DNA of 24,000 nucleotides from Arenicellales bacterium (GCA_964291225.2 OZ219781.1:1535353-1559352); one strand, 5' to 3'. Counted from the stretch's first letter, positions 1-24,000 are shown. The notes: generated from the sequence alone by a model not told the origin. Program-made: numbers and translations.

Positions 1-147
1 TTGACAACTGCTTGTTATAAAATTCACTACGTAGCGGTGCAGTTTTGATTATCGCATTACTTGATAACCAAATCGGTATACTTGAATAACTATAGTTGGT
101 AGTCTATTTTGCCAATCCCAATAGAGGTTTCTGTATTGTTATCATGA

Positions 148-177
148 TGCATATTTGCTTTTTATGCAGGCTTTTTT
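148..177 (+). terminator. Candidate rho-independent terminator of an upstream (off-window) gene
   Basis: tgcata (148-153) pairs with tatgca (163-168). After ggc comes a T6 run (172-177). The stem is AU-rich, so the call is weak. Confidence 0.3.
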
Positions 178-209
178 ATTCGTCTGTACTCCCGTAGGTA
201 TTTTGTCAA

Positions 210-1316
210 ATGCTAAAGAGTCCTCTGCACCAATTGCACCTTGAACTCGGAGCAAAAATGGGGCCATTTGCCGGTTACGAAATGCCACTTTGGTATCCCG
301 ACAAGATAATTGCCGAACATCTCCACACCCGTCAGGCAGCAAGCCTGTTTGACATCTCGCACATGGGGCAAGCCAACATCTTTGGTATTGATTGCGCAAA
401 AGAACTCGAACGGTTAATTCCAACAGACATTGAGAATCTCCCGGTCAATAAAATGCGATACTGTTGCTTCACAAACGATAATGGTGGCATTCTTGATGAC
501 CTGATCATTTCGAATCTTGGTCAAAAATACTATATCGTGATGAATGCCGCCCGCAAAGAACATGACCTTAAGCACCTTCGCGACAATACTGCCCAAACCA
601 CTACTTCTGTTGAATATTTTGAAAACGCTTTAATCGCATTGCAAGGGCCTATGGCATCTGATGTTCTCCGCCGCGCAAATCCTGATATCTGCGATCTCGG
701 TTTTATGACAATCGCCGAATTCATGATCAAAGATGTGCCGTGCATTGTCAGTCGCTCTGGCTACACCGGAGAAGATGGGTTTGAAATCTCAGTACCATCT
801 CAAAACACAGTTGAGTTGGTGCGGTGGTTACTAAACGAACCGGAAGTCAAACCAGCCGGACTAGGTGCCAGAGATTCCCTGCGACTTGAAGCTGGCCTTC
901 GCCTCTACGGGCAAGACATGGACACCAATACAACACCAGTTGAGGCCGGCATCCAGTGGACTATTCCAAATTCACGGCGGATCGGTGGCGAACGTGCTGG
1001 CGGTTTTCCTGGTAGCGACATCATCCTCAACCAGCTAATCAACGGGCCAAAACGCAAAATGACAGCCATGCGGCTCACAGGTAACGCACCGGCGCGTACC
1101 GGAACCGAAATTGTGAGCGCGGATCGCACTCCAATTGGCAAGGTCACAAGCGGCATGTTCGCACCATCAGTTGGCGCTCCAATCGCAATGGGATATGTTG
1201 AGACAGAATACTCTAAACCAGGCAAAGAAATCAATCTGCTATCGCGTGGCAAAATGCTACCGGCAATAGTAACCCGTTTGCCGTTTGTAAAACATCGTTA
1301 CCACACTCTCGTGTGA
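210..1316 (+). CDS. gcvT: Aminomethyltransferase, glycine cleavage system T protein
   Basis: 368-aa ORF. Family-typical segments include GPFAGYEMPLWY, SRSGYTGEDGFEI and RDSLRLEAGLRLYGQD. It is first in the canonical gcvT-gcvH-gcvP order. Confidence 0.95.
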   Translation: MLKSPLHQLHLELGAKMGPFAGYEMPLWYPDKIIAEHLHTRQAASLFDISHMGQANIFGIDCAKELERLIPTDIENLPVNKMRYCCFTNDNGGILDDLIISNLGQKYYIVMNAARKEHDLKHLRDNTAQTTTSVEYFENALIALQGPMASDVLRRANPDICDLGFMTIAEFMIKDVPCIVSRSGYTGEDGFEISVPSQNTVELVRWLLNEPEVKPAGLGARDSLRLEAGLRLYGQDMDTNTTPVEAGIQWTIPNSRRIGGERAGGFPGSDIILNQLINGPKRKMTAMRLTGNAPARTGTEIVSADRTPIGKVTSGMFAPSVGAPIAMGYVETEYSKPGKEINLLSRGKMLPAIVTRLPFVKHRYHTLV

Positions 1317-1347
1317 ACAGATTCAACTTCCAAAGGAGGTCACACCT

Positions 1348-1728
1348 ATGTCTAATATGCGCTATACATCTGATCATGAATGGGCTCGGCTCGAAGACAA
1401 CAATGTTGTTACTGTCGGAATTACTGATTTTGCCCAAGAACAGCTAGGCGACATCGTCTACATCGAAATGCCAAAAGTTGGGGACAGCTTTAATGCTGGG
1501 GACGAAATCGCCATTATTGAGTCAGTGAAAGCAGCTGCTGAACTGAAAACCCCAGTATCCGGCAAGATAGTCGAAGTCAATTCAGAACTTGACGGTGCGC
1601 CCGATACAGTCAACGAGAGCCCAACAGACAGCGGTTGGTTCTGTCGCATTGAAGTTGATAACACTGATGAATTCAACGGCCTATTGAGTGACGATGCGTA
1701 TACGAATTACCTCAGTGAACTTGAATGA
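1348..1728 (+). CDS. gcvH: Glycine cleavage system H protein (lipoyl carrier)
   Basis: 126 aa. YTSDHEWARLE N-terminus and lipoyl-lysine motif IIESVKAAAEL. Strong SD (aaggagg) upstream of the ATG. Confidence 0.95.
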   Translation: MSNMRYTSDHEWARLEDNNVVTVGITDFAQEQLGDIVYIEMPKVGDSFNAGDEIAIIESVKAAAELKTPVSGKIVEVNSELDGAPDTVNESPTDSGWFCRIEVDNTDEFNGLLSDDAYTNYLSELE

Positions 1729-1752
1729 TACCTAACACTTGAAACCGATTCC

Positions 1753-4719
1753 ATGAGCGATCAAACTTTAGCAAATAGCCAACCCAAAAAATCGTCATCA
1801 CTGCTAGAACTAGAGGCCTTTAACGACTTCGTTAGAAGACATATTGGCCCGGGTCCTGAACAAGTCAAGCAAATGCTAGATGAGCTTGGCCTTGAAAGTC
1901 TAGAAGATCTAATAGAGCAAACAGTACCGGCTAAGCTTCGTTCAGACACAACCTTAGACCTGCCAATGCCCCCTGGAGAAAACGAAACCTTGGCCTATAT
2001 CCGCCGCATGCGAGAGCGCAATCAGGTGTTTACTTCTATGATCGGCATGGGTTATCACGCGACGGTGCTACCAGGTGTGATCAGACGCAACATATTGGAA
2101 GACCCTGGCTGGTACACTGCTTATACGCCATATCAAGCCGAGGTTAGCCAAGGCCGTCTTGAGGCACTTTTAATCTTCCAGCAAATGCTGACTGACTTGA
2201 CGGGTATGGAACTTGCCAATGCCTCACTTCTTGATGAAGCGACAGCCGCAGCGGAAGCCATGACTTTGTCCAAAAGAGTTGCCAAAACCAAATCGATGAG
2301 ATATCTAGTGTCAGATGCCTGTCACCCGCAAACCATTGCAGTTGTCTCCACCCGAGCCCGCTCGCTCAGATTTGAAGTTGTCATCGGCAATATTGAACAT
2401 TTGATTGAAAGTGAAGATGATTATTTCGGAGCTTTGATTCAATACCCCGATACAAGCGGACGCGTCAATGACATTGAACCAACCATCAATCAGGCACATA
2501 AAAATAGCGCAATCGTAACAGTTGCCACAGACTTGCTTGCATTGTGCCTGCTAAAACCACCGGGTGAGTATGATGCTGACATTGTCATTGGCAACAGCCA
2601 ACGATTCGGAGTGCCGATGGCTTACGGCGGGCCACATGCCGCATTTCTCGCAACCCGAACAAAGTATCAACGTACCATCCCCGGGCGACTTATCGGTGTA
2701 TCGGTCGACTCACGCGGTAAACCTGCCTTGAGAATGGCGTTGCAAACACGCGAACAACACATTCGGCGCGATAAGGCAACGAGCAACATCTGTACTGCAC
2801 AAGTTTTACTAGCTGTGGTTGCCGCATTCTATGCAGTTTACCATGGTCCGGAAGGACTCAAGAGCATTGCCTCAAAAGTCCACCGGTTTGCACAAATCGC
2901 GGGCGAGGGGTTGCAACGCTTAGGCTACAAGCTTGTGCACAATGTGTACTTTGATACCATCACCGTTAACGCCCATGGACAAGCGCGCCGGATAGCAGCC
3001 AAAGCCCTCGAATCGAAAATCAACTTGCGAGTAATTGATGCCAATCATCTCGGTCTCGCATTCGACGAAACGACTAAACGCATTCATCTTGAAAGGTTGT
3101 GGACAGTATTCGATACCCGCGCCATGTCTAAAATTTCCATTGACCAAATTGATAGCGAAATTCCTGACTGTATTCCGGATGCGTTGAGCCGTAAAAGCGA
3201 GTTTTTGACCCATCCGACATTCAGCCTGTATCAATCCGAAACACTTTTGCTTCGATACATCCGTCAACTCGGGCAGAAAGACATAGCACTCAATCGCTCA
3301 ATGATCCCGCTCGGATCTTGCACAATGAAATTGAACTCAACGACAGAGATGGCACCGGTAACATTTCACAAGTTCAGTGCCATTCATCCGTTTGCACCGC
3401 TTGAACAGACCCAAGGTTACCACCAGCTGGTTGAGGAACTTGAGACCATGTTATGCGAGATCACAGGTTTTGATGCAATTTCATTTCAACCGAATGCCGG
3501 CTCGCAAGGTGAGTATGCTGGACTACTATGCATAAAGCGGTATCTTGAAGAAAAAGGTGAAGGTCACCGCGATATCTGCCTGATTCCGGAATCTGCGCAC
3601 GGTACCAATCCCGCTAGTGCAGCATTAGCCGGGCTCAGGGTTGTTGTAATTAAATGTGATGACGAGGGTAATATTGATATCAACGATCTGAGAGATAAGT
3701 TAGAGAAAAACAGTGGTAATATCGCGGCATTGATGGTTACCTACCCGTCAACACACGGTGTTTTTGAAGAGAAAATCACCGATATTTGCGATTTGGTACA
3801 TGAGCACGGCGCTCAAGTTTACCTTGACGGCGCAAATATGAATGCAATGGTTGGAATTTGCAAACCAGTGGAGATAGGTGCTGACGTTTGCCATCTCAAT
3901 CTACACAAAACTTTTTGTATTCCGCATGGAGGCGGCGGGCCAGGCGCTGGTCCCATCGGCGTTAAAATCCACTTGGCCCCATACCTGCCCGATCACTGTG
4001 TCATTGAAGGCGTCAATCCATACGCCGGTGAAACACCAACTATCGGCAACATTGCCGCCGCGCCTTGGGGCTCAGCGGGAATACTTCCAATCACTTGGTC
4101 CTACATTTCAATGATGGGGGCTGATGGGCTGCGATATGCCACTGAAATCGCAATCTTGAGCGCGAACTATATGGCAAAGAAGCTAGAGCCACACTTCCCC
4201 ATCCTATACAAAGGTAGAAATGGAAGAGTTGCTCATGAGTGCATCATTGATCTTCGCAGTGTGCGTAAAAACACCGGTATTACAGTTGAGGACATCGCCA
4301 AGCGACTGATGGATTTCGGGTTTCACGCGCCGACAGTGTCCTTTCCAGTGGCGGATACAATGATGATTGAACCAACTGAAAGTGAGGCCAAGCGTGAAAT
4401 CGATAGATTTTGCGACGCTATGATTGCGATAAGCGCGGAAATCAAGGATGTTGAGTCAGGTAAATCTGATCCGCAAAACAATCCGCTGAAGAATGCACCA
4501 CACACGCATGATCTCCTGATTGAAGAGAATTGGAATTTGCCATATACGCGCCAGCAGGCATTTTTTCCACGTGATTGGGTTTGGCAAGACAAGTACTGGC
4601 CATCAGTCAGTCGCATCGATAATGTTCATGGTGACCGAAACATCGTATGCAGCTGCCCACCACTATCTGAATGGGCAGAAGAAAAAAACAATGATACTTA
4701 TGAAGATCAAGCAGCTTGA
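1753..4719 (+). CDS. gcvP: Glycine dehydrogenase (decarboxylating), glycine cleavage P protein, single-chain form
   Basis: 988 aa. PLP-lysine region CHLNLHKTFCIPHGGGGPG. N-terminal FVRRHIGP motif. Third gene of the gcvTHP cluster. Confidence 0.95.
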   Translation: MSDQTLANSQPKKSSSLLELEAFNDFVRRHIGPGPEQVKQMLDELGLESLEDLIEQTVPAKLRSDTTLDLPMPPGENETLAYIRRMRERNQVFTSMIGMGYHATVLPGVIRRNILEDPGWYTAYTPYQAEVSQGRLEALLIFQQMLTDLTGMELANASLLDEATAAAEAMTLSKRVAKTKSMRYLVSDACHPQTIAVVSTRARSLRFEVVIGNIEHLIESEDDYFGALIQYPDTSGRVNDIEPTINQAHKNSAIVTVATDLLALCLLKPPGEYDADIVIGNSQRFGVPMAYGGPHAAFLATRTKYQRTIPGRLIGVSVDSRGKPALRMALQTREQHIRRDKATSNICTAQVLLAVVAAFYAVYHGPEGLKSIASKVHRFAQIAGEGLQRLGYKLVHNVYFDTITVNAHGQARRIAAKALESKINLRVIDANHLGLAFDETTKRIHLERLWTVFDTRAMSKISIDQIDSEIPDCIPDALSRKSEFLTHPTFSLYQSETLLLRYIRQLGQKDIALNRSMIPLGSCTMKLNSTTEMAPVTFHKFSAIHPFAPLEQTQGYHQLVEELETMLCEITGFDAISFQPNAGSQGEYAGLLCIKRYLEEKGEGHRDICLIPESAHGTNPASAALAGLRVVVIKCDDEGNIDINDLRDKLEKNSGNIAALMVTYPSTHGVFEEKITDICDLVHEHGAQVYLDGANMNAMVGICKPVEIGADVCHLNLHKTFCIPHGGGGPGAGPIGVKIHLAPYLPDHCVIEGVNPYAGETPTIGNIAAAPWGSAGILPITWSYISMMGADGLRYATEIAILSANYMAKKLEPHFPILYKGRNGRVAHECIIDLRSVRKNTGITVEDIAKRLMDFGFHAPTVSFPVADTMMIEPTESEAKREIDRFCDAMIAISAEIKDVESGKSDPQNNPLKNAPHTHDLLIEENWNLPYTRQQAFFPRDWVWQDKYWPSVSRIDNVHGDRNIVCSCPPLSEWAEEKNNDTYEDQAA

Positions 4720-4836
4720 ATTTTACCGATGAATATTTACAGTCTGCGGTTTCACCGTAAGTGTTTTTAAAAACAGCTAAATAAGCCATCTGAATTTATG
4801 ATATTGTTACTCCGAACGCTTGAATGAATCGAATTT

Positions 4837-5511
4837 TCAATTACAAGCCACCAACAGCTCACGGACCATAGCATCTGTCAAGGCAGATCGATCAAATTCT
4901 GCACCATCAACTAATTCGATGTATGAGCAACTTGTGCTCAAATTAACTTCCGAGTAATTCAGGTACGAGGCTGCAAGAATTCTCAAATCTTTGATTTCTT
5001 GTGTCAAACAATTTATCTCATTTAGATTTGCAAGTTTGTTGAGTGAACGACTGTCAAAAAAAAGTAGTTCAGGTATGCCAATCGAGATCCCATGAGAATC
5101 TGCGCGCCTCATTCGCATACTAACAACTCCGCGAGCAACGTTTGAAGTTGCAGGCCTGAGTTCACCGGCAACGCAGCAAACTCCACCACCGGCAACAAGT
5201 AACCCGGACTGACCTCGAAACTCTTCAACAGCAACTAAAGCTTGTGCAATACTAGTTGTATCGTCAACTAGAACATACGAAAGCTGGGCACCAAAATCAC
5301 TACCGTCTCTTAGTAGTCGATACAGTTCGACTGCGTTACTTGGTGTGCAAGCGACAATAATCTTGCAAATGCCTGCATCAGTCATCATGGCCAACGGATA
5401 TCGTATACGAGGAATGCATGCAAGCACTTCCGTTGCACTATCCACAACTTGAATTGATGTATGCGCGTTAGACCACTTGCCGAGTGCCGAAATTAACCCT
5501 TTTCGCTCCAA
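4837..5511 (-). CDS. RmlA-like sugar-nucleotidyltransferase-fold protein, shortened and lacking the canonical GGxGTR signature (function unknown)
   Basis: The ORF track gives 4837..5601. I prefer the TTG at 5511, which is preceded by agggga. That start removes the 53-nt overlap with the upstream gene and matches the RmlA N-terminus. Remembered E. coli RfbA segments align: AGIRDILIISTPQD / LLGDGSQWGLNLQY / GLAQAFIIGEEFIG versus AGICKIIVACTPSN / LLRDGSDFGAQLSY / SIAQALVAVEEFRG. GLYFYDNDVV also aligns with ELLFFDSRSL. The ILAGGSGTRL position reads LISALGKWSN and LGDN reads AGGG. Confidence 0.5.
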   Translation of the reverse strand: MERKGLISALGKWSNAHTSIQVVDSATEVLACIPRIRYPLAMMTDAGICKIIVACTPSNAVELYRLLRDGSDFGAQLSYVLVDDTTSIAQALVAVEEFRGQSGLLVAGGGVCCVAGELRPATSNVARGVVSMRMRRADSHGISIGIPELLFFDSRSLNKLANLNEINCLTQEIKDLRILAASYLNYSEVNLSTSCSYIELVDGAEFDRSALTDAMVRELLVACN

Positions 5512-5548
5512 GTTTCCCCTGCCAGGCAAATGTAGATAGCGGCCAGAG

Positions 5549-6391
5549 TTAGCGGAAACCCATGTAGACAAAGACCGGTTGTTGGTCAGACAAACCTTCA
5601 AATTCGACTCGAAGACGACTTAGGTTTTGCGTTGGCAGACTATCTGTCAATGTCCCTATGGATAAAATATCGCCGGCCAGTAAACTGATACCGCGAACCA
5701 GCAACGAATCTCGAACTCTTAATACTGCATCAAGTGGATGAATGAAATCCGCACTAGTTGCAACTGCAATCTGGTTTTTGTCTTGATCGAACACCTGCAA
5801 TGAATAGTTGCCTAGCTTTTCTATCCAATCCCGCAATCCGTTTGTTTCTAGTTCAGCGCCTAGAACAAACATTCGAATTTCTAAATTGGCAGCTGTGAGC
5901 GCATTATTGCTAGCAGGATTCAACTCACCAAGCAATGCATCTGTAAGTCGCACTCCAGGAATGACTGAGTGAATTGAATCCAAAACTTGTTCTCGCGTCT
6001 CAGCCATGTTGACCTTCTCGGAGCCAATTCGAAAAAGAATTTCGCCAGCCGCACGCATATCAATACCAAGAGAGCGATCAACTATGGCCCGGGTTCCGGT
6101 AAACATGTTCTCTAGTAAAATACCGGTAACCAATTCAGCCGAATTTTGATTCGGGCGATTGGCGTTCGCCAGATAGCCAACATCCAAACCCCACAATGGA
6201 CGTAGCAATGCGATGTAAAATTCTTGAACTGAATGCGCCATATCAATGTCAACTCGCAATTCAGACTCAAGTGGGCGTACCTCTTTGAATGCCTTGAATA
6301 TAACGCTAGCGTTTTGCTCAATGCTCAAATTCTGACCGAATGCAAAACCGCTACATGCGAAAACTGAAATCAACGTAACAATACGTTTCAT
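5549..6391 (-). CDS. Exported 2-keto-4-pentenoate hydratase-like (MhpD/HpcG, FAH-superfamily fold) protein, function unknown
   Basis: Start moved to the internal ATG at 6391, giving [20 protein letters not shown], a classic signal peptide with a possible lipobox VFAC. The C-terminal [31 protein letters not shown] resembles MhpD [39 protein letters not shown]...VIPGVRLTD parallels EAEIALVL...VLPALEVV. Confidence 0.5.
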   Translation of the reverse strand: [280 protein letters not shown]

Positions 6392-6635
6392 AATTCGGCA
6401 TAAACCTCTATAGGAATTGGTCAAACACATATAATTGTCGCCTTATGTAAAAAACAGGTTGTGCTGAGGCACGTTGCATGCTATTCAACCGTTAAACCAA
6501 CTAAAAGTTTACAATGATATTGAAAAAAATATACCAGTCACAGGAAAAATTCACATTTGAGCTCCAGATGACCAAAGTATCACTTGATCACCAAAAGCAA
6601 TTTTCGACCCCTAAGTATGAACCGCTCTGTCGGAA

Positions 6636-7400
6636 TTGGTGCCGAACTGTAGCGCTTTCTTTCGGTCTAGTCAATTGAATTTAATTTCACCGCGACAGTG
6701 GCAATTGGCTAGTTTAATACTAGCATTGACACTGAATGCTTGTGCTAAGGATTACAGGCCAAGCGAATGCGATGCCCTTGACCCTGAACTGTATATCGAG
6801 ACCGAGGACAAGTTTGAAAATTACAATCGGGCAATGTTCGAATTCAATTTGAAGGTTGATCGTTTGCTATTTGAACGAACTGCCAAAGCTTATCGAAAAT
6901 ACACTAATGACGAAGTAGAAAAATCTGTATCAAGTTTTTTTAGAAACCTAAAAGAGCCGCGAAATATTCTAGCCTCACTTCTCGCAGCTGACTTTGAAAC
7001 TGCGGCTGCTTCAACAATGCGTTTCACATTCAATTCGACTTTCGGCATGCTCGGTTTATTTGACGTGAGCGGTATGGGTGGCATCGAATATGAGAACTAC
7101 GACTTCGGACGGACTATGGGACGTTGGGGAATTGGCAGTGGACCCTATATCGTGCTGCCACTGATTGGGCCGGCTTCGCCGAGATCTATAGTTGGCTCTG
7201 CGGTTCACAACAAGCATACCTACGTAGTGAAACGAATAGAGAAATCTGAAACTCAGCTGCTTGTTCAACAATTGTCGCTAGTTGATACTCGAGCGCGGCT
7301 CATTCCATTTACGGACCTTCTCGCTGAACAACCAGATCCTTATATCTTCGCGCGAGAAAGCTATATCCAAAATCGCTTGAATCAAGTCTGTAACCCCTAG
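6636..7400 (+). CDS. mlaA: MlaA/VacJ outer-membrane lipoprotein (phospholipid asymmetry maintenance)
   Basis: Lipobox LTLNAC after a hydrophobic stretch. MlaA core motifs include YNRAMFEFNLKVDR, FGMLGLFDV and GPYIVLPLIGPASPR. The start is ambiguous: TTG at 6636, or in-frame TTG at 6675, which gives a more typical 23-aa signal peptide. Confidence 0.85.
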   Translation: MVPNCSAFFRSSQLNLISPRQWQLASLILALTLNACAKDYRPSECDALDPELYIETEDKFENYNRAMFEFNLKVDRLLFERTAKAYRKYTNDEVEKSVSSFFRNLKEPRNILASLLAADFETAAASTMRFTFNSTFGMLGLFDVSGMGGIEYENYDFGRTMGRWGIGSGPYIVLPLIGPASPRSIVGSAVHNKHTYVVKRIEKSETQLLVQQLSLVDTRARLIPFTDLLAEQPDPYIFARESYIQNRLNQVCNP

Positions 7401-7435
7401 TCGGGTCATCAGAACCACATTTAAGGAACAAATCC

Positions 7436-8248
7436 ATGGCGACTTATGCTATCGGGGACATTCAGGGTTGCTATAACGAATTTGAGCTGCTATTGCAAGA
7501 AATCAAATACGACCCGGCTCGAGACCACCTGATTCTACTCGGTGACCTAGTCAACCGAGGTCCAGACTCACTTTCAGTCATTCGTTTTGCTATGCAACAC
7601 GAAACGTCAGTCGAAATGGTGCTTGGCAATCATGAGTTGCATCTGCTCACAATTTTGGAGAATGTTTCCAAACCGCGCAAGCAAGACTCGTTCACGAACA
7701 TCATGCAAGCATCAGACCGAGGTGAAATTTGCGAATGGCTCTGCCAACAACCATTTGCCATACATAAAACCGAGCTGAACGTACTGGCAGTTCACGCCGG
7801 TATCCACCCCTATTGGAGCCTTGACGACTGCTTAAAACATGCCAATGAAGTGGAGATTCTGCTGCGCGGGCCGCAAAGACGAGAGTTTCTCACCAATTTG
7901 TTCGGTAATAAACCGAAACGCTGGAAAAATGACCACTCGCAATGGGACCGTGCCCGTGTAATTGTCAATATTCTCACTCGAATGCGCTACATCCGCAAGA
8001 ATGGCAAATTGAATTTTTCGGAGTTTAGAACCCGTGGACAACAAGAAAAAGGACTAATTCCATGGTTTGAGTTTCCACAACGCAAGTTCATCAAACCGAC
8101 CATTGTCTTTGGACATTGGTCCTCGCTCGGCGTTTTTCTGCAACCCGGGATTGTGGCGCTTGACTCAGGTTGTTGCTGGGGCAATAGTTTGAGTGCAGCC
8201 CAGCTTGACTCAACTCCATTCAAAATATCTCAAATTCGCTGTAAATAA
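7436..8248 (+). CDS. apaH: Bis(5'-nucleosyl)-tetraphosphatase, symmetrical (Ap4A hydrolase)
   Basis: 270 aa. Metallophosphoesterase motifs GDIQGC, GDLVNRGP and GNHE. The N-terminus MATYAIGDIQGCYNEF is typical of ApaH. An aagga SD lies upstream. Confidence 0.9.
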   Translation: MATYAIGDIQGCYNEFELLLQEIKYDPARDHLILLGDLVNRGPDSLSVIRFAMQHETSVEMVLGNHELHLLTILENVSKPRKQDSFTNIMQASDRGEICEWLCQQPFAIHKTELNVLAVHAGIHPYWSLDDCLKHANEVEILLRGPQRREFLTNLFGNKPKRWKNDHSQWDRARVIVNILTRMRYIRKNGKLNFSEFRTRGQQEKGLIPWFEFPQRKFIKPTIVFGHWSSLGVFLQPGIVALDSGCCWGNSLSAAQLDSTPFKISQIRCK

Positions 8249-8367
8249 AAGCCTAACCTACTGCAGCAACAGATCGCAACCCATTCAGCATATTGGCATC
8301 AAACTGATACAATATCTTTTCTTCTTTAACATTGAATGTTATGCTCGCAAACCTCATATAACCTATG

Positions 8368-8393
8368 GTCCTGTCTTGCGAAGGACTTGTTTT
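8368..8393 (+). terminator. Weak terminator or attenuator-like hairpin between apaH and the cysteine synthase gene
   Basis: gtcct (8368-8372) pairs with aggac (8382-8386), followed by ttgtttt. The stem is only 5 bp. Confidence 0.2.
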
Positions 8394-8469
8394 CCGATTG
8401 TGCCCAAAACAGCCAAAGACTTGAAGCCTTGTCTTGCACTATCAACTGACACGACAAAATACTCTAGCC

Positions 8470-9384
8470 ATGAAATACGATAATATCCTGCAAACTGTCG
8501 GCAATACTCCTGTCGTTCGCCTGACTAAAACCACAGTGGCGGCTTCAGTTAATCTGTGGGTGAAAATCGAAAGCTTCAACCCGGCCGGATCCATTAAAGA
8601 CAGGCCAGCGCTGAACATGATTGTTGATGCGGAAGCCAAGGGTAATCTAAAGCCCGGCGACACAATTGTTGAACCGACATCCGGTAACACTGGCATTGGC
8701 CTTGCGATGGTTGCGGCCTACAAGGGTTACCGCGCAGTTTTCACGATGGCTGAAGATATGAGTGAAGAGCGCAAGACCATCCTGCAGTCGTTTGGTGCTG
8801 AAATAGTATTGACGCCTGCCAAATATGGCACCAAAGGCGCTATCGAACGAGCACGCGAGCTGGAACGGGAAAAAGGCTACTTTTTTGTTGGGCAACATTT
8901 TAACCCAGCCAATCTAGACGCCCATCGGATTACTGCTGATGAAATCTGGCAAGACTTTGGAAACGAACTTGATGTCATCGTGTGCACAACAGGTACCGGA
9001 GGCACAATTAGCGGGCTCAAGAAATACTTAAAAAAAAGATTTAACCCTAATTTGACAATTGTTGCCACTGAACCGGCTGACTCACCGATCCTATCCAAGG
9101 GCATCGCTTGCAAACACAAGATCATGGGCACAGCCCCTGGATTCATTCCGAAGATACTAGACACTGACTCGTATGATGAGATTCTTCCTATCACAACTGA
9201 AGAAGCATACTCGACGACTCAATATCTGGCGCAGAAAGAGGGGATTTTCGCTGGTATATCATCAGGTGCTGCAACCCAGGGCATGCTGAAAATTGCTGCC
9301 CGTCCTGAATCAAAAGGCAAAACGCTGCTCGCCATTCTGCCTGATACAGGTGAGCGCTACCTCAGCACTGACGTTTGGGAATGA
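8470..9384 (+). CDS. cysK: Cysteine synthase (O-acetylserine sulfhydrylase, CysK/CysM family)
   Basis: The internal ATG at 8470 (MKYDNILQTVGNTPVVRL) matches the family N-terminus better than the ORF-track start at 8434. PLP-lysine motif NPAGSIKDR, plus TSGNTG, GTGGT and KHKIMGTAPGFIP. Assignment to CysK rather than CysM is uncertain. Confidence 0.88.
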   Translation: MKYDNILQTVGNTPVVRLTKTTVAASVNLWVKIESFNPAGSIKDRPALNMIVDAEAKGNLKPGDTIVEPTSGNTGIGLAMVAAYKGYRAVFTMAEDMSEERKTILQSFGAEIVLTPAKYGTKGAIERARELEREKGYFFVGQHFNPANLDAHRITADEIWQDFGNELDVIVCTTGTGGTISGLKKYLKKRFNPNLTIVATEPADSPILSKGIACKHKIMGTAPGFIPKILDTDSYDEILPITTEEAYSTTQYLAQKEGIFAGISSGAATQGMLKIAARPESKGKTLLAILPDTGERYLSTDVWE

Positions 9385-9481
9385 ATTTACGAAAGTATCT
9401 ACAATATCTTTAATACAATAAATACCGTTTGATGCTGGTCATTCTTTTGTTCAGAATTGAACATCTTAAATCGTATTTAGC

Positions 9482-10825
9482 ATGAGAAAAAAACTGTACA
9501 TAGAGACCTTCGGCTGCCAAATGAATGAGTATGATTCGTCGCGGCTTGCCGAATCGCTTGCGCACTCACATGGTTACAGCACCACTCAAGACCCGCTACA
9601 GGCTGATCTTTTACTAATTAACACCTGTTCAGTGAGAGAGAAAGCACAAGAAAAAGTCTACTCCCTGCTTGGTCGCTGGCGACCTTGGAAAACAGACAAT
9701 CCAAATTTGATGATTGGTGTTGGGGGTTGTGTTGCAAGTCAAGAAGGGGAATCAATCTTAGCTAGAGCCCCTGAGGTTGACTTCATATTCGGGCCGCAAA
9801 CCTATCATCGGGTGAGTGAACTCATTGACCAAACTCTGGCCACACGCCAATCGACGATTGATATTACATTTCCAGAGATTGAGAAATTCGACAACCTGCC
9901 GCCGCGCCGCGTCAATGGTCCACGCGCATTTGTGTCAATCATGGAAGGTTGTAGCAAGTATTGCAGTTTTTGTGTCGTGCCATATACTCGCGGTGAAGAA
10001 TACAGTCGCCCCTTTGACAGTGTTATAACAGAGATATTTGAACTGGCACAGCAAGGTGTGCGCGAGGTAACATTGCTTGGACAAAACGTCAACGCTTATA
10101 ACACTATCGGTCCCTATAGCGAAAGACTTGATTTTGCATCGTTACTCAAATATGTAAGTGAAATTGACGGTATTGATCGGATAAGATATACAACTTCTCA
10201 TCCGTTAGAATTTACTGACAATCTCGCCCGCGCGCATTCCGAAATTCCGGCTTTGGCAAAGCATTTGCATCTGCCCGTACAAAGCGGGTCGAATCGCATT
10301 CTAGCGCGTATGAAGCGTCGTTACACACGGGAAGATTATCTGAAAATCATTGACAACGTGCGCTCCTACTGCCCAGACATTTCTATCTCATCTGATTTTA
10401 TTGTTGGATTTCCAGGTGAAACTGAGAGAGATTTCAGTGAGACTATGGCTCTAATTGATACGGTGGGATTTGATCATTCGTTCAGTTTCCTATACAGCTC
10501 CAGGCCAGGCACCCCAGCTGCCAAACTTGAAGACCAGACACCAGACAAAATAAAAAAGCAACGGCTGCATCTGTTGCAGGCACAATTAAAGACTTTGGCC
10601 GCCAATATCAGCGAATCAATGGTCGGTCGCATCGAAAAAGTGCTGGTGGAAGGGAAATCCAAGCGACGGCCTGATCAACTCAGCGGTCGTACTGAAAACA
10701 ACCGAGTAGTTAACTTCAATGGTCAGCAAGACCTGTGCGGCCAGTTCGCTGATGTCCTCATAACCGAATCAATGTCCAATTCATTGCGCGGTCAGCTCGC
10801 CAATACTAACAGTCAGGGAAGTTGA
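9482..10825 (+). CDS. miaB: tRNA-2-methylthio-N6-dimethylallyladenosine synthase (radical-SAM methylthiotransferase)
   Basis: 447 aa. N-terminal [10 protein letters not shown]. Radical-SAM cluster [16 protein letters not shown]-terminal TRAM-like segment. It heads the conserved miaB-ybeZ-ybeY-corC-lnt cluster. Confidence 0.93.
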
Positions 10826-11820
10826 AACTGACTGAGTCTTCCGACCAATTGAAGACCGCTAAGGTCCCGCACGTATTTGTGCTAACGCCGGCTGACAACA
10901 AGCGGCTAGCGGTGTTGTGTGGCCAGTTTGATGTGAATATCAAATCCATCGAAGGGCACTATGGTGTTCGTCTTTCCAACCGAGGCAATATGTTTCAAGT
11001 TGAAGGTGAAGCATCAGTCGCACAACAGGTCGAATTGGTGCTAAAGGAGCTCTACGCAGAATCCGAAAAACTCGCGGTACTAAGCTCAAATGATATTCAA
11101 AGTGCTATTGCCCGGCTTTCATCGTATTCAGGCGATAGTCGTCAGCTCGCAATCAAAATCCGAAAAAATACCATTCGCGCACGAACTAGAACTCAAGAGA
11201 AATATCTGGCGAGCATGGCAAAAAATTCAATTACTTTAGGAGTCGGCCCGGCTGGCACCGGCAAGACGTATCTCGCAGTGGCTAGCGCAGCGCATGCGCT
11301 TGCGAACGACTCAGTCAGTCGAATTGTATTGGTACGACCGGTGGTTGAAGCCGGTGAAAGAATCGGATTTTTACCAGGTGATATCGAAAAGAAAGTTAAC
11401 CCTTACCTGCGCCCGTTGTATGACGCATTGTATGAAATGTTTGGATTTGAACGCGTCGGACGCTTGCTTGATCGCGGAACCATAGAGCTTGCGCCTCTGG
11501 CATTTATGCGTGGCCGCACTTTAAATGACGCCTTTATCATTCTTGATGAAGCCCAAAACACAACAATAGAACAAATGAAGATGTTTCTGACGCGTATTGG
11601 ATATAACTCACGTGCGGTCATCGCAGGTGACATCACTCAGGTCGATTTGCCGCGCTCAATTCACTCAGGACTTACCCACGCCATTCAGATATTGAAAGAG
11701 ATTCAAGATATCAACATTATTAGCTTTAAAAACCGCGATATTGTGCGACATCCGCTGGTGCAAAAAATTGTCGAAGCTTATGAAAGAAATGAAACCCAGC
11801 ATACAAATGCTACCAAATGA
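10822..11820 (+). CDS. ybeZ: PhoH-like ATPase (YbeZ)
   Basis: 332 aa with a TTG start overlapping the miaB stop by 4 nt. Walker [29 protein letters not shown] and [19 protein letters not shown] are near-identical to remembered E. coli YbeZ segments. Confidence 0.92.
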
Positions 11821-12296
11821 CTTACTCGGCCCAAATTCAATTTGCGACGTCTTCGACGGATATTCCCAGTGAATCTGATATTGACGACTGGATACGAGAG
11901 ACACTTCACCACCTAAATTGCAAAGAATCTGAGTTGACAATTCGCATTGTTGATGAACCTGAAATAGTTCACCTGAATGCAACCTATAGAAAACAAAACA
12001 AGTCAACTGATGTACTTGCATTCCCTGTAAATCTTCCAGATGCAATTAACTCATACTTATTAGGCGACGTAGTTGTTTGTGCCGATGTTATTAATAAAGC
12101 AGCGACAGAAATAGGCGCCTTGCCAAACGCACACTGGGCGCGAATCATTGCGCACGGTATACTCCACCTTTGCGGGCATAGTCATAACGAAACAGCAGAC
12201 ACACTCAATATGGAGGCGGTCGAAGCTGAGATTTTGCATCGATTGGGTTTTGACCATCCAGATTTTAGCAACTCACAGTATCATGGCACTACCTGA
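11817..12296 (+). CDS. ybeY: Endoribonuclease YbeY (16S rRNA maturation)
   Basis: 159 aa. Zinc-binding motif HGILHLCGHSH. ATGA overlap with the ybeZ stop. Confidence 0.92.
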   Translation: MTYSAQIQFATSSTDIPSESDIDDWIRETLHHLNCKESELTIRIVDEPEIVHLNATYRKQNKSTDVLAFPVNLPDAINSYLLGDVVVCADVINKAATEIGALPNAHWARIIAHGILHLCGHSHNETADTLNMEAVEAEILHRLGFDHPDFSNSQYHGTT

Positions 12297-13149
12297 TTAC
12301 TTACCAAAATCGCTAATCCACCGCATACGCACAGTGATTGGCAGAAAAATTCTCCCGCCACCAACATCCAAACAAGAATTGATTGAAGTTGTTCGCGCGG
12401 CCGGTCGCAACAAGCTCATCAGTCCTAGTGTGCAATCGATCATTGAACGAGTTGTCTGTAGCTCCGATTTGCAAGTGCGCGATGTAATGATCCCGCGGCT
12501 AAGCATGATCACTATCGATTTAGAGTCCTCATTAGATGATATCTTGAAAATCGTCACTGAATCTGGACATTCAAGATTTCCAGTTTTCAGCGAAAGCTCT
12601 GATCACGATGCCAAAGGAATCCTGCTAGCCAAAGATATCTTGCATCATCACAGCCAAAATGGAGATCAAGAGTTTAACTTGTTTGATTCGATCCGACAAC
12701 CGGTATTTGTGCCGGAAAGCATGCGGCTTGATACCTTACTCAAACGATTCCAAGAGACCCGTAGCCACATGGCTATTGTCATGAATGAATACAAAGGCAT
12801 TCATGGGCTCGTTACCATTGAAGATGTGCTTGAAGAGATTGTCGGTGAAATTGAAGATGAGTCAGATTTTATGGCTGATGACATGATCACAAAATCTTCA
12901 GAGAATGTTTTCATGGTCAATGCACAAACTGAGATTAAGGAGTTTAACAGCTATTTCAATTCTAAATTAGACGAAGATGTTGACACAATAGGAGGAGCTA
13001 TACTCAAAATTGCAGGAAAAGTCCCGAATGTGGGAGACCAATTCGAACATCACGGATTCACATTTGGAGTTGCAACCGCAGATGAGAGACGACTACTTTC
13101 CTTGCGTGTCAATCCACCAGCAAACCAATCCAACAATACAGCCACTTAG
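12283..13149 (+). CDS. corC: CorC/YbeX-family Mg/Co efflux-associated protein (CBS pair plus CorC_HlyC domain)
   Basis: I chose the ATG at 12283 (288 aa, the size of E. coli CorC), which overlaps the ybeY end by 14 nt. The ORF-track start at 12148 would run through ybeY. Also supported by the VRDVMIPR CBS-domain entry, the HMAIVMNEYKG..GLVTIEDVLEEIVGEIEDE motif, and its conserved position before lnt. Confidence 0.88.
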   Translation: MALPDYLPKSLIHRIRTVIGRKILPPPTSKQELIEVVRAAGRNKLISPSVQSIIERVVCSSDLQVRDVMIPRLSMITIDLESSLDDILKIVTESGHSRFPVFSESSDHDAKGILLAKDILHHHSQNGDQEFNLFDSIRQPVFVPESMRLDTLLKRFQETRSHMAIVMNEYKGIHGLVTIEDVLEEIVGEIEDESDFMADDMITKSSENVFMVNAQTEIKEFNSYFNSKLDEDVDTIGGAILKIAGKVPNVGDQFEHHGFTFGVATADERRLLSLRVNPPANQSNNTAT

Positions 13150-14664
13150 ATGCGCAAACCAAATCTGGTTGACAAAACACTTGGTTTGCGCAAGTGGCTA
13201 ATCAGCATTGGATTCGGTCTTGGCTTACTTACAAATCTGTCTTTCGCGCCGTTTGGATTTTATTTTTTGATAGTGATTACTCTTGGTATATTGTTCCGAA
13301 TGTGGGCTGTATTACCGGCTGGCCGTTGTGCGTTAGTCGGTTTTGTATTTGGTTTGGGTCTCTACGGGGTTGGTGTTAGCTGGATTTACATTAGCCTCCA
13401 TGAATTCGGTGGCGCTCACCCTGCTTTGGCTACTGCCTTGGTGTTTACACTAGCTGTTGTTCTCTCCCTGCTTATTGGCATTGTTGGTTACACTCAAGCC
13501 AAGATACCGGCTTCTGCCCGGTGGCATTTTTTGTTGTTGTTACCAGCATTGTGGGTTTTTGTAGAATGGATTAGAAGCTGGATATTCACTGGCTTCCCTT
13601 GGCTGTATGCCGGATACACGCAAACTGACAGCTGGTTGGGCAGTTTTGCACCAGTGTTTGGTGTGTACGGTTCTAGTTTTGTGGTTTGCTTCATAGCCGG
13701 GCTAATAGCGTTGCTGTTTATTGAGGGAATTAAGTCTAAATTTTGCTATACGTTTTTTATCGTTGCATTGGGTGTCAGTTTTGCACTTGACCAAGTGAAT
13801 TGGATTGACACTCATGAACAACCGATTCGCGTTTCGATTATTCAAGGTGACATTGATATTGCAGACAAATGGAATGCAAATGAGGTACATAAACATCTAG
13901 CCTTTTATGTCAATGAAAGCCGAAATCAAGTCAATAGCGACCTAGTGATTTGGCCAGAAATTGCACTTCCATACGCCACATCCAAGCTTGAGAAATTAAG
14001 GCTTTGGAAACTGCTTTCAGAGCTGCCGCAAGACTATTTGATTGGAGCTCTAGAAGACAAAGACACAAATGAGGGACTTGTCTACTACAACAGTGCCATT
14101 GGGGTTACTGACGAACCCAGCATTCAAATCTACCGCAAGAAACATCTAGTACCTTTTGGAGAGTTCACACCATTTCGTAAGTTGTTAGGCTGGCTTGAGT
14201 CTTACATTCTTATTCCGGCATCAGACATGTTACGCTACAATTTGCCGCAAAGTCCTCTCAAATTAGCTGGCCAACTTGCTGGTATTTCAATCTGTTATGA
14301 AGATGCGTTTTCCAATTCAGTGCGGTCCATGCTCCCAGAAGCAAGCTATCTCATCAATATCAGCGAAGATGCGTGGTTCGGTACGCGCCTAGCCCCTCAC
14401 CAACGTTTGCAAATATCCAAAATGAGAGCCATCGAAAACGCGCGGCCTGTATTAAGGGCGGCTAATCAAGGTATTTCAGCGTCTATTGATCACCAAGGGA
14501 AGGTAATTGACCAACTTCCGCAATCTGAGGGCAAAGTATTACAGACTGTGATTGTACCAGTAACTGGAACAACACCGTATGTGGCATTTGGTGCTTTCCC
14601 AATTTTGACAATATGTGTTATTGGCATTGCCATACCTTTGTTACGGCGTTATTATTCGATTTAA
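13150..14664 (+). CDS. lnt: Apolipoprotein N-acyltransferase
   Basis: 504 aa. Multi-pass hydrophobic N-terminal half. C-terminal CN-hydrolase domain with WPE and the catalytic-Cys motif ISICYEDAF. The start abuts the corC stop. Confidence 0.9.
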   Translation: MRKPNLVDKTLGLRKWLISIGFGLGLLTNLSFAPFGFYFLIVITLGILFRMWAVLPAGRCALVGFVFGLGLYGVGVSWIYISLHEFGGAHPALATALVFTLAVVLSLLIGIVGYTQAKIPASARWHFLLLLPALWVFVEWIRSWIFTGFPWLYAGYTQTDSWLGSFAPVFGVYGSSFVVCFIAGLIALLFIEGIKSKFCYTFFIVALGVSFALDQVNWIDTHEQPIRVSIIQGDIDIADKWNANEVHKHLAFYVNESRNQVNSDLVIWPEIALPYATSKLEKLRLWKLLSELPQDYLIGALEDKDTNEGLVYYNSAIGVTDEPSIQIYRKKHLVPFGEFTPFRKLLGWLESYILIPASDMLRYNLPQSPLKLAGQLAGISICYEDAFSNSVRSMLPEASYLINISEDAWFGTRLAPHQRLQISKMRAIENARPVLRAANQGISASIDHQGKVIDQLPQSEGKVLQTVIVPVTGTTPYVAFGAFPILTICVIGIAIPLLRRYYSI

Positions 14665-15186
14665 ATTAGTTTGCACCAAATTAATATATGTTTGTTGCAA
14701 TTTACCAAGCATCATCCCGGACAGGTGGCGCAGTTGGTAATTTCACCCGCGTATCCTAATGTGCCATCTGAGACCATACCCAAGGCACAAAGCCATCAAA
14801 ACACAAAGAACATGGTCATTTGACGCATGATTTCCGCGACCTAGATGCTGCCTTCTTAACCACCTAACACAAAATACCACTCTGATTGACAGTTCTCTAT
14901 ATCCTTGCAAGTGGCTCACTAGGGTAAACTGCTTTTCGGCAGGATATTTCGCAACTGCTACTGACCAAACCCGAAATATAGTCAGAAACACGACATTCAA
15001 ATTGAATGATATAACAGATATACCATAAACTAACTACCCCAAGAACTATGACCATTCAACTATCTGCTTGGCAGTCAAAAACGAAAGCTAAGCTTCAAGT
15101 TCAAGAAGCCTGAACTTAATGCGTGTGGCCTACTTACCGATCGTACCAGATTAGGGTTTAAAACGTAGGATACATCACACCAATCT

Positions 15187-16533
15187 TCAAACCAAAACTA
15201 AGGCTCCGATCCCAAGAATCGCCAAAAAACCAACAACATCAGTGATGGTCGTCAACGCAACCCCAGCTGCCAGCGCTGGGTCAACACCGATTTTCTGAAG
15301 CATCACCGGCAAATACACACCAGAAATCGCAGATACAACTATATTGACTGCCATAGCCAAACCTACAATAAATGCCAACCCATAGTTTCCGTACCAAACT
15401 GCCGAAACGATTGCAACCACAAGGGCCCAAATTAAACCATTCAGCCCGCCAACTAGCAATTCCTTTATCAGCACGTCTCTCACATTCGACCCGGTTATCG
15501 TGCCAACACTTAATCCGCGTATCACTTTAGTCAAGGTTTGTACACCGGCATTCCCACCCATACTGGCAATAATCGGCATCAATACTGCTAGCGCGACAAG
15601 CTTTTCAATGGTTGCCTCAAAAATCCCGATCACAAGTGATGCAAAAACTGCAGTAATCAGATTCACTCCAAGCCAAAGTGCTCGGCGCCTAGTTGTATAG
15701 AGTACTGGTGCGAACATGTCGTCTTCTTCATCCAAACCGGCTGGCGCAAGAAAAGTTCGATCAGCTGACTCCTGAATTACGTCAACGACATCATCAACAG
15801 TAATTCGACCAAGCAGTATGCCATCTTCGTTAACAACTGGCGCTGTTGCCAGATCGTAGCGTTGAAATATTTTAGCTACATCCTCAGCAGAATCGGTTGG
15901 TAAAAAACGAACTGTATCCTCCTCCATACAATCAGTAATTTGAGCGTCCAAATTGGCAGTCACCAGCTTACGAATCAATACAGAACCGATGAAAATACCC
16001 CGCCTATCAAGCACATAGAGCTTATCTGTATACTCAGGCAATTCACCCCGAGCACGCAAATAACGCATGATAACACCAACAGAAACTCCTTCCCGCACAA
16101 CAGCCGTATCAGTGTTCATCAAACGACCAGCCGTGTCTGCCTCGTATGAGAGGACAGTATCTAGGCTTTTTCTGCGCTCCTCATCAAGCGTAACCAGCAC
16201 ATCTGCTGCCGCCCTTGAAGACAACCTAGGCACAATTTCTGCAATCTCGTCTATATCGAGAGACTGAACAACACGCACCAATGTACGCGGATCCATATCA
16301 GCTACAAGATTCTCTTGAACCTTGTCAGACAAATTAATCAACAACTCACCCATATCTGATTCAGGCACTTCAAACCAGATAGATTTCCGCTCCTCAGCCG
16401 GTAAACTTTCTAGCACTTCGGCCAAATCTGCGGCGTGCAGCTCATGTATATAACCGCGCAGGTCACTGGCAACACCGTGTTCTAGATGTTCAAGCAGATT
16501 GTCTCGGATGGTGGTGAGTTCAGAGGTCGCCAT
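15187..16533 (-). CDS. mgtE: Magnesium transporter MgtE
   Basis: 448 aa. MgtE N-domain (HAADLAEVLESLP), CBS pair, and a C-terminal five-helix membrane domain (GNAGVQTLT, TDVVGF). Confidence 0.92.
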   Translation of the reverse strand: MATSELTTIRDNLLEHLEHGVASDLRGYIHELHAADLAEVLESLPAEERKSIWFEVPESDMGELLINLSDKVQENLVADMDPRTLVRVVQSLDIDEIAEIVPRLSSRAAADVLVTLDEERRKSLDTVLSYEADTAGRLMNTDTAVVREGVSVGVIMRYLRARGELPEYTDKLYVLDRRGIFIGSVLIRKLVTANLDAQITDCMEEDTVRFLPTDSAEDVAKIFQRYDLATAPVVNEDGILLGRITVDDVVDVIQESADRTFLAPAGLDEEDDMFAPVLYTTRRRALWLGVNLITAVFASLVIGIFEATIEKLVALAVLMPIIASMGGNAGVQTLTKVIRGLSVGTITGSNVRDVLIKELLVGGLNGLIWALVVAIVSAVWYGNYGLAFIVGLAMAVNIVVSAISGVYLPVMLQKIGVDPALAAGVALTTITDVVGFLAILGIGALVLV

Positions 16534-16560
16534 GGCTAAATTGAAAGATTCTCAGACATG

Positions 16561-16584
16561 AAAAAAACTGACCTTGCAATAAGG
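16561..16584 (-). terminator. Weak hairpin plus T7 run between the Enzyme I gene and mgtE (terminator or leader attenuator)
   Basis: The minus strand reads ccttattgcaagg (16584-16572), then tcag, then ttttttt (16567-16561), ending 27 nt before the mgtE ATG. The stem is only 4-5 bp. Confidence 0.25.
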
Positions 16585-16725
16585 CAATAACATAGTTTAA
16601 CACACTTAATAAGAGTGCAGGGCTGGTTTGAGTCAACCAAGGTTCATCCAACAACAGTTGAGGAGGGAGTGAAATGAAGCTGAAAGTCAGATGGAATTGA
16701 ACCGTCTCCAACAGCAATCAAAAGA

Positions 16726-18471
16726 TTAGGATACCGTTTCTTGGTTCATTTGCTGTAATAGCTTCATCCGATCTTGCGAGTTGGATAATCCCATCATTTG
16801 TTCAACATACCGCGCTGATTCACTTATCCAACTTGATCGAATACATTGCTTCACAGCCGGCAACGCTCCAGAGTCCATGCTAAAAACTTTCAGTCCCATG
16901 CCTAGCAAGAGCCGCGTATACATCGGATCGCTTGCCATTTCACCACAAAGGGACACCGGTTTGCCAAATTTATTGCCAGCAACAATCACATTGCGTATTA
17001 ATCTTAGAATGGATGAATGCAATGGATCATATAGATAATTGACCTCGTCATCAACACGGTCGATTGCCAATGTATACTGAATGAGATCGTTGGTTCCAAT
17101 AGACAAAAAGTCAAGTCTTTCGGCAAATTCATCGGCGCTGATAGCAGCTGCGGGCACCTCTATCATACCGCCTATTGGCACTGTAGGATCATACATCATG
17201 TTATCTTCATTAAGCTCACGCTTTACTAGGTTGATGATAGCATGAACTTCATCTATTTCATCAAGGTTCGATAGCATCGGAATCATGCACTTCACGTTAC
17301 CAAAGACCGATGCCCTGTAGATTGCTCGCAACTGAGTTCGAAACATATCTGTTGAACGCAGGCAAAAGCGAACGGCACGAATTCCAAGCGCAGGGTTAGT
17401 CGCTACCTTACCCTGTCTGCGCCCACCGTCAACCTGTTTATCAGCACCAAGATCAAGTGTTCGTATTGTCACTTGATTAAGTTCTTTGACAACTCTCGCA
17501 TAGGCCTCAAACTGTTCTTGCTCACTCGGCAAATGCAACCGATTCATAAACAAATATTCGGTACGATAAAGACCGACGCCGCTTGCCCCGCAATCTTGAG
17601 CTGACTGAATATCCTCCGGCAACTCAACATTGGCAAGAAGCATGATATCCTCACCATCAAGTGTCCGTGCAGGAACATCTCGCAGAGATTGAAGTTGCCT
17701 TTGATTGGCATGATATTCATACTGACGCGCTTTGAGTTCAGTTAAGGTCTGCTCATCAGGATTTACGATTACTTCACCATTTAAGCTGTCAACTGCGATC
17801 AGTGAACCGTGTGCAATATGCCTGACTGCACCATGCAAACCAACTACTGCTGGAATCTTGAGGCTGCCGGCAAGAATAGCGACATGCGAGATACGGCTAC
17901 CGAGATTGGTGACAAATGCACTCATACCCATTTTCATAAAGCGCACTGTGTCAGCTGGTGTCAAGTCATGGGCAACTAGGATACAACCACTAAGATCAGA
18001 CTCATCTCCATTTGTGCCTTCGGCATCTTGATTGACTAGCAACTGGTGTTGTATCTGCTGAATTACTTGATCGACATCGTCTTTCTTGCTTCGCAGATAC
18101 TCATCCTTGACATTCTCAAACACCTCCGCGAGCTGGTTGCGATGTATCGTCAACGCCGACTCAGCTCCAAAACAATCTCGCTCCATGATTTCAACCGTCG
18201 CCTCGCGCAAACTCGGATCATTGACCATCAGAATATGCGCATCTAGGAAAGCCTTGATATCTTTGGGCGCGCTTGCCGGAATCTCACTTCGGGTGTTTTC
18301 CAAGCTTTCAGATGTTTTTTGCAGCGCTAGATCAAACTGGGCAACCTCGTCAGGAATTTGCTCACGGCTGATGCGCCTCGCAACTCCGCCAACCACTGAA
18401 CGCTGGATGACATATGCGTTTCCAATAGCAATTCCACCACCTACTCCAGCACCAGGCAACGAGAACATCAT
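16726..18471 (-). CDS. ptsI: Phosphoenolpyruvate-protein phosphotransferase (PTS Enzyme I) without an N-terminal GAF domain
   Basis: 581 aa. Phospho-His region LGSRISHVAILAGSLKIPAVVG. PEP-utilising barrel motifs GLYRTEYLF and FLSIGTNDLIQY. Catalytic-Cys segment SLCGEMASDP. The start overlaps the ptsO stop by 4 nt. Confidence 0.88.
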   Translation of the reverse strand: MMFSLPGAGVGGGIAIGNAYVIQRSVVGGVARRISREQIPDEVAQFDLALQKTSESLENTRSEIPASAPKDIKAFLDAHILMVNDPSLREATVEIMERDCFGAESALTIHRNQLAEVFENVKDEYLRSKKDDVDQVIQQIQHQLLVNQDAEGTNGDESDLSGCILVAHDLTPADTVRFMKMGMSAFVTNLGSRISHVAILAGSLKIPAVVGLHGAVRHIAHGSLIAVDSLNGEVIVNPDEQTLTELKARQYEYHANQRQLQSLRDVPARTLDGEDIMLLANVELPEDIQSAQDCGASGVGLYRTEYLFMNRLHLPSEQEQFEAYARVVKELNQVTIRTLDLGADKQVDGGRRQGKVATNPALGIRAVRFCLRSTDMFRTQLRAIYRASVFGNVKCMIPMLSNLDEIDEVHAIINLVKRELNEDNMMYDPTVPIGGMIEVPAAAISADEFAERLDFLSIGTNDLIQYTLAIDRVDDEVNYLYDPLHSSILRLIRNVIVAGNKFGKPVSLCGEMASDPMYTRLLLGMGLKVFSMDSGALPAVKQCIRSSWISESARYVEQMMGLSNSQDRMKLLQQMNQETVS

Positions 18472-18737
18472 TCGCTCTCACCAAATTGATTATTAAAAAT
18501 ATTTTGCATAGCGATAAATGCTTCATCTTCGTCAGCACCATCAACCGAAACAGTTAATGTCATACCCTGAGTTGCAGCTAACATCATCAATCGCATAATA
18601 CCTTTAGCATCTGCCTCCTGATCACCTTTGACTATTTTGATTTTACTCTCGTAGGCCGACGCAGTCTGTACAACCTTAGCAGCGGCCCTAGCGTGCAACC
18701 CAAGCTTGTTCAAAACCTTGACTTCACCAGATATCAT
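18468..18737 (-). CDS. ptsO: HPr-family phosphocarrier (NPr-like)
   Basis: 89 aa. Active-site His in NKLGLHARAAAK. The position equivalent to HPr Ser46 is Gly (ADAKGIMRLM), as expected for NPr-like proteins. It lies directly downstream of rapZ. Confidence 0.85.
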   Translation of the reverse strand: MISGEVKVLNKLGLHARAAAKVVQTASAYESKIKIVKGDQEADAKGIMRLMMLAATQGMTLTVSVDGADEDEAFIAMQNIFNNQFGESE

Positions 18738-18740
18738 GAT

Positions 18741-19625
18741 TCAAACAAGCCCGCTATGTCGTTTTTGCACTTTGACATTCTTTGCTGAGAACTGGTTTAC
18801 AAGCTTCTCAACGACGTAAACAGACCGATGTCGACCACCAGTACAGCCTACAGCAATAATAAGGTATGTGCGCCCTGCTACGTGAAATGAATCTATCCAA
18901 CTGCTTATGAAATCGTCTATTTGATTGATCATTTTGCCAACGGCTGGTTTGGATCTGAAGTACTCCTGTATCTGCCAATCCAGCCCGCTGTAATGCTTCA
19001 AGCTTTCAACCCAGTAAGGATTGGGTAAACACCTGACATCAAACACGAAATCAGCATCCAAAGGTGCACCGCGTTTATAGGCAAACGATTTAAATAACAG
19101 AATTTGCTCACCCATGTTGCCAAGCTTGGCGGCATCTTCTTGAATTAGATGTCGCAGTTCATGTGGTGTCATGTGAGTTGTATCAATATGTTTGGTTGCT
19201 CGTTCTGAGAGCTGCGCTAAAAGATCACGCTCAAGATTAATACTTTCAAGTAAAGGTACCGAATCATCCATCAGTGGGTGCTTGCGTCTAGTCTCGCTAT
19301 AACGCTTGACTAAAACCGATTGTTCCGCATCTAAGAACATAAACTCATAGCTAATGTTCAATTCCTTGAGATCTTTGACACTATCAACAAGTAGATTGAG
19401 AAATGTCTTATTGCGAGAATCAATGCTAATAGCAGCGCGCCGAATTGAAGAATCGGTACTTAAGACATTGCGAGCAAATTGCCCGAGAAGCACAATTGGT
19501 AAATTGTCAACGCAATAGTAACCGAGATCCTCAAGCGCACTGAGTGCAATGGATTTTCCAGATCCTGACAACCCACTGATTATTTTCAGGTGCCTGAGCT
19601 CGTCAGTATTGTTTCTGTTTTTCAT
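18741..19625 (-). CDS. rapZ: RNase adapter protein RapZ (YhbJ)
   Basis: ATG at 19625 chosen over the TTG at 19655. Walker A GLSGSGKS followed by ALSALEDLGYYCVDNLP. C-terminal IAVGCTGGRHRSV. Confidence 0.9.
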   Translation of the reverse strand: MKNRNNTDELRHLKIISGLSGSGKSIALSALEDLGYYCVDNLPIVLLGQFARNVLSTDSSIRRAAISIDSRNKTFLNLLVDSVKDLKELNISYEFMFLDAEQSVLVKRYSETRRKHPLMDDSVPLLESINLERDLLAQLSERATKHIDTTHMTPHELRHLIQEDAAKLGNMGEQILLFKSFAYKRGAPLDADFVFDVRCLPNPYWVESLKHYSGLDWQIQEYFRSKPAVGKMINQIDDFISSWIDSFHVAGRTYLIIAVGCTGGRHRSVYVVEKLVNQFSAKNVKVQKRHSGLV

Positions 19626-19708
19626 CCCTCTTGAGCCATTTGAGCATTTATCCAAAATCCGACCTGATCAACACCTGATTCGGATGGTTCAATAGTACGA
19701 AGAGCAGG

Positions 19709-20227
19709 TCAAACTGAACTATTGTCAAATTTTGTTATCTCGTCGTACATCGCCTCCATATCTTGAGCTTCAATTAAACGACGATGTAAATCCTGATGTA
19801 CGAAACCTCGGGCAAGTTTGGCCAGAATGTTTACATGAACATCAGCGCAATCGGCAGGCACCAACAAACCACATGCCAAATTAACCGGTTTTGCATCTTC
19901 GGCCTGAAGGTCAAGCGGTCTTGACATTCGGATGATAGCGCCAATAGGGTTTGGCAGTCCACTGAGACGCCCATGCGGCAGAACAACACCATTGCCAACA
20001 CATGTGCTACCAAGACTTTCTCTGCTTAGCAATGCTCTGAACACAATATCTTTGTTAATGCTGTAATTATTGTTTTTTGTAAATAGGTTTGACATCACTT
20101 CAAGCATCCGTTTCTTGCTTGAAACCTGAACATCAAGTTCCATGCGATCAATAGAAAACACATCTTTGAGCCGAGCCTTCGATGATGCAGACTCGGCTGA
20201 AGAAACATCTTCAATATTACCATTCAT
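19709..20227 (-). CDS. ptsN: Nitrogen-regulatory PTS EIIA (EIIA-Ntr)
   Basis: 172 aa. PTS EIIA type-2 features with the phosphorylatable His in GVVLPHGRL. ATGA overlap with the hpf stop. Canonical position after hpf. Confidence 0.88.
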   Translation of the reverse strand: MNGNIEDVSSAESASSKARLKDVFSIDRMELDVQVSSKKRMLEVMSNLFTKNNNYSINKDIVFRALLSRESLGSTCVGNGVVLPHGRLSGLPNPIGAIIRMSRPLDLQAEDAKPVNLACGLLVPADCADVHVNILAKLARGFVHQDLHRRLIEAQDMEAMYDEITKFDNSSV

Positions 20228-20556
20228 GTCAGGTCAGGTGGCATTTGATAACGATGGCTATCACGACTATGACTCGTCAGACGCTCTTTGTATTTGAGCA
20301 CTTGGCGGTCAAGTTTGCTTACTAGGGAATCAATGGCCGCGAAAACATCCGGTGAGCTTGCACTTGCATGAATCGACATTTTTCGACCGTGGATTGTCGC
20401 TTCAAGCTGATATGCTGTATTTTCCTTGTGCATGATTACATCAACAGAGGCAGCCTGTTGAAAGTGATTCTCAATTTTCCGTAACCGCTTGTTTATATAT
20501 TCACGAATCGATTGTGTTACTTGAATATGGTGACCTGATACAGATATATCCATCAT
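20224..20556 (-). CDS. hpf: Ribosome hibernation promoting factor (sigma-54 modulation protein family)
   Basis: 110 aa. The N-terminus ISVSGHHIQVTQSIREYI is typical of HPF/YfiA. A gggag SD lies upstream. Directly downstream of rpoN. Confidence 0.9.
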   Translation of the reverse strand: MMDISVSGHHIQVTQSIREYINKRLRKIENHFQQAASVDVIMHKENTAYQLEATIHGRKMSIHASASSPDVFAAIDSLVSKLDRQVLKYKERLTSHSRDSHRYQMPPDLT

Positions 20557-20583
20557 AAAATCTCCCTTTCATCAATTAATGGT

Positions 20584-21921
20584 TCAAACAGCCGCCCGGC
20601 GCAATTTGCGAGACGGTAATTTCATTTCTGTACGATACTTTGCAACCGCGCGCCGAGATAGCTTCAATCCACTCTGGTATAAAGTTTCAGTAATCTGTTG
20701 ATCGCTCAATGGAGACCGAGGGTCCTCTTGTTCGACAATTTGCTTGATCTTGAATTTAATAGCCGGCACCGAGACATCACCGCCAGTATTGTTGACAATT
20801 CCAGCCGAGAAAAACCGCTTGAACTCAATAGTGCCCCGCGGTGTTAGCATGTATTTGCGCGCGCAAGCCCTGCTCACTGTTGATTCGTGCAGTTCAAGCA
20901 TATCTGCAATATCTCTCAATTTCAATGGCCTCAGTGCGTGCTCCCCTTCATCTAAAAAAGACTGTTGACAACTGACAATGGCGCGTGCCACTCGCAATAC
21001 GGTTTGGTGACGCCGGCTCAGGCCATCCAAAAACGAACTAGCCTTTGTCAAATTTTTTTCAAGATACTCGCGACCAGCATCGTCTCTAGTGTTGCCAATC
21101 ATTGACTGGTAATGATTTGATATTTTCAATTGAGGCAACATCGATGAGTTGAGTTCAACTTGCCAGCTGTGATCAATTTTACGCACAATTACATCCGACT
21201 CCACAATTTGCGCACTCTCACCAAACTGATTTCCAGGCGATGGGTTAAGAGATTTTATCAACTCAACGGCAGCATAAACAGACTTGAGGTCACAATTGTA
21301 TAGCGCTGATAACTTCGTGTGTTCGTTCTCAGCAACTTGTTGCAGATTGTTAGCGACAATATCGTGTGCGAGTTGGCAAACGGAAGTGAATCTAGGTTGT
21401 GCATCAATCTGAATGCAAAGACATTCTTCAAGGTTGCGCGCCGCCACACCAAGTGGTTCAAACCTTTGCACCTTTGCCAGAGTTGCCATGATGTCACCTT
21501 CGGTGAGATTTGCATCATCAACCAGCGAGAGGATTGTATCAACAGACTCTCTCAAGTATCCACGTTCATCTAAAGACTCAATTATGGCTTGTGCGACCAT
21601 GCGCTCAATACCAATCATCCCTGATCCTAATACCTGAGCTAGCAGATGTTCACGCAAGCTTGGAGCTTTATGCATATCAGCCGCATACTCCAAATAATCA
21701 CAGGAATTGTAACTATCCGGCAAACTCCCGTTCAAAAGATCCCCATTTAAGCCAACTGATTGAGGTGCGACCTCCTCAAGCAAAGGGTTGGATTCAACTG
21801 CGTCCTGAATATGTTCAACAAGCTCTGTCAACGGCAATTGCAGGATATGCACTGCGATAGAGAAGCGAGCATTGAAAACCTGCTTTTGTCGCTGTCGCAA
21901 TTCCAAGCGCGAGCTTATCAT
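20584..21921 (-). CDS. rpoN: RNA polymerase sigma-54 factor
   Basis: 445 aa. Region I (LELRQRQKQ...ILQLPLTEL), HTH (LHESTVSRA) and RpoN box (SRRAVAKYR). Confidence 0.95.
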   Translation of the reverse strand: MISSRLELRQRQKQVFNARFSIAVHILQLPLTELVEHIQDAVESNPLLEEVAPQSVGLNGDLLNGSLPDSYNSCDYLEYAADMHKAPSLREHLLAQVLGSGMIGIERMVAQAIIESLDERGYLRESVDTILSLVDDANLTEGDIMATLAKVQRFEPLGVAARNLEECLCIQIDAQPRFTSVCQLAHDIVANNLQQVAENEHTKLSALYNCDLKSVYAAVELIKSLNPSPGNQFGESAQIVESDVIVRKIDHSWQVELNSSMLPQLKISNHYQSMIGNTRDDAGREYLEKNLTKASSFLDGLSRRHQTVLRVARAIVSCQQSFLDEGEHALRPLKLRDIADMLELHESTVSRACARKYMLTPRGTIEFKRFFSAGIVNNTGGDVSVPAIKFKIKQIVEQEDPRSPLSDQQITETLYQSGLKLSRRAVAKYRTEMKLPSRKLRRAAV

Positions 21922-23760
21922 AGTCGACTCTCAATCAAACTGTCAATGAATACTAATATGGCCAAGCATTATTATGCAATTCTATAACAAACAAAGCTCA
22001 TACATCACCATCAATTTCCTAAAATTCAAACATTCTGATCTCAAAACCCAGCTCGCACCCATCTAGCAAAGTGACAACCCCAAAAAACTCTTACTTCTTA
22101 GATACAGTTTACTTGGCATACTACCAGTGAAGTGACTCTCTACCACCAATCCTTGTAACCGTGTGTTAGTAGTACTTAATATATGAAACTTCGCATCGCC
22201 GTTTTAATCTATGTTGTCAGAATTTTGCGCTTGATAGTGGAGAAACGCTATTGTCACTGATTAAATGGCTCAACAGCACCGATACTGTTTAGCCGTGATC
22301 CAACAAGCTGACTCGATTGCAAACATACGGCTCCAGTACCTCATCAGACGAACAACATAATATGAGGTGTTTGTAATACCCTAAATATACGGCATTTGTA
22401 TTGATGTTAAAAATAATATATTTATCAATTACTTAATTAATTTAAATCATTCAAAAGTTGGAATAATTGAATGCTTCTTGCGGTTTCAACTGCTAATTGG
22501 TCTGGGGATCGAATCGGTAATTGGAAAGTCCTGAAAACAATACCTAATCACATAACTTGATATTATATGATTGGAGAACAGAGGATCATTTAAGTCTGAG
22601 ACATCGCTCATGTATCAAGCACCGCAAATCATCATAGGTCAATACGGAAACAGAAACGACAATAACATAAAACCATCTTTTTTGTCGGTCATGGGCTGTT
22701 ATCGCTAGATTGAAAGCCTAATTGCCGGCACTGAAAGCAGAATCAAAACAGAAGCCTCTGACACAGGGTTGCAATCCGGGATGATGTTACCCAGTTAAGA
22801 GATGAGGCTGAATTTCAAGAGGCGCCCGGTGACAGTGAGAATCCCTGAACAATCTGAAAAGTGAGAATAATTTCACGCGCATGATTACCGACTCGTCATA
22901 CCGGATTACGATGTGGAAATACTCAACACTGTTTGCACAATTGAAACAAGCGTCGGAATAGATAGATATAGGCATGAAAACCGGTGGCAAGGTCACCGAC
23001 AGTGTAAATCGGCGGACTTAGTGCTGAAAGATCTGGTGAAGCTCTACAGCAAAAAATCTACGGACGTACCCAAGCGATTGTTGAAGGGAAAATCACTTGC
23101 GCGTTCTGAGCTGCAAAAGATAGCGGTAATGACTGATGAGGTGCAATTCTACGAATAAGAGAATACACCGGTATTGCAGGAGTTGCACACCGGTGGTCAC
23201 AAGTTGCGAAATTGGCGTTGCCGTGTGGACTTCGCCTACTCTGAATCAATGCTAACTGCAGCGAGGGGCTCGCACTTTGCCCAAAACCGATCAGCTTATC
23301 AATGTGCAAACAATCACCCGCCGAAGCCAAAGAGGCGGTCGAATCTGTCAGAGCTGTATCGAAAGGTTATCAGATCAAAGGTCAACACCACGCCTCAGAC
23401 CTGCCTGAGAAGATAGATGCTTGGTGAGATGGCTGACTACAATTTCTGAAGCACCATATGGTAGCCTTGACCATTCAGTTCAGTGCCAACAATATGGAAC
23501 TGTCAAGAATAGATGAGTCAACGGTGTGTAGCGATGGTAATGCAAATCGTGCTGAGTATTACAAGGACAGGTTGAAAAACTTGCCAAACAGTGAAAGCGA
23601 GCAATTGCTCGGTAATGTTACACGGCTGATTGATTCTGACGACTGTAAGAAAATAGAGGTTCTTAGCCCACATTTGAAAGAAATATAATAATATAACATC
23701 AATTAGTTGTAAACACTGGAACGTCATATATAGCACTGGTTAAAGTGCCGTAACTCAATC
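21922..23760. other. ORF-poor accessory segment upstream of rpoN (nature unknown: structured RNA, mobile-element remnant or decayed genes)
   Basis: No ORF exceeds 90 codons in any of the six frames over 1.84 kb. The listed ORFs (22787-23416) overlap one another on both strands and look non-protein-like. Composition is heterogeneous by eye. Confidence 0.55.
23458..23688 (+). CDS. Hypothetical small protein (76 aa, or 64 aa from the ATG at 23494)
   Basis: The open frame has a plausible soluble-protein composition (MELSRIDESTVCSDGNANRAEYYKDRLKNLPNSESEQLLGNVTRLIDSDDCKKIEVLSPHLKEI). It converges on the edge ORF, with a hairpin between them. There is no clear SD and I recognise no family. Confidence 0.3.
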   Translation: MVALTIQFSANNMELSRIDESTVCSDGNANRAEYYKDRLKNLPNSESEQLLGNVTRLIDSDDCKKIEVLSPHLKEI

Positions 23761-24000
23761 TCAGATCGCCAACCGATGGCTCCAACCAGCTGTGTAGGAA
23801 ACACCAGGTGCATCATAAATCTGCCGATGTTTCAGCTCTGCATGAGACGATTTGCGTATGTGGGTGGTGTGACCGTCGGCCATCTCCAATGCGGCGGTGA
23901 CGCAACCGTGCATCCAGTGCTTATTCAAAGCTGTTGGTGAAACGCCTGCAATGGCTCTCCCCTTCTCGCTCCTGGCTTTTGAGCAGCAGTTGACAATGAT
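23761..24000 (-). CDS. Hypothetical protein, C-terminal 79 codons only (continues beyond the window edge)
   Basis: This ORF is absent from the ORF track because it has no in-window start. The minus-strand frame is open from the window edge to the TGA at 23763-23761: IIVNCCSKARSEKGRAIAGVSPTALNKHWMHGCVTAALEMADGHTTHIRKSSHAELKHRQIYDAPGVSYTAGWSHRLAI. RAIAGVSPTALNKHW resembles an HTH recognition segment. The peptide is His-rich. No family recognised. Confidence 0.3.
   Translation of the reverse strand: MIVNCCSKARSEKGRAIAGVSPTALNKHWMHGCVTAALEMADGHTTHIRKSSHAELKHRQIYDAPGVSYTAGWSHRLAI

What the first reader, a model, noticed from the sequence alone, without database searches (positions are those of the whole stretch)
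21922..23760. The lptB-rpoN linkage is broken by 1.84 kb with no credible ORF
In enterobacteria, vibrios, pseudomonads and many other gammaproteobacteria, rpoN directly follows lptB (lptC-lptA-lptB-rpoN-hpf-ptsN-rapZ-ptsO). The downstream half of that cluster is intact here. Upstream of the rpoN ATG (21921), however, no frame is open for more than 90 codons over 1.84 kb. The rest of the window is tightly packed, with many 4-nt gene overlaps. A gap this long at such a conserved junction suggests an insertion or replacement: a non-coding RNA locus, a mobile-element remnant or a decayed island.
Basis: partly seen in the sequence, partly recalled or inferred. Interest (0 to 1): 0.7.

Follow-up and report, generated by a model that had tools for sequence, protein, structure and literature searches.

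The report
Dead ATPase gene upstream of rpoN
The long "empty" stretch in front of the sigma-54 gene is mostly the wreck of a P-loop ATPase gene, part of a recently shared accessory DNA block that replaced the usual lptB neighbour; it is an ordinary pseudogene, not a new RNA locus.

Summary
Window 21922-23760 has no ORF longer than 90 aa, and lptB is absent. More distant relatives (RpoN 48-51% identical) keep lptC-lptA-lptB-rpoN, followed by the same downstream gene order as here. The stretch is not featureless, though. On the + strand, 22610-23688 (probably to about 23850) is a badly decayed pseudogene of a rare, uncharacterised P-loop NTPase. tblastn with the intact 432-aa homologue P0265 gives E=1e-71. 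The copy carries five in-frame stops, at least six frame changes and a roughly 20-codon deletion that removes the Walker A motif. The remaining 688 nt (21922-22609, 36% GC) is an AT-rich spacer in which nothing was detected. One close relative (RpoN 88% identical) has the same locus with almost all the same lesions, plus a degenerate IS1595 element inserted in it. The gap differs by only 3.9% between the two genomes, against 26% at four-fold degenerate sites of 19 flanking genes. The next gene upstream, an 863-aa orphan secreted-type protein, is 98% identical, so the low divergence marks a recently shared block rather than constraint. I found no Rfam hit, no folding signal, no lpt remnant and no DnaA boxes. 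Verdict: a plain pseudogene at the edge of an accessory block. Interest is low.

The parts
20584..21921 (-). rpoN (sigma-54, 445 aa), the first gene of the conserved rpoN-hpf-ptsN-rapZ-ptsO-ptsI-mgtE run. The synteny break and the step in divergence both lie at its start codon.
   Evidence: NCBIfam TIGR02395 at 404 bits. Third-position divergence from L001 is still about 20% in codons 1-50.
21922..22609 (.). AT-rich spacer of 688 nt (36% GC) between rpoN and the divergently oriented pseudogene. No feature was detected. It presumably carries the present rpoN promoter (inferred, not shown).
   Evidence: No Rfam match. Folding z-scores are within noise. Coding scores are negative in all six frames. 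There is no lpt similarity. Divergence from L001 is 4.3%, with a 10-nt and a 1-nt indel.
22610..23688 (+). Body of a decayed P-loop NTPase pseudogene, corresponding to residues 1-374 of the intact 432-aa homologue P0265.
   Evidence: tblastn with P0265: residues 1-247 match 22610-23284 (frame +2, 43% identity) and residues 258-374 match 23314-23667 (frame +1, 56% identity), E=1e-71. The homologues came from a full HMMER search.
22796..22826 (+). Site of a roughly 20-codon deletion that removes the Walker A motif (GAPGAGKS... of the homologues). Only 'EFQEAPG' survives, fused out of frame to 'PVTVRIP'.
   Evidence: Alignment gaps, fragments. There is no indel against L001 here, so the deletion is shared.
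22706..22708 (+). In-frame TAG, shared with L001. Further in-frame stops: TAG at 22959 (window only, inside a 4-nt indel), TAA at 23156, TGA at 23425 (Cys in P0265) and TGA at 23434 (Trp in P0265).
   Evidence: One search lists each stop and the corresponding L001 codon.
23156..23158 (+). In-frame TAA. In the relative L001 a 904-bp degenerate IS1595-family element is inserted exactly here.
   Evidence: 24-nt terminal inverted repeats, 2-3 bp duplication 'ATA'. Pfam DDE_Tnp_IS1595 is recorded on the called fragment.
23689..23850 (+). Probable decayed C-terminal tail of the pseudogene (residues about 375-432), shortened by a deletion.
   Evidence: Support is weak: two collinear matches in frame +1 (the frame of 23314-23667), at 23737-23796 (E 0.83) and 23806-23835 (E 0.30). 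Neither is significant alone.
22913..23158 (+). 81-aa ORF that is called as a gene in the source genome's public record. It is a fragment of the pseudogene.
   Evidence: The exact sequence is in the protein collection (P0256). It lies inside the P0265 alignment. L001 has a 4-nt indel within it and the IS at its stop.
23458..23688 (+). 76-aa ORF that is called as a gene in the source genome's public record. It is a fragment of the pseudogene.
   Evidence: P0264. In L001 the codon CGG at 23623 is TAG. All 11 base differences in this ORF fall on codon positions 1 or 2 (read).
23761..24000 (-). Open frame that runs off the window, antisense to the pseudogene tail. Probably spurious.
   Evidence: Three single-base indels against L001 change its frame. 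No Pfam, NCBIfam, PHROGs or PADLOC hit.

Best explanation
In this lineage the ancestral lptC-lptA-lptB-rpoN junction was broken in the lptB-rpoN spacer. rpoN now abuts an accessory block. Reading away from rpoN, that block holds a 688-nt AT-rich spacer, then a dead gene on the opposite strand for a rare P-loop NTPase (AAA_22/AAA_16/NACHT-like), and beyond the window an 863-aa orphan gene whose signal-peptide-like N-terminus and ...VEF C-terminus suggest a secreted or outer-membrane protein. The NTPase gene is inactive: its Walker A motif is deleted, and it carries five in-frame stops and at least six frame changes. The 'empty' 1.84 kb is therefore a pseudogene plus one long intergenic spacer that evolves neutrally. 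Its striking similarity to the close relative (3.9% divergence against 26% at neutral sites of flanking genes) arises because the whole block shares a much more recent common ancestor than the flanking core genes. That points to recombination or transfer between the two lineages. Shown: the pseudogene, the shared lesions, the synteny break and the divergence step. Inferred: recent exchange as the cause of the step, the order of events, and that the spacer now supplies the rpoN promoter.
For: 1. A full HMMER search with the stop-free segment 23437-23685(+) found P0265 (E 6e-16), P0266 (2e-12), P0268 (5.8e-06) and P0269 (2e-05).
2. tblastn with P0265 covers residues 1-374 over 22610-23667 in two frames, E=1e-71. 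Ungapped pieces trace further frame changes and the lost P-loop.
3. The stops TAG 22706, TAA 23156, TGA 23425 and TGA 23434 are shared with L001.
4. The homologues are P-loop NTPases: P0268 scores 31.7 bits on AAA_22 (cut-off 27), with AAA_16 and NACHT below their cut-offs.
5. The changes between the window and L001 look neutral. The variance/mean of substitution counts is 1.07-1.44. There are 8 indels per 2.08 kb. L001 has an IS1595 insertion and an extra TAG.
6. Divergence is 3.9% across 21922-24000 (3.4% in the pseudogene body), against 26.4% at 2,708 four-fold sites of 19 flanking genes and 13-44% in the longer intergenic spacers.
7. The adjacent 863-aa protein is 845/863 identical between the two genomes, whereas RpoN is 88% identical. 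Its gene has 49-56% GC against 42-46% for the core.
8. Relatives L002/L003 and L006 keep lptC-lptA-lptB-rpoN.
Against: 1. The step from about 20% third-position divergence to about 4% falls within roughly 30 nt of the rpoN ATG. That is sharper than a random recombination end-point would be expected to give, and I cannot explain it.
2. Only two genomes carry the locus, so selection and shared ancestry are separated by indirect arguments.
3. I could not see which divergence level is typical of the genome pair. Window 1-1200 is a third, intermediate block.
4. L001 comes from a long-read metagenome assembly, so a strain-chimeric contig could imitate block-wise divergence.
5. The 688-nt spacer and the roughly 700 nt between the pseudogene body and the 863-aa gene remain unassigned.
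6. lptCAB was not located. It is absent from about 40 kb of the relative.
Confidence: 0.85

Rival explanations
1. The stretch is a functional non-coding element, such as a large ncRNA, a long rpoN leader or a regulatory region, held nearly constant by purifying selection.
For: Divergence from the relative is about 7-fold lower than at four-fold sites of flanking genes. The step lies at the rpoN start codon.
Against: Most of the stretch is demonstrably a dead protein gene on the strand opposite to rpoN. There is no Rfam match, even at E<=10. Folding z-scores are within noise on both strands, with a single -3.6 window among 78. Substitutions are spread in a Poisson-like way and indels are frequent. 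The relative tolerates a 904-bp IS in the middle. The low divergence continues into a neighbouring protein gene (98% aa identity).
Confidence: 0.05
2. The stretch is a frameshifted remnant of lptB, lptA or lptC left behind at the original junction.
For: Only the position argues for it: this is where lptB sits in relatives.
Against: tblastn with LptC, LptA and LptB of relative L002 gives no hit in the gap at E<=10, nor in the 10 kb upstream in L001. The sequence matches a different family at E=1e-71.
Confidence: 0.01
3. The stretch is the remnant of a transposable element (IS or MITE) whose activity caused the rearrangement.
For: The relative carries IS1595 and DDE_Tnp_1_4 fragments within 10 kb upstream and an IS1595 copy inside the gap.
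Against: In the window there is no transposase similarity (Pfam, NCBIfam, PHROGs). It has no terminal inverted repeats or repeat families. There is no second copy in the window or in 40 kb of the relative. There is no match in plasmid, phage, viral or metagenome collections.
Confidence: 0.05
4. The 81-aa and 76-aa ORFs that the public record calls in this stretch are real small proteins.
For: Both are in the protein collection as called genes. The 76-aa ORF has a gene-like codon score.
Against: Both are internal fragments of the P0265 alignment. In the relative, one has a 4-nt indel plus an IS at its stop, and the other has a premature TAG. All 11 base differences in the 76-aa ORF are at codon positions 1-2.
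Confidence: 0.03
5. The block-wise low divergence is an assembly artefact: the relative's metagenome contig switches between a strain close to the source genome and a more distant one.
For: L001 and L004 come from a long-read metagenome assembly contig. Divergence changes abruptly, and there are at least three levels within 24 kb.
Against: The low-divergence block is still 3.9% different and carries its own IS insertion and indels, so it is not the source strain itself. I cannot test this without reads. It would not change the pseudogene finding.
Confidence: 0.1

Closest known systems
Canonical lptC-lptA-lptB-rpoN-hpf-ptsN-rapZ-npr cluster of Gammaproteobacteria (as in E. coli; from my own knowledge)
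   Same: The downstream half (rpoN-hpf-ptsN-rapZ-ptsO) is intact here. It continues into ptsI-mgtE exactly as in relative L006.
   Different: lptCAB is missing from the junction and from at least 10 kb upstream in the close relative. An accessory block takes its place.
Bacterial pseudogenes in IS-rich genomes (ordinary gene decay)
   Same: There are multiple nonsense mutations, frameshifts, loss of the catalytic motif and an IS insertion in the sister copy. The change between the two copies looks neutral.
   Different: Nothing differs in kind. The parent family is rare: the full search of 1.84 billion representatives returned 7 proteins, one of them the window's own 76-aa ORF. None is found in the plasmid or phage collections.
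P-loop NTPases of the AAA_22 / AAA_16 / NACHT (STAND-like) group, including the PADLOC model mad8
   Same: The intact homologues P0265 and P0268 carry a Walker A motif (GAPGAGKS/T) and a DE-type Walker B-like motif (VVMIDEVQ). They match these models over the NTPase domain.
   Different: Only P0268 passes a curated cut-off (AAA_22, 31.7 against 27 bits). The mad8 matches are weak (24-27 bits) and confined to the P-loop region. There is no NCBIfam or PDB relative. No genomic context could be retrieved. The function of the family is unknown, and the window copy has lost the motif.
IS1595-family insertion sequences
   Same: The 904-bp insert in the relative has 24-nt terminal inverted repeats and DDE_Tnp_IS1595 / Zn_ribbon_IS1595-type coding remnants.
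   Different: It is absent from the window. It is itself degenerate (broken reading frame), and its duplication is only 2-3 bp.

Membership tests
Pseudogene of the P0265-type P-loop NTPase | Significant translated similarity to intact homologues over most of their length | tested here: met
   tblastn with P0265, residues 1-374 of 432, E=1e-71. P0266, P0268 and P0269 also align.
Pseudogene of the P0265-type P-loop NTPase | Several independent inactivating lesions (stops, frameshifts, loss of an essential motif) | tested here: met
   Five in-frame stops, at least six frame changes and deletion of the Walker A region.
Pseudogene of the P0265-type P-loop NTPase | No purifying selection on the reading frame between related copies | tested here: met
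   L001 adds a TAG, a 4-nt indel and an IS. All 11 base differences in 23458-23688 are at codon positions 1-2. Substitution spacing is Poisson-like. The numbers are small.
Pfam AAA_22 (PF13401) P-loop NTPase domain | Score above the curated gathering cut-off | tested here: inconclusive
   Homologue P0268 scores 31.7 bits (cut-off 27), but P0265 scores 21.3 bits, below it. The window's own fragments give no Pfam hit because the P-loop part is deleted.
Known structured RNA family (Rfam 15) | Covariance-model match at or near the gathering score | tested here: not met
   There are no matches at gathering thresholds over the whole window. At E<=10 over 21800-24000 the only match is a 15.6-bit chance hit to an archaeal snoRNA model.
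Structured non-coding RNA in general | Folding energy below shuffled controls, and compensatory changes | tested here: not met
   z-scores of 150-nt windows on both strands lie mostly between -1.5 and +1.7. One candidate hairpin at 23168-23198 is broken, not compensated, in L001 (read). Two sequences give little power.
lptB / lptA / lptC remnant | Translated similarity to Lpt proteins of relatives | tested here: not met
   tblastn at E<=10 finds nothing in 21922-24000 or in L001 1-10000. L004 also has none.
Chromosomal replication origin (oriC) | Cluster of DnaA boxes (TTWTNCACA) next to an AT-rich unwinding element, with a persistent GC-skew switch | tested here: not met
   There are no DnaA boxes in the whole window, against 3.1 expected by chance. 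The skew change at about 22500 does not persist in L001 upstream.
Insertion sequence or MITE in the window | Terminal inverted repeats, target duplication, transposase similarity or multiple copies | tested here: not met
   Only the relative carries an IS here.

The most novel reading that the evidence does not exclude
An accessory block of at least 5.9 kb (orphan 863-aa surface-type gene, dead NTPase gene, AT-rich spacer) was recently passed between two lineages whose core genes differ by about 26% at neutral sites. One end of the exchanged tract lies within about 30 nt of the rpoN start codon, exactly at the old lptB-rpoN breakpoint. That could mean a targeted or homology-limited integration next to rpoN, with the spacer co-opted as the new rpoN promoter or leader.
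Probability: 0.12. Interest if true: 0.35.

Novelty: new member of a known kind. Interest (0 to 1): 0.15.

Why it matters
The main value is as a correction. A long ORF-free gap at a famously conserved junction looks like a candidate ncRNA locus. Its near-identity to a relative looks like strong constraint. Both impressions are misleading here: the gap is a decayed gene, and the similarity reflects recent shared ancestry of an accessory block. Two practical lessons follow. First, a word-indexed protein search missed a pseudogene that a full HMMER scan with one 83-aa fragment found. Second, conservation should be judged against neighbouring accessory genes, not only against core genes. The two 'hypothetical protein' calls in the public record (81 aa and 76 aa) should be replaced by one pseudogene feature. 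The biological residue is modest: rpoN has lost co-transcription with lptB in this lineage and must rely on a new upstream region.

Tried and rejected
1. Rfam at gathering and at E<=10 found nothing.
2. Sliding-window folding z-scores showed no signal.
3. Scans for tRNAs, terminators, promoters and repeats gave nothing beyond chance. The best promoter-like site (21946-21917, -) overlaps the rpoN ATG and would start transcription inside the gene.
4. The oriC idea came from the cumulative GC-skew minimum near 22500. I rejected it: there are no DnaA boxes, and no persistent skew change in L001.
5. lptB/A/C remnant: rejected.
6. blastn against plasmids and phages, and exact 22-24-mers in metagenome and viral contigs, found nothing.
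7. Pfam, NCBIfam, PHROGs and PADLOC on the individual ORF fragments found nothing.
8. A BLASTX-like query made of all stop-free segments of at least 38 aa, sent to the word-indexed 5.8-billion protein search, found nothing. This was a false negative. It did not even return the gap's own called ORFs, which are in the collection.
10. The source genome could not be retrieved by exact look-up of RpoN, HPF, GcvP or the 863-aa protein. It is also absent from the GTDB representative set.
11. Genomic context of the intact homologues P0265 and P0268 is not on record.
12. A search for island-end repeats in L001 found only the IS's own inverted repeats.

Full report
**1. The observation**

ORF listing and six-frame translation confirm the claim. 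Between the rpoN start (ATG at 21921, - strand) and 23760 there is no ORF longer than 90 aa, and no stop-free run longer than 102 codons. By my own estimate, that is about the length chance gives for this much sequence.

NCBIfam identifies RpoN, HPF, PtsN and RapZ on the - strand, followed by PtsI and MgtE, and lnt on the + strand convergent with mgtE. The rest of the window holds ordinary housekeeping genes. No tRNA, Rfam family, terminator or meaningful repeat lies in the stretch.

**2. Is the lptB-rpoN linkage really broken?**

Yes. The RpoN search found the source genome's own protein and one close relative at 88% identity. All other hits were at 51% or below.

- Two of the distant relatives were fetched. 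L002/L003 and L006 both have mlaFE | lptC-lptA-lptB-rpoN-hpf-ptsN.
- L006 continues rapZ-ptsO-ptsI-mgtE | lnt, exactly as in the window. Synteny is therefore conserved up to rpoN and breaks in the lptB-rpoN spacer.
- tblastn with those relatives' LptC, LptA and LptB finds nothing in the gap. It also finds nothing in about 40 kb of the close relative around the locus.

**3. The close relative has the same gap**

L001 (ENA ERZ24894574, contig ctg6519l) aligns with window 21001-23157 and 23155-24000. The alignment is interrupted by a 904-bp degenerate IS1595-family element inserted at window position 23156. Upstream, L001 carries an 863-aa orphan gene, a DDE_Tnp_1_4 fragment and another IS1595 copy. 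The orphan gene has a signal-peptide-like N-terminus and ends in ...VEF; reading it as a secreted or outer-membrane protein is my inference, with no family hit behind it.

**4. A misleading clue: the gap is far more similar than its surroundings**

| Region compared (window vs relative) | Divergence |
|---|---|
| 21922-24000 (2,063 aligned nt) | 3.9% |
| Pseudogene body 22610-23688 | 3.4% |
| 2,708 four-fold degenerate sites, 19 flanking genes | 26.4% |
| Longer intergenic spacers elsewhere in the window | 13-44% |
| rpoN codons 1-50, third positions | about 20% |

The step sits at the rpoN start codon. I considered three explanations: a constrained non-coding element, a replication origin, and recent shared ancestry.

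- Folding z-scores show no structure.
- There is no DnaA box in the window, and L001 shows no lasting skew switch.
- The changes in the gap look neutral. Substitution counts are Poisson-like (variance/mean 1.07-1.44), there are eight indels, and the relative has an IS insertion.
- The 863-aa protein upstream also exists in the source genome and is 845/863 identical to L001's copy, against 88% for RpoN.

The low-divergence block therefore spans at least 5.9 kb and includes a normal coding gene of higher GC. Window 1-1200 (gcvT) is another block, of intermediate divergence. The two genomes are evidently mosaic.

**5. What the gap is**

Codon-usage scoring gave a weak coding signal only on the + strand, strongest at 23450-23690. 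A word-indexed search with concatenated six-frame segments found nothing. That negative was unreliable, because it missed positive controls known to be in the collection.

A full HMMER scan of 1.84 billion representatives with the 83-aa stop-free segment 23437-23685(+) found real homologues:

- P0265: 432 aa, 51% identity, E 6e-16
- P0266: 164 aa
- P0268: 473 aa
- P0269: 280 aa

tblastn with P0265 aligns residues 1-247 to 22610-23284 (frame +2) and residues 258-374 to 23314-23667 (frame +1), with E=1e-71.

Following the frames shows extensive damage:

- At least six frame changes.
- In-frame stops at 22706, 22959, 23156, 23425 and 23434. The last two replace Cys and Trp of the homologue.
- A roughly 20-codon deletion that removes the Walker A motif. 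'EFQEAPG' is fused out of frame to 'PVTVRIP'.

All lesions except TAG 22959 are shared with L001, so the gene was already dead before the two copies separated. Two weak but collinear matches in frame +1 suggest the tail runs to about 23850.

The two ORFs called in the public record (81 aa and 76 aa) are fragments of this pseudogene. The - strand frame at 23761-24000 is antisense to the pseudogene tail and differs from L001 by three single-base indels.

**6. The parent family**

The intact homologues are P-loop NTPases. AAA_22 is above its cut-off for P0268. AAA_16 and NACHT are below theirs. PADLOC mad8 matches only weakly, over the P-loop. There is no NCBIfam or PDB relative. The family has no match in the plasmid or phage collections, and its genomic context could not be fetched. 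Its function is unknown. I do not assign it to any defence system.

**7. What remains unassigned**

- The 688-nt, 36% GC spacer 21922-22609.
- About 150 nt at the window end (roughly 23851-24000). In L001 a further 390 nt or so continues to the stop of the 863-aa gene.
- Why the divergence step coincides so closely with the rpoN start.
- Where lptCAB now lies.

The only other homologue of the 863-aa protein in the GTDB representative set (55% identity) is in an Arenicellales MAG. There it is not next to rpoN and has no gap-like neighbour. This hints at the taxonomic neighbourhood, but it is only a hint.

**8. Verdict**

The feature is a plain pseudogene plus a long spacer at the edge of a recently shared accessory block. 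No new RNA, element or mechanism is indicated.

Noticed in passing
L001 7873-8776 (equivalent to window 23156): A 904-bp degenerate IS1595-family element with 24-nt terminal inverted repeats and a 2-3 bp duplication (ATA). It is inserted exactly at the TAA that ends the annotated 81-aa ORF. Its GC content is higher than the host's.
   Followed up: partly
window 1-1316 (gcvT and its upstream region): A block of lower divergence from the relative: 4-9% per 150 nt, and 14.9% at gcvT four-fold sites against 26% elsewhere. Together with the rpoN-upstream block, this suggests mosaic recombination between the two lineages. ptsN is also low, at 10.8% of four-fold sites.
   Followed up: partly
window 14665-15186: The 522-nt spacer between the convergent lnt and mgtE genes is essentially unalignable with the relative. 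About half is missing there, and the remainder differs by 44%. This is the second-longest ORF-free stretch in the window, and I did not examine it.
   Followed up: no
L001 4047-6638 (just beyond window position 24000): An 863-aa orphan protein with a signal-peptide-like N-terminus and a C-terminus ending ...VEF (outer-membrane or autotransporter-like by eye). It has no Pfam, NCBIfam, PHROGs, PADLOC or PDB hit. It is 98% identical between the two genomes. The only other homologue in the GTDB representative set is at 55% identity, in an Arenicellales MAG (OZ220493.1).
   Followed up: partly
window 20584-21921: RpoN is short (445 aa) and unusually isolated. The nearest protein outside the two-genome clade is 51% identical, whereas GcvP of the same window reaches 82% in other genomes.
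   Followed up: no
window 23458-23688: All 11 base differences from L001 in this ORF fall on codon positions 1 or 2 and none on position 3 (chance about 1%). No alternative frame explains the pattern, so it is probably chance.
   Followed up: partly
method: The word-indexed protein search returned nothing for a concatenated six-frame query, although exact matches to parts of it (P0255-P0257, P0264) are in the collection. Its negatives for short or fragmentary queries should not be trusted.
   Followed up: yes
window 1-209: The region upstream of gcvT gives no Rfam match even at E<=1 (no glycine riboswitch hit), yet it differs from the relative by only 7.7%. The window may cut the element.
   Followed up: partly
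L004 4959-8036: In the relative, a 1025-aa N6-adenine-methyltransferase-like gene lies directly upstream of gcvT. Whether the source genome has it is unknown, because it lies outside the window.
   Followed up: no
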